From positions 160,001-224,000 of the forward strand of contig JBMNIH010000002.1 of assembly GCA_050950825.1 (NCBI GenBank): a stretch of 64,000 nt of DNA, in the 5' to 3' direction. Source of the DNA: Clostridia bacterium. GTDB taxonomy: Bacteria; Bacillota; Clostridia; JAAYHZ01. How positions within the stretch are numbered: the stretch's first letter is position 1; each line of letters opens with the position of its first letter. This document shows positions 1 through 64,000 of this stretch, one piece after another. A model generated the notes under the pieces. It had not been told where the DNA came from and made no database searches. It saw only the letters and a program-made list of their open reading frames with translations. The position numbers and the translations under genes were made by a program.

Positions 1-562
1 CGGATACCACCATCATCAAGGTCATTCCCTGCTGTCCGACGGTGCCTGCCAAGTCTTCGTAGGGGACTCCGGTCATCGCACAGATATCTCCGTCTCCGGT
101 TCCGTCGATAAAGACCTTACCTTCAATCTCCAAATCCCCTTCTTTGGTAAGAACAATAACTTTTGATATGCGATCATTGCCGTCTTTTATGACGTCTCTT
201 ATCCATCCGTAATACAGAATATGGACATCGTTTTCAAAGCACAAGCGCTCCAATTCGATCTTCAGATATTCCGTATCGCAGGTAGGACCGTAGGTTGTTA
301 CGGGGGTCGAAGCATAAGGTGATATTTCCGCTAACCGTGTTAAGAACCTTCTGCCGGTTCCTCCGATAACATATTCTCCTTTCAACCCCCAAGTGGTAAT
401 CGGCTGTACAAGACCTAACGTACTCATACCTCCTAGAGCACCGAATCGTTCAATTATTAAGGTTTTCGCTCCTTCTCTTGCTGCGGCCACGGCAGCCATG
501 CATCCGGATATACCGCCGCCCGCAACGACCACATCGTAGGATGACGAATTGATAACGTTCAT
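1..562 (-). CDS. FAD-dependent oxidoreductase, N-terminal part (runs off window start)
   Basis: Manual translation from ATG at 562: MNVINSSSYDVVVAGGGISGCMAAVAAAREGAKTLIIERFGALGGMST...GKVFIDGTGDGD. Rossmann GxGxxG and DxTGDG motifs. Not in the ORF track. Confidence 0.85.
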   Translation of the reverse strand, partial: MNVINSSSYDVVVAGGGISGCMAAVAAAREGAKTLIIERFGALGGMSTLGLVQPITTWGLKGEYVIGGTGRRFLTRLAEISPYASTPVTTYGPTCDTEYLKIELERLCFENDVHILYYGWIRDVIKDGNDRISKVIVLTKEGDLEIEGKVFIDGTGDGDICAMTGVPYEDLAGTVGQQGMTLMMVVS

Positions 563-639
563 AGTGGACACCTGCTTTTGACAATGATTATCAAGAGCTA
601 TTATATCACGTTCTTACCCGGTTGCCACATAAAAATTGA

Positions 640-1314
640 TTACGGATTTACAACCGTCGGGGTTTGACCGACACCTCGCGCACTGCAGGCCAGCTCCGTC
701 CAAGTGAGGCAGCCTACGATACCGTCCGGGGTAAGCCCGCGGTCTCTCTGAAAACGGATGACGGCATTTTGCGTACCGCTTCCGAATACTCCGTCCAATC
801 CTCCTCCGGTATATCCTAAAGCATTGAGGGCGTCTTGCAGCACCAATACATATACTCCCCTGTTCCCCAAACGCAGCAAGGGATATCCTGCCGCACATGC
901 CGGAGGTCCGATTCTTCGGTCAAAATGCACCCATGTGGGTGTCAAGTATTCCGGCTCCACGTAACCCCATACGCCTAACTGCTCCGCTAAAGTGCGAAGC
1001 TGCGCCCTTTCCGCAAAGGTCAAATTCTGGGCCGTGTCAAAAGAAACCCCGGCGTAATGCTGGGATTGGCAGCCGTGGCCTCCCTCCCAAATTCTCTTGA
1101 ATGCAAAGCCTACATAGATGGGTCTTCCCCAATTGAGCCTTGTCACGTTGAAGGCGTCAATGGCTCTTCGATCGCTCCATAGAATCGTGCTGTTACTGCT
1201 GCCACGAAATTCGTTTACCGTAAGATAGGTACTGTAGGGCATGTATTGGTTTTCTTCCCTTTCATACCGCTCCATGGTATTGTTATCCGGATTGTATATT
1301 AAAATGGTGGTCAT
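640..1314 (-). CDS. M15-like zinc peptidase domain plus C-terminal peptidoglycan-binding domain
   Basis: SQHYAGVSFD (SxHxxGxAxD-like) and WVHFD motifs; C-terminal LQDALNALGY..LDGVFGSGT...FQ...GLTPDGIVG PG-binding pattern; RBS GGAGG. Confidence 0.8.
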   Translation of the reverse strand: MTTILIYNPDNNTMERYEREENQYMPYSTYLTVNEFRGSSNSTILWSDRRAIDAFNVTRLNWGRPIYVGFAFKRIWEGGHGCQSQHYAGVSFDTAQNLTFAERAQLRTLAEQLGVWGYVEPEYLTPTWVHFDRRIGPPACAAGYPLLRLGNRGVYVLVLQDALNALGYTGGGLDGVFGSGTQNAVIRFQRDRGLTPDGIVGCLTWTELACSARGVGQTPTVVNP

Positions 1315-1453
1315 TTTCCATCCTCCCGTTATGACATAAAGATATTTTTTCTCTTAAACCCATTATATTCACAGGTTTACATAGTGTTCCTTTCTCGCAG
1401 ATTACCCTGAATATATATAATTTTTCAAGAATTTGAAATGGACGAGAATATAA

Positions 1454-1489
1454 TTGAATATGAATTAGTTTTCATGTATAATTATTTAT
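1454..1489 (+). promoter_or_regulatory. sigma-A promoter of argJ overlapped by two ARG-box-like (ArgR) sites
   Basis: TTGAAT (1454-1459), 17 bp, TATAAT (1477-1482); AT-rich ARG-box-like words TTGAATATGAATTAGT (1454) and ATGTATAATTATTTAT (1474), 20 bp apart, upstream of an arginine gene. Confidence 0.5.
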
Positions 1490-1512
1490 ATGAAATTGAG
1501 GTGGTGTATAAG

Positions 1513-2715
1513 ATGAAATTAGTTCAGGGCGGTGTAACTGCTCCTATAGGCTATTTTGCGACAGGAGTCGCAAGCGGAATCAAAAAAGACAATCAACCGG
1601 ATTTGTCAATTGTATGTTCCGAAGATACGGCCGTTGCAGCAGGAGTATTCACTCAAAATAAGGTTAAAGGCCATTCATTGCAATTGACAATGAATCATAT
1701 AAAAAACGGATATGCCAGTGCGGTGGTGATAAACAGCGGAAATGCCAATGCATGTGTAGGGCCGAAGGGGTACGAAGACGCTTTGGAAATTGCGTCTACC
1801 GTAGCGGAAATGATGGATTTGGAGCCGGAGGATATTTTAGTGGGCTCCACCGGTGTTATCGGCAAGCCTTTGGATATGGAAAAAATAAAACCGGCTTTGG
1901 AGGAATTGATTAACAACATGCATCCGGAAGGCGGTCCGGAAGCTGCCCGTGCTATTATGACTACCGACACTTACCCGAAGGAAGTCTCGGTACAAACGGA
2001 AATCAACGGGAAAACCGTTACCATCGGCGGTATGGCGAAAGGCAGCGGTATGATTCATCCGAACATGGCTACCATGATCGGTGTCATAACCACGGACGCC
2101 AATGTATCAAAAAGCGTACTTCAAAAGATTTTAACGACTTGTACCGAAAAAACCTTTAACCGAATATCCGTAGACGGCGATACCAGCGTTTGCGACATGG
2201 TGATTGCGCTGGCCAACGGATTGGCGGAAAACGAAAAAATTGACGAAGGTTCAAAAGCTTACAATCTTTTTTATCAAGCTTTTCTATACGTATGCACCGA
2301 ATTATCTAAAATGATCGTCAAGGACGGTGAAGGTGCCACAAAGCTTGTGGAAATTAAGGTAAGCGGAGCGAAAACGGCCCAAGACGCCAAGGCGGCGGCT
2401 TTTGCCATTGCCAAATCGCCTTTGGTGAAAACGGCCATTTTCGGCCAAGATGCCAATTGGGGACGTATTATAACCGCTTTAGGTTACAGTGAAGCGGAAT
2501 TCGATCCGGAACGGGTGGATATATTTATCGGAGACCTGCCGGTCTGCAAAGCCGGGGCTGCCGTCCCCTTTGATGAAGACAAGGCTTTGGAAATATTAAA
2601 GCAGGACGAGGTTACTCTCTCGGTCAAATTAAACGCAGGCAAATTCGGCGACCGAGTTTGGACTTGCGATTTTTCCTACGACTATATCAAGATTAATGCC
2701 AGTTACAGGTCGTAA
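1513..2715 (+). CDS. argJ: Bifunctional ornithine acetyltransferase/N-acetylglutamate synthase ArgJ
   Basis: NSGNANA, IMTTDT, AKGSGMIHPNMAT, DGEGATK, DANWGR and YIKINASYRS motifs; start moved to ATG 1513 after GAGGTGG. Confidence 0.95.
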   Translation: MKLVQGGVTAPIGYFATGVASGIKKDNQPDLSIVCSEDTAVAAGVFTQNKVKGHSLQLTMNHIKNGYASAVVINSGNANACVGPKGYEDALEIASTVAEMMDLEPEDILVGSTGVIGKPLDMEKIKPALEELINNMHPEGGPEAARAIMTTDTYPKEVSVQTEINGKTVTIGGMAKGSGMIHPNMATMIGVITTDANVSKSVLQKILTTCTEKTFNRISVDGDTSVCDMVIALANGLAENEKIDEGSKAYNLFYQAFLYVCTELSKMIVKDGEGATKLVEIKVSGAKTAQDAKAAAFAIAKSPLVKTAIFGQDANWGRIITALGYSEAEFDPERVDIFIGDLPVCKAGAAVPFDEDKALEILKQDEVTLSVKLNAGKFGDRVWTCDFSYDYIKINASYRS

Positions 2716-2721
2716 GAATTC

Positions 2722-3219
2722 TTACCATTGCACGCCTGTAATTTTGATGAATCGAGCATTCGCATAAACATATTCGCTGAGCGGATAATGAAAACAATCC
2801 CTGTCGTGAGTGGTCACAAAAACGGACGACTCACGGACAGGTCTTTTTATGTCATTGATCATTAACGAATGGGAAAATCGATTCATACCCGGAAATTGAA
2901 GCTGTATGATGTCTCCGGGCTCCACATGGAACATGTCGGACAACTCCCCCAAAGGACCCGGGCCTTTGTTCGTCGTCAGGAATTGGTATAAAAATTCGAC
3001 GCCGGTCCAAGAGGGGCTTCGGTTGTTTAAATTGATGTAATACCAGCCGTAGACCGGGGTATAGTTCATGACCCCGGAGCCGGCATACAGACATTGGGAG
3101 ATAAAATTGGTACAATCGCCTCCTAAACGATCGAATGCATAATATTGCTTGTTTCTCCCGTAAGCCCATTTTCTTGCATATTCGATTGCTCGTTCTCGAT
3201 TATATTCCTTCTTCTTCAT
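2722..3219 (-). CDS. Putative amidase-domain protein (Amidase_6-like)
   Basis: YNRERAIEYARKWA...GGDCTNFISQCLYAG motif. Confidence 0.8.
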   Translation of the reverse strand: MKKKEYNRERAIEYARKWAYGRNKQYYAFDRLGGDCTNFISQCLYAGSGVMNYTPVYGWYYINLNNRSPSWTGVEFLYQFLTTNKGPGPLGELSDMFHVEPGDIIQLQFPGMNRFSHSLMINDIKRPVRESSVFVTTHDRDCFHYPLSEYVYANARFIKITGVQW

Positions 3220-3256
3220 GCTAAAGCATATGAAGGCTTACGAGGGTTTATTCCGA

Positions 3257-4507
3257 TTAGATCTCAATAAAACGTTTTCTATACTGTTGTTCTCCTAAAC
3301 GAGGCATGTCCTCGAACAGAATGAATCCGATTCCGTTATACAAATGATAACCTTTTTCTTTGGATTCGAATATTTTCTTTTCCAATGTGGTTTTCGGAAC
3401 AAGCTGTCGGTAGTCGCTTCTCCCGAATACGAAAAAGATGGCGGAGCCTTCGTTCGATCTTTGAGGAGCCAAGTAAAATTCTCTTTGAAAACGAATGATA
3501 TTGGAGTTTTCGTCCAATAGCTTTTCCAAGCAATTTCCCAAAAGCCAGGAGCTGCAAAAGAAAGCTTTGATCGGAACCTCGGGGAAATGCTTGTTGTAAA
3601 AAGGAATGGCCGATTTTAAGGAATATTCGATTTCTTCAAAGGGCATACGGCCTCTTCGGGGTATATGGATGTTGAGCATTTGATCCCCTTCATCCAACGC
3701 AAGCTCCCATTCGCTTTTAGGTAAGGTAATAACCTTTTCGCTTACATATCCCGTGGGTATGATGGGATTTCCCTTTACAATCTTTTCGTCTTCTTCAAAA
3801 ATCGTTTCAAAAGCATTCTCGTCGGTAATGCCGTTGGTTCCGTCCATTAAACCGTCTGTTCGAATCTTTTGGGGGCTGGTGAAGAACGCCACGGTTTTGC
3901 CTAAGGTTTTGTGTCGATACACCTTCAGACCGTGATTGGTTCGGAATTCGTACTGAAGCCGGCCGATGTTAATAAAGACGCCCTTGAAAATCCGGCACAT
4001 CCAGCCTTGGCAATCCACATACCAGATGCCGTAGGCGTCGTGGTATCGGTAAAACTTTTCCATTAAATCAAACAGCGTATGCTCCAGTATTTCCCGGCCG
4101 ATACCTCTATCTTCGAACTTCTTCTTTATCAACCGAATACCGGATATGTACACGATGGCGTCAAAGCCGCCGCAAAGGTCCCCTAAATAATTTCTTAGAT
4201 TCGGCCAGGGTTCCAAGGTATAGACCGATTTTTTCTCGGTCTCAAAGATAATGTAGTTCATATGAAAAGCAAAACGGGCCAAATACTCGTCGCTTCTCAT
4301 CTTCTCTACCACCTGAAGAATCATATCCACGACTTCATCGATCAAATGCAGATAATTGTTCTGCTCTAAGATATATTCTTTTTGCAAAAAGTCCGCATCC
4401 GGCGAGAAACGGCTTTGGGATTCTTCCCATAACACGGACCAATCTTCCGGCTTGATGTTGTCGATCTTCAGTTTTTCCAAAACCTCTTCAAAAATCGGAG
4501 CTCCCAT
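3257..4507 (-). CDS. GNAT-like acyltransferase-domain protein
   Basis: IGRLQYE, LNIHIP, FFCSSWLL and SNIIRFQ motifs of the GNAT-like C-terminal domain family. Confidence 0.65.
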   Translation of the reverse strand: MGAPIFEEVLEKLKIDNIKPEDWSVLWEESQSRFSPDADFLQKEYILEQNNYLHLIDEVVDMILQVVEKMRSDEYLARFAFHMNYIIFETEKKSVYTLEPWPNLRNYLGDLCGGFDAIVYISGIRLIKKKFEDRGIGREILEHTLFDLMEKFYRYHDAYGIWYVDCQGWMCRIFKGVFINIGRLQYEFRTNHGLKVYRHKTLGKTVAFFTSPQKIRTDGLMDGTNGITDENAFETIFEEDEKIVKGNPIIPTGYVSEKVITLPKSEWELALDEGDQMLNIHIPRRGRMPFEEIEYSLKSAIPFYNKHFPEVPIKAFFCSSWLLGNCLEKLLDENSNIIRFQREFYLAPQRSNEGSAIFFVFGRSDYRQLVPKTTLEKKIFESKEKGYHLYNGIGFILFEDMPRLGEQQYRKRFIEI

Positions 4508-4547
4508 AATTACACCTCGTTCACAGCAGTCTATTCTTTGTCGTTAT

Positions 4548-6944
4548 TCACTCTTCCCGTCCTTGGGTAATGTGAATATCCAAATTCCCGTCGTTAACAA
4601 ATAATCGTGCCGTATCGTAAGCCTTCAGCTTTCCTCTTAAGTAAAGATCGCTTAAAAGATCTTCCACATAGGTTTGAACGGCTCTTCTCAAAGGTCGTGC
4701 ACCGTACTGCCTGTTGTAGCCCTTTTCCGCCAAAAATTCGATTACATCGTCCGCATATTCCAATCGAACATGTTTCTCGGCCAAATCCTTCGACAAATCA
4801 TTAAGCATAAGGACGGCAATCCTCTTGATATCGTCTTTACTCAATTCGGTAAAGATTACCACATCGTCCACACGGTTTAAAAATTCCGGACGGAATATTT
4901 CCTTCAACGCTTCTTTCACGCTGTTTTCCAAGGATTCGGTTTGGTCCGCCGTAAAGCCGATTCCCTTCGATTTTAACGTGGTACCGGCATTGGAGGTCAT
5001 AATCAAAACGGTGTTTTCAAAGGAAACGGTTCTGCCGTGGCTGTCGGTAAGCCGCCCGTCTTCCATGATTTGCAGTAAAATATTGAACACATCCGGGTGC
5101 GCTTTTTCGATTTCATCCATCAAGACCACCGAATAGGGTCTTCTTCGGATTCTTTCGGTCAATTGACCGCCGTCGTCATACCCTACGTATCCCGGAGGAG
5201 AACCGATCAGTTTCGACACGGTATGCTTCTCCATAAACTCGCTCATATCCAAGCGGATCATATTTTCTTCGCTTCCGAACAATTCTTGAGTCAAAGCCTT
5301 GACCAATTCGGTTTTTCCTACGCCGGTAGGACCAACGAAGATAAAGGAGGTCGGCCTTTTTTTGCGCTTCAAGCCGGAGCGGTTTCTTCGAATGGCCTTT
5401 GCCACGGTGCCGACCGCTTTTTCTTGGCTGATAATTCGCTTGTGCAGGTTTTCTTCCAGCTTTAACAATTTTGCCGCTTCCACTTCCGTAATTTTTTGAA
5501 CCGGAATATTCGTCCACGCTTCGATAACGGCGGCAATATCTTCTACCTGCAGTTTATAATTTACGATCTTCTTGCGATTTTCTTTCAGCTCTTCCTCCAA
5601 GCTGATCCGAAGGGCTCTTAATTTGGCCGCTTTTTCATAATCCTGTACGATACCGTCGATAATATTATTTTCGTTTTCCTCTTCGATTTCCTCGATTTTC
5701 TCCATCAGTTCGATTTCCCGTGCAATATACGGATTTTCCAAGTTGGCTTTCGAACCGGCTTCGTCGATCAGGTCGATGGCTTTATCGGGCAAAAAGCGGT
5801 CGGTAATATACCGATCGGATAATATCACGGCGGCTTCCACGATTTCACGGTCGATCTTAACTTTATGGTAATCCTCGTAGTAATCCTTGATACCCATGAC
5901 GATTTCGATGGCTTCATCGACACTCGGTTCTTCCACAAGGATGGGTTGGAATCTTCTTTCTAACGCAGAATCCTTTTCGATGTGCTTGCGGTATTCATCC
6001 AAAGTGGTGGCTCCGATTACCTGGATTTCCCCTTTGGCCAACGCGGGTTTTAAAATATTCGCGGCATTCATGGCGCCTTCCGCGTCTCCCGCTCCCATAA
6101 TGTTGTGGATTTCATCGATAACCAATATTACGTTACCTAGAGCCTTCGCTTCTTGAAGAATTCCTTTCATACGGGCTTCAAATTGACCGCGGAAATGGGT
6201 TCCCGCCACAATCCCTGTCATATCCAATTGGTATATGCGGGCGTTTCGCATTTTAGGCGGAACCTCGCCGTTTGCAATTTTCACAGCCAGCCCTTCCGCA
6301 ATGGCGGTTTTCCCCACGCCGGGCTCACCGATCAGACACAAATTATTCTTGTTACGTCGATTTAAAATCTGAATGGCACGGTTAATTTCGCGGGTACGAC
6401 CAATGACACGGTCCACTTGGTTTGCCCGCGCTTTTGCCGTTAAATCCGTAGCGAAGCTGTCTAAGTTCTTTGTTTTCACTTTTTGCTTTTCGTTCTTGCG
6501 CTGATTTTTCCGGTTCGGCCTTCCGTAATCCTTTTGGACACGGCTGTCCTCCTCTATACGGGTATCCGGGTCGTAATTATCCTTATCATCATCCTGATCC
6601 GATTTGGGATTCGGGAAAAAACGATTGAACAAGCTCATAATGGGATTGGGAGCTTCGTCGTTTTGTCGGGAAGATATATCGGCAAAATCGCCGATGGATT
6701 CTCCTAATTCGTCCATTTCCTCGATGTCCATACCTTCCATCATTTTATCCATAATATCCGAGTTCATCTTATCCAAATCTTCTTCCGACAACCCGGTTTG
6801 TTCCAATATATCATTGATAGGTTTGATACCTTGTTTTTTTGCACAGGAAATACACAGACCCTGTTGGATCTGTTTTCCGTTAATTATTTTTGTTATGAAT
6901 ACTACTGCAATGTTTTTCTTGCAAATAGAACACTTGATCATCAT
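4548..6944 (-). CDS. Clp protease ATP-binding subunit (ClpE/ClpC class) with N-terminal C4 zinc finger
   Basis: Two AAA modules (GEPGVGKT...VIDEIH; GPTGVGKT...LMDEIEKAH), GARPLRR; N-terminal CSIC...CISC. Confidence 0.9.
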   Translation of the reverse strand: MMIKCSICKKNIAVVFITKIINGKQIQQGLCISCAKKQGIKPINDILEQTGLSEEDLDKMNSDIMDKMMEGMDIEEMDELGESIGDFADISSRQNDEAPNPIMSLFNRFFPNPKSDQDDDKDNYDPDTRIEEDSRVQKDYGRPNRKNQRKNEKQKVKTKNLDSFATDLTAKARANQVDRVIGRTREINRAIQILNRRNKNNLCLIGEPGVGKTAIAEGLAVKIANGEVPPKMRNARIYQLDMTGIVAGTHFRGQFEARMKGILQEAKALGNVILVIDEIHNIMGAGDAEGAMNAANILKPALAKGEIQVIGATTLDEYRKHIEKDSALERRFQPILVEEPSVDEAIEIVMGIKDYYEDYHKVKIDREIVEAAVILSDRYITDRFLPDKAIDLIDEAGSKANLENPYIAREIELMEKIEEIEEENENNIIDGIVQDYEKAAKLRALRISLEEELKENRKKIVNYKLQVEDIAAVIEAWTNIPVQKITEVEAAKLLKLEENLHKRIISQEKAVGTVAKAIRRNRSGLKRKKRPTSFIFVGPTGVGKTELVKALTQELFGSEENMIRLDMSEFMEKHTVSKLIGSPPGYVGYDDGGQLTERIRRRPYSVVLMDEIEKAHPDVFNILLQIMEDGRLTDSHGRTVSFENTVLIMTSNAGTTLKSKGIGFTADQTESLENSVKEALKEIFRPEFLNRVDDVVIFTELSKDDIKRIAVLMLNDLSKDLAEKHVRLEYADDVIEFLAEKGYNRQYGARPLRRAVQTYVEDLLSDLYLRGKLKAYDTARLFVNDGNLDIHITQGREE

Positions 6945-7166
6945 TCTATATCCTTTCAAGGTATGAATTGGTTGATTACCTGCACTGTAAAATCAATTCA
7001 TTAATGTCATTAGGCATTAATGAATTATATCATATTCACGGGTACTGCCAACTATTTTTTATGTTACCGATTGTCCTTTATTCGAATCCATTGTTCTTTT
7101 AAAGTATATGCAGAAAATGGGTAAACTCTTACTAAACACCTCAATTATAGCGGCAGGAAAACGAAG

Positions 7167-8024
7167 CTATACATTTCCCAAATAAACATAACGCAAACGT
7201 CTTTCCGCTATTTTTTTCAGCCGATCCATCAATCGTATATCCGTCGGAGGCTTATCGTACATACGGGCCGGAAAGTATCGAGAAATATGCAACGGTATTT
7301 CGCAAGACAATTCGGCCAAAAATTCCGTCGCCTCCTCAAATTCCTCCGGTCGGTCGTTTACATCCGGCACGATAAGCATGGTTACCTCCACATGGACACC
7401 GGCTTGAAACATCTTTTTGACGGTGTTTTTAACGACCTTAAGCTCTCCTCCTATCGTATCCTTGTATGTCTTTTGGTCGTAACACTTAAGATCGATATTG
7501 GCGGCATCCACGTAAGGTATTAATTCCTCCAGAGGCTTTGAAGAAAGGAATCCGTTGGATACCAAGATGTTTTTCATTCCGGATTCTTTGACTTTTTTGC
7601 AGCAATCAAGAACAAATTCATATCCTATCAGCGGTTCGTTGTATGTATACGCTACACCGATATTGCCTCTTGATTTGGTATTTTCCGCAATTTGAACGAT
7701 GTCCTCAGCCGTCATGGTTTCTACCGGGGGTCTTGTCCTGGATATTCTGTAATTCTGGCAAAAAGGACAATTCATATTGCAGCCGAACATTCCAAAAGAC
7801 AAGACATAGGATCCGGGCATGAATCGATTGAAAGGCTTTTTCTCGATAGGATCCAATGCCAAGGAAGAGATTTTCCCGTAGTTTTCGGAATACAAAACTC
7901 CTCCTATGTTCTTTCGAGCCATGCAAAAACCGTATTCGCCCGGTTCAATTCTGCAGCCGTGAGGACATAAGGTGCACAAAACACGCTTGTCTTCTTTTTT
8001 TACATAGTACAAAGCTTCAATCAT
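7167..8024 (-). CDS. amrS: AmmeMemoRadiSam system radical SAM enzyme
   Basis: CTLCPHGC N-terminus, [17 protein letters not shown] (CxxxCxxC), YTYNEP, C-terminal YVYLGNV; operon context. Confidence 0.9.
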
Positions 8025-8551
8025 GGTTCTCCGTGCCTTACAACCTCAAACCTTTCCATGGTATAGTTTTCATGAGGACCGATACCGGCTTTCATCAAAG
8101 CGATGCGAACTTGATCCTCCGGCGTGTCGACTCCCTCCAAATCGGGAAGAAGCAAACCGGATCGAAAACCTTTTCTTACGATTACGCCGTATTTTTTTAC
8201 ATCCAATTCGTTAAGGGATTCGATTTTTTCCGGCTCCATCAGCACATCCACGGAATAAACCAGATCGGACAATTCCTCTTCCCTAACGGGATAAAACCGA
8301 GGATCCCTTGTCCCTGCACTGATGGCATTGTTTACGATCTCCTCCGCAATATTCTTCGCATAAGGATAAATCGTTCCGATGCATCCCCTCAGCTGTCCGT
8401 TCTTCGTTTTTATGGAAACGAAGACACCGGCTTTCTTATCCGTCATTTCCTTTGGCAAGTCATAATCATGAATATCCGGTCTTTTTCCGGTCCTTACATA
8501 CAACTCCAGCGTTTCTTTCGCAAGCATAACATAAGGGTCTTGTTTCGTCAT
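8021..8551 (-). CDS. amrA: AmmeMemoRadiSam system protein A (AMMECR1 domain)
   Basis: [20 protein letters not shown] and GLLLP motifs. Confidence 0.9.
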
Positions 8552-9369
8552 GCTTTTCCTCCTTTTGGCATGATTCTTGCGACCATATAGCCGACCCCGT
8601 AGGGTCCCTCGTAAGAAAACACCTTTGATTCAAGCTCATAACCGTCCAAGCTTCCGTAGCCCATAACAATAGACGGAAGACCGCACATGGCGGCCTTATG
8701 AACGAAGCTTTCATCCATGGTCATAAGACCTCGAATATCGTTGCTTTCCACGCATTTTTTTACTTTCGCATCAAACAGGGGACCTTCCTTGGCAAAGCCG
8801 TAAGGTCCGTCGGCTGTCAATTTGTGCGACAGGTCGGCACTGGCGATTACCGTCACATTGAGGTTCAAATTTCGAGCCGCTCTTTGAAGCAGCGTTCCCG
8901 TGCGATAAAGGTCGGAGTAAGCAAAGCCTGCGATAGGGACTACCGTTAATTTAAAGCTCGTATACGCTTCTTTAATAAAATACAAAGGAACCAGGGTACC
9001 ATGGTCTAAGTCTTCATCGAAGAAAGAATGCTTCGGCATCGCTCCAATGGGCAAACCTTCTTTTTCTCCCTCACTTATGATTTCATCCGCCAAATCCGTG
9101 TCGCTTTCAAAAGTCATTCGGATGTCTCTTCTGCCGAAGTTCGAGAAAGATCCGCTCAGCTTCGGTTGTCGGTTGATGTAAATGAAATCTCGGTAGACGA
9201 TTGCATGGGGAGATATAACGATGACGGTGTCCGGTTTTAATTTTGCAATTTCATCCGCTGCTTCCCGGGCCGCTTTGATGGTGTCGGTTATAAGGGCGGC
9301 ATCTCCGATGCCGGGAACCATTAAAGGCGGATGAGGCATGATATAAACACCTTGGATCAATTCCAACAA
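8548..9369 (-). CDS. amrB: AmmeMemoRadiSam system protein B (MEMO/LigB fold); exact TTG start uncertain
   Basis: MPHPP, ISPH, LDHG, ASADLSH, MCG and YEGPYGVGY motifs; 4-bp overlaps through the operon. Confidence 0.85.
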
Positions 9370-9681
9370 CTCCTTTATCTTGTTTTAATATTCTTGCCTT
9401 ACCCGGTCGTTCTATAACCCAAAACCAAATATTTTCCAATTATTATTCCGATTATACGTGCTTTTGATTTATTCCGTTATTATCATTATAACATAAATAA
9501 AGGGATTTTTATCAATTCCCGTTCCCCGGAAGGGTTCGTTTTTCCTTAAAGCAGAACACTCTTTCCATTTTTAAAATGAGAAATTAACGTCTTTTCTTTT
9601 GCGCAGTGTTTCTTGTTTTTACTCGCAGCCCTTGAAAAAAGCCCGTTTTGCATCAATTATTGATTTCGGTGCCATAACACC

Positions 9682-9695
9682 CGAACTATCGTTCT
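9682..9695 (+). promoter_or_regulatory. Firmicutes LexA (SOS) box upstream of uvrA
   Basis: cGAAC-TATC-GTTCt matches GAAC-N4-GTTC. Confidence 0.75.
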
Positions 9696-9724
9696 GTTTT
9701 TTAGCGGATTTTTTCGAAACAATG

Positions 9725-9753
9725 TTTACTTGACAGAAGCTTTCTGCTATAAT
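9725..9753 (+). promoter_or_regulatory. uvrA sigma-A promoter with extended -10
   Basis: TTTACT (9725-9730), 17 bp, TATAAT (9748-9753) preceded by TGn. Confidence 0.55.
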
Positions 9754-9823
9754 ATGAAAGATTCAATGGAGATTTTTATCTCCGGCCGTTTCCTTAAAGC
9801 AAGGAAAAAAGATTGGAGTATAT

Positions 9824-12670
9824 ATGCAGCAAGACTATATTATCATACAAGGGGCAAAACAACATAATCTGAAAAACATAAACGTAAAAATCCCGCGAAA
9901 CAAGCTGGTGGTAATAACGGGAGTCAGCGGCTCGGGAAAGTCCTCCCTTGCCTTTGACACCATTTATGCCGAAGGCCAAAGAAGATACATCGAATCTTTA
10001 TCGGCTTACGCACGGCAGTTCTTAGGGCAGATGGATAAACCGGACGTGGAGTTTATCTCCGGCTTATCGCCTTCCATCTCCATAGACCAAAAATCAACCG
10101 GCAGAAATCCGCGCTCCACCGTCGGAACGGTAACGGAGATATTCGATTACTTACGGTTGCTCTACGCTTCCATCGGTATTCCTCATTGTCCGGATTGCGG
10201 AAAAGTAATCGCACAGCAAACCGTGGATCAAATGGTAGACGAAATCATGAAATACCCTGACGGAACGAGGCTGCAGATTTTGGCACCGGTGGTTCGTTCC
10301 CGCAAAGGCGATTACAGGCAGCTTTTTTCGGATATCGCTAAAAACGGGTTTGTTCGCGTTCGAGTCGACGGTGAAATAAGAGACGTAAACGAATCCATCG
10401 TTTTGGATCGGAATAAAAAGCATGACATTGAAGTTGTGGTAGACCGTATCATTACGAAGGAAGGCATACAAAAAAGATTGACCGAGTCTATCGAAACGGC
10501 GTTGAATTTAAGCGGCGGGCTTTTGATGGTGAACGTCATCGGCGGAGAAGACCGAATTTTTAACAAAAACCTTTCCTGTCCGGATTGCGGTATCAGCATC
10601 GAGGAATTGACTCCCCGTTCCTTTTCCTTTAATAACCCTTACGGTGCATGTCCCGTATGCTCCGGATTAGGAACGCTGCTGACCATCGACCCGGATTTGG
10701 TGATTCCCGATAAAAACTTGACTTTGCGAGAAGGAGCCATTAACGTAGGCGGTTGGAATTTCGCCAACGACAATTCCTATGCCCGTATGTATCTTGACGG
10801 CCTGAGCAAGCATTATCACTTCGATTTGGATACGCCCGTGAAGGACTTACCGGAGGAAATCGTTCGCATACTGCTGTATGGCTCCGGCGATGAAAAAATT
10901 AAAGTGGAATACGACAAGGATTACGGCAGCGGTTCCTATCACATCAACTTTGAAGGCGTCATCCGCAGTATGGAGAGAAGATACAAGGAAACCGGCTCGG
11001 ACGGAATGAAGCAATATTACGAAAGCTTTATGAGTAACGACGCATGTCCCGCATGCCAAGGAAAGCGTTTGAAGAAAGAAAGCTTGGCGGTAACCGTTAA
11101 CGGGCTGAATATTATGGAAGTATCCTCAAAATCCATCAGCGAAGCTATGGACTTTTTTAACAACCTTAAGCTTTCCTCCCGAGAAGAAATCATATCAAGG
11201 CAGATCGTAAAGGAAATAAAGGCGCGCCTGCAATTTCTCATTAACGTAGGCTTGAATTATCTGACGCTGTCTCGTCCTGCCGGCACCTTATCCGGCGGCG
11301 AGTCCCAGCGTATTCGGCTGGCTACGCAGGTAGGCTCCGGACTGGTAGGTGTTCTTTATATTCTCGACGAACCCAGCATCGGTTTGCATCAAAGAGACAA
11401 CAAAAAGCTTTTGGATACCCTTATTCATTTGAGAGATTTGGGTAATACCCTTATCGTAGTGGAGCACGACGAGGAAACCATGTATTATGCGGATCATATC
11501 ATTGATATCGGTCCGGGCGCCGGAGAACACGGAGGACGTATCGTTTGCGAAGGCCCGATTGAGGTTATAAAGCAGTGCGAGGAATCCTACACGGGACAGT
11601 ATTTAAGCGGAAAAAGAAAAATCGAGATACCGGAAAAGCGCAGAACTCCCAACGGTAAATACTTGGAAGTGATCAATGCTTCGGAGAACAACTTGAAAAA
11701 TCTGAACGTCAAAATTCCCATCGGTCTTTTTACCTGTGTAACGGGAGTTTCCGGATCCGGAAAAAGCACCTTGGTAAACAAAATCATATACCAAAGCCTT
11801 GCTACCTTGCTGAACGGAGCCAAGCTAAAGGCCGGGAAACACGACATGATCAAAGGTATAGGGTATCTTGACAAGGTGATCAATATCGACCAATCTCCCA
11901 TCGGGCGTACACCTCGATCCAACCCCGCCACCTATACGGGGGTTTTCGACCTTATTCGCGACCTGTTCGCACAGACGGTGGAAGCCAAGGTACGGGGATA
12001 CAGCAAGGGACGATTCAGCTTCAATGTTTCCGGAGGACGATGTGAAGCCTGCAAGGGAGACGGCATTGTCAAAATCGAGATGCATTTTCTCGCCGATGTT
12101 TACGTCCCCTGCGAGGTATGTAAAGGCAAAAGATACAATCGCGAAACGCTGGAAGTGAAGTATAAGGGAAAGAACATCTACGACGTATTAAACATGACCG
12201 TCGAAGACGCCTATGAATTTTTCGAGAATCAGTCCCGTATACAAAACAAGCTGAAAACCCTCATGGACGTCGGACTCGGATACATTCGGTTGGGTCAATC
12301 CTCTACAACGTTATCGGGAGGAGAAGCCCAAAGAATCAAGCTGGCCACCGAGCTTTCCAAAATCGCGACAGGTAAAACCTTGTACATTTTGGACGAGCCT
12401 ACGACGGGACTTCACATTCACGATATCCACCGCTTGATCAATATTCTGCAGCAGCTGACCGACGGCGGAAACACCGTATTGGTTATCGAGCATAATCTGG
12501 ATGTCATTAAAACCTGTGACTACATTATCGATTTGGGACCCGAAGGCGGAGACGAAGGGGGATATATCGTAGCCGAAGGTTCCCCCGAAGAGGTGGCTAA
12601 CGTAGAAGAATCCTATACCGGTCAATTTTTAAAAAAGATATTGGAAAAGAAAGAATTCCTTCGACCGTAA
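9824..12670 (+). CDS. uvrA: Excinuclease ABC subunit UvrA
   Basis: Two ABC modules ([36 protein letters not shown]), Zn fingers, 948 aa. Confidence 0.98.
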
Positions 12671-12707
12671 TCCAATCTTTGATAATTGACAAATACACTT
12701 TGGCATG

Positions 12708-12745
12708 AAAAAAGGGAGATCGGGCAAAAGCCTTATCTCCCTTTA
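12708..12745. terminator. Intrinsic terminator between convergent uvrA and nrdD
   Basis: AAAAAAGGGAGAT...ATCTCCCTTT inverted repeat. Confidence 0.75.
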
Positions 12746-12751
12746 TGAATC

Positions 12752-15139
12752 CTATCGCAGAACGGCTACTTTTTTGACGCTGTCCGCAAACTCTCTGATT
12801 TGTTCCGATCCGATGTATTTTTTCACATTCTCACCGTTTACCACCACTACCGTAGGAACGGACATAATCCGGTATTTCTCCGTTAAGTCCTGCCGTTCCC
12901 GAGCGTTGACTTCTTGGATCCCTTCAATGCCTTTCAGAATGCTTTTTGCCGTCGGGCATTGAGGACAAGTGGGTGTCGTAAACAAATAGACTTGGGCTTG
13001 TCCGCGAATTTCACCGGTTTCTTTCTTTTGCTCGGCAGCCTTTGTATCTTTATCTTTTACTCCTAAAGATTTTTTATAGTCGTATTCCAGGCGGTGTTCA
13101 AATTCTTGTACCTTTCCGTCGTTCCAATTCTTCAACGGACGATAATAACCGGTGATTCTGCTGTAAACCTCCGTTTCCTTTCCGCAGGTAGGACAAGTGT
13201 ACACTTCTCCTGCTATATATCCGCAATTTTGACAGATGGCATAAGTAGGCGAAAGCGTATAATACGGCAATCTGTAATTGTCGGATATTTTCTTAACCAA
13301 ATTCATGGTGGTACGCCAGTCGGATACCTTCTCTCCTAGGAATACATGGAACACGGTTCCGCTGGTATATTGAATTTGGAACTCGTCCTGCAAATCAAGG
13401 GCTTCGAACACGTCATCCGTATATCCTACCGGCAGATGGGTGCTGTTGGTGTAGTAAGGCGTATCGCCTTTTTTGCCCGCGCAGATAATATCCGGATAGA
13501 TTTCACGGTCGTGTTTCGCCAAGCGGTACGTGGTGGATTCCGCCGGTGTGGCTTCCAAGTTAAACAGCGCACCGTATTCGTTCTGGTATTTTAACAGACG
13601 TTCTTTCATATGTTGCAGCACTTCCAGAGCGAATTTTCTCGCATTGGGTTTATCGATGGTTTCGCGGATCCACGATGCGTTCAAGCAGGCTTCATTCATA
13701 CCGATCAAACCGATGGTTGAAAAATGATTGTCAAAGGTTCCGAGATAAACCTTGGTATAGGGATACAGGTCTTTTTCCAAAAGCTTGGATATGACCTTCC
13801 TCTTTATATCCAAGGAGCGTGCCGCGATATCCATGGTACGGTCTAATGCGCTGTAGAATTGCTCTTCGTTTCCGCTTTCGTATGCGATACGAGGCAAGTT
13901 GATGGTAACGACACCGATGGAGCCGGTGCTTTCCCCCGAACCGAAATAACCTCCGGTCTTTTTACGCAATTCTCTTAAATCCAACCTCAGCCTGCAGCAC
14001 ATGCTGCGGATATCGCTAGGCTTCATATCGCTGTTCACATAATTCGAGAAGTACGGTGTCCCGTATTTGCTTGTCATTTCAAACAACAGCCTGTTGTTTT
14101 CCGTTTCCGACCAGTCGAAGTCTTTGGTAATGGAATATGTAGGAATGGGATATTGGAATCCTCTTCCGTGGGCATCCCCCTCTACCATAACTTCGATAAA
14201 CGCTTTATTAATAATATCCATTTCACGCTGGCATTCGCCGTACGTCAAATCGATTTGTTTTCCGCCGATATATACTTTTTCGTTTTTCAAATCCTCGGGG
14301 ACGGTCCAGTCCAAGGTGATGTTCGTAAAAGGAGCCTGCGATCCCCAACGGCTCGGTGTATTGACTCCAAAAACGAAGCTTTGGATACATTGCTTAACTT
14401 CCCTGTAAGGAAGATTATCCACTTTCACAAAGGGAGCCAAATAGGTATCAAAGCCGGAAAAAGCTTGGGCTCCGGCCCATTCGTTTTGCATGATACCCAA
14501 GAAATTTACCATTTGGTTGCATAAGGTGGACAAATGCTTAACGGGAGCAGAGGTGATCTTCCCCGGTACACCGCCTAAGCCTTGTTGAATTAACTGCTTT
14601 AAGGACCAACCCGCACAATACCCTGACAGCATGGACAAGTCGTGAATGTGGATTCTTGCTTGCTTGTGGGCTTGTGCAATCTCCTCGTCGTATACTTCTG
14701 ACAGCCAGTAGTTGGCGGTAATGGCGCCCGAATTGTGTAAAATCAAGCCTCCGATGGAATAATTGACGGTGGAGTTTTCTTTCACTCTCCAGTCTTCCTC
14801 TTTGACATAGCTGTCTACAAGCTTTTTATAATCAATGACCGTATTTTCAACGTTGCGGATTTTCTCTCTTTGCTTTCTATACAAGATATAGGCTTTCGCT
14901 ACGCGAGCAAAACCCGCTTGCTGCAATACGCTTTCTACGCAGTTTTGTATATCTTCTACGTGGATTTTGTTATCAAATACGTAATCTTGAAACTCTGCCG
15001 TTACCCTTAGCGCCAACAACTCCAATACGTCGTCACTCCACGCCGTACCCGTGGCTATAAAGGCCTTTTTCATCGCTTCGGAAATTCTTTTGATGTCGAA
15101 TGCTGCCGGTGATCCGTCTCTTTTTACTACCGTAATCAT
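12752..15139 (-). CDS. nrdD: Anaerobic (class III) ribonucleoside-triphosphate reductase with N-terminal ATP cone and C-terminal redoxin-like domain
   Basis: VVKRDG ATP cone, GYCAG, SMCCRL, CQNC/CPTC Zn site, glycyl-radical YSRITGYY, then TCPQCP...MSVPTVV; start ATG 15139 after GGAGGAG. Confidence 0.92.
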   Translation of the reverse strand: MITVVKRDGSPAAFDIKRISEAMKKAFIATGTAWSDDVLELLALRVTAEFQDYVFDNKIHVEDIQNCVESVLQQAGFARVAKAYILYRKQREKIRNVENTVIDYKKLVDSYVKEEDWRVKENSTVNYSIGGLILHNSGAITANYWLSEVYDEEIAQAHKQARIHIHDLSMLSGYCAGWSLKQLIQQGLGGVPGKITSAPVKHLSTLCNQMVNFLGIMQNEWAGAQAFSGFDTYLAPFVKVDNLPYREVKQCIQSFVFGVNTPSRWGSQAPFTNITLDWTVPEDLKNEKVYIGGKQIDLTYGECQREMDIINKAFIEVMVEGDAHGRGFQYPIPTYSITKDFDWSETENNRLLFEMTSKYGTPYFSNYVNSDMKPSDIRSMCCRLRLDLRELRKKTGGYFGSGESTGSIGVVTINLPRIAYESGNEEQFYSALDRTMDIAARSLDIKRKVISKLLEKDLYPYTKVYLGTFDNHFSTIGLIGMNEACLNASWIRETIDKPNARKFALEVLQHMKERLLKYQNEYGALFNLEATPAESTTYRLAKHDREIYPDIICAGKKGDTPYYTNSTHLPVGYTDDVFEALDLQDEFQIQYTSGTVFHVFLGEKVSDWRTTMNLVKKISDNYRLPYYTLSPTYAICQNCGYIAGEVYTCPTCGKETEVYSRITGYYRPLKNWNDGKVQEFEHRLEYDYKKSLGVKDKDTKAAEQKKETGEIRGQAQVYLFTTPTCPQCPTAKSILKGIEGIQEVNARERQDLTEKYRIMSVPTVVVVNGENVKKYIGSEQIREFADSVKKVAVLR

Positions 15140-15179
15140 ATGCTCCTCCATTACTATATATGTGATGTATGCCCATTTT

Positions 15180-15227
15180 ATACTATATATTGTGCCAAGT
15201 CAACACAATTCACACTACATTTTGTAC
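15180..15227 (-). promoter_or_regulatory. Tandem NrdR boxes upstream of nrdD
   Basis: ATACTATATATTGTGC (15180-15195) and ACACTACATTTTGTAC (15212-15227), 32 bp apart, resemble acaCwAtATaTwGtgt. Confidence 0.8.
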
Positions 15228-15334
15228 ATTTTTTGTAGCGTTCAATCTTTTTTTTACGATTACCAACTTAACCCCTAATTTTGATGATAACAATTATTAC
15301 CGAAGAATTCAACCGCGAAAAGAGTTAGGGTTTG

Positions 15335-15358
15335 TGATATAATCCGTAAATAGGAGGA
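15335..15358 (+). promoter_or_regulatory. Extended -10 promoter and RBS pointing into the IS110 (probably belongs to the 17342 gene)
   Basis: TGaTATAAT (15335-15343) and TAGGAGGA (15351-15358) with no substantial ORF behind them. Confidence 0.5.
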
Positions 15359-15583
15359 AATTATCACCTTGGTCCAAATAAATTGAAATAAATCAGTCAT
15401 TTACTAATTAAGAACCAGCTAATTAAAGTCAAGAGTTTATAATAAAAATTTTGAGAAATTTTTTTAGGCTCCTGACGTTAATGAAACGCATGACAACAAG
15501 ACCACCTAGGTGAGGTAGACATAAAATAGCTGGTCTAAAATAGCAAGTTGCTCTTTGAAAACTGAACATCAAGTACAGTACTA

Positions 15584-16873
15584 TCAAGCTGCTGTATGCT
15601 TTGCTGCAAGCATTTGAGCGTGTTCCTGGGGGCTGCGTAACTGGTAAGGTTTCCTATCCCTTAGAACAGCAAAGATGATACAAACAAGCTTGCGCATAAC
15701 AGCTCCCAAAGCTACTTTCTTAGGCTTACTCTGGCATTTTTGTTGGTAGAACTCCAGCAGCACAGGGTTGCAAGCTGTCTTATCCCGCTTGGTACGGATA
15801 TTAGCAAGAGCAATTGTGAAAAGCACCCTGCGAAGCAGCCTTGAACCTCTCTTAGACATCTTGTTCCGTGTGCCGGTAAACTCTCCGGACTGCATGACAG
15901 AGGGGTCAACGCCGAAATAAGCAACCAGCTTGCCTGGCTTTTTAAAGGCTGAAAAGTCTCCAATCTCCGCAAGAATAGTAGCAGCAGAGAGAAGGCCTAT
16001 ACCTGGCAGGCTCTGCAAAAGTTCAAGCGTCAATGCCAGCATGGGCATATCCTTCGCCATATCTTCAGCAATCAGTAGACGAATGGACTTAAGGACTTTC
16101 TCCAGGCTTTCTTCCAAGGTTTTGATCATGGAGATATATACGCCCAGCATAATAACATTTGAGGCATTATGAATGCTCAGAGGTGCAAAATCTCTGGCCT
16201 TGGAGACCAGAAGCTCATACTTGGCAGTTGACCATTTGAGGCTTTTGCGGGATTTCTTCTGAATCAGTGAAATCAGCTTGTTCCTGTCAGCCTTAAGAAT
16301 ATGGGCAGGAGTAGGATACTCCTCCAGGACAGCCATAGCAGCCTTTGAAAATATATTGGAGAAGACATCCTTGAAGTTAAGCATGAGTTGGTCAACAATA
16401 CCGGTAAGCCTGTTTTTGTAGGCGGTAAGCTCATCACTCAGTTTGTAGTACTGGCGACATAGGCTCCTTAGGCACTCAATATCCTCATTGGGGATGTTGG
16501 TTGACTTAAGTTCCTGAAATCTATAGAGTAGGGCAATTTTCCGGGCATCCACTTTATCATTTTTCACTTTTCTGATTCCAATATTTTTGATAGAATCAGT
16601 TTGGATGGGGTTTGTTACCGAAACCTCAAATCCAGCTTTACAAAGTGAATGGAAAAGGATTTTGTGATAGTGCCCGGTGGATTCCATGACTATGAAAGGC
16701 CTTGAAGCAAAATCTTTTTCCGTTTTATTAAGCAATTCAACGGCTCTTTCAACGTCGGTATTGGAATCATGGTGAATCTTCATGCGGGCAACCACTTCAT
16801 TGGTAGGAGAAAGAATCGCCATTTCACTGAAGAACTTACCCACATCAATTCCTGCAATGGGTCTGAAATTCAT
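15584..16873 (-). CDS. IS110-family transposase (DEDD/RuvC-fold recombinase)
   Basis: GIDVGK, MESTG and KNDKVDA acidic residues; SLPGIG..AATILAEIGD; C-terminal-domain GVDPSVMQSG serine; RBS AAGGAGG. Confidence 0.95.
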   Translation of the reverse strand: MNFRPIAGIDVGKFFSEMAILSPTNEVVARMKIHHDSNTDVERAVELLNKTEKDFASRPFIVMESTGHYHKILFHSLCKAGFEVSVTNPIQTDSIKNIGIRKVKNDKVDARKIALLYRFQELKSTNIPNEDIECLRSLCRQYYKLSDELTAYKNRLTGIVDQLMLNFKDVFSNIFSKAAMAVLEEYPTPAHILKADRNKLISLIQKKSRKSLKWSTAKYELLVSKARDFAPLSIHNASNVIMLGVYISMIKTLEESLEKVLKSIRLLIAEDMAKDMPMLALTLELLQSLPGIGLLSAATILAEIGDFSAFKKPGKLVAYFGVDPSVMQSGEFTGTRNKMSKRGSRLLRRVLFTIALANIRTKRDKTACNPVLLEFYQQKCQSKPKKVALGAVMRKLVCIIFAVLRDRKPYQLRSPQEHAQMLAAKHTAA

Positions 16874-16889
16874 TAAAATGCCTCCTTTT

Positions 16890-17092
16890 TAAGATTAATG
16901 GACTTAAAAGCCTCCATTCCTTCCCATGTAAGCAAACAACCTTGCATGTGACACGAGGAACCAGCCAAAGAGCTGGCCTCAACCAGCCAAATCATGTAGA
17001 CTTACCGGAATGGATAAATACTCTTTCTTACGGGTAATCGGCCCGCTAAGGTCCGTCCCAGGAGGTGAAACACTCACCTTCCAAGTCCGGAA
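16890..17092 (-). ncRNA. Predicted IS110 bridge RNA (boundaries approximate)
   Basis: Several hairpins; four short segments match the target left, target right, donor left and donor right sequences in IS621-like order; TATAAT on minus strand at 17101-17096. Confidence 0.7.
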
Positions 17093-17341
17093 GATATTAT
17101 ACATGATTGTCAAGGTTCAGGCCAACAGTTGCTGGCAAAATGGCTAAGATGTGAAGCCGGATGATGTGCTTGATGTTTAGAAAAGAATGAAGTTTGAAGT
17201 GTTATGTTAACAATGAATTTTAATGGGTCGAACAGTGGCTTCGGTCACTGATTTAATACAATATTAATTGTACAAGGCGGTGAAGAGTCCGGTTTTGTAA
17301 AGTCGATTTATCACAAAATCTGCAAAAACCGGGCGAATGGA

Positions 17342-18406
17342 ATGAAGACCAAAACAAAAAGCGGAAATGTCGGTTATGCCGTTGTGGGATTAGGCCGAGG
17401 AATGGATCATGTAAGGTGTGCGAGCAATTCAAAAAATTGCGATCTGCTTGCGGTTTGTGACATCAATCCGGAAACCTTTAAAAAGCTTGAAGGCAAGTAC
17501 GAAGCGGATACCTATACGGATATTGATGAAATGCTAAAAAGAGACGACATCGATATCGTCAGTATATGTACCCCCAGCGGTACCCATGCCGAATTGGCCA
17601 TGAAGGTTGCGGAAGCCGGAAAACATGCCATGCTGGAAAAACCTTTTGATATAACCTTGGATAAAATCGATGCTACGGTGAAGGCTTTTGCCGACAAAGG
17701 CTTAAAGCTCGGCTTAATTTTCCAAAACAGATTCGCTCCGGCTAATCGTAAGGCGAAGCAATTAATCGACGAAGGCGTTTTAGGAGACTTAATACTGGGA
17801 GTCGTTCAAGTAAAATGGTATCGAACCCAAGGTTACTATGACGCAAACGGCGGATGGCGTGGTACATGGGCAATGGACGGCGGCGGTTCTCTTATGAACC
17901 AAGGAATCCATACCGTCGATTTGTTCCAATGGATGATGGGACCCGTAAAATCCGTTTTTGCATATACCGATGTGGTAGCCCATAATATCGAAGCCGAAGA
18001 TATTACCGCTGCCGTATTGAAAATGAAAAACGGAGCGAAAGGAATCATTATCACTTCGACGGCTACATATCCCGGTTTCGGAACCACGTTGGACATTCAC
18101 GGCGTCAACGGCGGAATCTGCATGAAAAACAACGACATCATGGAGATTTCGTACAAGGGCGCTACCCAAGAAGAATTGGACAACATAATGAAAATTTACG
18201 GTCCCAACAAAGACATCGAATTTGCCGTTGCTTCCGATCCTTCGGTTATCAACAGGGATACCACCCACGTTCAAATACAAGATATGATTGATGCGGTTCT
18301 GGAAGATCGTCCTCCCGTGATTGAAGGTGCCGAAGGACGTCGTTCCGTAGAAATCATCAACGCCATATACGAATCCGCAAAAACAGGAAAGGAAATTTCC
18401 CTATAG
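17342..18406 (+). CDS. Gfo/Idh/MocA family oxidoreductase
   Basis: YAVVGLG, ICTPSGTH, EKP, WRGTW..DGGGSLMNQGIH.VD motifs. Confidence 0.92.
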   Translation: MKTKTKSGNVGYAVVGLGRGMDHVRCASNSKNCDLLAVCDINPETFKKLEGKYEADTYTDIDEMLKRDDIDIVSICTPSGTHAELAMKVAEAGKHAMLEKPFDITLDKIDATVKAFADKGLKLGLIFQNRFAPANRKAKQLIDEGVLGDLILGVVQVKWYRTQGYYDANGGWRGTWAMDGGGSLMNQGIHTVDLFQWMMGPVKSVFAYTDVVAHNIEAEDITAAVLKMKNGAKGIIITSTATYPGFGTTLDIHGVNGGICMKNNDIMEISYKGATQEELDNIMKIYGPNKDIEFAVASDPSVINRDTTHVQIQDMIDAVLEDRPPVIEGAEGRRSVEIINAIYESAKTGKEISL

Positions 18407-18416
18407 TCAATCAATT

Positions 18417-18456
18417 AAAAAACCGGCTTTTGCGAAAAACGCGAAGCCGGTTTTTT
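18417..18456. terminator. Bidirectional intrinsic terminator
   Basis: AAAAAACCGGCTT...AAGCCGGTTTTTT. Confidence 0.85.
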
Positions 18457-18525
18457 AACTCTACAGGAATAGGATAAAAAAATGCCGGTTGGAAAACATA
18501 TGCGGTGAAAGGAAGGTGATTTCTT

Positions 18526-18891
18526 TTGAGCGGCGTCATGCACGGGACGTACGGTTTGCTGCTGCTCCTGTTTTTAAGAGTCGTCATGGGTATTCGTTTC
18601 CCCGATTTTACAGGAACCGTATTCGGTGTTTTTTTCGGGTCCCTTTTTCCGAATACCGATATCATCGGAAGCCCCGATTCGTTGTTTCCCGTCATGAAAA
18701 TCTACCGGACTCGGCATTATCTTCATTCCTTGTTTTTCCTACTTACTACCTCATCCGTTTCTTATCTTCTTCACAAGGGCTTCGGAACAGGGGTTTTTAT
18801 CGGTTACGGCTTTCATCTGATTCTCGAAAGAATCAAAAGAAAATCCCTGCCCTGTCTTTGGTATCCCTACAAAACCCTTCGATTAAACTGA
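18526..18891 (+). CDS. Small membrane protein, divergent YdjM-like metal-dependent hydrolase
   Basis: RBS GAAAGGAAGGTGA before TTG; N-terminal His, GSLFPNTD, TRHYLHS and GYGFHLILE align to YdjM-family motifs; hydrophobic segments. Confidence 0.6.
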   Translation: MSGVMHGTYGLLLLLFLRVVMGIRFPDFTGTVFGVFFGSLFPNTDIIGSPDSLFPVMKIYRTRHYLHSLFFLLTTSSVSYLLHKGFGTGVFIGYGFHLILERIKRKSLPCLWYPYKTLRLN

Positions 18892-19644
18892 AATATAGAA
18901 GTCGAGGAGCATCATAATTGCAAAACCGATTAAAATGGAGTATGTCGCCAAACGTTCATGACCGTGGTTATGGGTTTCCGGAATCATTTCGTCGCTAATG
19001 ACATACAGCATCGTACCTCCCGCAAAGGCCAGTGCAAAAGGCAAAATAACGGAAGTAATGGAAACCGCCCAATAACCGATCATGGTGCCGATGACCTCCG
19101 CTAATCCCGTTAAAGCGGCAATGCCGAAAGCTTTCCGTCTGCTGAGTCCGGCGGTCATTAAGGGCGAAATAATAATCATACCTTCCGGGATGTTTTGCAG
19201 CGCAATCCCCGTGGCAACGGTAATGGCATTGGATATGTCTTCGGATCCGAAGCTAACACCGGCGGCCAATCCTTCCGGAAAGTTGTGGATGCCGATCGCC
19301 AATACAAAAAGCAAGGTTCGGTTTAAAGCTTTTACGTCTCCCGCATGCTTTTCTTTATCCACGCCCACCATGCTGTGCATGTGAGGAATAAAGCGGTCGG
19401 CGGCATTTAGAAAGAACGCTCCCGCCAAAATACCGGCAACAGTCACCCATACTACGTGCTTCCCTCCGGACTCCAACGACGGCTGTATCAATCCGAATAC
19501 CGCGGCTGCCAACATTACACCTGCGGCGAGCCCTAATATACCGTCGTTGTATTTATGAGGAATCTTCTTGAACAGTGTACCGATGACCGCTCCTATGACG
19601 GTAGCACCGCCTACTCCGATAGCCGTAATAATTACCAATGTCAT
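18883..19644 (-). CDS. ZIP-family metal transporter (ZupT/GufA-like)
   Basis: AAGVML, IHNFPEGLA, LQNIPEG and EMIPE motifs. Confidence 0.9.
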   Translation of the reverse strand: MTLVIITAIGVGGATVIGAVIGTLFKKIPHKYNDGILGLAAGVMLAAAVFGLIQPSLESGGKHVVWVTVAGILAGAFFLNAADRFIPHMHSMVGVDKEKHAGDVKALNRTLLFVLAIGIHNFPEGLAAGVSFGSEDISNAITVATGIALQNIPEGMIIISPLMTAGLSRRKAFGIAALTGLAEVIGTMIGYWAVSITSVILPFALAFAGGTMLYVISDEMIPETHNHGHERLATYSILIGFAIMMLLDFYISV

Positions 19645-19699
19645 CGTTTATTCGCTCCCCCTTATTCTATTCATTTTTTTCGGGCAAAAAGCCCGTATT

Positions 19700-20293
19700 T
19701 TACGGTCTTAATATGCCTTGCTCTACCGATTCTTTCGCCTTCTTTAAGACATATTCCCAAAGGGCAGGCATTTCTTCCTTTAGAGGCTCGTTTCTTTTCA
19801 GTACCTTTTCCAAATTGACACCGTCTTTTTTCCAAGTATGACCGTCGGTTTTTCGATTTAACAAAAACGGTTGGAAACGGTCCAAACAAGCGGCGAATTT
19901 CGCTTCTTTTGTCTTCATCTCCTCGAACTCTCTCCACAGTTCCCATAATGTTTTAGCTTGGTCCTCCGGTAAGATGTTGAAAATACGTTCCGCCGCCTTC
20001 CGTTCCCGTTCCGCTTTATCCGTATACCCTTTTTCATCGTAGCAGAATGTATCTCCGGCATCGATTTCAACAATATCATGAACCAACACCATTTTCATCA
20101 CCTTCGAGATGTCCAACTTTTCGCCTTTTGCATATTCGGACAAAAACATGGCCATCACTGCCAAGTGCCAAGAATGTTCGGCATCGTTTTCATTACGGTT
20201 TTCATGTATGACGCGATTTTGCCTGTATATGTTTTTCAATTTATCAATCTCTTCAATAAATTGAATCTGCTTTTCCAATCTTTCGTTGTCCAT
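19700..20293 (-). CDS. HD-domain phosphohydrolase (HD_3 type)
   Basis: ENDAEHSW, LVHDIVEIDAGD and DRFQP motifs; start ATG 20293 after AGGAGA. Confidence 0.85.
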   Translation of the reverse strand: MDNERLEKQIQFIEEIDKLKNIYRQNRVIHENRNENDAEHSWHLAVMAMFLSEYAKGEKLDISKVMKMVLVHDIVEIDAGDTFCYDEKGYTDKAERERKAAERIFNILPEDQAKTLWELWREFEEMKTKEAKFAACLDRFQPFLLNRKTDGHTWKKDGVNLEKVLKRNEPLKEEMPALWEYVLKKAKESVEQGILRP

Positions 20294-20550
20294 TTCATCT
20301 TCTCCTAATCGGGATTTACCGGATCGATACATTATTATTTTATCATTATACTACCATATCCCTTGAAGTCAACAAAAGGAACATAAAAAACCCGGCGTAA
20401 TACCATGGAAAAGCGATATAATGTAATAAGTGAAAAAGAAGGTGAAAAAATTTTGATGTTCGGATAATATGTTAACATTATCTTAATATTTATGAATTAT
20501 AATTACCTATGTTTCATAACTATTTATCAAACAAACGAAAGGAATGAGAT

Positions 20551-22914
20551 ATGCTTCAAGTAATTGACATAACCAAAAGCTACACCACAGGAGATTTTAC
20601 ACAAACCGCACTAAATCAAGTTACGTTAAGCTTTCGAAAAAACGAATTCGTTGCCATCTTGGGTCCCAGCGGATCCGGCAAAACCACCTTCCTGAATGTT
20701 ATCGGAGGTTTGGACCGCTATGATAAAGGGGACTTAATCATAAACGGAAAGTCTACAAAAAAGTTTACCGAATTCCGAATGGGATGCTTATCGAAACAAC
20801 AGCGTAGGTTTTGTATTCCAAAACTACAACCTGATACACCATTTGAACATCGTTGATAATGTGGAATTGGGTATGACGTTAAGCGGCGTGCCTGCGGAAA
20901 CAAGACATAAAAAGGCATTGGAAGTGTTGGAAAAGGTAGGCCTGAAGGAGCACAGAAACAAAAAGCCGAATCAATTATCCGGAGGACAAATGCAAAGAGT
21001 AGCCATTGCCCGTGCCTTGGCGAACAATCCGGATATTATCTTGGCCGATGAACCTACGGGGGCTTTGGATTCCGCGACCAGCAAGCAAATTTTGGATTTG
21101 ATCAAAGAAATCGCTCACGATAAGCTGGTCATCATGGTAACCCATAACGCGGATTTGGCCGAACGATATGCCGACCGTATCATTCGCTTTGAGGACGGAA
21201 AGGTAATAAGCGACAGCAACCCCTATGACCCGAAAGCGGAAGACAGCGGCTATTCTTTGAAAAAAACCGGAATGAGTTTTCCTACCGCATTAAAAATATC
21301 GGGGGTAAAAACATATCCACTAAAAAGTGGAGAACCGCTCTGACCGCGTTTGCAACCAGTATCGGGATTATCGGTATCGCCTTAATATTAAGCCTTTCAA
21401 CCGGCTTTCAAACGAAAATCGACGAATACGAGCAAACGGCATTAGCGGAATTTCCCATATTGATTTCTCAAAGCGCCATGGATATGGATGCGGAAACCAT
21501 GAGAGAACGACGAGGAGAAATACTGGAATCCATGAAAACCGGAAATTACCCGGATGAGCCGAAGGTCTTTCCCTACGATACGAAAGCACACACCATCGTT
21601 CATACCAACGTATTTACCGAGGAATATTTGGAATATATCTATGATATCGATCCTGCCATTTGCAGCGGCATCGGGTATACGCGAATGGTCGGCATGAACC
21701 TTTTGCGTGACGTAAACGGAGTAATCAAACCGGTCTCCATTCCTATCGGCATCAATTCGAACCGGAGCATGAGTGCAACATCCGGAAGCGGCGGTATGGA
21801 TGGCATGGGATTAACCTCGTATCCCGAGAGAATCGGCGAGGATATAGAGCCGTTCCTTGAGAAAAATTACGATTTGCTTGCCGGATCCTATCCGAAAGAG
21901 CCTACGGACGTGGTATTGGTAATCGATGAAAAGAACCGGGTGGACAGCAAAGTGTTGGAAAACTTAGGTTTCGATGTGGCCGGCAAGGAAAGCATTTCCT
22001 TCGATGAAATTGTAGGAACGAAACTCATGCTGATTTCCAACGATCGTTACTATACCGAAACCCCGATCGGAAGCTTTATGCCCGGTACCGATTATGAGGC
22101 TATGTACAACGCGGAAAATTCTCTTCCCTTGACCATAACCGGTATTTTACGATTGAAGCCGGACGAAACAATCGGGCTGTTGGGTTTCGGTATTGTTTAC
22201 AGCGATGATTTGGTCCGTTTGGTTGTCGAAAGAGAAAAGGATTCGAAAATCGTAAAAGCCCAACGGGAAGCGGACCACAATGTCATCACCATGGAAAAAA
22301 TCGAAGAAAGCGCAAAAAGGCGTATTATCACCTATCTCGGCGGTAATGCAGAACCTTCCATGATCTATATATTCCCCCGGGATTTCGATTCGAAGAAAGC
22401 CGTTTTGGAATACTTGGATGCTTACAACATCGGCAAAAGCCAAGACGAAATGATTATTTACACGGATTTGGCGGGGACCATAACGGAAATGACCGAAGGG
22501 ATTATGAACGCCATTACGTTGGTTCTAATCGCATTTGCCGCCATATCGTTGGTGGTATCCTTAATCATGATCGGAATTATCACCTACATTTCCGTATTGG
22601 AAAGAACGAAAGAAATCGGGATACTCCGCGCGGTCGGTGCACGGAAAAAGGATATTACAAGGGTATTTAACGCCGAGACCTTTATCATCGGAGCCTTGTC
22701 GGGCTTGTTGGGAATCGGAATCGCGTATTTATTGAACATTCCGATCAACTCCCTCATTTACAAGCTCACCGATTTGCAGGGCGTTGCGCAACTGCATCCT
22801 TTGCACGCATTTATATTGATTTCTCTCAGCTTGGCTCTTACGCTATTAGGCGGATTCATCCCCGCGAAAATGGCGGCAACCAAGGATCCTGTGGTCGCTT
22901 TAAGAACGGAATAA
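20551..22914 (+). pseudogene. MacB-like fused ABC ATP-binding/permease gene broken by two frameshifts (~20772 and ~21303)
   Basis: Walker A GPSGSGKT in ORF1; LSGGQ and DEPT in ORF2; KKWRTALTAFATSIGIIGIALILS in an intermediate frame; SVLERTKEIGILRAVG...DPVVALRTE in ORF3. Confidence 0.8.
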
Positions 22915-22957
22915 AACCCGTACGGAGAAAAACCGTAAAGAAAATGATTTAGACATT

Positions 22958-22987
22958 AAAAAGGGAAGTTTTTTCGCTTCCCTTTTT
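22958..22987. terminator. Bidirectional intrinsic terminator
   Basis: AAAAAGGGAAG...CTTCCCTTTTT between convergent genes. Confidence 0.8.
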
Positions 22988-23009
22988 CGTTCCGAATTAT
23001 CTTATTATC

Positions 23010-24647
23010 TTAACTTTTAATTTGCTTTTCAACCAGCCTTCCTCCGCAATATTTCTCGCGAAGCTTTGGCTTTTCAATTTTACCCGTGGGATTTCTGGGA
23101 ACCTTGTCGAATATGATCCTTCGAGGTCTTTTGTATCTCGGTAATGCTTGGCAAAAGGCTAAAATATCCTCTTCCGTTGTCGATTCAAAGCCCGGTTTCA
23201 ATTCGATAATGGCGGCGGATATCTCTCCTAAACGCTTGTCCGGCAAACCGATAACCGCAACGTCCTTGATGGCTTCGCATCGGTGTAGAAAATCCTCGAT
23301 TTGAACCGGATAAATGTTTTCTCCCCCGCTGATAATGACGTCTTTTTTGCGGTCTACCAAATAGATGAAACCGTCTTCATCCATCATGGCCATATCGCCC
23401 GTGTATAGCCATCCGTCCTTGAGTACGGCTTTCGTAGCTTCCGGATCTTTGTAGTAGCATTTCATAACTCCGGGGCCTTTTACCGCCAACTCCCCTACTT
23501 CGCCTTGTTTTACGGGCTTTTTGTCATCGCCTACAATTTTGGCTTCCCATCCGTAGCCCGGTATTCCGATAGCACCGACTTTATGAACGTTTTCAACCCC
23601 CAAATGAACGCAACCCGGTCCGATGGACTCGCTTAAACCGTAATTGGTATCGTACTGATGATGAGGGAAATATTTGAACCAGCGGTGAATCAAACTGGGT
23701 GGCACGGGCTGGGCTCCGATATGCATCAAACGCCAACGAGACAAATCATAGTCTTCCGGCTTCACTTCTCCTCGTTCAATGGCATCCAAAATGTCTTGAG
23801 CCCACGGTACCAACAGCCATACGATGGATACTTGCTCTTCCGATACGGCTTTCAGTATCCATTTGGGCTTGGTTCCACGCAGTAAGACCCCTTTTCCGCC
23901 AACCAAAAAACTGCCGAACCAATGCATTTTTGCACCGGTATGATACAGAGGAGGTATGCACAAAAAGCAGTCCTCTTTCGTTTGCCCGTGGTGTTTGTTT
24001 TCGGTTATGGCGGAAGACAATAGGCTACCGTGGGTATGTAGTATTGCCTTCGGGAATCCGGTTGTTCCGGAAGAGAAGTAAATGGCGGCGTCTTCTTCGT
24101 CTTTTATTTCAATATCCGGTGCCGTTGTCGGCATATTCTTTGTAATATCCTCATACCGCTCGGCAAAGCTCGGACAGTTCTCCCCTATGAAGAACTTGTA
24201 TTTCACACGAGGAATATCGTTTTTTATCGATTCCAAGCGATCTATAAATTCCGGTCCGAATACCAGCGCATCGGATTCGGATAGATTTAAGCAATATCGG
24301 ATTTCCTCCGCCGTATAGCGGAAATTCATGGGGACCACGATGGCACCGGTTTTCAAAACTCCGAAGTACGCCGGAAGCCATTCTAAACAGTTCATTAAAA
24401 GAATCGCTACTTTTTTCCCCTTTTCAATACCTCGGGATAATAGCAGGTTGGCAAAGCGATTGGCTTGATCGTCAAATTCCTTCCATGTAATCTCGCGACG
24501 ATATTTCGGTGCTAATCCGGATTGAACCAACTCAAACTCTTTCCAAGACAATCCTTGTTTTTCCTGTTCCTCCGGACTTATTTCAACCAAGCTGATGTCT
24601 TGCCCGTAAAGCTCGGCATTACGAGCGAGTATTTCGGTGATAGGCAT
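23010..24647 (-). CDS. AMP-dependent acyl-CoA synthetase (class I adenylate-forming enzyme)
   Basis: YFSSGTTGFPK, YGLSES, TGD, DRKKDVIISGGENIYP and GKI motifs; start ATG 24647 (MPITEIL). Confidence 0.9.
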   Translation of the reverse strand: MPITEILARNAELYGQDISLVEISPEEQEKQGLSWKEFELVQSGLAPKYRREITWKEFDDQANRFANLLLSRGIEKGKKVAILLMNCLEWLPAYFGVLKTGAIVVPMNFRYTAEEIRYCLNLSESDALVFGPEFIDRLESIKNDIPRVKYKFFIGENCPSFAERYEDITKNMPTTAPDIEIKDEEDAAIYFSSGTTGFPKAILHTHGSLLSSAITENKHHGQTKEDCFLCIPPLYHTGAKMHWFGSFLVGGKGVLLRGTKPKWILKAVSEEQVSIVWLLVPWAQDILDAIERGEVKPEDYDLSRWRLMHIGAQPVPPSLIHRWFKYFPHHQYDTNYGLSESIGPGCVHLGVENVHKVGAIGIPGYGWEAKIVGDDKKPVKQGEVGELAVKGPGVMKCYYKDPEATKAVLKDGWLYTGDMAMMDEDGFIYLVDRKKDVIISGGENIYPVQIEDFLHRCEAIKDVAVIGLPDKRLGEISAAIIELKPGFESTTEEDILAFCQALPRYKRPRRIIFDKVPRNPTGKIEKPKLREKYCGGRLVEKQIKS

Positions 24648-24862
24648 CCTCTTTATATCCTCCTCTGAATCCTTGATTGAACGGATCCAACCAAGTTGAC
24701 TTCGTTTAGTCACTTCATTTAATAAAAGTATTCCATTTATTATGGACCGTTCATAAGAGTTTGTCAATATTGGATCGGCGAGTTTAAAAAAATGCGCAAC
24801 CGTGAATAAAAAAATCAAGATTTCAGAGAAGCTATATGCCAAGCGTCATGCCGATAAGGCCT

Positions 24863-24900
24863 CCTGACTCTTAATCAGGGTGTCCCGGAGTTCGAGTTCC
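24863..24900 (+). repeat. Degenerate copy of the tRNA-Lys anticodon arm to T arm (att-like scar)
   Basis: 24863-24885 is identical to 25177-25199 (23 bp), followed by a GTTCGAGT T-loop remnant. Confidence 0.75.
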
Positions 24901-25094
24901 TCCCTTACGCAGAATATTTGTCACCTCATGTGGAAGCGGCCGTATTGGACGGCGCTCTGCCTTGGGAAGCGCTTAAGGTTTTACATGAAGGGATGCAAAT
25001 CGTACATGAAAAAAGAATGCGTGAGTTAGAAGAATAATAAAACGGTAACCGAGAAAACCAATCGATTAAACATTCGAAATATCGTAAAAACAGG

Positions 25095-25123
25095 TTGACA
25101 TTTTTCCGAAGCGCGTGTATAAT
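25095..25123 (+). promoter_or_regulatory. Consensus sigma-A promoter of tRNA-Lys
   Basis: TTGACA, 17 bp, TATAAT. Confidence 0.9.
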
Positions 25124-25150
25124 CTCTTTTCGTAACGACGATTGATTTAT

Positions 25151-25226
25151 GCACCATTAGCTCAGTCGGTAGAGCACCTGACTCTTAATCAGGGTGTCCT
25201 GGGTTCGAGTCCCAGATGGTGTACCA
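25151..25226 (+). tRNA. tRNA-Lys (CTT)
   Basis: GCACCAT/ATGGTGT acceptor stem, D arm GCTCAGTCGGTAGAGC, CCTGA-CT-CTT-AA-TCAGG anticodon arm, GTTCGAGT T loop, encoded CCA; 76 nt. Confidence 0.97.
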
Positions 25227-25265
25227 GGAAAGTTTTTGGAGATATTCCAAGAACTTTCCTTTTTT
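25226..25265 (+). terminator. Intrinsic terminator after the tRNA
   Basis: AGGAAAGTTTTTGGA...TCCAAGAACTTTCCT followed by a T tract. Confidence 0.8.
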
Positions 25266-25267
25266 AT

Positions 25268-26659
25268 TTACCATCCGTATTTTTCCGGTCCCCATTCTTT
25301 TTTGATCAAGGTTTGGGAAACCGTGACGATGGTCCTGTCAGGTACATCCTCGGTTAATAGGACTCCCGGTCCTACGATGCTGTATACCCCTACCTTCTTC
25401 CCGGGCATTAATATGGCATTTACACCGGTTCTGCAGTAATCTCCGATGTAAACATCGTTTGAAAAATATTTGGGCACTTCCTTTCTTCCTTTGACTCGAT
25501 GTGTCGTATCTCCGTCGTCAAATCGCAGCGTACCGCATACGGTGGCTGCTCCGATGTCCGTATTCGTTCCTACAATGCCGCTGATCTCCATGTAGTGGTA
25601 CAGATAAACCCCGTCCATGATCATACCCGACAATTCCGCACAGTGGCTTACTACACAACGGTCTCCTATGGTCGTATTTCCTTCTACCAAGCAATAGTTA
25701 CCCACATACGAATTCTTCCCAATGATCACATTTCCCGATAGGATAGCCCCGTTTTCAATGACCGAGTCGTCACCTAAAATCACATTTCCATTGATAATTA
25801 CATTCCTTCCGATTTTGCTTCCGCGGCCTAACCGAACCTTTCCCTTGATAGATGCCGTAGGATCGACGGAATCGTTCTTTTCCGAATTATCCTCGATTTG
25901 GTTGCACAGCTTTTCGACCATTATATGATTGGCCAACAGAATATGCCATGGTTTATCGATATCGATAAAGGTTTCTTCCGTTATAGTAGCCGCAACCCGA
26001 TTCCCTCTTTTCATATAATCGGCTACCGAAGCCTCTACAAATCCTTCCGTAGCAGGCATCATACCCACTTGCAAATTGCCCGACTCGCCTGTAAACATCC
26101 CGGGATTGTTCGAAAGATACGGCATGAAGCTTTTGTCAAATGCATATGCCGCAAAAACATAGTATTCGCTGTCATATTCTCCTCTCGGATGGGCGGCAAT
26201 ATGCTCGATGTAATCGTTTTCTACACTGCAGCAGATATGCTCGTTGCATCTTTCATGTTTCAGCATCGAAACCAAGGCCGTCACCGATTCTTTTCCGGAT
26301 TCGTGTTTTTCAATTAACCTTTTTACATCCGTTTTGCTTATCACCGTATCGCCGTAAAGCGTCAAGAAGGTATCGTCTTTGATATATGATTTCGCATCGG
26401 CTATGGAAAAAGCGGCTCCTTTCGGGTTTGCGGTATCCAATACCGTTATCTTTTCATCCGTGAAGAAATAGTTTTTTATTTGCTCGGAATAATTTCCGCC
26501 GATAATGACGATATTATCGAAACCCAATTCCTTCAATATATCCGTGATGTACCCGATAATCGGTTTGTTGGCAATCGGAATCATGACTTTCGGTCTTATT
26601 TGGGCATACGGCCAAATCCTCGTTCCCGGTCCCCCGGCAAGAATAACTGCGCTTTTCAT
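25268..26659 (-). CDS. Sugar-1-phosphate nucleotidyltransferase with left-handed beta-helix (GlmU-like)
   Basis: VILAGGPGTR..P...RPK N-terminus, hexapeptide repeats, IGAATVCGTLRFD. Confidence 0.8.
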   Translation of the reverse strand: MKSAVILAGGPGTRIWPYAQIRPKVMIPIANKPIIGYITDILKELGFDNIVIIGGNYSEQIKNYFFTDEKITVLDTANPKGAAFSIADAKSYIKDDTFLTLYGDTVISKTDVKRLIEKHESGKESVTALVSMLKHERCNEHICCSVENDYIEHIAAHPRGEYDSEYYVFAAYAFDKSFMPYLSNNPGMFTGESGNLQVGMMPATEGFVEASVADYMKRGNRVAATITEETFIDIDKPWHILLANHIMVEKLCNQIEDNSEKNDSVDPTASIKGKVRLGRGSKIGRNVIINGNVILGDDSVIENGAILSGNVIIGKNSYVGNYCLVEGNTTIGDRCVVSHCAELSGMIMDGVYLYHYMEISGIVGTNTDIGAATVCGTLRFDDGDTTHRVKGRKEVPKYFSNDVYIGDYCRTGVNAILMPGKKVGVYSIVGPGVLLTEDVPDRTIVTVSQTLIKKEWGPEKYGW

Positions 26660-26921
26660 TCTTCTCTACCCCCGGTTTTTGCTATATCCAAAATTATATT
26701 ATACCTTTCCTCGCCAATCAAGGCGGCATAACACCGGTAAAAATTAGCAATAATTATAAATTCTCATGTTGTTATTTATGAATCATCATAATATAATGGA
26801 TATGAGGGAAACACAGGATCTCGTTTTATCGCGGTTTACAAACGTATTTTTTCTAACGCCATATGCATCCATATACGACATCAAAACACGTAAGCGAAAT
26901 AAACCTAAAGGAGGCCTATCC

Positions 26922-27980
26922 ATGGAAAAAAATATAAAGGTTCTGTCAAAAGAAGAAGGCGGAATGCTTGTTGAATACAACGAAAGAAAGGTTTTGCTTT
27001 TACACGGCTCCCCTTACCAAATGGGCTATGTTCACGGAAAGCTTTTTAAAGATCACGTCAAAGAAGTCGTTAAGACATTTATAAAAGGAGCAAACGAACA
27101 TAAACCCGGCATATTGGAAGAAAGACTGAAGCTGACGGAAGGCTACATACTTGATCGTTACAAGGAAGAAATGAAGGGTCTTGCAAAGGGCGCGGAGCTC
27201 TCCGAGGAAGAGATTCTACTTGCCAATGTATTCCCGGAGGCCTTCCACTGCAGCGGCGTGGCGCTGTTCGGGAATGCAACCGCCGACGGATCCCTTTTAC
27301 ACGGTCGAATCTTGGATTATGCCGTAAAATCGGGACTTCAGGACCATCCCGCTATCATATTGGCGAAGCCCGACGGGTACAACGGCTTCATTAACGTAAC
27401 GGTAGCAGGTCTCATCGGATCCGTTACCGGTATGAACGATAAGCAAATTGCCATAGGAGAAATGGGTTTAAGCCACGATGGCAATTTTGCAGGAGTTCCC
27501 ATGACGCTTCTGGTAAGAAGGGCTTTAGAGGAAGCTCACACTTTGGACGAGGCTTTATCGATTTTTAAAAACAGCGTAAGGACTTGCGGATACTGCTACG
27601 TAATATCCGATGGAAAGATTCCCGATGCGAGAGCATTGACATGTACATATGAAGTCATGGATACGGCAAAGCCCGGTGAAGGTCTACCCGGTTTCCCGGG
27701 ATCCCCGCCAAAGGACGTGGTAATGATATCCAAAGACGAAAGATACGTCGCCCTTCTTAATGCGGTTAACAAATATTACGGGAAAATCGATAAGGATATT
27801 CTTATCGAAATCATGAAGCGTCCCGTTTCCATGGAATCGAACCTTCATAACGCCGTTTTTGAACCGCAAAAATTAAAAATGTGGCTCGCTATTGCCCAAA
27901 ATCCGGATGTGGAAAATTTCCAAGCATGCTACCAACCCTATTATGAATATGATATGAATGAGCTTATGAAGGCGTTTTGA
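26922..27980 (+). CDS. C45-family Ntn-hydrolase (peptidase/acyltransferase)
   Basis: GSPYQMGY.HG, FHCSG (internal Cys nucleophile), HGRILDY and GMND motifs; start ATG 26922 after AAGGAGG. Confidence 0.8.
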   Translation: MEKNIKVLSKEEGGMLVEYNERKVLLLHGSPYQMGYVHGKLFKDHVKEVVKTFIKGANEHKPGILEERLKLTEGYILDRYKEEMKGLAKGAELSEEEILLANVFPEAFHCSGVALFGNATADGSLLHGRILDYAVKSGLQDHPAIILAKPDGYNGFINVTVAGLIGSVTGMNDKQIAIGEMGLSHDGNFAGVPMTLLVRRALEEAHTLDEALSIFKNSVRTCGYCYVISDGKIPDARALTCTYEVMDTAKPGEGLPGFPGSPPKDVVMISKDERYVALLNAVNKYYGKIDKDILIEIMKRPVSMESNLHNAVFEPQKLKMWLAIAQNPDVENFQACYQPYYEYDMNELMKAF

Positions 27981-27983
27981 CAA

Positions 27984-29582
27984 TTAGCGTAAAGTAAGTT
28001 TCGGATAATAATCAATGGAAGAATATAACAAATAGAAAGAGGACCCCGATTGTGATATGATTAAATTTCCTACAAAAAATCACAAAGGAAGGTGTCCTCT
28101 ATGTATAAAAGTATACTACATTTTATTGAAAATGGGTTAGTCGAAATTGAAAAAATGATGGGTGATATTCTGGCAGGTAAAAAAGATGCCGATGATTTGA
28201 CTGCACTCGTTAATAAAGTTACGTCAACGTTAGCGGTCAGCCTTATAGTGGATTTGTACGAGAAAGCTGATAACGATATACGAGAAAGCAGCGTGAGAAA
28301 AAAGTATTGGAATGTCGAGCACAGGAACAAAAAGAAAACCATCGTAGATGTCATGGGTAAGGTTGAATTCTGCCGAACCGGATATTGTGCGAAAGGAACG
28401 GGTGAGTATGTATATCTTTTGGATCAGGTGCTCGGATTTGAACCGCACCAGAAGGTAACGCTAGGCGCAGCTGCGAGAGCCTTGGAAGAAAGTATAGACA
28501 GCAGTTACCGCAAAGGCGGAGAGAATGCAAGCATAAAAGCGGAAGAAGGCATTAGCAAACAAGCCGTGATGGATCTGGTACATGAGATTGAGGCGGACAT
28601 GCCGATGCCGGAACCGGAAGGAAAGAAGAAGATAAAAAGGCTTCATGTCATAGCCGATGAAGATCATGTGGCGGCACAGTTTTGGAATGAAAAGGGCGAT
28701 TTGAAGCGAGATGCGAGGGGCCATAAGATTAATACCCTGATGCCTAAGCTTGTTTGTGTATTCGAGGATATTATCAATGAATCGGGGGAAGCATCCAAGA
28801 ATCCCAGATATAAGCTGATCGGAAAAAAATACTTTTGCGGTATTTACGAGGGTGGCAAAGGCAACGAAAAGCTTTGGATGGAGGTTGCCGAATACATAGA
28901 AAAAACATACGATACGGACTATCTTGAGAGAATATACGTAGTCGGAGACGGAGCTTCGTGGATAAAAAAAGGATGCGAATATTTGGAGAACAGCAAATAT
29001 GTCCTTGATAAATACCATATGATGAAATATATAAACAGGTCAGTGGCGCATCTTTACGATAGCGCGGACGAGGTGAAAGACTGGATTTGGGGAGCCTTGA
29101 ATCGTTTGGACAAAAAGGAATTGAAGAATATCTATGAGCAGATCCTGAAGGTTACGGAAAGTGAAAACAAGAAGCAAGAAGTGGAAGATGCGTTAAGATA
29201 TTTTCTAAATCATTGGCAAGGGATAAAAACCCGAGTGGAAGAAACAAGCGGCTGGACATATTGCATAGAAGGGCAAATAAGCCATGTATTGTCGGCAAGA
29301 ATGAGCAGCAGACCAATGGGATGGAGCGAATTGGGTTGCGACCGCATGGCAAGGCTCAGAGCGTACAAAAGAAACGGCGGTAAGATTCTTGACTTGCTAA
29401 AATATCAAAAACAACGAAAAAAGCAAAAGGAAAGGCGTGAAGCACAAGAAGAATTGATAAGAGATCTGAGAAGAAGACATTCAAAATGGACGTATGCGGA
29501 AGATACCAGACGTCACATACATGGTTTGGAAAGGAGCAGTATGAAGTGGCTAAAGAATATGACCACACTGGCTTGGGACGCG
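27984..29582 (+). mobile_element. ISLre2-family element; right end apparently missing
   Basis: Flanked by direct repeat GCGTTTTGACAA (27972-27983 and 29580-29591); left-end sequence TAGCGTAAAGTAAG has no inverted partner after the transposase. Confidence 0.6.
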
Positions 29583-29588
29583 TTTTGA
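28101..29588 (+). CDS. ISLre2-family (UPF0236) transposase
   Basis: IADEDHV, VGDGASWIK, LDKYH and IEGQISHVLSARMSSRPMGWS motifs. Confidence 0.88.
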   Translation: MYKSILHFIENGLVEIEKMMGDILAGKKDADDLTALVNKVTSTLAVSLIVDLYEKADNDIRESSVRKKYWNVEHRNKKKTIVDVMGKVEFCRTGYCAKGTGEYVYLLDQVLGFEPHQKVTLGAAARALEESIDSSYRKGGENASIKAEEGISKQAVMDLVHEIEADMPMPEPEGKKKIKRLHVIADEDHVAAQFWNEKGDLKRDARGHKINTLMPKLVCVFEDIINESGEASKNPRYKLIGKKYFCGIYEGGKGNEKLWMEVAEYIEKTYDTDYLERIYVVGDGASWIKKGCEYLENSKYVLDKYHMMKYINRSVAHLYDSADEVKDWIWGALNRLDKKELKNIYEQILKVTESENKKQEVEDALRYFLNHWQGIKTRVEETSGWTYCIEGQISHVLSARMSSRPMGWSELGCDRMARLRAYKRNGGKILDLLKYQKQRKKQKERREAQEELIRDLRRRHSKWTYAEDTRRHIHGLERSSMKWLKNMTTLAWDAF

Positions 29589-29721
29589 CAAGTTTCCTTT
29601 GCGAATGCCTTATTTCTTATGCTAAAATGATGATTAATGTTGATATGAGAATAACGTTGTGGTAATATTTACTTAGTCTTATGAGCAGCTCATAATTTTT
29701 ATGAGGCGAAGGAGATGTATT

Positions 29722-31422
29722 ATGAAAGGTTTTTATGAGAAAAGGTATATAAGTGATATCAAGGATTTACTGTATTCCAGCGAAAAGTTGTATCCGAATA
29801 ATATCGCATTTCGCCACAGAAAAAATTCCGGCGATCCGTATATTGACGTCACGTTTACCCAACTTAAAAGGGATGTGGATTCATTAGGTACCGCCCTCAT
29901 TTCTTTAGGGTTGAAAGACATGCCCGTCGCCGTTATGGGTGAAAACCGTTACGAATGGAATATTTCCTATTTGGCCGTAGTATGCGGGACCGGAACGGTC
30001 GTTCCTATCGATAAAGAACTGCCGGAAAACGAAATCATAAACCTTTTGGAACGTTCGAAAGCAAAAGCCATTCTATACTCCGGCAAAAAAGACAAAGAAA
30101 TGGAAGCCGCCGTAAGCCGTTGTGAAAATGTTCAATACTTCATTAATTTTGATCTTTCCGAAGACAACGGAAAGAAGCTTTCATTTACGAAGCTCCTAAA
30201 CGAAGGATATCGATTGACAGAACAAGGAGATCGCTCCTTCATCGATGCAAAAATCGATCCGAAGGCTCCCCTCATTATGCTGTTCACATCCGGTACGACG
30301 TCAAGCTCGAAAGCGGTTTTGTTAAGTCATTACAACATCGTGTCTAACATTATGAATATGTGTAAAATCATCTATGCCAATGACAGCGACGTATTCTTAT
30401 CGGTTCTGCCGCTTCACCATACATACGAATGCACATGCAACTTTTTGACACCGATTTATCTCGGCTGCAAAATCGTCATTTCCGACGGCTTAAGGCATAT
30501 TGCAAAGAATATGCAAGAAAACGGCATCACCGTCTTAATCACCGTCCCCTTGCTTCTGGAAACCGTATATTGGAAGATCATCAGCAATATTGAAAAGAAA
30601 GGCAAAATGGGTGTGTTTAAAACGGCTACCGCCGTAAACGGTATATTACTGAAGCTGGGTATCAATGTATCGAACAAATTGTTTAAAGATATTTTCGAAG
30701 CCATGGGCGGCAAGCTTCGCTTGGTCATCGCCGGTGCTGCGGCCTTGGATCCCATTGTAGCGAAGGGCTTCTCGAATATGGGAATCCGGTGCATTCAAGG
30801 CTACGGTTTAACCGAGTGCTCCCCCATCGCCACCGTAGAAACGGATCGGATGCGAGCCATCGGTTCCGTCGGTGTCCCGATGCCCGGTACCGAAATCGTC
30901 ATTAAGGATCAAAACGACGAAGGAATCGGTGAAATCTGCATAAAAAGCCCGAGTATTATGGTGGGATACCTGGACGAGAAAGATAATGCCAAGGCCTTCG
31001 ACGAAGAAGGATATTTTCGCACCGGGGACCTTGGTTACATGGACAAAAAAGGCTTCTTATACATTTCCGGTAGAAAGAAAAATGTGATTGTAACCAAAAA
31101 CGGAAAGAATATTTTCCCGGAAGAATTGGAAGCCTTAATTAACGCAAGTCCTTTGGTCAAGGAAAGTCTGGTGTACGGAGCCATGGATGAAATCACCGGG
31201 GATGAAATCGTATCGGTTAAAATTGTCCCCGATCATGATTATATCGAGGCAAATTATCCCAACGGTCTTTCCGAGCAAGAGTTAACGGAAATGATCAACA
31301 ACGAAATTAAAAAGGTCAACAAGTCGGTGGTACACTACAAAGCCATTAAAAAAGTATATATTCAGCACAAGGAATTCCAAAAGACCACCACTCATAAGAT
31401 TAAACGGTATCTTGAAACGTAA
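29722..31422 (+). CDS. Long-chain fatty acid--CoA ligase
   Basis: FTSGTT, LPLHHTYE, QGYGLTECSP, FRTGDLG and GRKKNVIVTKNGKNIFPEE motifs. Confidence 0.9.
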   Translation: MKGFYEKRYISDIKDLLYSSEKLYPNNIAFRHRKNSGDPYIDVTFTQLKRDVDSLGTALISLGLKDMPVAVMGENRYEWNISYLAVVCGTGTVVPIDKELPENEIINLLERSKAKAILYSGKKDKEMEAAVSRCENVQYFINFDLSEDNGKKLSFTKLLNEGYRLTEQGDRSFIDAKIDPKAPLIMLFTSGTTSSSKAVLLSHYNIVSNIMNMCKIIYANDSDVFLSVLPLHHTYECTCNFLTPIYLGCKIVISDGLRHIAKNMQENGITVLITVPLLLETVYWKIISNIEKKGKMGVFKTATAVNGILLKLGINVSNKLFKDIFEAMGGKLRLVIAGAAALDPIVAKGFSNMGIRCIQGYGLTECSPIATVETDRMRAIGSVGVPMPGTEIVIKDQNDEGIGEICIKSPSIMVGYLDEKDNAKAFDEEGYFRTGDLGYMDKKGFLYISGRKKNVIVTKNGKNIFPEELEALINASPLVKESLVYGAMDEITGDEIVSVKIVPDHDYIEANYPNGLSEQELTEMINNEIKKVNKSVVHYKAIKKVYIQHKEFQKTTTHKIKRYLET

Positions 31423-31432
31423 AATCGAAGGA

Positions 31433-32410
31433 TTACTTCGTATTTCTATCGATGGTCACATTTCCGGAGGTTGTCTTGATTTTAACGGCAGGACCGCCTC
31501 CGTTTATTTTTCCCTGCAGCAAGCCTTTATCGCTTTTACCGGAGCCTACTTCAAAGCTTTCTACGGTGATTTCTCCCGATACGGTTTCCACGTTCAAATT
31601 GAAGGCGGCGGATGCATTAAGAAGCAATATAATGTCGCCGGACACTCCGGTTAAGGAGACGTTATCTTTTAAGCTCTTCAATCGTATATCCATGTATCCC
31701 GAAACCGTTTCCGCAACAACACCGCCGATGTTCCCGTCAACGGATATGGTTCCCGAAACGGAAGCGGATTGAATATTCTTCGCTTCTACATTATTGGCAA
31801 AAACATTTCCGGAGGTGGACCTGGCATCGATGGTTCCTAAGCAAATAATATCCGACAATTCAATGTTTCCCGAAACGGATTGTGCTACAAGGTTGCCGCT
31901 TTCCAGATTTTCCCCATGAATACTTCCCGAAACCGTATTAATCAATATGTCGGTGTTATTCCAATCGGCAATTTCTACGTTGCCCGAATACGTATCCACG
32001 GAAAACCCGCCTTTGTAATGCCCGGGGATATATAAATCCAGCTTCAGCGAGCCCTTCGGCAGGTCAACCTTATTTTTTTTGTATTTCACCTCGATAAAAT
32101 AGTTGTTTTTTCGTTTTTTCAACTGCAGCTTAGGTACATTATCGTAATTTCCCGGTACTTGGCCGTACAAAACCGCTTTCAATCTTTCTTCTTCTCCGAT
32201 AATGACGCGAATATCTTCGATAACACCTTTGAATTCCAGCCGGTCCGCACTCTTAAAATCATCCGAGACCTCTTCGTAATAGTCGATCATGCGGTCTAAT
32301 ATGATGTCCGCCTTTTTCCCGGTACTATTTGCAAAAAGAATTCCCAAAGCAATCAATAATACGGCACCGGCAAAAATTCCCCCTATTATCATGAGTTTGC
32401 GTTTATCCAT
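31433..32410 (-). CDS. DUF4097-type beta-strand-repeat membrane-anchored protein
   Basis: N-terminal TM helix; repeated (T/S)xSGx(I/V) units; C-terminal IKTTSGNVTI. Confidence 0.85.
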   Translation of the reverse strand: MDKRKLMIIGGIFAGAVLLIALGILFANSTGKKADIILDRMIDYYEEVSDDFKSADRLEFKGVIEDIRVIIGEEERLKAVLYGQVPGNYDNVPKLQLKKRKNNYFIEVKYKKNKVDLPKGSLKLDLYIPGHYKGGFSVDTYSGNVEIADWNNTDILINTVSGSIHGENLESGNLVAQSVSGNIELSDIICLGTIDARSTSGNVFANNVEAKNIQSASVSGTISVDGNIGGVVAETVSGYMDIRLKSLKDNVSLTGVSGDIILLLNASAAFNLNVETVSGEITVESFEVGSGKSDKGLLQGKINGGGPAVKIKTTSGNVTIDRNTK

Positions 32411-32420
32411 GATTTACCAC

Positions 32421-33426
32421 GCCCGCATGAAGATCCGCCATGATTCCACTACTGACGTTGAAAGAGCTGTTGAATTACTGAAAAAAACGGAAAAGGACTT
32501 TGGTTCTAGGCCTTTCGTCGTCATGGAATCTACCGGGCACTATCACAAAATCCTTTTCCATTCACTTTGTAAAGCTGGATTGGAGGTCTCCATCATAAAC
32601 CCCATCCAAACTGATTCTATCAAAAATATTGGAATCAGGAAAGTGAAAAATGATAAAGTTGATGCCCGGAAAATTGCTCTGCTATACAGATTTCAGGAGC
32701 TTAAAACTACTAATATCCCCAATGAGGATATTGAATGTCTGCGAAGCCTTTGCCGCCAGTACTATAAGCTGAATGATGAGCTTACTGCATACAAAAACAG
32801 ACTTACAGGCATTGTCGACCAGCTTATGCTCAACTTTAAGGACGTCTTCTCCAATATATTCTCAAAGGCTGCTATTGCTGTATTGGAGGAATATCCTACA
32901 CCTGCTGCTATTCTTAAAGCTAATAGGAACAAACTGATTTCACTTATTCAAAAGAATTCCCGCAAGAGCCTTAAGTGGTCAACTGCAAAGTATGAGCTTC
33001 TCGTCTCCAAGGCCAGAGAGTTTGCGCCTTTGAGCGTTCATAATTCTTCAAACATTGCCATGCTGGGTGTCTACATATCCATGATCAGAACTCTGGAAGA
33101 TAACTTGGCGAAGGTCCTAAAAGCCATTCATCTATTGATTGCTGAAGATATGGCTAAGGACATGCCTATGCTGGCATTGACGCTTGAGCTTTTGCAAAGC
33201 CTGCCAGGTATTGGCCTTCTTACTGCTGCCACCATTTTAGCAGAGATCGGCGATTTTTCTGCCTTCTCTAAGCCGGGAAAACTGGTTGCTTACTTTGGCA
33301 TTGACCCCTCTGTGATGCAATCTGGGGAGTTTACCGGCACGCGGAATAAAATGTCCAAGAGAGGTTCCAGGCTACTTCGCAGGGTTCTTTTTACAACTGC
33401 TCTTGCCAATATTCGAACTAAGAGGA
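32421..33426 (+). pseudogene. Internal fragment of a second, diverged IS110 transposase (both ends missing)
   Basis: Protein closely similar to the 15584-16873 transposase from ARMKI to NIRTKR; lacks the GID motif, the C-terminus and both non-coding ends. Confidence 0.9.
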
Positions 33427-33534
33427 CTTTTTCACATTATTTTCCTTTGTATAAATATAACCGGTTTTCGGTATTCTAATATTCCAAAGTCGAAATTTCC
33501 TATAATTCTATCGATTCATCCTTTTCTTTTCAAT

Positions 33535-33568
33535 AAAAAAAACAGGGGTTTTAAAGTCCCCTTTTGTC
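33535..33568 (-). terminator. Probable terminator for the gerQ-like gene
   Basis: AGGGG...CCCCT hairpin with A tract on its low-coordinate side. Confidence 0.5.
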
Positions 33569-33589
33569 ATTTCTATGTACTTGCTTTTG

Positions 33590-34300
33590 TTAAAAATAGA
33601 TCTTAACAAATTTGATGGAGTACATATCGCACAATAATAAGTCGTCGGTATTGATTTCATTGATAATCAAGTAATCGATACCTACATCGACCAAATAGCC
33701 TTCCCGGTCGACAAACATATTGCTTCCGATTAAAAACTCGATTTTCACTTGCCTTCCGATTTGGGTTCTTAAGTATCCTTGTATATATCCCAAATCGCTG
33801 ACACGTCCGCACCGGGCTTGCACGCTTGTTCCCGATTCTTGATCCGTAAACGAGCTTGGGGTCTGTGCCATGGCACAAGTTGCATAGGAACCCGGAGGAA
33901 GCATGCTTCCCGTAGATTGCAGCATGGAATCCTGCATGTCGGCTGCCGTAACCATACCCTGCACAGTTCCCGGTGCGTACTGCATTTTTCCCGTTTGAGG
34001 AAAAGCTCCTGCACCCATAATCGGTACGGTCACCGCCGGACTGTCTTGATACGGCATATTGTTTGCTAAAGGTCCCATGCTTTGGTTCTGTTTTACCGGT
34101 GCTTGCATCGGTCTTGCTGTGTTCGCTTCGGGTTGTACACCGGTTTTCGAAGGTTTTGCCGTTGATCCCGGCATCATACCGGTAGCCGGTGCATTGTCTT
34201 TTCGGAAGGTGTTGTCTTTATTGTTTGCCCAATATTCGCTTGCAGGCAAATTCGGCCTTCTTGTTACGTTCATTTGTTCTTGCACTTTTTTACACCACAC
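33590..34300 (-). CDS. GerQ-like spore coat protein (low-complexity N-terminus; start uncertain)
   Basis: P/Q/M-rich N-terminus; conserved C-terminal GYLRTQIGRQVKIEFLIG...GYLVDVGIDYLII; directly downstream of the cwlJ-like gene. Confidence 0.55.
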   Translation of the reverse strand: MWCKKVQEQMNVTRRPNLPASEYWANNKDNTFRKDNAPATGMMPGSTAKPSKTGVQPEANTARPMQAPVKQNQSMGPLANNMPYQDSPAVTVPIMGAGAFPQTGKMQYAPGTVQGMVTAADMQDSMLQSTGSMLPPGSYATCAMAQTPSSFTDQESGTSVQARCGRVSDLGYIQGYLRTQIGRQVKIEFLIGSNMFVDREGYLVDVGIDYLIINEINTDDLLLCDMYSIKFVKIYF

Positions 34301-34335
34301 TTTTCAATAATATATTTATGCTTTTTCGCGAAAAA

Positions 34336-34779
34336 TCAGGTTTGGCTATACAAAGGGGTCGGGTTGTAAAAGCAGTGCTCGTTGATGCGAGTATAGAAGA
34401 CGCCGGTCCGATTACGCGGAAAATATGTCTCGCATTGCGGACTGAAAGGATTGTAATACCACAAACAATCATCTACACCCCATAAACGGTTTCCGTCTAA
34501 AGCCCAATCGGCAATTTCGTAATGAACTTGCTCCGGAGACATGTTGAAAATGTTTTGCGGATTTTCCGCCCCGCCTACCACCGTCATTGCGCATGTAAAC
34601 TGGTAGGGCTGCAGCAATACTTTTTTAAGATCTCCTTGGCATACCCGCATGTATTCCCCCGAATTTACATGCACGCGATTCATGATAACCGTGGCAACGG
34701 CTTTCATTCCGTTTGAGCCCTCGCCTTCCGCTTCGCATCGAATCATTCTGGCTAGCATTTCCCTTGCCGATAATGGCAT
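34336..34779 (-). CDS. cwlJ: CwlJ/SleB-family spore cortex hydrolase
   Basis: MLARMIRCEAEGEG..GM.AVA.VIMNR and C-terminal HCFYNPT resemble CwlJ; start ATG 34779. Confidence 0.7.
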   Translation of the reverse strand: MPLSAREMLARMIRCEAEGEGSNGMKAVATVIMNRVHVNSGEYMRVCQGDLKKVLLQPYQFTCAMTVVGGAENPQNIFNMSPEQVHYEIADWALDGNRLWGVDDCLWYYNPFSPQCETYFPRNRTGVFYTRINEHCFYNPTPLYSQT

Positions 34780-34864
34780 TATGTATCCCTCGCTTCTTGC
34801 ATTTACATAATATATTATTCTTTGCTTCTCAGGATGTGACAAGAAAATGAACAATGGAAAGGCT

Positions 34865-35395
34865 TTAGATAAAGAAAAGCCTGCAAATGAGAAAAGACAA
34901 CAAAACACACACTACATCGGCCGCAAGCGCTACGGGTATTACATAGCCTGTGTTTTTTACTTTTGTCACTCCGAAGTAGACTGCCGTTACATAAAAGGTG
35001 GTTTCGGTAGACCCCATCATAACGCAAGCAAGCCTTCCAATGAACGAGTCGGGACCGTTTTCCTTTAAAACGGATGACACCAACGTCAACGAGCCTGCCC
35101 CCGATATGGGTTTCAGTATAGCTAACGGCATAACTTCTGCAGGTATACCGATTTTTCCGGTAATAGGGCTTAATGCATAGACGAAAAGCTCCATGGCACC
35201 TGATGCCCGAAACATCCCGATGGCGACAATTAAGCCCACCAAAGTAGGTACCAATCTTACGGCCGTGTCCAACCCGGTTTTCGCTCCTTGGAGAAATATC
35301 TCAAACACTTTGATATTTTTGTATAAACCGATAGAAACAGTGGTCATCAAAATGACGGGTACCACGTACAAGGAGATACGATTAATCACATTCAT
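34865..35395 (-). CDS. spmB: Spore maturation protein B
   Basis: MFRASGA, KPISG, GPDSFIG and GSTETTFY..AVYFG motifs. Confidence 0.9.
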   Translation of the reverse strand: MNVINRISLYVVPVILMTTVSIGLYKNIKVFEIFLQGAKTGLDTAVRLVPTLVGLIVAIGMFRASGAMELFVYALSPITGKIGIPAEVMPLAILKPISGAGSLTLVSSVLKENGPDSFIGRLACVMMGSTETTFYVTAVYFGVTKVKNTGYVIPVALAADVVCVLLSFLICRLFFI

Positions 35396-35976
35396 ATTTC
35401 AAACCTCCTCGATCGATCCAAAAGCTTACACAAGAGAATGCCGAATAAGAGAGTCAAAAAGGACGTGATCCATACGGGAATAATAATGTCATAGGGGTTT
35501 GCGGCACCGGCGTTATGCCTTAACGTGATGACCGACGTGGGAATCAGTTGAAAAGAACAGGTATTGATCACGATGAACAATCGCATGGATGAGGATGCGT
35601 CGGTACTCGGGTTGATTCGGTCCAATTCCTTCATGGCTTCAAGCCCCAAGGGCGTTGCCGCATTGCCCATTCCCAAAACATTGGCGCATATGTTCATCAC
35701 GATTTTTTCCTTCGCTTTCGACTCTTTTTTGATTTTGGGAAACAAAAGATTAATGACAGGCTCAATGATCTCGCTCAAAGATTTGACGGCCGACGACTTT
35801 TCCAAAATGGCCGACATCCCGGTCCAAAAACACATCATGCCGGTTAACCCTATCACCACGTTTACCGCCGTTTTTGCCGATTCCAAGATTCCGGCGGAAA
35901 CCTCCGCGGTCCTTCCCGATACAAAACCTACAACGACGGATATTACGATTAAAGCAGCCCAAATATAGTTTAACAT
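35392..35976 (-). CDS. spmA: Spore maturation protein A
   Basis: MLNYIW start (35976), ANVLGMGNAATPLGLEAM, FIVINT...QLIPT. Confidence 0.9.
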   Translation of the reverse strand: MLNYIWAALIVISVVVGFVSGRTAEVSAGILESAKTAVNVVIGLTGMMCFWTGMSAILEKSSAVKSLSEIIEPVINLLFPKIKKESKAKEKIVMNICANVLGMGNAATPLGLEAMKELDRINPSTDASSSMRLFIVINTCSFQLIPTSVITLRHNAGAANPYDIIIPVWITSFLTLLFGILLCKLLDRSRRFEI

Positions 35977-36117
35977 AAAATCACCCGGTAAAAGGTATGT
36001 CCGAGCTTTAAGAAATATACATCCCGAGGATAAGTTTTGTACCTTTCCATACCGTGTCTTCCTTGTTGACAGAACAACAGGATTTCCCATATCATGGATA
36101 TATACGGGAGGTGGATA

Positions 36118-37833
36118 ATGAAAATAAGAAAGTTTTTGTCTTTATCCGTAAAAGGATTATGCTTTGTTTTGTTAACGGTATTGATGATACTCCCGAATGC
36201 ATCTTGTAATAAGGACGATTCGGACCGAGAACTTGAGTCTTCAGGGAAATTCACCGGTTCGGAAATGAATATTGAGGATATACCTTCATTTTCAGAAGAG
36301 CCTCTTAAAATTCTGTACTTTCAAATAGGAAACGGTGCAGCCGATTTCGGTATAACCGCTAACAAAAATGATAATTTGTTCTTAAATTTTATGACGTTAT
36401 CCAATCTGTGCGAAGAAAAATTAGGGTTCCCTTTGAAGTTTATCGACGTTCCGGATTCCGATAAGGAATACAATGCCTATTTGGCTTACCTGAATTCCGG
36501 CTTATCCGCAGATTTGATTTTCCCTTCCAAGCCAAGCGGTATTAATCATGTATCGGAATACAATACCTGGCCTGCAACGTTTTATTGGAACGATCAATAC
36601 ATCGAAGAAGGGGTTTACATGGATATTACGGAATACATACCGCGATTCTGCCCCCAAGCTATTATCAACTTCGAAAAGTATCCAATGATCAAGGAAATGT
36701 GCTCACGGAATGGCAGAATTTATGCTCTTTATGCCGGTATGCCTCATGTTTATTCTTATACATTAATCATTAAAAAAAGTCTTTTAGAAGAAAACAACTT
36801 GGACGCCGTAAATAGCTTCGAGGTTTTATCCGAAATGCTATATAACATGTATCGAAATACGCAATCCCTGTCGGATGAGCAAAAAATTTATGTTAGTCCC
36901 TATGATCTTTTACTATATTCCATAATTGAATCAGGCTATTGTCCTTTGGACGGAGCAAGCCTTGGTCTTGGTATCGTCGTAGGCGCAGAAGACAAGAATT
37001 TTACTCCTATTGCCATAGAGGATACCGATATACTCGATCGCATGTACGAAGAATTTACTATCTTTTTTCAGGGCGGCTATTTCACCGAGAAATCCGAGCA
37101 ATATTACGCTCTTTTGGAAGGTGAACAGGATATGTTTATCAATAACTTGCCTTTATCTCTCGTAAAAGCTTTATCTAGGCAATGTGTTGATGAAAAAGAT
37201 AACTTTTTTAACAAAGGATATTCAATTTTCTTGTTGAATACTCCGAAAGCAATGATAAGACCTTTTAACATTCATGTGATTCCGGTTCCTTATACATCGG
37301 AGCAACCGGAAAAAGCATTGCATTTTATGCAGTGGTTAATGACCGACTCGGATGCCGCCGATATTTTGACATTCGGTTCCTCAATTCAAATGGTAAAACA
37401 CTATCGATTCTCATCCGGAAACATCATCATACCGGAGCCTAACAATACAATATACGGATTCTGTGACCTTATTGCAAACTTTAGCGACAAACCTTTTCTT
37501 TGCGGAAATTCGCAATTTCATATAGCCGAAGAAGTTCGAAAAAAAACCTATGATGCCATTTACCCTTTCTTTTATCGGACTTTGGATTCGGATCATATGA
37601 ATTTAAATACCGTAACACAATTTTCCGAAACCGTGCAGTATCGATACAATGACAGGCGTTCATTTTTGCGCAACAGCCTTCATGAGTGGATGACAAACCC
37701 GAACTCGCCTCTTACACCTCATGATGTAAAGAAAGGCTTGGCGGAACATGAGGACAACGAAGATATGATGAATACGGTAAACGAATATGTACAAAAAATC
37801 CGATTGTCCGAATACCTTGAAAAAGAACGGTAA
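36118..37833 (+). CDS. Lipoprotein, divergent extracellular solute-binding protein
   Basis: Signal peptide with lipobox PNAS-C; NGRIYAL and SEQPEKALHFMQWL...ILTFG resemble carbohydrate SBPs; RBS GGGAGG. Confidence 0.6.
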   Translation: MKIRKFLSLSVKGLCFVLLTVLMILPNASCNKDDSDRELESSGKFTGSEMNIEDIPSFSEEPLKILYFQIGNGAADFGITANKNDNLFLNFMTLSNLCEEKLGFPLKFIDVPDSDKEYNAYLAYLNSGLSADLIFPSKPSGINHVSEYNTWPATFYWNDQYIEEGVYMDITEYIPRFCPQAIINFEKYPMIKEMCSRNGRIYALYAGMPHVYSYTLIIKKSLLEENNLDAVNSFEVLSEMLYNMYRNTQSLSDEQKIYVSPYDLLLYSIIESGYCPLDGASLGLGIVVGAEDKNFTPIAIEDTDILDRMYEEFTIFFQGGYFTEKSEQYYALLEGEQDMFINNLPLSLVKALSRQCVDEKDNFFNKGYSIFLLNTPKAMIRPFNIHVIPVPYTSEQPEKALHFMQWLMTDSDAADILTFGSSIQMVKHYRFSSGNIIIPEPNNTIYGFCDLIANFSDKPFLCGNSQFHIAEEVRKKTYDAIYPFFYRTLDSDHMNLNTVTQFSETVQYRYNDRRSFLRNSLHEWMTNPNSPLTPHDVKKGLAEHEDNEDMMNTVNEYVQKIRLSEYLEKER

Positions 37834-37842
37834 AAATAGACG

Positions 37843-39243
37843 TTATTCTTTACCGTCCCAACAATATGTACAGATATTTTCCCGAGGAAGACCGATAGCA
37901 TCTATCATTCCTTCGATGGTTTGGTATCTTAAAGAAGACAAGTGCAGCTTGCCGCAAATACCGTTAACCATACAACGGTGTTTTTCCGATTTGCTGTCTA
38001 CGTATTCTTGAATATCCGCTTCTTTGCCTTTTTCGATTTCACTGACGGTTCTTCTTGTAATCAACTCCATTTCCGATCTGCTTCTCGAAAAGTTCAAATA
38101 CTTGCAGACAAAAAGAAGCGGAGGGCATGCGGAGCGTATATGGACCTCTTTGACGCCGCAGTTGTACAAAAGGTCGGCGGTCTCCAGCAATTGGGTTCCC
38201 CTGACAATGGAGTCGTCGCAAAAGATGATTCTTTTGCCGTGCACCAGATCATACACCGGTAAAAGCTTCATTCGTGCGACCAGATTGCGTAAGCTTTGGT
38301 CTTGCGGCGTAAAGCTTCTCGGCCAAGTCGGCGTGTATTTTACAAAAGGTCTTGCATACGGGATATGGGTTTCGTTAGCGTAGCCGATGGCATGGGCGAT
38401 TCCGGAGTCCGGTATGCCGGCCACCATATCGGCGCAAACATCGTCATTTTTAGCCAAGATGGCACCGTTTCTGTACCGCATCGCTTCTACGTTTACGCCT
38501 TGGTACGTGGAAGAAGGATAGCCGTAATACACCCATAAAAAGGCGCATATCTTCATTTTGTCTTTCGGAGGAGATATTTGTTCGATGCCGTCGTTTGAAA
38601 CAAAAACGATTTCTCCGGGTCCCAATTCGTATTCGATGGCATAGCCGAGATTGGGAAATGCGGAGGATTCGAAGGACAAAGCATAGGTGTCTTGCTTCTT
38701 CCCTATAAAAAGCGGAGTTCTTCCGTACAAATCGCGGGCGCCGTAGATTCCTTCCGGTGTCAGCACCAAAAGGGACATGGATCCGTCAATGGAGTTTTGT
38801 ACGTTGAGGATTCCTTCTTTGAAATCCTTGCCTTCATTGATTAAGTTCATGACCAATTCGGTGGCATTCACTTCCCCGTCTCGCAATTCCATTAAATGAA
38901 TGTGCTTTTCCTTAATCAGCCTTTCGGCAAGCTTTTCGATGTTATTAATCCTACCGACGGTCGTAAGAGCATAATCGCCTAAATGCGATCGAACGGTCAA
39001 AGGCTGGGGTTCGTTGTCGCTTATGCAGCCGATCCCTAAATTCCCGGTCAGCATGGGAAGATCGTCCTCAAACCTTGCTCTAAATTGCGTGTTTTGGATG
39101 TTATGAATGGATCGGGCAAATCCTTTTCCGGTCCATACCGTTAAACCTCCCTTGCTTGTTCCAAGGTGGGAATGGTAATCGGTGCCGAAAAACAAATCAT
39201 GTATACAATTACTTTTCGAAACCACACCAAAAATTCCACCCAT
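37843..39243 (-). CDS. purF: Amidophosphoribosyltransferase homolog lacking the N-terminal catalytic Cys
   Basis: MGGIFG start, GIPDSG, PRPP motif FCDDSIVRGT, CAFLWVY, C-terminal CTYCW. Confidence 0.85.
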   Translation of the reverse strand: MGGIFGVVSKSNCIHDLFFGTDYHSHLGTSKGGLTVWTGKGFARSIHNIQNTQFRARFEDDLPMLTGNLGIGCISDNEPQPLTVRSHLGDYALTTVGRINNIEKLAERLIKEKHIHLMELRDGEVNATELVMNLINEGKDFKEGILNVQNSIDGSMSLLVLTPEGIYGARDLYGRTPLFIGKKQDTYALSFESSAFPNLGYAIEYELGPGEIVFVSNDGIEQISPPKDKMKICAFLWVYYGYPSSTYQGVNVEAMRYRNGAILAKNDDVCADMVAGIPDSGIAHAIGYANETHIPYARPFVKYTPTWPRSFTPQDQSLRNLVARMKLLPVYDLVHGKRIIFCDDSIVRGTQLLETADLLYNCGVKEVHIRSACPPLLFVCKYLNFSRSRSEMELITRRTVSEIEKGKEADIQEYVDSKSEKHRCMVNGICGKLHLSSLRYQTIEGMIDAIGLPRENICTYCWDGKE

Positions 39244-39493
39244 AACCATCGCACTCCTTAAAGAAAAAATAAAAACATAAAAGTTATTATATTCGATTTC
39301 ATATTTTATGTAAATACCCTTCCCGACGAATAACATTTTTACTTCCCGTCTTCCATCCGTCTTTTTCAATCGACAAAAATTGCTAAAAAAAGACAAACTG
39401 CATCATATAATCCGTAATAAAGCACGTAAAGCTGTCTTCTTTGCCGGGTTTCTGTATAATGGATGTAACATTCCTTCGAAGAGGTCGCTATAT

Positions 39494-41122
39494 ATGTTGC
39501 AGCTAAAGGAGATCATTGACGATAAATATCGAATATTGGATGTCCTCGGACAAGGCGGATCCGGAACGGTTTACTTGGCCGAAAACATTCGTATCGGCAA
39601 TCTTTGGGCCGTAAAAGAAATCCGGCATAAGGGAACCCTTATCAATCCCATGGACGAAGCGTATATCATGGGGAAGCTTTACCATCCGGCACTGCCTCGG
39701 GTCTTTGATATCTACCGAAACTCGGATTCCACTTTGATTGTGATGGAGTATTTCGAAGGCGAAACCTTAGAACAGATGATTCGTCAAGGGAACTTGCCCG
39801 ATGAAGACCTGCTTATGCAATGGGCCGTTGAATTGTGCAGCGTAATGATGTATCTTCACAACCGTAAAGACGGATGTATCATTTACCGTGACTTGAAGCC
39901 CGGCAACATCATGGTGCTGCCGGATAACAGCATACGGCTAATCGATATGGGAATCGCCCGCGAATACAAAGAAGATGCCGACACGGATACGATCTATATC
40001 GGGACAAGAGGATTTGCCGCTCCGGAGCAATTCGGAAACGGCCAATGCGACAAGCGGACCGATGTCTATGGATTCGGCGCCACCCTCTATTCCCTATCAT
40101 CCGGGCTGCTTCCCGACAATAAAGAATTTAATCCGAGCGGTACCGGTAAAGGATGGCAAGCATCTTCTTTTCTAAAAAAATTGGTTATAAAATGTACGGC
40201 ACAGGATCCGAACAACCGCTTTTCCTGTTTCGAAGAAATCCTGGAGGTTATTCAGGAGGAAACTAAAAAAGACCGAGGTTCGGTCCGAAGCAATTCTAAC
40301 GCCGTTAAGGAAAGAAAGCTGATTACCGTATGGGACAATGCGGAATTTTCCGCCGAAATGGCTTCGGTTATCGCCGAATGCATTGAAGGAAATGTTTTAT
40401 TAGCCGATTTCGATCTATTGGACCCTAAAATCGACATCTATTTGGGAACCAAGATGTACCCTGTAAAAAATCGATCGGGCATATCCCTTTCCGGAATCGA
40501 TCTCCTGATGGAATCGCTGTATAAAGGTCTTGTGAGCCGCGAATCCATTTTGGATGCCTGTATTCGAACCGGTGCCAAAAGCAATTTGTATTTCATATCC
40601 GGGAATTTCAACATGAACAATTACGAATACTTTTCCAACGAATGCCTAGGTAAATTCCTCGATAAATGCATGAAGTTTTTCGATGAAGTGATCATCAATG
40701 TAAACAAATTTATTTACGATTCTTACACGTTGCTGTGCCTTATGGCATCGGATATGAATATTTATGCAGGAAAGACCGATATCGCTTCTCTTCGATCCTT
40801 AAATGCACAAATTGCATTTTTAGATGAGAAGCAAAAAATAAACAGCGAGAAATACAAGGTGGTCTCATGGTGCGAGGCGAAAGAGAACATGCTGCCGGAG
40901 TCTTTGTTGAAAGAATTGTCCGAGTATCGATATATCGGGCATATTTCCGACAACAAAAGGAGGAATGCCTTAAGAAACGACCAAAAGCCCTTTGTAAAAA
41001 ACCTCGGTAAAAACGTAAAGAAAGAGTATATTCGTCTGTTAAAAAAGCTCGGTATTTTAAACCGAAGATTCGGAGTTTTGAATACCTATGCCGGAATCGG
41101 TGCAAAGGACGGTGTATCCTAA
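39494..41122 (+). CDS. Hanks-type Ser/Thr kinase fused to a degenerate CpaE/MinD-like domain
   Basis: GQGGSGTV, AVKE, YRDLKPGN, DMG, GTRGFAAPE, DVYGFG; C-terminal LITVW...VLLADFD...NLYFISG...FFDEVIINV. Confidence 0.85.
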   Translation: MLQLKEIIDDKYRILDVLGQGGSGTVYLAENIRIGNLWAVKEIRHKGTLINPMDEAYIMGKLYHPALPRVFDIYRNSDSTLIVMEYFEGETLEQMIRQGNLPDEDLLMQWAVELCSVMMYLHNRKDGCIIYRDLKPGNIMVLPDNSIRLIDMGIAREYKEDADTDTIYIGTRGFAAPEQFGNGQCDKRTDVYGFGATLYSLSSGLLPDNKEFNPSGTGKGWQASSFLKKLVIKCTAQDPNNRFSCFEEILEVIQEETKKDRGSVRSNSNAVKERKLITVWDNAEFSAEMASVIAECIEGNVLLADFDLLDPKIDIYLGTKMYPVKNRSGISLSGIDLLMESLYKGLVSRESILDACIRTGAKSNLYFISGNFNMNNYEYFSNECLGKFLDKCMKFFDEVIINVNKFIYDSYTLLCLMASDMNIYAGKTDIASLRSLNAQIAFLDEKQKINSEKYKVVSWCEAKENMLPESLLKELSEYRYIGHISDNKRRNALRNDQKPFVKNLGKNVKKEYIRLLKKLGILNRRFGVLNTYAGIGAKDGVS

Positions 41123-42354
41123 TGCCGGTTTTGCAAAGCCTTCATGTTCAAATAACGGAGAAAATAACATCGCCTGAGGATTACCGGAGCTTTGACGACT
41201 TGTTTTTAAACGTTACGGAAAAGATATTAACGGAAAAGCCGGGGCTGGTTTTGGAGGTTTCCGAAGGAAAGCGTGACAAGAGTGCATTGGAAAAAGAAAT
41301 TATTAAAATCATCGACAGCGATATGAAAAAACCGGTCTATATGCGAGAAGACATCATAAAAGGCGTATTTGATTTCATGTTCGGCTACGGACAGCTTCAA
41401 CCCTACATCGACGATGAAGATATATCGGATATTGACGGTACGGCATACAATTGCTTTGCCATAAAAAGAAACGGAGTACGTGAAAAGGTTAATGTAGACT
41501 TCGGAAGCGAGCGAATTTTCGATACCTATTGTAAATTAATCGCTATAAGGAATAACGGTATTCTGAACGAAAACGACAACCACTGCCGCGTAACCGACGA
41601 AAAGCACAAGCTGAGAATCAATTTGTCGGTTCGCCCTCGAAGCTCAACGGGACCTTCCATCAGTATACGCAAGCATCGCCAAGTCCCCTACGACATGAAC
41701 GACTTGGTGAACTTAGGAATGATGAATGAGGAAATAAAGGAGCTTTTGGAGTTCATGGCAAAAGGTTCGGCAAGCGTGTTGTTTTGCGGGAAAGGTGCGG
41801 CGGGAAAAACCACGCTGTTAAGAGCATTTATCGATTCCATGCCGGAAATGGAACGTGTTTTGATTATGGAGTCGGATACCGAAATTTATCCCTCCAAACC
41901 GTACTGTATTCAACATAAAATCAAGAAAAAAAATGAAGGCGGAATTACGGTAACGTTAGCGGACCTGGTCCGAGACGGGCTCACCATGTCGCTGGACACC
42001 TATGTCATCGGGGAGATCGTCGGAAACGAGGCTTGGGAATTTATCAAAGCGTCTTTCTCCGGTCATCGATGCGCAGGAACCATTCACGCCGAAAACGGAA
42101 ATGCCGTATTTCCGAGACTTATGGCTTTAGCCCGAGGAGACAGCAACGCCTACAGTGAAAAAACCATCATGCAAATGGCGGCAGAAGGAATCGATGCCGT
42201 CGTATATCTTCGAAATTTTAAAGTGGATGAAGTACTTGAGGTTGCAGGATACGACGAAGAGAAAGGATCGGTGGCTACTCGCTATTTATACAAAAGACAA
42301 AGCGGCGAAACGGTACAGAAGCCGTCCGAACGATTGCGATTAAAAGGAGGATGA
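41122..42354 (+). CDS. Tad/Flp pilus assembly ATPase (CpaF/TadA family)
   Basis: GYGQLQPYIDDEDISDI, ISIRKH, Walker A GKGAAGKT, VIGE, His box GH..AGTIH; overlaps the kinase stop codon (TAATG). Confidence 0.88.
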   Translation: MPVLQSLHVQITEKITSPEDYRSFDDLFLNVTEKILTEKPGLVLEVSEGKRDKSALEKEIIKIIDSDMKKPVYMREDIIKGVFDFMFGYGQLQPYIDDEDISDIDGTAYNCFAIKRNGVREKVNVDFGSERIFDTYCKLIAIRNNGILNENDNHCRVTDEKHKLRINLSVRPRSSTGPSISIRKHRQVPYDMNDLVNLGMMNEEIKELLEFMAKGSASVLFCGKGAAGKTTLLRAFIDSMPEMERVLIMESDTEIYPSKPYCIQHKIKKKNEGGITVTLADLVRDGLTMSLDTYVIGEIVGNEAWEFIKASFSGHRCAGTIHAENGNAVFPRLMALARGDSNAYSEKTIMQMAAEGIDAVVYLRNFKVDEVLEVAGYDEEKGSVATRYLYKRQSGETVQKPSERLRLKGG

Positions 42355-42358
42355 GTCT

Positions 42359-43291
42359 TTGCCGTTGAAGGAAATTTTGCTGAAAATTTTAACGATAGGT
42401 ACCGTCTTTTGTTTCTCCTATCTTGCAGCCTCGGTATTCATTAAAGACGCCTTTTTTCGTAAAGTGAAAGCCGCCGTAAACAAGCGCCGGCAAGAAATTA
42501 TGCGACCGGTATCCTATCCGTACCGATGGATGAATCGCTTGAACGATCGATACATTGAAAAGAGTAACATTAAAAGGTATTTGCCTTTTATGGGGCTATT
42601 TCCACTCCTGTTTTTGGAATTCGGCATCGCCGTGACCGTTTTTATCGTGACTCTTTCGAAGGAAGGTTCGTTGGCGGCGGCATCGGCCTTATCCGTGTTT
42701 GCCGCCATACTCCCCCTCCTGTTATTGGATTTTTTATCAAGCTACTTCGCGGAGAAAACCCAAAACGATTTGGCTTCTTTTATCTCCGTACTGGCACGAT
42801 GGTCATCGGTTAAAAACGATGTGTTTTTCGCCTTTGAAAAAGCATTGGAATCCGGTCTGAATGAACCCTTGCATACCTATGTACGGGATTTGACGGTACA
42901 AATCCGATGCGGTATGAATGCCGAAGACGCGTTGGACCGGTTTTCGAACCGATTGGGAGACGCGGAATTCAAAGACGCCATTTTGAATATAAAGCAAAAC
43001 GTTCGTTTCCGCGGTGATTTCAATGCCCTTTTGACCAATATGGAGGGACGCTTTTACCGCATGCAGGAAGAACGCAACAGAAGAAAAATATCTACGTTAG
43101 GAGATCGAACCTTGATAGTAGCAACGATTTTTGCCGTAATCGGCTTGGCCGTTTATTTTCTGAAAAGCAATGAAAAAATATCCGCTTTCTACTTGCACGA
43201 CCCGTCGGGAAAACTGCTTTTATCCGTCTTATGCCTTTTATTCCTATCGGGAATGATCTTGTTTATGAACATTACGAAGGTGAAGGAGTAA
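42359..43291 (+). CDS. TadB-like membrane platform protein
   Basis: Position after the ATPase; TM pattern; ...IRCGMNAEDALDRF T2SSF-like segment. Confidence 0.7.
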   Translation: MPLKEILLKILTIGTVFCFSYLAASVFIKDAFFRKVKAAVNKRRQEIMRPVSYPYRWMNRLNDRYIEKSNIKRYLPFMGLFPLLFLEFGIAVTVFIVTLSKEGSLAAASALSVFAAILPLLLLDFLSSYFAEKTQNDLASFISVLARWSSVKNDVFFAFEKALESGLNEPLHTYVRDLTVQIRCGMNAEDALDRFSNRLGDAEFKDAILNIKQNVRFRGDFNALLTNMEGRFYRMQEERNRRKISTLGDRTLIVATIFAVIGLAVYFLKSNEKISAFYLHDPSGKLLLSVLCLLFLSGMILFMNITKVKE

Positions 43292-43297
43292 AATCCA

Positions 43298-44167
43298 ATG
43301 ATTCCGATGACGGTTTTTCTACTGATATCTTTCGCATTAAACACGATACCGGCTAAAATTTTGGTTCATAAATTTCTGACCGGTAAAAACGCATTCTTTA
43401 CGAAGGCGGTATACTACCGTCAGGTACATAATAGACCGAGGGACCAAAAGAAAATACTTGATTTTTTATCAAGCAAATTGTCTCAAACAATGCTTTATCA
43501 AAAAGCCGAAAAAGAAATCAAAAAAGCCGGATACGGCGGAAAATATCATCCCATACAATACATGGGGATATTGTACGGACTTCCCGTCATGATCTTCCTC
43601 ATCGGTATGATAAACGATCCTGCAAGATGGATTCAAACCGTTATAGGTTGTTCCGCCCTGTTTACCGGGACTAAAATTTACGTCAAAGGGAAAACCAAAA
43701 AGATTACCGATCAGTTCGAAAAGCATGCTTGGCGTATTTATCGCTATCTTCACAACCAGATTGCATCCGGCATCAAAATTACCGATGCCATCACGACGGT
43801 TTACGAAACGGTAAACGAAAAGGATATACGGGAAATATTGATTAAGTTTGCCGCAACCTTTCAGTTGACCATGAAGATCGAAGAAGCTTTGGAGGAGATA
43901 AACGGACGGTTCGGAGGAAACGAAGCCGCAACTCTTTGTATGGCATTAAGAGAAGGCGTAAAGACGGGAGACAGCGAATTGATGCTCAAACGCCAAGAGG
44001 ATATCATGTTCAATAAATATTTCAACCGCTTGGAAGCGGAAACGGAAAAACGGCGCACCTTCTGCATTTTATCCGCCGCGATGTTTTGCGCCATATTGGT
44101 CATATTGGCGTCGGTGCCTATCGTTATGGACTTAACGGATGCCTTAGGAGGTATCTTTACAAGTTAA
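43298..44167 (+). CDS. TadC-like membrane platform protein
   Basis: Position; TM pattern; IASGIKITDAI...IEEALEEI T2SSF-like segment. Confidence 0.7.
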   Translation: MIPMTVFLLISFALNTIPAKILVHKFLTGKNAFFTKAVYYRQVHNRPRDQKKILDFLSSKLSQTMLYQKAEKEIKKAGYGGKYHPIQYMGILYGLPVMIFLIGMINDPARWIQTVIGCSALFTGTKIYVKGKTKKITDQFEKHAWRIYRYLHNQIASGIKITDAITTVYETVNEKDIREILIKFAATFQLTMKIEEALEEINGRFGGNEAATLCMALREGVKTGDSELMLKRQEDIMFNKYFNRLEAETEKRRTFCILSAAMFCAILVILASVPIVMDLTDALGGIFTS

Positions 44168-44191
44168 AACAAAGGAAAAGAGGGATAAAAA

Positions 44192-44404
44192 ATGCGAAAA
44201 GAACCATTAATCCACAAAGTAAAATCCAATTTATGCAACAACAAGGGCTTCGGTGTTCAGGAAATACTGGGTATTGCGGCCATGTTCATTATTGCAGGCT
44301 TTGTCCTGATACCCGGACTCAAATCCTTCGCTCAAGAAGTGATTCAAGAATTGAACTCTTGGTTTGAAAAAACCATTATATCCAACATCTTTCCCACTTC
44401 ATAA
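44192..44404 (+). CDS. Flp-type major pilin
   Basis: 70 aa with class III signal NKG|FGVQE (G at -1, E at +5) and a hydrophobic helix; own RBS. Confidence 0.75.
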   Translation: MRKEPLIHKVKSNLCNNKGFGVQEILGIAAMFIIAGFVLIPGLKSFAQEVIQELNSWFEKTIISNIFPTS

Positions 44405-44412
44405 ATTTCGGT

Positions 44413-44790
44413 ATGTCTGCAAAGATTACGGTTACCGCGGTTTTGTTGGTATTTCTATTGCTTTTGACCGTTTTTATGGTGGAATTGACGGTTCCTTTAT
44501 CGGTATACTCGGACTTTAACGAGCTGTGCCGAATCGCTTTGATCCGCATGGAGGTCAACGGCGGCATGACGGCGGATATTGAGAACGACCTTTTCGAACG
44601 TCTACGGGAATTGAATTTGACCGATATCAGGATTGAAGGGACGGAGCATGCCAAATACGGCGATTATATCCGCCTTCAAGTATCCGCCGCCACAAGGAAC
44701 CGCATCATGACATCCCTGTTTCGTCGGGAAATCCGATACCGGTATTTCTCGTACGACAAAACATCCGTATCCAGGAGGATCGTAAAATAA
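44413..44790 (+). CDS. TadE-like minor pilin
   Basis: N-terminal hydrophobic helix, MEVNGGMT segment, operon position. Confidence 0.55.
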   Translation: MSAKITVTAVLLVFLLLLTVFMVELTVPLSVYSDFNELCRIALIRMEVNGGMTADIENDLFERLRELNLTDIRIEGTEHAKYGDYIRLQVSAATRNRIMTSLFRREIRYRYFSYDKTSVSRRIVK

Positions 44791-45297
44791 ATGCGGAATA
44801 AAAAAAACCAAGGCTCGGTAGAGTTTGCCGTCATATTCTGTGCGTTGACGGTATTCATATTCCTTCCTTTGTTCGGTACATTGGCGCAAAAAGCTCTATT
44901 GTACTATAAAAAGGAAGCGATACGCCAAAGCGTAGACCTTGCCGTCATGGCGGCGTACACCGCTTTAGACGCATCGGAGGCGGGAACGGGAGAACAGATC
45001 TTATCCGAGGATAAGTTTCGCCGCATCTTTGTTTCCGTTCTGTCGAGAAACTTAAAATTGGACCATGATTTGACGGGATATCCTCATTCCATGGTAGCAG
45101 GGAAAATCGAAATCCATGACTTAGCCTTTGTGAATTCCGGTTTACCTTACTCGGAGGGCGGCAGGACTTTTACATACCCTTTTATTCGATGCGAACTCAG
45201 CGTTCCGGTAGAACCCGATTTATTCACATTTTTATGGGATCAAAAAACCTACATCCTCCGAGAAACCGTTTATACCGAGCTTCCTTTTGATCGGTAA
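44791..45297 (+). CDS. TadE/TadG-like minor pilin
   Basis: KKNQG|SVEF prepilin-like start, hydrophobic helix, SVDLAVMAA. Confidence 0.6.
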   Translation: MRNKKNQGSVEFAVIFCALTVFIFLPLFGTLAQKALLYYKKEAIRQSVDLAVMAAYTALDASEAGTGEQILSEDKFRRIFVSVLSRNLKLDHDLTGYPHSMVAGKIEIHDLAFVNSGLPYSEGGRTFTYPFIRCELSVPVEPDLFTFLWDQKTYILRETVYTELPFDR

Positions 45298-45335
45298 AGC
45301 TCAATTTATAGAAACGACTGTTAGGAATAAAGGAC

Positions 45336-45974
45336 ATGAAAAAAATATCGATACTCATATTAACGGGAATAATCGCTATCGCGCTTACGGCCGTTCAAAT
45401 CCGAATCGTAAAAAACGCAGCGGAGGAAGAAGAAAAGGTTGAAGCCTTCGTGTATACCCGCTCCTTTCAAAAAGGAGATGAAGCATTGCCGAGTATGCTA
45501 AAAAGCGTTTCGGTACCCGTCAGCCTGGTGCCTTCCGGGTATTGCACTCACAAGGAAGAATTGACGGACCGATATTTCACCCGAGATGTATATGCGGGAG
45601 AGATTGCTTTAGCCCATGACATATCTTCGGTCAATCCGAAAGATACCGAACTGCTGCAAAAAACGAAAGAGGAAAATGTTTTCATCTCCATCAAGCCGGA
45701 TCCCGAAAGAACGGTGGCTTGGCAAGTGGAAAAAGACCATAAGGTGGACATCTTCTTTGTTCCTTATCGGAACGAGGAAATCGCCTCCTTTCGATTGGAG
45801 AGTATACGAATTGCGGGGATTGTCGACGACGGCTTCTCCATTCCGGATTCCGGCAGCCGGAATCAACAAGGCAAAAAACCCGTTTATTTGATACTGGAAG
45901 TCACTGTTGAAGAAGCGGAGAAAATTGCATCGTCAAGGCCTTTCGGGTATTTTGATGTCATATTAAGGGATTGA
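45336..45974 (+). CDS. CpaB/RcpC-like Flp pilus assembly protein (SAF domain)
   Basis: N-terminal TM, SAF-like RDVYAGEI, KVDIFF, LILEVTVEEAEKI. Confidence 0.7.
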   Translation: MKKISILILTGIIAIALTAVQIRIVKNAAEEEEKVEAFVYTRSFQKGDEALPSMLKSVSVPVSLVPSGYCTHKEELTDRYFTRDVYAGEIALAHDISSVNPKDTELLQKTKEENVFISIKPDPERTVAWQVEKDHKVDIFFVPYRNEEIASFRLESIRIAGIVDDGFSIPDSGSRNQQGKKPVYLILEVTVEEAEKIASSRPFGYFDVILRD

Positions 45975-45987
45975 ACGGTATATCGAG

Positions 45988-46722
45988 CTAGGTCCTAAGA
46001 TAAATCTTTCTCACTTCTTCGGTATATTGATTGTTTTCATCGTATACAAACAAAGGTTTTTCCACGCGAAGCTCTTGCTTCCCGTATTTGACGCCGCATA
46101 AAAGAACCAAATTCGGTTCTTTTTGCATTTGCGGATATACGAAACGCATCCTTTTCGGTTCGATTTTGTACTTTCTCATGGCCTCGAAAATATCCGGCAA
46201 ACGATGAGGGCGGTGTACCATGAACAGCTTCCCCTTTTCTTTTAATAAATAATGGGAGGCTTTAAGAATATCGTCAATGGTACAAGCAACTTCGTGACGA
46301 GATACGGCTTTAGCCGGATTCGGATTCAACAAACCGTCACCCGCTTTCATGTAAGGAGGATTGGTGACAACCGCATCAAACGATCCGCCTTCAAATCGTG
46401 AATTTGTATCCTTTACATCGCACAAAACAAAACGGACATAATCTTCGATACCGTTGAGCACGGCGCTTCTTTGCGCCATCTCGATCATGTCTTCTTGAAT
46501 ATCGATTCCGAAAAAGGTATCGCCCTTGTCTTTACCGTAGAGCAAAACCGGAAGGATGCCCGTTCCGGTTCCGATATCAAAAACTTTTGCATTTTTATCG
46601 ATTTGAACAAAATCCGATAACAAAACGGCGTCGATACCGAACTTGAATCCGTTTTTCTTTTGAATCAGCTTCAAACCTTTTAATTGTAAATCGTCGATAA
46701 TTTCATTATCCAATATTTTCAT
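45988..46722 (-). CDS. tRNA1(Val) (adenine37-N6)-methyltransferase family protein
   Basis: FKFGIDAVLL, DIGTGTG, NPPY, SRHE and MVHRP motifs. Confidence 0.88.
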   Translation of the reverse strand: MKILDNEIIDDLQLKGLKLIQKKNGFKFGIDAVLLSDFVQIDKNAKVFDIGTGTGILPVLLYGKDKGDTFFGIDIQEDMIEMAQRSAVLNGIEDYVRFVLCDVKDTNSRFEGGSFDAVVTNPPYMKAGDGLLNPNPAKAVSRHEVACTIDDILKASHYLLKEKGKLFMVHRPHRLPDIFEAMRKYKIEPKRMRFVYPQMQKEPNLVLLCGVKYGKQELRVEKPLFVYDENNQYTEEVRKIYLRT

Positions 46723-46728
46723 AAGCCG

Positions 46729-47409
46729 TTACATATTCAACATTCGGAGTATTTCCTCTTCATCGGCTTGCTCTCGTCTTCCGGGGCAGTTTTTCCTGCT
46801 ACAGATTCTGCAGTTGCAATAGCCTTCTTCATTCTCAAATAAAATACCGGAAACCGATTTCAAAGGATACATAAGCATGGTCTTGTCCAACCGTACACCC
46901 GTCTTTTCATATACGGATCCCAGAAGCTCGAAAAGCGGCTGTTGTTCGGTAATGGGCCATAAAGGTATGGAGCCCGGGTTTACCGACGATAGCTTCAAAT
47001 TGCCGTTTTTTTCAGCTATGGTTGCATGCAGAAGCTCCATTATAGGAGCAATGGCCCCCTGGCGAATATCGTCATAGCAATATTCCAACAGCAAATCGTC
47101 GCAATTTCTTCCCCAGCTGTCCAATTCCGGACCGCAGCTTGCAACATAAGGATATACGGTTTTTAAGCCCTTTAAACGATCCGCTATAAATTTACCCGTA
47201 AATCGTACCCCGTCAATGACAATATAGTCGGAACCGATTTCATCGATATTCGACTTTTTGTAGCAGACGACAGGCTCCGCCAGCATGGATACTTCTTCAC
47301 ATGCCGAAGCAAGGGCGGGATACAAAGAATCCTCTTCGTCAATACCGTATTTTTGTGCAATTTTCTTCGGATCGGGATAATATTTCGTTTTTAATACTAT
47401 TAAGTCCAT
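46729..47409 (-). CDS. Stand-alone B12-dependent methionine synthase activation-domain-like protein
   Basis: YVASCG, NPGS..WPITEQ..LF, GVRL...LMYPLKSVSGI, C-terminal CRICSRKNCPGR. Confidence 0.7.
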   Translation of the reverse strand: MDLIVLKTKYYPDPKKIAQKYGIDEEDSLYPALASACEEVSMLAEPVVCYKKSNIDEIGSDYIVIDGVRFTGKFIADRLKGLKTVYPYVASCGPELDSWGRNCDDLLLEYCYDDIRQGAIAPIMELLHATIAEKNGNLKLSSVNPGSIPLWPITEQQPLFELLGSVYEKTGVRLDKTMLMYPLKSVSGILFENEEGYCNCRICSRKNCPGRREQADEEEILRMLNM

Positions 47410-47474
47410 GAGATTTATAACCTCGAGATGATTTTTGTAAAGCAGCTTAATTATATGGCAGTTGCAAAAGGCTG

Positions 47475-48149
47475 TCAAGGAACATCGGAGGTGGCCGCCG
47501 CAATACCGATCACCTTTTTGGCACCCGCTTTTTTCAACTCCTTGGCAAGCTCGTTGAGGGTGCTTCCGGTGGTAACCACATCGTCGGCAATGATGACGAT
47601 TCTTCCCTTTACTTTGGCAGGATCAACTACGTAAAAGCAGTCCTTGATGTTTTCAATGCGCCGGCGGCTTCCTAAGGTGCTTTGTGCCTTCGTTTCCCGT
47701 ATGCGAATGACGGTGTTTTTTAAGAATTCCGTGCCTAACTCCTTTGCCATTTGCTTTGCCAAAATGGAGCTTTGGTTGTATCGTCTTTCCCTTTTTCTTT
47801 TCTTGCCTAAAGGTACATCCGTGATAACGGCTTGCTTGTATTCCGGGATGTTTCGCTTAACGTATTCCGCCATTAAGGAACCGAAGCCTTTCCCCTTGTC
47901 CGGTCGATTATTGAATTTTAACGCTACGATCGCCCGGCTCACCGGTTCTTCGTATAGAAACAGGCCGTGGCATTCGTCCACATAATGAAGATTGATTTTT
48001 CGTTCGACGATTCTATTGTAATGGATCTTCTGCGTTCTGCAATCATCGCACAAAATGCCCGTATAATCCGTATCATAAAGCTCGTCGCAAAGCAAACATC
48101 TTTTTGGATATATAAAATCCAACAACAATTCGATTCCCTTTTTTATCAT
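47475..48149 (-). CDS. comF: ComF-family protein (zinc ribbon plus PRTase)
   Basis: CLLC...CDDC, RRYNQS and ADDVVTTGSTL motifs. Confidence 0.85.
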   Translation of the reverse strand: MIKKGIELLLDFIYPKRCLLCDELYDTDYTGILCDDCRTQKIHYNRIVERKINLHYVDECHGLFLYEEPVSRAIVALKFNNRPDKGKGFGSLMAEYVKRNIPEYKQAVITDVPLGKKRKRERRYNQSSILAKQMAKELGTEFLKNTVIRIRETKAQSTLGSRRRIENIKDCFYVVDPAKVKGRIVIIADDVVTTGSTLNELAKELKKAGAKKVIGIAAATSDVP

Positions 48150-50377
48150 AGCTCGCCGTATGCAATGATTTTGCTCTTTAGTCCGCTGTATCGCTTAAGC
48201 TCTCTTACGTTATCCACCATTCCTTGTAAAGCGGCTTTATTGCCCACGATTACCACCAATTCTCTCGCACGGGTTACGGCCGTGTACAAAAGATTTCGCG
48301 TCATTAAAAGAGGCGGTCCGGGATATACCGGTAAAATGACGGCGGGAAACTCGCTACCTTGGCTTTTGTGAACGGTAACGGCATAGGCAGGTTCCAGCTC
48401 GTCAAAAAGTCCGTAGTCGTAATAGGCATAGCGATCTTCGAAAACAATCTTTGCTACTCGGTTTTCATCATCCAACTCTTCAATGATCCCGATATCTCCG
48501 TTGAATATTCCTTCACCCCATACGGATTCGTTATCGTTCATCACCCATTGAAGGTTGTAGTTGTTCTTAATTTGCATGACTTTATCCCCTACTCTGTAGG
48601 TAAAGTCTTTAAATTTGTATTCTCCCAACCCCGGTTTTTTCGGGTTTAAAACCTCTTGCAAGCGAACGTTCAACTCGTTAACTCCCGCAATTCCTTTTCT
48701 TATGGGAGTCAGCACTTGGATATCTTTCATGGGATCGTAGCCGTACGCATTCGGCAATCGATAAGCACACAGCTCCACAACGGTACTCGCCAATTTTTCA
48801 GGGGAGTTTTTGCTTAAAAAGAAGAAATCTCCTTTTTGATTGTTCATTTCCGGCATCTTACCGCTGTTGATATAATGGGCGTTTAACGTAATCATGCTGT
48901 CTTCATTTTGTCGGTATATGCGATTCAACTGAACGGTTTTGAATTTCCCGCCGGTTATGATATCACGAAGTACGTTTCCGGGGCCTACCGAAGGCAGCTG
49001 GTTGGAATCGCCGATTAAAACCAGCCTTGTTCCGGGAATAATGGCTTTTAACAAATGGTTCATTAAAAGAATATCCACCATGGACATCTCATCGATAATC
49101 ACTATATCGGCTATTAAAGGGTTGCTTTCGTTTCTTGCAAATTCCAAAGAGTCGTCATTGCCTTCTTCCATATAACCGATTTCCAAAAGACGATGGATGG
49201 TTTTCGCTTCGTGGCCGATGGCTTGGGTCATTCTTTTGGCGGCCCTGCCGGTAGGAGCGGCAAGCAAAAATACTTTTTTATCTTCTTTCATCAATCCGAT
49301 AATGGTATTGATAATCGTAGTTTTTCCGGTTCCGGGCCCTCCGGTAATAATGCAGAGACCGCTTGTTACCGCCATTTTAACCGCTTCCTTTTGGGTCTCG
49401 TCCAGGGTGATGTTGTTCATCTTCTCCAAAACACCGATTCGAAGGTCAAGGGTTTCTTCGTCGGCCGGAAACTCCGTTTCCGCCAAACGCAGAAGCTTTA
49501 AGGCTACGTTCTTTTCGGCGATATAAAAGGCGGAAAGATAAATATGAATGCCGGACTCGGTTTGCTCCACGGTAATTTTTTTATCCACAGCCAAACCGGA
49601 AATGAGGTGCTCCACTTGGTCCTGCAAAACTCCCAAAAGAGCGGCGGTCTTCCCGACCAAAACCGGTTCGGGCAAATAGGTATGCCCGGACCTTGCGGCC
49701 TCGGATAAAACATAGCGTATTCCGGCTTCCACACGGCTGTCGGAGGCCATATCGATACCGATTTTCATGGCAATGTTATCCGCCGTTTTAAATCCGATAC
49801 CGAAGACTTCCTCGGTTAAGCAGTAGGGGTTTTCCCGAACCCTCTGCAAGGCTTGGTTGCCAAACACCCGGTAGATTTTCATGGCATACCCCGGAGATAT
49901 GCCGTATTCTTGAAATTGCAGTATGATTCGCTGGGCCTCCGCCTGTTCCTTGTAAGCTTTCCCGATTTCCAAGGCCTTTTTCAAAGAGATTCCCTTGATC
50001 TCGGCAAGCTTGTCCGGTTGTGTTTCAATGATCTTCAAGGTATCGTTCCCGAATTTTTCCACGATCTTTTTCGCCGTAACAGGCCCGATCCCTTTGATTA
50101 AACCCGAAGCCAAGCTTCTTTCAATGGATTCGTGAGTATCGGGTTCGCATTTTTCAAAGGACACGACTTTAAATTGTTCGCCGTAATCTCGATGCTGAAC
50201 TCGATATCCGGTAACCTTGATTCTGTCGCCCTCATTGACAAAAGGCAGATTTCCGACTACCGTAATTTTTCCCTCTTTTGTTTTTAAGACGCAAACCAAA
50301 TACCCGTTTGCTTCATTTTTAAATATGATATCCGTTACGTTTCCCGTAAGGTCGATGAGTTGCTCTATTTGTTCCAA
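48146..50377 (-). CDS. recD2: ATP-dependent RecD2 DNA helicase
   Basis: HhH GIG repeats, TGGPGTGKT, APTGRAAK, IDEMSM, QLPSVGPG, TVHKSQGSE; TTG start 50377 after AAGGAG. Confidence 0.92.
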   Translation of the reverse strand: MEQIEQLIDLTGNVTDIIFKNEANGYLVCVLKTKEGKITVVGNLPFVNEGDRIKVTGYRVQHRDYGEQFKVVSFEKCEPDTHESIERSLASGLIKGIGPVTAKKIVEKFGNDTLKIIETQPDKLAEIKGISLKKALEIGKAYKEQAEAQRIILQFQEYGISPGYAMKIYRVFGNQALQRVRENPYCLTEEVFGIGFKTADNIAMKIGIDMASDSRVEAGIRYVLSEAARSGHTYLPEPVLVGKTAALLGVLQDQVEHLISGLAVDKKITVEQTESGIHIYLSAFYIAEKNVALKLLRLAETEFPADEETLDLRIGVLEKMNNITLDETQKEAVKMAVTSGLCIITGGPGTGKTTIINTIIGLMKEDKKVFLLAAPTGRAAKRMTQAIGHEAKTIHRLLEIGYMEEGNDDSLEFARNESNPLIADIVIIDEMSMVDILLMNHLLKAIIPGTRLVLIGDSNQLPSVGPGNVLRDIITGGKFKTVQLNRIYRQNEDSMITLNAHYINSGKMPEMNNQKGDFFFLSKNSPEKLASTVVELCAYRLPNAYGYDPMKDIQVLTPIRKGIAGVNELNVRLQEVLNPKKPGLGEYKFKDFTYRVGDKVMQIKNNYNLQWVMNDNESVWGEGIFNGDIGIIEELDDENRVAKIVFEDRYAYYDYGLFDELEPAYAVTVHKSQGSEFPAVILPVYPGPPLLMTRNLLYTAVTRARELVVIVGNKAALQGMVDNVRELKRYSGLKSKIIAYGEL

Positions 50378-50427
50378 TCGTCTTCTCCTTCTTGCAAAGG
50401 TATCGTAATAGAAAAGACAGAAATCAT

Positions 50428-50703
50428 TTAATTTCCCATCCAAAGTATATCATATTTTTCACGTAAAAGCTTCTGCAGCTCTTTATCCGCAGGTTTTCCT
50501 TTTACAATAATTTGGACCGAAATATATCGGTTGAATTTTCGGATATGGCAAATGAAGGCTTCAATCAAATCCTCATCCCATTCGTCTATGGATATAACCA
50601 TCTTCTTTTGCTCGGTCTTGTCTTTATTGATAAACAGCTCATGGAACATGAATGCGCCAACGGATACGAAAAAGACGATAAGTATCAAAAACACAACAAC
50701 CAT
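50428..50703 (-). CDS. Small membrane protein of unknown function
   Basis: RBS GAGGTGA, N-terminal TM helix, 91 aa. Confidence 0.6.
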   Translation of the reverse strand: MVVVFLILIVFFVSVGAFMFHELFINKDKTEQKKMVISIDEWDEDLIEAFICHIRKFNRYISVQIIVKGKPADKELQKLLREKYDILWMGN

Positions 50704-50797
50704 TATGACTCACCTCAATATATTATATGTGAGGGTGAAAATGTATGTGCAGGTTGTTGTGTTTCCGATCCCTATTTACGGATATTCGTTTTTCGGA

Positions 50798-51013
50798 TTA
50801 CTCCTCCGTCATGATTTTCTTTAAATTTTCCCATTCTTCTTCGTTCAAGGTGATGCCTTTACCGGCTCTTTCGTGGTCCGGTGCCCATTCACGTATATCG
50901 ATTTTCGGAGCTCGGCCGTTCCAGCTGACCAGGTTGACTTCTTTTCTCCAACCCTTCGGGGACTCCGATAACACGCCTAAAGACTTCACAATTTCAAATA
51001 CAATATCCGACAT
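50798..51013 (-). CDS. YdbC/PC4-family ssDNA-binding protein
   Basis: GVLSESPKGWRKEVNLVSWN...KIDIREW...GKGITL; start ATG 51013 after GGAGG. Confidence 0.88.
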   Translation of the reverse strand: MSDIVFEIVKSLGVLSESPKGWRKEVNLVSWNGRAPKIDIREWAPDHERAGKGITLNEEEWENLKKIMTEE

Positions 51014-51117
51014 ATAATCCTCCGTCAACATTTTGTGTATATATTATATCCTTCGCCGTGAAACCGCGCAATCCGTTCAACCGGAAAGAACAAATAGCGA
51101 CAAAAGACGACCTTCCT

Positions 51118-54100
51118 TTAAAACTCAATATGGTATGACAACGGTATTCGAACGAAGCCTTTTTCCTCTATGGCGTACCGATAGCCTTTGCTAAGATCGG
51201 AAGCGTTCTTCCACCCTTCAATTAACGTCACATCTCCGATATCCAAAACGATTTCGTGTGATCCGATATTTCGGCTATCCTCAACGAAAAATGCGGTTTG
51301 ATCCTTCTCACCGGTTTTTACATATGCAAATCTTCCTTTTAAAGATCCCTTTACCGGCTCCTCGGTATGAATAAGGATTTGATTTTTATCCGTATATTCT
51401 TTCGTAAAGTCCGCTACCGTGCCCGTAATTGCGGAAAGAACATTGTCAATCATATTACAATCGGTTCGGTTGAATTTTGTACCGTCGCACAAGAAGGCAT
51501 ATACCGGTTTGCCGTTTTGTTCTTGGTACAAACCGAAATGACCGCAGAAGACAAACCGGTCGTCAATCGCATATACGGTGTCCGAATGAATGGCGTTTAT
51601 GATATAATCCGTACGACCGCTTTCTAAAGTCACTTTGATTGCCGCAACGTCCTCTTCTTGTCCGGGTCCTTCCATCGGAACCGCTTTTAATTTTTCAATG
51701 GATAAAACTTTTTTATTCCCGACGTAAGGCTCCATGACGGAAAGAAAACGACTTTCCAAGTTTTCTCCGCGTCTTCTTGCCAAAAAGTAGCGATAGTTTT
51801 CGGCGGCACCCGGCTGGTTTCGTGCAGGGTCCCCGGATGCTAAAGCCGCTTCATGAAGCTTCGTCAATACGGTAAGGGATAATTTCGGGCTTTTCCCCGG
51901 AGGCAGAAGATTCCACGTATCTTTGGCATTCCAGATGATTTCAAAGGTGTCGGACGGGTTTTCATCCCTCTCCACGTCGTACAAATAGTGAAAACCGCTT
52001 CCTTGGTAAGATGAAATCGTCGGATCCTTCCTGTCATAAGCATAACCGAAGGGAACATCTTCTCCGGCGTAAGTGCCTTTTGCTTGCTTTTTCAAATTCA
52101 GCCCGCGGACATCTACGGCTCCTTCGGGACCGTGGAAGCTGTAGACATGATCGTTTCCTCCTTTCACTCGAAAAACGTCCATAACATAAGAGGATTCGTC
52201 GTCGATTTTTATCAATGCTACGGTTCTTCGGTACATGGAGGTTTTCGAATATACTTTATCGGCATTCACATCAACAAGCTTGACTCTGTCGGCAGATTCG
52301 AAATGATACGGATTTCCCCTCAGTGAGTTTCCTTGCATCGCACCGTCTACCGTAACGGTATTATGGCTTACGGTATTTAAAGTCCATTCGAACCTTTTCG
52401 CCCAATCGAATCTTTTGTATTCGGGGTTTCCCAAATCGGTAGCCATGTCGATTCCGAAAGCGTAAAGTCCCAAGTTCAAGGTGTCCTTATGCCCGTGCCC
52501 GATATTCCGTCCGAAATACAGCCAAACGGCTCTTTCCTCATTGCTTTGCCCGTCTCTGAGTCCGGCAAGTCCGTAGCTCGGCATCATGAAGCTTTTCGAA
52601 GACAAGGTGCCTTCTCGTTGTATAACATCTTGGATCTCCCAAGCGATCTTATCCGGGTTTTCGGAGAAAATATCGTCGTGAATCCCCTCTATGGAATTAC
52701 CGTTCAAAAAGTAGGCGGCTTGGGCAAGAATCTCCGTACGGTATACTTTGTATCCTAAGATCATATCCTCCTTCTTTATATACACTTCCGGTTTCCCCGC
52801 AGCACCGGTATCCCCGATGAGGGGCGTAAATTTCCCTGAAAAGATTAAAGGTACGAAGGCATGGATCATCTTTTTTAATTTCGGCATGTTAAACATGTTC
52901 CATTCCGGCTTGTCATGGAAATGCCGCGTTACGTTCGCAAGAGTTATAAATTCCTTAACCCATAAGTAGTTGTAGTTCGGAGAAGACTCGTCTCCGAATC
53001 CGTCCCTGTCCACCTGGTCCATGAGGGCGACGGCCATGTTACCTCCGGTTATGCGATATCGGTCGTTTTCTTTCCTTACGATGTAGCCGGGAGCAAAAAT
53101 CCACTCCATCCATTCTCGGGAAAGCTCTTCGTTATCGATGACCAAGGCCGCTAAAGCCAAAGCGCTTTGGTGCATGCCGGTATTCCCGCGGATTTGGGCT
53201 TTTTGAATCGAAGGGAAAATTTGCTTCACGATCCCCTCTTCAATGTTCCATTGAATATCTTCTACGGAATTTTTTGTGTTTATCATGGAATACTTTCTTG
53301 CTTTTTCGCTTAAGAAAGGAACGATATCCGCTTTCGATAAGGCGGGATAGAAGGCGTCGTATGCCGTAAGGAAGGGCTTTACAACCATTGTTTCGGATAT
53401 ACTTCCGGCAATTTTCCCTTGCCCCGTCCCCCCGTGGCTGTTTGAGTATCCGTCGGAATCTTTGTATACGGCCAAATCCATATCCGGATATACGTCGGCG
53501 ATTCGGTCCAGTAATACGAGACCGGCTTTTGCATAGGCAAGGTTTCCCGACAGAAGATAAGCCGTTTCGAAGGCTTTTAATGCATCAAGAATACTGCCTT
53601 CGTATTTTTCACTTAACGACCATAAGCCTATGTGATTGTAGTAAGCGATGAACTTCCAATGCTTTCCGTGTTCATCGGTCCAACCGTAGCCGTCATCCAC
53701 ACCCCAATCGGAGGGCTTATCTTTATATAGCTCGTTTTTTAAGAATCTTTTATCCGCTTTTTCGGGATGAAAGAATCCGTTTTTATCTATACCGCTTTTA
53801 TAGTAGGATTCAAAATCGTTGGAGGGAAATACATGATGACAGTTGGGACAAACGATTTTCCACGGCCTAGTAAAAGCATCGGTTTGCCAGGAATAATGAC
53901 CGTATTTTCGAAATATTTCGTCTCCGCATACGGGACAGCCCGAGCTGCACACGTTGATGCTTCGAGGAACGGATTGGGATGTTACCAAAGACCATAAGGT
54001 ATCCAACCCGTATTGCAAATACCGGTCCGCCTTTCGGACGGCGCTTTCCTTGATCTTTTTCGCCCAATCGTATTTTTCAACGTTCTTTCTTGCGTTTTCA

Positions 54101-54171
54101 ACCATTGCATTCGTATAATACGTGCTTTTGGTTTTCAAGCATTTCTTTATAGCCGGTCCTTCGGTACTCAT
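51118..54171 (-). CDS. Heparinase II/III-like protein
   Basis: ESSPNYN, P.IGD, GHGHKDTL..GLYA, DLG and SHNTVTVDG motifs; start ATG 54171 after GGGAGG. Confidence 0.75.
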   Translation of the reverse strand: MSTEGPAIKKCLKTKSTYYTNAMVENARKNVEKYDWAKKIKESAVRKADRYLQYGLDTLWSLVTSQSVPRSINVCSSGCPVCGDEIFRKYGHYSWQTDAFTRPWKIVCPNCHHVFPSNDFESYYKSGIDKNGFFHPEKADKRFLKNELYKDKPSDWGVDDGYGWTDEHGKHWKFIAYYNHIGLWSLSEKYEGSILDALKAFETAYLLSGNLAYAKAGLVLLDRIADVYPDMDLAVYKDSDGYSNSHGGTGQGKIAGSISETMVVKPFLTAYDAFYPALSKADIVPFLSEKARKYSMINTKNSVEDIQWNIEEGIVKQIFPSIQKAQIRGNTGMHQSALALAALVIDNEELSREWMEWIFAPGYIVRKENDRYRITGGNMAVALMDQVDRDGFGDESSPNYNYLWVKEFITLANVTRHFHDKPEWNMFNMPKLKKMIHAFVPLIFSGKFTPLIGDTGAAGKPEVYIKKEDMILGYKVYRTEILAQAAYFLNGNSIEGIHDDIFSENPDKIAWEIQDVIQREGTLSSKSFMMPSYGLAGLRDGQSNEERAVWLYFGRNIGHGHKDTLNLGLYAFGIDMATDLGNPEYKRFDWAKRFEWTLNTVSHNTVTVDGAMQGNSLRGNPYHFESADRVKLVDVNADKVYSKTSMYRRTVALIKIDDESSYVMDVFRVKGGNDHVYSFHGPEGAVDVRGLNLKKQAKGTYAGEDVPFGYAYDRKDPTISSYQGSGFHYLYDVERDENPSDTFEIIWNAKDTWNLLPPGKSPKLSLTVLTKLHEAALASGDPARNQPGAAENYRYFLARRRGENLESRFLSVMEPYVGNKKVLSIEKLKAVPMEGPGQEEDVAAIKVTLESGRTDYIINAIHSDTVYAIDDRFVFCGHFGLYQEQNGKPVYAFLCDGTKFNRTDCNMIDNVLSAITGTVADFTKEYTDKNQILIHTEEPVKGSLKGRFAYVKTGEKDQTAFFVEDSRNIGSHEIVLDIGDVTLIEGWKNASDLSKGYRYAIEEKGFVRIPLSYHIEF

Positions 54172-54276
54172 ATTTATAACCTCCCGTTGAAGTTGCATTA
54201 TGCAACTTATTATACAGCATCTCCTTCTTGTTTACACTTTCTTTTCACTTAAAGTCTTCGATTTGTATTTCATGAA

Positions 54277-54891
54277 ATGAACCGGTATAATCTAAAACAT
54301 GCATCATTACAAAAAAGGCGGGAACCGATAAAATTGGAACCAAAACAATGGAGTAAAGTTTACAAGAAGGTATATAAAATAATCGGAAAAAAGACACCTC
54401 TTTACGGCGACTGCGGCCTTTTATGCCAAAAGGCTTGCTGCCAAGGAGATTCGAAGGACGGAATGCTTCTCTTTCCCGGAGAAGAGGTCATTTTTATGAA
54501 AGGCCCCGTAGCTTCCTATTTTTCTTTAACACCGGTAACAATAAAAGGCACAGCCGACCCTATAAAAGCGGTATTTGCCGTATGCAACGGCACATGCCCT
54601 CGCAAATATCGTCCCCTATCCTGCAGGATCTTTCCTTTTCTGCCGATTATCGACGCTTCCGGTGCCGTCGAAGTTATTAAAGACCCGAGAGCGAGTATTT
54701 GTCCTTTGGTTCATTTGGAAGAGGAAGATTTTCACGGTGTTTCGGATCCTTCCTTCAAAGACAGCATTTACGAAGCATTCGATTATCTAATTCAATACCC
54801 CGGCATCCGCGAATTTTTAGACGCCATATACCATAACGCAAAAGAAGTAAAACTCATACGGGATTTGTTCACAGGAAAAAATTCGATATAA
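54277..54891 (+). CDS. Cys-rich putative Fe-S/Zn protein (YkgJ/CxxCxxCC-like)
   Basis: DCGLLCQKACC, C...CPR..RPLSCRIFP, CPL; start uncertain. Confidence 0.6.
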   Translation: MNRYNLKHASLQKRREPIKLEPKQWSKVYKKVYKIIGKKTPLYGDCGLLCQKACCQGDSKDGMLLFPGEEVIFMKGPVASYFSLTPVTIKGTADPIKAVFAVCNGTCPRKYRPLSCRIFPFLPIIDASGAVEVIKDPRASICPLVHLEEEDFHGVSDPSFKDSIYEAFDYLIQYPGIREFLDAIYHNAKEVKLIRDLFTGKNSI

Positions 54892-54933
54892 AACATTCAC
54901 GGCATTCATTACAATGAATGCCGTGAACGTTTT
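54892..54933. terminator. Long hairpin terminator between convergent genes
   Basis: TTCACGGCATTCATT-AC-AATGAATGCCGTGAA followed by CGTTTT. Confidence 0.75.
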
Positions 54934-55015
54934 CGTCACACCAATAAATTAATATCATATATTTATATATCTATTCACCAACCAATAAACTCTCCGAATT
55001 GGTTGTTCATTTCAT

Positions 55016-56809
55016 TTATTGATACTTTATGCGATAAAGCTCGCTGCCTTGGCCGAAATAGATATAGCCGTCTTTTTTGTTGTAGCAGAAGCCGTGGGTA
55101 TGCTTCGGAATTTCCGTTTCTTGCTCGAGGGAAAGGGTATCCGAATTGATAACAGCCAACGCCTTGTAATGACGACCTTCCTTATGCCTGTACACGAATG
55201 CAAGAATTTTTCCTTCGATCATGGGAATCATTCTGCCTACGCCGTAATCGATCTGTTCCGAACGTATTTCTTCCATGGTCTTCGGGTCATAAATATGAAG
55301 AATGCTCTTGCCTTCACAGGATGTATACAAAAGAACCTTATCATCACATGCATAAACGAATGATAAATGGGTCCCTAAGGGGAATTTAATCTTGTTGAGA
55401 ATTTCTCCGTTCTTGGACATTTTCACAAGATAAAATTCTTCCGTTTTTGCCACCAAACCGTTGCCGGATCCGTTGGTTGTAAAGTAGATGTTTTCAGAGT
55501 CTCCCGCAATCCAGCCGATTCCTTGTCCCGGAACAAGATCGGTAAACTTGCGGACTTCATAGGTCTTAGAGTTAATCTCCGTAATAGCCAATCCGTAGCT
55601 TCCGTAGCGGGCAATCCATCCGGTCCAGATGTTGTTATCCGGCCCGATAATGGATCTTGCTTGGGGACGAATGTAATCCGGTCCGACGCTTTCTAACGTT
55701 AACGGATTGATATTGTCAACCCGGTTCCATTCTTTTTTCGGATCGTAAACGATGTGATCTCCTCCGGAATAAGCGGTCATGAAAATTTTACCTTCACAGC
55801 TTACGATTCCGTAAACTTCGCCGCCGTGGAGGGTAACGATATCGGAATTCCAATACTCTCCCGTTTTCGGGTCGTAGCGGAACATGGTTTGACCGAGTCC
55901 GGTGGCTCCCCAAAGAATACCGTCGTCATCGCAGGTCATTGCGAATATTTCCGTCGGAGGAGGAACGCAAGGAACATCCATAAAGGTCGGTTTTTGATCG
56001 TCGGGTTTTAGGATAAAAAGACGTTGACCGCAGACGCCGATTGTATTGCCGTTAGACAGCTTCATCACGTGCCCGTAAGGCTTAGGCAGTCTTTCGTCCG
56101 TTTTTGTGGCTTCATCGAGAAGGGCTTGATCTTGAATTTCTTCGAAGGTCTCCGGATGAACCAATTTGTTTCCTTCCGGAGTTCGAATGTACAAATATTT
56201 TTTGTCGGCTTTAAGAATACCGCATCCGTCCAATACCGTGGACATTTCGTTCTTTTCAATATCGTATACGCCGATTGTGTCGGTTGACAAACCGCAGTTG
56301 ACATATACTTTGCCGGGAACAGGTGTAAAGACGAGTCTGCTGTAGAGATTTCCGGGATCTTTGGTCATGTGGCCGAGGTTCACCAATGTGTGACTGTCGG
56401 GATCATATCGGAGCAAATAGCATCCGGGGTAGGTACCGCCGTATACTTTTCCGTCCGAAGCCATCGCCAAGTCCCATATATACGTTACTCCCTCCAGCTT
56501 TAAGGAAGGCATCCAAGTCCTGCTTTTCAATTCCAACGAATGAAGATATCCGTATGTTCCGCAGGTTCCTACAAGAAGTCTTTCATTCTTGTAGTTGAAT
56601 AACGCCCATGCTCCGTTATCTCCGGGGATTTTAATCGTTTCCCCTTCGCCGGATTCCGGATCGATAATCAGTACTTCACCGACTCCTCCGGCTACAAAAC
56701 TGGACAATACAACCTTTTCCTTGTTGTCCTTCGGATCTTGGATAAGGATCCCCTTAAAAAAGCAAAAATTCCTGCAAGGTTGCTCCAAATACTCATAACC
56801 TTTCGTCAT
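55016..56809 (-). CDS. Multi-bladed beta-propeller protein of unknown function
   Basis: Repeated DG.(V/L)(Y/W)G.T...L.RYDP blades. Confidence 0.65.
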   Translation of the reverse strand: MTKGYEYLEQPCRNFCFFKGILIQDPKDNKEKVVLSSFVAGGVGEVLIIDPESGEGETIKIPGDNGAWALFNYKNERLLVGTCGTYGYLHSLELKSRTWMPSLKLEGVTYIWDLAMASDGKVYGGTYPGCYLLRYDPDSHTLVNLGHMTKDPGNLYSRLVFTPVPGKVYVNCGLSTDTIGVYDIEKNEMSTVLDGCGILKADKKYLYIRTPEGNKLVHPETFEEIQDQALLDEATKTDERLPKPYGHVMKLSNGNTIGVCGQRLFILKPDDQKPTFMDVPCVPPPTEIFAMTCDDDGILWGATGLGQTMFRYDPKTGEYWNSDIVTLHGGEVYGIVSCEGKIFMTAYSGGDHIVYDPKKEWNRVDNINPLTLESVGPDYIRPQARSIIGPDNNIWTGWIARYGSYGLAITEINSKTYEVRKFTDLVPGQGIGWIAGDSENIYFTTNGSGNGLVAKTEEFYLVKMSKNGEILNKIKFPLGTHLSFVYACDDKVLLYTSCEGKSILHIYDPKTMEEIRSEQIDYGVGRMIPMIEGKILAFVYRHKEGRHYKALAVINSDTLSLEQETEIPKHTHGFCYNKKDGYIYFGQGSELYRIKYQ

Positions 56810-57029
56810 ATAATCCTCCGTTATGCCGTAAGGACTTGATTAATAAACACAACGTATTATATCACACATATTTCAAAAAGGTAAACAAATTATGAACAAA
56901 GGGTATCCAAAAGGCACCATATATCAAGTTATTACAAATTATCATAAGAAAGATCAATAAAATTAAAGGTTTAAAGGATTGTATATCAGACCATACTAAT
57001 ACCTGTGTGAAAACAATAACGGATCACGT

Positions 57030-60000
57030 ATGGGAAAGAATATGACAACAAGAAAATACGTAGGTATGGATATCGGGTCCACCACGGCAAAAGTCACGGT
57101 ACTTGACCGGAATAAAAAAGTTTTATACAGCGAATACAAAAGACATCATACCAACATCAAAGAAACCGTGGAATCCATGATAAAAAACATTTGCCGCTTT
57201 GCGGATGCAGGCGGCATGACCGTCACCGTTACCGGCTCTGCCGGAACGGCGATTTCGAAGCACTTGTCCTTGCCGTACATGCAAGAAGTGCTTGCATGTA
57301 CGAAGGCCGTTGAGTTTTTACTTCCCCAAACCGATACGGCGATTGAGTTAGGAGGAGAAGATGCAAAGATTACGTTCTTTAAAGGCGGCTTGGAGCAAAG
57401 GATGAACGGAACCTGTGCCGGAGGCACCGGCGCTTTTATCGATCAAATGGCAGCTTTATTGAATACCGATGCCATAGGCTTGGACCGATTGGCGGAAAAG
57501 TACAAATATATTTATCCGATTGCCTCTCGCTGCGGTGTCTTTGCGAAAACCGACATCCAACCGTTATTAAACGACGGTGTGGCTAAAGAAGATATCGCCG
57601 CCTCCATATTTCAAGCCGTAGTCAACCAAACCCTAAGCGGATTGGCCTGCGGAAGGCCCCTCAAAGGAAATATTGCGTTTTTAGGCGGACCTTTGCATTA
57701 TTTACCGCAGCTTCGACGCCGCTTCATCGAAACCTTGTCTCTTTCCGAAGAACAGGCTCTTATCCCGGACGACGGCCGGCTTTTCGTTGCCTACGGTGCG
57801 GCGCTTTCTTCTTTTGAGCAAGAGCCTTTATCCGCCGAGGAAATTTTGGAGCGATTGTCTCATCCTTACGACGACTCTTTTTTTGAAGTGCCTCGCCTTC
57901 GCCCTTTATTTAAAAACGAAAAAGAATACACGGATTTTCATAAAAGACATAAAGAAAAAACAACGGTACATGCCGTAAACCCTCATGATCCTCTCGAATG
58001 TTATCTCGGTATCGATTCCGGATCCACAACAACGAAAGCGGTTCTGATTGACAAAGAAAAACGTTTGATAAAAACCTTCTACAGGTCTAACGAAGGTAGT
58101 CCCTTGGTCCAAGCCTGCCGCATCCTGCAAGATATATACGACGAATTTCCGAATATCAAAATCCTGTATTCGGGCGTCACCGGATACGGCGAGCTTTTGA
58201 TCAAGGCCGCCTTAAAAGTCGACTTCGGCGAAATCGAAACCGTTGCTCATGCCAAAGCGGCGCAATTTTTCGTTCCCGATGCGGACTGCATTATCGATAT
58301 CGGCGGTCAAGACATGAAGTGTATCACCGTCAAGGACGGCGTTATAGACAATATTATGCTAAACGAAGCCTGCTCCTCCGGCTGCGGTTCTTTTCTCGAA
58401 GCCTTTGCACAATCCTTAGGCATGTCAGCGGAATTGTTCTCTAGGGAAGCGATTGGTGCGAAAAATCCGGTTGACTTAGGGTCGCGGTGCACCGTTTTTA
58501 TGAATTCCAGGGTAAAGCAAGCCCAGAAGGAGGGAGCCACCGTAGGAGACATTTCCGCAGGGCTTTCGTATTCGGTAATTAAAAACGCATTGCATAAAGT
58601 AATGAAGGTAAAAAGTCCCGAAGACTTAGGAAATCGCATTGTAGTACAAGGAGGTACGTTCCGCAACGATGCCGTTCTAAGGGCTTTTGAAATCGTATCG
58701 GGCAAAATCCCCTACAGACCGGACATAGCGGAATTGACGGGAGCTTTCGGAATCGCTCTTTTGGCTATGGAAAAAGGAAAAAAAAGCACATTCAGTACGC
58801 TGATCGGAAAAGAAGAGTTGAAAAAGTTCATGGTGACTACAAAGACTGCAAGGTGCGAACGCTGCTCCAACCGATGCCTTTTGACCGTAAGCCTTTTTTC
58901 CGACGGCAGAAAATATATATCCGGCAATCGGTGTGAAAAAGGAGCCGACGAAGAAAAAACCCAAGAAAGACCTTCGGATCTGTACGAATACCGCTTGGAA
59001 AGGTTTTTTTCTTACCGGCCGTTAAAATATCCGATCCGGGGCACCGTCGGAATACCGAGAGCCTTGAACATGTTCGAACAATACCCTTTTTGGCATGTTT
59101 TTTTTACCCGATTGGGGTTTCAAACGGTTTTATCCTCTCCCTCATCAAAAAAGCTTTATGAAAAGGGTCTGGAAACCATACCGGCGGATACGGTTTGCTA
59201 TCCTGCCAAATTGATGCACGGTCATATTAAGGATCTGATTGAAAAAAACCCCGACTATATCTTCTATCCCTTGCTCCCTTACGAGAAAAAAGAATTTAAG
59301 GATGCGGATAACTGCTACAACTGCCCCATTGTAGCCTCCTATTCCGAAACCATAAAAAACAATACGGAATTCCCGCAAAACGTAAAGTTTTTAAATCCTT
59401 GTCTGCCTTTTCATGAAAAGAGAAGACTCATACAAAGGCTACATGAAGAATTTGCATTTTTGGGAATATCGAAAAAAGAGGTGGAGGATGCCGTCAAAGC
59501 GGCCGATTCAGAATACCGTGCCGCGAAGGAAGACATACGAAAAAAAGGCGAAGAAGTCTTGCGGATTTTAGAGGAAACCGGACAAAAGGGAATCGTCTTA
59601 TCCGGTCGTCCCTACCATACGGATCCCGGCATACACCACGGAATTAACCGTTTAATTACACAAATGGGCTTATCGGTATTGACGGAGGATTCGGTGGCGC
59701 ATTTATTACCGGTCCGGCGTCCGTTACGAGTTTTGGACCAATGGACATACTCTTCCAGACTGTATGCCGCAGCGGAATATACCGGTTCCAATCCTTTATT
59801 GGAATTCGTACAGCTAACCTCATTCGGCTGCGGAATCGATTCGGTGACAGCCGACCAAGCGGCGGAAATCTTGCAGAAGTACGGCAAAAAATCGACGCTT
59901 TTGAAAGTCGACGAAGGCTCCGGCTTAGGTGCCGTACGAATCCGACTGCGCTCGCTGAAAGCCGTCATGACGGATGACAATACGCAAAAGCCCGTTGTCG

Positions 60001-61250
60001 ATTCAAAAAATGTATGCTTTCCATTGTTTACAAAGGAAATGAAAAAAAAGCATACCGTATTGGCTCCCCAAATGTCTCCCCTTCATTTCGACTTGCTAAA
60101 GGAAGCCTTCATAAGCGAAGGGTATCGCTTAAACGTGTTACCGATACAAACGCCATCTACGGTGGAAACGGGGTTAAAATACGTCCATAACGATTCTTGC
60201 TATCCTTCCATCCTGATCGTCGGCCAAATCATCGAGGCGTTACGGTCGGGAGAATACGACACCGACAACGTTTCGGTAATCATCACACAAAGCGGCGGAG
60301 GATGCAGGCAATCCAATTATTATGCCCTCATTCGAAAAGCCTTGTGCGAAGCCGGATTTTCCCATGTACCGATCATCTCCTTAAGCACTCTGAAAACCGA
60401 TACTCAGCCCGGATTCTCCTTTACCCTGCCTTTAGCCCGGAAATGCTTGACGGCTCTTGTTTACGGAGATTTATTGGTGAGACTGATTCTTCAAACGCGC
60501 CCTCATGAAAGGACAAAAGGCTCGGCCCGGTCGCTGTACGAAAGTATGCTCCCTTCCCTTTACGAGAATATTCGATCCTGCTCCTTTTCGCATTTTCGAG
60601 AAAATATACGAAGCATTGTCCGTGCTTTTGAAAATATCCGGGTTTTCGACATACCGAAGCCGAAGGTGGGAATCGTAGGAGAAATATTCGCCAAATACAA
60701 CCCCTTATCCAATAACAATTTGACGGAATTTTTAGAAAAGGAAGGCGCCGAAGTGCACCTTCCCGATCTGTCCGATTTCTTTTTGTACTGCCTGTATACC
60801 CGCATCGCCAAATACGAGCTGGGTTTGGCAAACCGTGTTACGAAGCTATCCGGAAGCTTAGGCTTAAGGCTGTTTGACGTATACCGATCCCCTGTTTTAC
60901 ACGCATTGGAGGATAGCAAGCGGTTCGACCGCCCAGGATCCATACAAACCAAAGCGCAGTTGGCGAAAGAATTTATTTCCTTAGGCCATCATACCGGGGA
61001 AGGCTGGCTGATCACCGGCGAAATGGCGGAAATGATTGAAAAAGGTGTAAGCAACATACTTTGCGTACAGCCATTTGCATGCTTGCCCAATCATATTTCG
61101 GGAAAATCGGTTTTCAACGCCATCAAAAAGAAATATCCTCATGCAAATTTAGCGGCCGTGGATTACGACCCCGGAGCCAGCGAAGTCAACCAAATCAGCC
61201 GCATTTTGTTGATGTTAGGCAATGCCAAAAAGAATATGAATATCCGGTAG
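57030..61250 (+). CDS. 2-hydroxyacyl-CoA dehydratase activase-related multidomain protein (two BcrAD/BadFG modules plus dehydratase-like domains)
   Basis: GMDIGSTT/GIDSGSTT, MNGTCAGGTG, NEACSSGCG, SRC(G/T)VF, CYPAK, SFGCG, TGEGW, QPFACLPNH. Confidence 0.9.
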   Translation: MGKNMTTRKYVGMDIGSTTAKVTVLDRNKKVLYSEYKRHHTNIKETVESMIKNICRFADAGGMTVTVTGSAGTAISKHLSLPYMQEVLACTKAVEFLLPQTDTAIELGGEDAKITFFKGGLEQRMNGTCAGGTGAFIDQMAALLNTDAIGLDRLAEKYKYIYPIASRCGVFAKTDIQPLLNDGVAKEDIAASIFQAVVNQTLSGLACGRPLKGNIAFLGGPLHYLPQLRRRFIETLSLSEEQALIPDDGRLFVAYGAALSSFEQEPLSAEEILERLSHPYDDSFFEVPRLRPLFKNEKEYTDFHKRHKEKTTVHAVNPHDPLECYLGIDSGSTTTKAVLIDKEKRLIKTFYRSNEGSPLVQACRILQDIYDEFPNIKILYSGVTGYGELLIKAALKVDFGEIETVAHAKAAQFFVPDADCIIDIGGQDMKCITVKDGVIDNIMLNEACSSGCGSFLEAFAQSLGMSAELFSREAIGAKNPVDLGSRCTVFMNSRVKQAQKEGATVGDISAGLSYSVIKNALHKVMKVKSPEDLGNRIVVQGGTFRNDAVLRAFEIVSGKIPYRPDIAELTGAFGIALLAMEKGKKSTFSTLIGKEELKKFMVTTKTARCERCSNRCLLTVSLFSDGRKYISGNRCEKGADEEKTQERPSDLYEYRLERFFSYRPLKYPIRGTVGIPRALNMFEQYPFWHVFFTRLGFQTVLSSPSSKKLYEKGLETIPADTVCYPAKLMHGHIKDLIEKNPDYIFYPLLPYEKKEFKDADNCYNCPIVASYSETIKNNTEFPQNVKFLNPCLPFHEKRRLIQRLHEEFAFLGISKKEVEDAVKAADSEYRAAKEDIRKKGEEVLRILEETGQKGIVLSGRPYHTDPGIHHGINRLITQMGLSVLTEDSVAHLLPVRRPLRVLDQWTYSSRLYAAAEYTGSNPLLEFVQLTSFGCGIDSVTADQAAEILQKYGKKSTLLKVDEGSGLGAVRIRLRSLKAVMTDDNTQKPVVDSKNVCFPLFTKEMKKKHTVLAPQMSPLHFDLLKEAFISEGYRLNVLPIQTPSTVETGLKYVHNDSCYPSILIVGQIIEALRSGEYDTDNVSVIITQSGGGCRQSNYYALIRKALCEAGFSHVPIISLSTLKTDTQPGFSFTLPLARKCLTALVYGDLLVRLILQTRPHERTKGSARSLYESMLPSLYENIRSCSFSHFRENIRSIVRAFENIRVFDIPKPKVGIVGEIFAKYNPLSNNNLTEFLEKEGAEVHLPDLSDFFLYCLYTRIAKYELGLANRVTKLSGSLGLRLFDVYRSPVLHALEDSKRFDRPGSIQTKAQLAKEFISLGHHTGEGWLITGEMAEMIEKGVSNILCVQPFACLPNHISGKSVFNAIKKKYPHANLAAVDYDPGASEVNQISRILLMLGNAKKNMNIR

Positions 61251-61252
61251 GC

Positions 61253-62428
61253 TTATCGATATTCCAAGCAGCGCTTCCGGTAGTGGCAGTAAAGCTCGAA
61301 GGACACTTCGGCAGGAACGCCGTGATCGCAAGTGGGAATGTATCCTCCCCTTTTTTTCATCACCGGTAAAAGCTCGTCCAAATACCGGTCAATGGCGTCC
61401 TTGCTTTTTGCCAATACCCGTTTATCGATTCCGCCGGACATAACCATATAGGGTCTTTGGGCCCCGGTTACCCGAACATCGCAGCCGGAAGCCACCTCGA
61501 AGGGCGACATACGATCCACACCGATATCGCGGTAAACGTCGATAACGGAATCCAAATAGCCGTCGGTGGCAACATGGATGTATAAATGCCTTTCTTTGTC
61601 AAGCTGTCTTCTTTTTACGTTTTGGATATATTGTTGATAGTAAGGCATTAAAAATTCCCGTATCATCTCAGGAGAAATCAGCGACCCTTTGTTGTAGCAA
61701 ATATCTTCGTCGAACAAAATCTCATCGACGGTAACGTGCTTTTGGTATTCCTCCGTCAACCGATCGGCAACCGCAAGCCACGCTTCCATACACTCATGGA
61801 TTAATTTAGGGTTGTCGTAGAACATGTACAAAAGCTCCACCGGTCCGATGAGACTTCTTAGGTACATGTATCCTCCTACCACGTATTGGGTAACGATTTG
61901 ACCTTCCCTTGCGGCTTTTACGGCCTTGGCCATGTGAATATCCAAATTCTTAAATCTATCCTTGGAGCCGGGATCCATTCTCCATTTGCAATTTTCCTCC
62001 CAGGTCTTCTTATCTTTTACCGGGTGGTCCAGATATTCCGGCATAAATCCGTTTCTTCTTCCTTTAAAGCATAGGACCCGGCGTCCGACTTTGTCCTGCA
62101 CCACCTCATGCTCGCCCCTGTCTTCCAGCACCATTTCCGGATAGTAGGGGTCAAAGGGCGCTTCGCACCCTCCTATCACCGGTAAGAAGAATTGGGCATC
62201 GTCGTCGTATCCGAATATCTCTTTTCTCTTCACCGGATCCATGACGGTCTTTTCATCGACCTCTCCCCGTTCGATCCATGCCTCCAAGCAGTAATAGCCG
62301 AACTCCTTTTGGTATATTCTTGCACCGGGCTTAATGGCATAGGTGTCTCTTAGAATTCTTGCGCTTTCCGACATTTTTTCATAAGGAACCGGTTTTGAAA
62401 TGCCAAGATCTTTATCGTTCAGTTCCAT
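61253..62428 (-). CDS. Uroporphyrinogen decarboxylase-family protein (MtaA/CmuA-like methyltransferase fold)
   Basis: EDICY..GSLISP, TDG, PFEVASG, GGIDK and GGYIPTCDH motifs. Confidence 0.8.
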   Translation of the reverse strand: MELNDKDLGISKPVPYEKMSESARILRDTYAIKPGARIYQKEFGYYCLEAWIERGEVDEKTVMDPVKRKEIFGYDDDAQFFLPVIGGCEAPFDPYYPEMVLEDRGEHEVVQDKVGRRVLCFKGRRNGFMPEYLDHPVKDKKTWEENCKWRMDPGSKDRFKNLDIHMAKAVKAAREGQIVTQYVVGGYMYLRSLIGPVELLYMFYDNPKLIHECMEAWLAVADRLTEEYQKHVTVDEILFDEDICYNKGSLISPEMIREFLMPYYQQYIQNVKRRQLDKERHLYIHVATDGYLDSVIDVYRDIGVDRMSPFEVASGCDVRVTGAQRPYMVMSGGIDKRVLAKSKDAIDRYLDELLPVMKKRGGYIPTCDHGVPAEVSFELYCHYRKRCLEYR

Positions 62429-62439
62429 ATTTTTTCTCC

Positions 62440-63564
62440 TTATCCTCCGATGTATTCTTTCCGCCATTTTTCCCAAAAGATGTCCTTCCCTCGATCGGAC
62501 ATGAGATTTCCGATATCCTCTCTTGTTGCGCCTTCCTCGAACATTCTTTCAACCGTTTCGCAAGCTTCGATAAAGCTCAAAACAACTTCTACGGAATTCT
62601 TGTCAATATGAACGGCTTCCGAGAAAACGCCGCGGGCACCGTCTCTTACGGCGGCATAAACAAAATCCTTTGCCAATGTTTTATCCAGCAATCGATGGTA
62701 GATGCTGCACATTCTCCACATGAAGGGTACACTGCAGCCGTGAGAAATAATCCGAGGATTCAGCTTCGGCGAAACGGAAGGATCATACATGGTAATGCCT
62801 AAGGTATCCAAATGCTTCAGATGCTTTTCCGTCATATCCTCGCAGTGGAGGCTTCGCCTGCCCGGCTCCACGTCCGAATAAAGGATTTCCAAATAAGGTA
62901 TGACGAAATCCTCCCACATATCGGGAGGCACCAAAGCGGCGCAATCGTCGCAAATACCGGTTAAGTTTTTGTACTCAATACCGATCACCTTGGCATAAAA
63001 TTTTTTATACCGTATAACGCTGTAGGCGATTTTTTCAAGCATAGTCTTCAATTTTTCAGGCTCATCGTACAGGGAATAATAAAGGTCCAAATCCAGCATG
63101 GTATAGGCCTCCGTAACGGGGCCTTCGTAAGTCATACCGAAACCCACGTTTTTTCCCGGGAAAGCTTCCATGAGCTTCTCACGATACTCCAAGAAGAAAG
63201 GAATCTTTCCCTCTTTGGAAAAATCTCTTTCGCGGCTCAATATTTCGATCCACTCATTAATGGAAAACGCGGACCTTTCGTAATTGACTTCTCCGTCTCC
63301 CTCGGGGAATACCAAGGGAACGCCGACACCGTTTAAATGTCCATAGGAAACGGGCGGTGTGGAGATGCCCGGTCGCCTTATACGAGGGTTGTTCCCGAAA
63401 ATTTCCAGATAAGCATTCACATTTTTCGGGTCGTACATTTTGACAGCCGCCTTGTAATCGGTGTTAAATTCGTAGAGCGAAACTTCCGCCAACTTCGCCA
63501 AAGTGCTAACCGACGAATTGACGTACCAAAGGAATTTTTCCTTTTCTTTTACGTTTTTACTCAT
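62440..63564 (-). CDS. Divergent URO-D/methyltransferase-fold protein
   Basis: EGPVTEA...LYDEPE, ICDDCAALVPP.MWEDFVIPY and LHC motifs. Confidence 0.65.
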   Translation of the reverse strand: MSKNVKEKEKFLWYVNSSVSTLAKLAEVSLYEFNTDYKAAVKMYDPKNVNAYLEIFGNNPRIRRPGISTPPVSYGHLNGVGVPLVFPEGDGEVNYERSAFSINEWIEILSRERDFSKEGKIPFFLEYREKLMEAFPGKNVGFGMTYEGPVTEAYTMLDLDLYYSLYDEPEKLKTMLEKIAYSVIRYKKFYAKVIGIEYKNLTGICDDCAALVPPDMWEDFVIPYLEILYSDVEPGRRSLHCEDMTEKHLKHLDTLGITMYDPSVSPKLNPRIISHGCSVPFMWRMCSIYHRLLDKTLAKDFVYAAVRDGARGVFSEAVHIDKNSVEVVLSFIEACETVERMFEEGATREDIGNLMSDRGKDIFWEKWRKEYIGG

Positions 63565-63592
63565 ATTTTGTCCTTTCAAGCAAAATATTTTT

Positions 63593-63613
63593 AAAAGGGC
63601 GCTTTCGCGCCCG
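63593..63613 (-). terminator. Probable terminator after the fucosidase
   Basis: GGGCGC-TTTC-GCGCCC hairpin with T tail on the minus strand. Confidence 0.55.
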
Positions 63614-63621
63614 TAATCTTG

Positions 63622-64000
63622 TTATTTCAAAAACAGCTCGATAACCGGCACCGTGACATTGGGCTTTTTCACGGGCAAGTTCAAAACCAATCCGTTATTA
63701 TCCGTTTTCTTCATAATGATTTCGGAGGCATCGTTCAAAAGCTGTGCGTATTCTACCTTATCCGCCATTCCGTCTAAGAACAGATGCTTAAACGGCCATG
63801 CAAATACATGCAAATACAAGGTCTTCGTCTTCGGATTGTAGGTGTAACGGCAGTCCCTCGGGCAAATGTATTCGTCGGGCGCTTGGGTGCATCCGTAGAT
63901 GGACCTGCCGTGGCGCTTCATCCATGTGCCGATTCCTTTCAGCCGTTCCAACGCCCTGTCGTCGAATTCTCCTCGAGCGGTAGGTCCTACGTTCAAAAGC
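63622..64000 (-). CDS. Alpha-L-fucosidase (GH29), C-terminal part
   Basis: LLNVGPTARG...L..IG.WM..HG.SIYG and LYLHVF.WP motifs; ORF runs off the window end. Confidence 0.85.
   Translation of the reverse strand, partial: LLNVGPTARGEFDDRALERLKGIGTWMKRHGRSIYGCTQAPDEYICPRDCRYTYNPKTKTLYLHVFAWPFKHLFLDGMADKVEYAQLLNDASEIIMKKTDNNGLVLNLPVKKPNVTVPVIELFLK

Follow-up and report, generated by a model that had tools for sequence, protein, structure and literature searches.

The window analysed here (the whole stretch of DNA, 64 kb) contains an IS110-family insertion sequence of the IS110 group at 15414-17274 on the minus strand. The element body, TGTACAATT...TTAGCTGGT, is 1861 nt long, and BLAST alignments of relatives end at the same bases. 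Contigs of other copies break off at 15414 and 17277. The recombinase gene (15584..16873, minus strand) encodes a protein of 429 aa with DEDD RuvC-like and Tnp domains. Our Pfam search placed PF01548 (DEDD_Tnp_IS110) at residues 7-164 (E = 4.7e-32) and PF02371 (Transposase_20) at residues 284-362 (E = 9.6e-25), both above the cut-off. The protein is similar in sequence to the solved recombinases ISCro4 (9t56, E = 2e-19) and IS621 (8wt6, E = 3.8e-19). The motifs GIDVGK (residue 8), MESTG (63), KNDKVDA (104) and MSKRGS (339) aligned with their ISCro4 counterparts, and would correspond to D11/E60/D102/D105/S241 of IS621. The protein combines a DEDD RuvC-like N-terminus with a C-terminal Tnp domain bearing the catalytic serine, as is characteristic of the IS110 family.

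We collected 159 related loci, which with the window made 160 sequences; 42 without a match to the target-loop pattern, mostly distant or truncated relatives, were left out, and fourteen distant ones were inspected by eye only. Cultured carriers of relatives, going by their records, include Thermoclostridium caenicola DSM 19027 and Petroclostridium sp. X23. The search patterns demanded C[TC] as the core and [TA]GTA[CT]AAT as the left end, so that odd junctions were not sampled. One locus (L150) had a false left end, where the pattern matched an internal promoter, and it stands outside the ribosome-binding site (RBS), flank and permutation counts. The insertions were drawn from MAGs and metagenome contigs, and some join left and right flanks of different sites.

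The left junction of the window copy has a CT core copy (17275..17276, minus strand) preceded by the left target TTCACCGC (17277..17284, minus strand). The left target with the core agrees at 9/10 positions with the left target guide (LTG) described below, and its plus strand AGGCGGTGAA resembles a Shine-Dalgarno (SD) sequence. In every relative found, CT stands before TGTACAAT/AGTACAAT, a position at which the search pattern itself demanded C[TC]. The right junction retains TCTTA of the right target TTCTTA (15409..15413, minus strand). Comparison of the empty and occupied sites showed that it lacks the canonical CT core and one T, whereas the right junctions of relatives read GCTGGT-CT-RT. 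Thus relatives have CT at both junctions, which is partly imposed by the search patterns, and the window copy has it at the left junction only. Because the core is absent from the right junction, this copy may no longer excise. An earlier sequence-only reading had placed TTCACCGCCT at 17284-17275 and TTAGCTGGTT at 15422-15413, and both are there. However, its longer donor arm, TTAGCTGGTT-CT, had to be given up: all relatives with a pattern-found right end have TTAGCTGGT-CT, and the window junction is 3 nt shorter than this canonical form.

We counted guide-like sequences in the 64-kb window and found 8 occurrences with at most one mismatch to TTCACCTCCT (3.2 expected) and 3 with at most one mismatch to TTGGCTGGTT (3.5 expected). 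Although matches of this quality occur often, chance does not account for one lying precisely at either end of the element. Near the right end, TTGACT (15427..15432, minus strand) reads as a −35 box, and it would stand 17 nt from TACAAT (17272-17267) in the canonical circle junction, so that a circle could carry a junction promoter TTGACT-17-TACAAT. No circle-junction joint was reported among the assembled run contigs, a data type that proves nothing on this point.

The empty site was recovered from contigs of 4/4 public runs. In element orientation it reads TTCACCGC-CT-TTCTTA-ATTAG, and the contigs join window position 15413 to 17274, skipping 1860 nt. The empty target had been deduced earlier as cTTCACCGC-CT-TAatt, and the contigs of all four runs replace it with TTCACCGC-CT-TTCTTA. 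This site fits the guides at 9/10 (LTG) and 8/8 (right target guide, RTG) positions. We also searched 41 genomes for the empty site in relatives and found only neighbour-gene orthologues of 74-75% identity (in two genomes, G001 and G002), with intergenic DNA that was not alignable.

Upstream of the recombinase gene, from the left end of the element, lies a predicted bridge RNA of about 190 nt (16895..17090, minus strand, ends approximate), which was delimited by a conserved block and a consensus structure. It is preceded by a sigma-70-like promoter, TTGGCC-18-TATAAT (17096..17125, minus strand), which matches at 10/12 positions and lies in a block conserved among aligned relatives. The match is weak on its own, because a scan gave 4 such sites and 3.4 were expected. 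The RNA is presumably transcribed. Contigs of one RNA-library run (X15) cover both the whole element and the empty site; the contig depth profile is alike in DNA and RNA libraries, peaking over the conserved RNA region, and so speaks neither for expression nor against it.

Our consensus structure from 30 diverse sequences had 30 pairs in 5 helices, with 97.1% of cells paired compared with 35-48.5% when the partners were slid. Compensatory cells numbered 30, against 9.5 in shuffles of the same sequences, and none of 500 shuffles equalled the true value. The inner stem-loop of the target-binding loop (17031..17059, minus strand) has four pairs with compensatory changes, in 5, 7, 10 and 4 sequences. 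In the donor-binding loop, the inner hairpin GAGG-CCAGC...GCUGG-CCUC (16955..16980, minus strand) has 99.6% of its cells paired and 2 pairs with compensatory changes. One strand of this hairpin is a second TTGGCTGGTT (16968-16959), which we rejected as a guide; the sequence-only reading had chosen the right copy. A candidate outer stem of the target loop, CCGGA/UCCGG, competes with the well-supported CCAUUCC/GGAAUGG stem and was therefore left out of the pair counts. A structured RNA upstream of the gene marks the IS110 group as opposed to IS1111, and here such an RNA carries guides in two loops, although the outer target-loop stem is not part of the consensus. The single-sequence fold of the window RNA (z = −1.72) is uninformative alone. 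Rfam 15, which may hold no bridge-RNA model, gave only chance-level matches in 15000-17800 at E up to 10.

Four guides were located on the minus strand of this region: LTG UUCACCUCCU (17060..17069), RTG UAAGAAAG (17023..17030), left donor guide (LDG) UUGGCUGGUU (16981..16990) and right donor guide (RDG) UGCAAG (16941..16946), which pairs CT-TGTA with one G-T wobble. We found that true LTG and left-flank pairs agreed at 5.36 of 8 positions and permuted pairs at 4.45, and that true RTG and right-flank pairs agreed at 4.08 of 6 and permuted pairs at 2.66; in neither case did any of 2000 permutations score as high. For the window, the right target in this test was the empty-site version (one T added before the bases after GCTGGT), not the occupied-site bases. 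The mean agreement is far from perfect, which may reflect either tolerance of mismatches or drifted flanks. Individual loci show the same dependence. The LTG GGCCGCCCCU of L050 fits its flank GGCCGCCCCT at 10/10 positions, the JBMNJR copies combine LTG AACACCUCCU with flanks AACACCTCCT, and the Petroclostridium X23 copies combine AAUUCCUCCU with (A/C)TTCCTCCT. On the right, the guides AAGUAUAG, UGUCGAAG and UAAUAGAG go with ATACTT, TCGAC and CTATTA. The RDG follows the first base of the element left end, T or A: across relatives, GCAAG occurs with CT-TGTA.. and GCUAG with CT-AGTA... The LDG and the right end TTAGCTGGT are both nearly invariant, so covariation between them is uninformative. Covariation of guides with target flanks (LTG, RTG) and with an element end (RDG) again agrees with the IS110 group.

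These results largely uphold the sequence-only reading, which had put UUCACCUCCU at 17069-17060, UAAG at 17030-17027, UUGGCUGGUU at 16990-16981 and UGCAAG at 16946-16941 and had called the order an LTG-RTG-LDG-RDG layout. All four segments stand at these places, the guides flank covarying stem-loops, and its LTG, LDG and RDG were borne out by about 90 independent insertions among relatives, whose flanks and ends covary with the LTG and RDG; the LDG, like the right end, hardly varies. The covariation analysis and folding that it had proposed yielded both compensatory changes and guide covariation. The RTG was correctly placed but wrong in extent and register: because the empty site reads CT-TTCTTA, the guide is the whole of UAAGAAAG (17030-17023), pairing at 8/8 positions, and not UAAG with CTTA.

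Together the target guides specify the 16-mer TTCACCTC-CT-TTCTTA. The host 16S rRNA 3' end, ..GGAUCACCUCCUUUCUAAGG, agrees with it at 14/16 positions. Since the 16-mer resembles the 16S rRNA 3' tail, its genomic matches are the complementary strands of extended SD sequences (TAAGAAAGGAGGTGAA). The specified site is thus of the SD type, as had been supposed, but it is this longer sequence and not TAAGGAGGTGA. In the whole host genome, the window site is the best match to the element's own guides (15/16 positions), and host-genome sites at 3 mismatches had a start codon with an ORF in 24/58 cases. The window site itself is only SD-like (AGGCGGTGAA); it lies in a 5' leader, 66 nt upstream of the ATG at 17342, and at this distance it is not a canonical RBS. 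The leader hairpin fold gave z = −1.11, and an Rfam search with six host leaders resembling the window target (E up to 0.01) found no match.

Relatives provide a broader sample of insertions. In the left-flank logo of 90 unique insertions, the bases before the core are ..C(74%)C(74%)T(62%)C(94%)-CT. GGAGG or a 4-mer of it stands on the opposite strand of the left flank in 70/90, and is absent even as a 4-mer in 20/90. For the RBS count, we required 200 nt or more of flank, which left 70 of the 90 sites. In 45/70, an ORF of at least 50 codons begins with a start codon at a distance of 9-19 nt, and in 38 of these 45 the start codon is 12-16 nt from the core; the other 25/70 have no qualifying ORF. 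Controls gave a start codon with an ORF in 2746/12200, 1040/12200 and 6/69 cases (9-23%). In the 45 sites, the target ORF always points away from the element left end and the SD is on the gene side. The predicted flank logo, with an SD upstream of start codons in fixed orientation, was therefore seen. Insertion at RBS motifs, claimed earlier for the window element, is found among its relatives, whereas the window copy has only the SD-like site described above. The SD stays with the gene, as had been foreseen, because the left target plus core remains attached to it.

We consider it highly probable that this is a bridge-RNA-guided element of the IS110 group in which the donor loop reads the element's own ends and the target loop reads the complement of an extended SD, with insertion upstream of the SD. 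Transcription at the left end, ahead of the recombinase gene, would yield an RNA of about 190 nt, whose donor-binding loop (UUGGCUGGUU ... UGCAAG) would recognise the joined ends TTAGCTGGT-CT-TGTACA of a putative circle, and whose target-binding loop (UUCACCUCCU ... UAAGAAAG) would recognise TTCACCTC-CT-TTCTTA. Recombination at the CT core would then insert the element directly before the SD, always in the same orientation, the recombinase gene diverging from the target gene. The SD and start codon would be kept together, and the gene would probably be cut off from its former upstream DNA.

SD-like flanks could also arise by survival, if insertion were broader and only non-disruptive intergenic copies just upstream of an SD persisted. 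The imperfect guide-target agreement would suit this, and true RBSs are more frequent at observed sites (45/70) than at guide-like host sites (24/58 at 3 mismatches), which fits some filtering after insertion. However, a change of guide is accompanied by a change of flank, non-SD sequences included (L050 at 10/10; L043; L142; L053), no permuted pairing of guides and flanks was as good as the true one, and the window site, with 1 mismatch in 16, is the best match genome-wide. Survival as the whole explanation is thus quite improbable.

We give still less credence to two further explanations, each of which we regard as very improbable. In its minimum-free-energy fold, the window RNA has UUCACCUCCU paired with the upstream GGAAGGUGA, and both the upstream GGAGG and the CCUCC of the guide are conserved, so that UUCACCUCCU might be merely the 3' strand of a 5' hairpin, structural and not a guide. 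But in that hairpin the paired cells amount to 67.4%, with shuffles at 67.0% (229/500 as high), slid registers do equally well, it shows no covariation, and UUCACCUCCU covaries with the DNA flank instead; a transient helix may still mask the LTG in free RNA. The intended target might also be the 3' end of the 16S rRNA gene, with RBS insertions as look-alikes, since, of the 8 next-best matches in the host genome, five are 16S 3' ends (2 mismatches in 16). None of the 90 unique left flanks is at a 16S end, as opposed to 45/70 at RBSs; insertions at 16S ends would be under-sampled here, because MAGs and metagenome contigs often lack rRNA operons or collapse them.

The guided element shares with IS621 and ISCro4 the same two protein domains (E about 1e-19), an RNA upstream of the gene with a target loop (LTG, stem-loop, RTG) and a donor loop (LDG, stem-loop, RDG), and the CT core. 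However, its recombinase is about 100 aa longer (429 versus 328-341 aa) and its LDG does not match the second core base. The RTG, counted with the core, has 8 nt here, whereas the IS621 analysis considered 4 non-core bases, and the SD region takes the place of the REP elements of IS621 as natural target. The base after each core-pairing AG fits the IS621 'handshake' rule. After the RTG this base is an A, able to pair with the final T of the donor arm; after the RDG it is a G, able to pair with the C found just before the core in 94% of targets.

IS900 lands between SD and start codon, and its long antisense ORF (hed) makes use of host signals. In contrast, the window element lies upstream of the SD, leaving SD and ATG intact, and its longest antisense ORF is 80 aa. 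Neither feature of the IS900 arrangement was therefore found in it. The hosts also differ, being Clostridia and other Firmicutes for window-type elements and a mycobacterium, Mycobacterium avium subsp. paratuberculosis, for IS900. According to PMC8141618, the target motif of this IS110-family element is CATGNNNNNNTCTCCTT, whose reverse complement reads as an SD with an ATG, and its insertion at translation initiation signals is orientation-specific, as in our element. The same source lists Doran et al. 1997, entitled 'IS900 targets translation initiation signals...'. That an IS110 member targets RBSs has thus been in print since 1997, and the question of the sequence-only reading whether such specificity had been reported is answered, as a target preference, by IS900.

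We lean towards the view that a Firmicutes branch of bridge recombinases, spanning 100% to about 32% protein identity, has settled on a target loop that copies the 3' tail of 16S rRNA. If true, the element exploits the complement of one sequence that every host must keep before most genes, and thousands of intergenic sites would be available to it whatever the host. The old observation that some IS110-family elements seek translation starts would be explained by a guide RNA imitating the 16S anti-SD tail. Because the insertion orientation is fixed, host transcripts would cross the recombinase gene in antisense and then enter a gene whose SD is intact. The element would moreover be in lasting conflict with the 3' ends of host rrs genes, near-perfect targets never seen occupied here, which raises the question of how hosts or elements avoid insertion there. 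A recombinase with RBS specificity would land before unbroken genes, in known orientation, in almost any bacterium. This could bear on operon polarity and on how such elements spread from host to host, and perhaps on tools for promoter trapping or gene insulation.

Our literature search found no paper in which RBS targeting is traced to a bridge-RNA guide resembling the anti-SD. Neither Shine nor RBS occurs in the main text of Durrant et al. 2024, whose Supplementary Data 2 (target motifs per guide) may hold CCTCCT-type motifs; the seekRNA paper has nothing relevant to SD/RBS targeting. CazIS110-1 from Caloranaerobacter azorensis is a biochemically active bridge-RNA IS110 element of a thermophilic clostridial host, and the available part of its preprint (10.1101/2025.10.25.684509) mentions neither RBS nor Shine-Dalgarno. 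One of our relatives, L073, comes from the same species; it has 43% identity and an LTG region reading ..CUCCCCCU.

Scanning genome contigs for relatives yielded 79 loci (the best 80 of the 105 relatives found were kept), and scanning metagenome contigs yielded a further 80 (of 210 found). Several genomes carried 5-7 copies each. Similarity between copies ends on the left at ...CT|TGTACAATT or ...CT|AGTACAAT and on the right at TTAGCTGGT|CT; the element body in the window is therefore 15414-17274. Independent run contigs of other copies break exactly at 15414 and 17277. Assemblies can fuse flanks from different insertion sites across the element repeat, and three pairs of metagenome or MAG contigs (L093/L094, L112/L113 and L096/L052) have one element flank in common and differ in the other. 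Because some metagenome contigs combine flanks of different sites, left and right junctions were analysed separately.

The 10-nt segment of the predicted bridge RNA, which the sequence-only reading had proposed as the left target guide (LTG), covaries with the left flank across relatives. The LTG GGCCGCCCCU occurs with the left flank GGCCGCCCCT at locus L050, GGCUACCUCCU with GCTACCTCCT at L066, AACACCUCCU with AACACCTCCT-like flanks in five JBMNJR copies, and AAUUCCUCCU with TTCCTCCT-like flanks in five Petroclostridium X23 copies. The core plus the right flank has its reverse complement in an 8-nt segment, as seen in the pairs UGAAAG with CT-TTCA, AAGUAUAG with CT-ATACTT, UGUCGAAG with CT-TCGAC, UAAUAGAG with CT-CTATTA and UAGUUGAG with CT-CAA. 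Guides and flanks were compared at the non-core positions of unique junctions, 90 on the left and 89 on the right. LTG-left flank agreement was 5.36/8 vs 4.45 permuted, and agreement between the right target guide (RTG) and the right flank was 4.08/6 vs 2.66 permuted; none of 2000 permutations reached either observed value. As for the donor guides, the right one (RDG) tracks the left end (GCAAG with CT-TGTA, GCUAG with CT-AGTA), while the left one (LDG) and the right end are each nearly invariant among relatives. The other TTGGCTGG in the window forms one strand of a hairpin. Therefore, the proposed LTG, LDG and RDG were right, and the RTG is UAAGAAAG, by its pairing with core and right flank, in place of the UAAG first suggested.

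About 190 nt upstream of the recombinase ORF are conserved even in relatives whose protein identity is as low as about 54% (L051, L053). The proposed check of this region by folding and covariation (alignment A1, 30 diverse sequences) gave five helices supported by the consensus fold and the pair count. In these helices 97.1% of cells are paired, vs 35-48.5% with partners slid, and 30 cells are compensatory, vs 9.5 in shuffles (0/500 as high). The majority of the compensatory changes fall in the first loop's inner stem-loop. The first loop as a whole runs 10-nt segment, GGGAC, stem-loop, UUACCCG, 8-nt segment. On its 3' side, CCAUUCC and GUAAGU stems surround UUGGCUGGUU-GAGG-hairpin-CCUC-GUGUCACA-UGCAAG. 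A sigma-70-like promoter (TTGGCC-18-TATAAT) upstream of the RNA is conserved among relatives; the promoter scan alone was not significant (4 sites vs 3.4 expected).

The guide-specified 16-mer TTCACCTCCTTTCTTA matches the host 16S rRNA 3' tail (..GGAUCACCUCCUUUCUAAGG, identified by the Rfam SSU model) at 14/16 positions, and its complement is an extended Shine-Dalgarno (SD) sequence. The SD flank logo that had been expected was borne out: the last bases of the 90 unique left flanks are C/C/T/C-CT (74/74/62/94%), and GGAGG is present in 40 flanks and a 4-mer of it in 30 more. We searched the 70 unique sites whose flank reached 200 nt or more for a start codon (ATG, GTG or TTG) at a distance of 9-19 nt from the core that begins an ORF of 50 or more codons, or of 25 or more where the ORF leaves the contig. 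Such starts were found at 45/70 sites, including 5/5 Petroclostridium X23 and 5/5 JBMNJR copies, compared with 22.5% for positions chosen at random within these flanks in that orientation, 8.5% with the orientation reversed, and 6/69 for right flanks read outward. In 38 of the 45 the start lies 12-16 nt from the core, the usual SD-start spacing. In every case the target gene is oriented away from the left end of the element and keeps AG-GAGG... intact, in line with the predicted position upstream of start codons in fixed orientation. Judged by eye, a reverse-complement start codon also adjoins distant relatives (32-46% identity) from Thermoanaerobacterium, Catonella, Lacrimispora and uncultured Bacilli.

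SD-like flanks could also result from survival bias instead of the guide, but we consider this very unlikely, since it is unable to explain flanks that track non-SD guides. That the LTG is a structural hairpin strand and not a guide is extremely improbable, as this reading comes without covariation. The 3' end of the 16S gene could instead be the intended target. The window site is the best target match in the host genome, where every other site has at least 2 mismatches in 16; eight have exactly 2, and five of these, the best remaining matches, are 16S 3' ends (host contigs C1:58949, C10:131245, C2:75067, C4:252799 and C7:82720). However, this target has no occupied example, and none of the 90 left flanks of relatives is a 16S end, though rRNA operons assemble poorly in such data; the absence may be due to counter-selection or to a gap in the assemblies. 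We give this explanation hardly any credence, and guide-directed insertion at ribosome-binding sites is preferred.

Bridge RNAs, with the rules by which their guides work, are already established (PMC11208160, PMC11208158), as is orientation-specific insertion of IS900 at translation start signals (PMC8141618). IS900 and the relatives studied here are alike in inserting at such signals in fixed orientation. In the article passages covered by our literature search, no paper was found that links bridge-RNA guide rules to translation-start insertion or describes this Firmicutes clade of elements. An anti-SD-like guide in a known element type is a neat and testable mechanistic point.

Contigs joining window 15413 to 17274, with 1860 nt skipped, occurred in 4/4 runs (three DNA libraries and one RNA library), which gives the unoccupied site as TTCACCGC-CT-TTCTTA-ATTAG. 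This site had been predicted beforehand from the family register; its agreement with the LTG is 9/10 and with the RTG 8/8. Canonical insertion (body plus one core) is expected to add 1863 nt, vs 1860 in the window. The right junction (15409-15414, minus strand) reads GCTGGT-TCTTA, vs the canonical GCTGGT-CT-TTCTTA, so that the CT core and one T are absent. A 3-nt deletion after insertion could explain this, as could imprecise resolution or a mistake in the assembly. Should the junction be real, the window copy may be immobile, because its right end would be without the core.

The window site AAAGGCGGTGAA (plus strand) is not a canonical ribosome-binding site, because the ATG (17342) is 66 nt downstream. 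It lies in a recurrent host leader, in which AAAGG(C/T)GGUGA is followed after 2-4 nt by a hairpin and, another 5-8 nt on, by a start codon that opens a long ORF. The pattern has 10 matches in the host genome, about 7 with the full layout (window 17275-17345, plus strand; C2:106785, C4:230343, C4:440937, C7:134273, C9:6151, C10:104685), and looks like a split SD-hairpin-AUG arrangement. None of six leaders scanned matched Rfam, and in folding, the window hairpin has no more than a modest advantage over shuffled sequences (z -1.11).

Two observations concern the element's own sequences. At L115:1-130, a copy has inserted immediately behind the bases that code for the LTG of a sibling element (left flank ...CCGGACTTGGAAGGTGTGTGTTTCACCTCCT); thus the guide's own DNA is a target look-alike that matches on the left half only, or the nesting may be an assembly chimera. 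The recombinase gene's own SD (window 16874-16893, minus strand, and relatives) is mostly GGAGGC, not GGAGGTG, in close relatives. On the opposite strand GGAGGC matches the element's own LTG more poorly than GGAGGTG, perhaps as a guard against self-targeting.

The recombinase ORF (15584-16873, minus strand) encodes 429 aa with both IS110-recombinase Pfam domains (DEDD_Tnp_IS110, E 4.7e-32; Transposase_20, E 9.6e-25) and all of the GIDVGK, MESTG, KNDKVDA and MSKRGS motifs. It is similar in sequence to the IS621 and ISCro4 recombinases of solved structure (E about 1e-19). The host genome has one full copy of the element. A truncated relic of the same family (32421-33425, plus strand; 85% DNA identity, protein residues 29-366) has neither of the element's ends nor its RNA region, and is fused into an ORF of 396 aa (32289-33479). 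More distant IS110-type paralogues, with 27-29% identity to the recombinase, form two other families in the host (L005-L009, on contigs C9, C10, C3 and C7), one of them with three equal-score matches.
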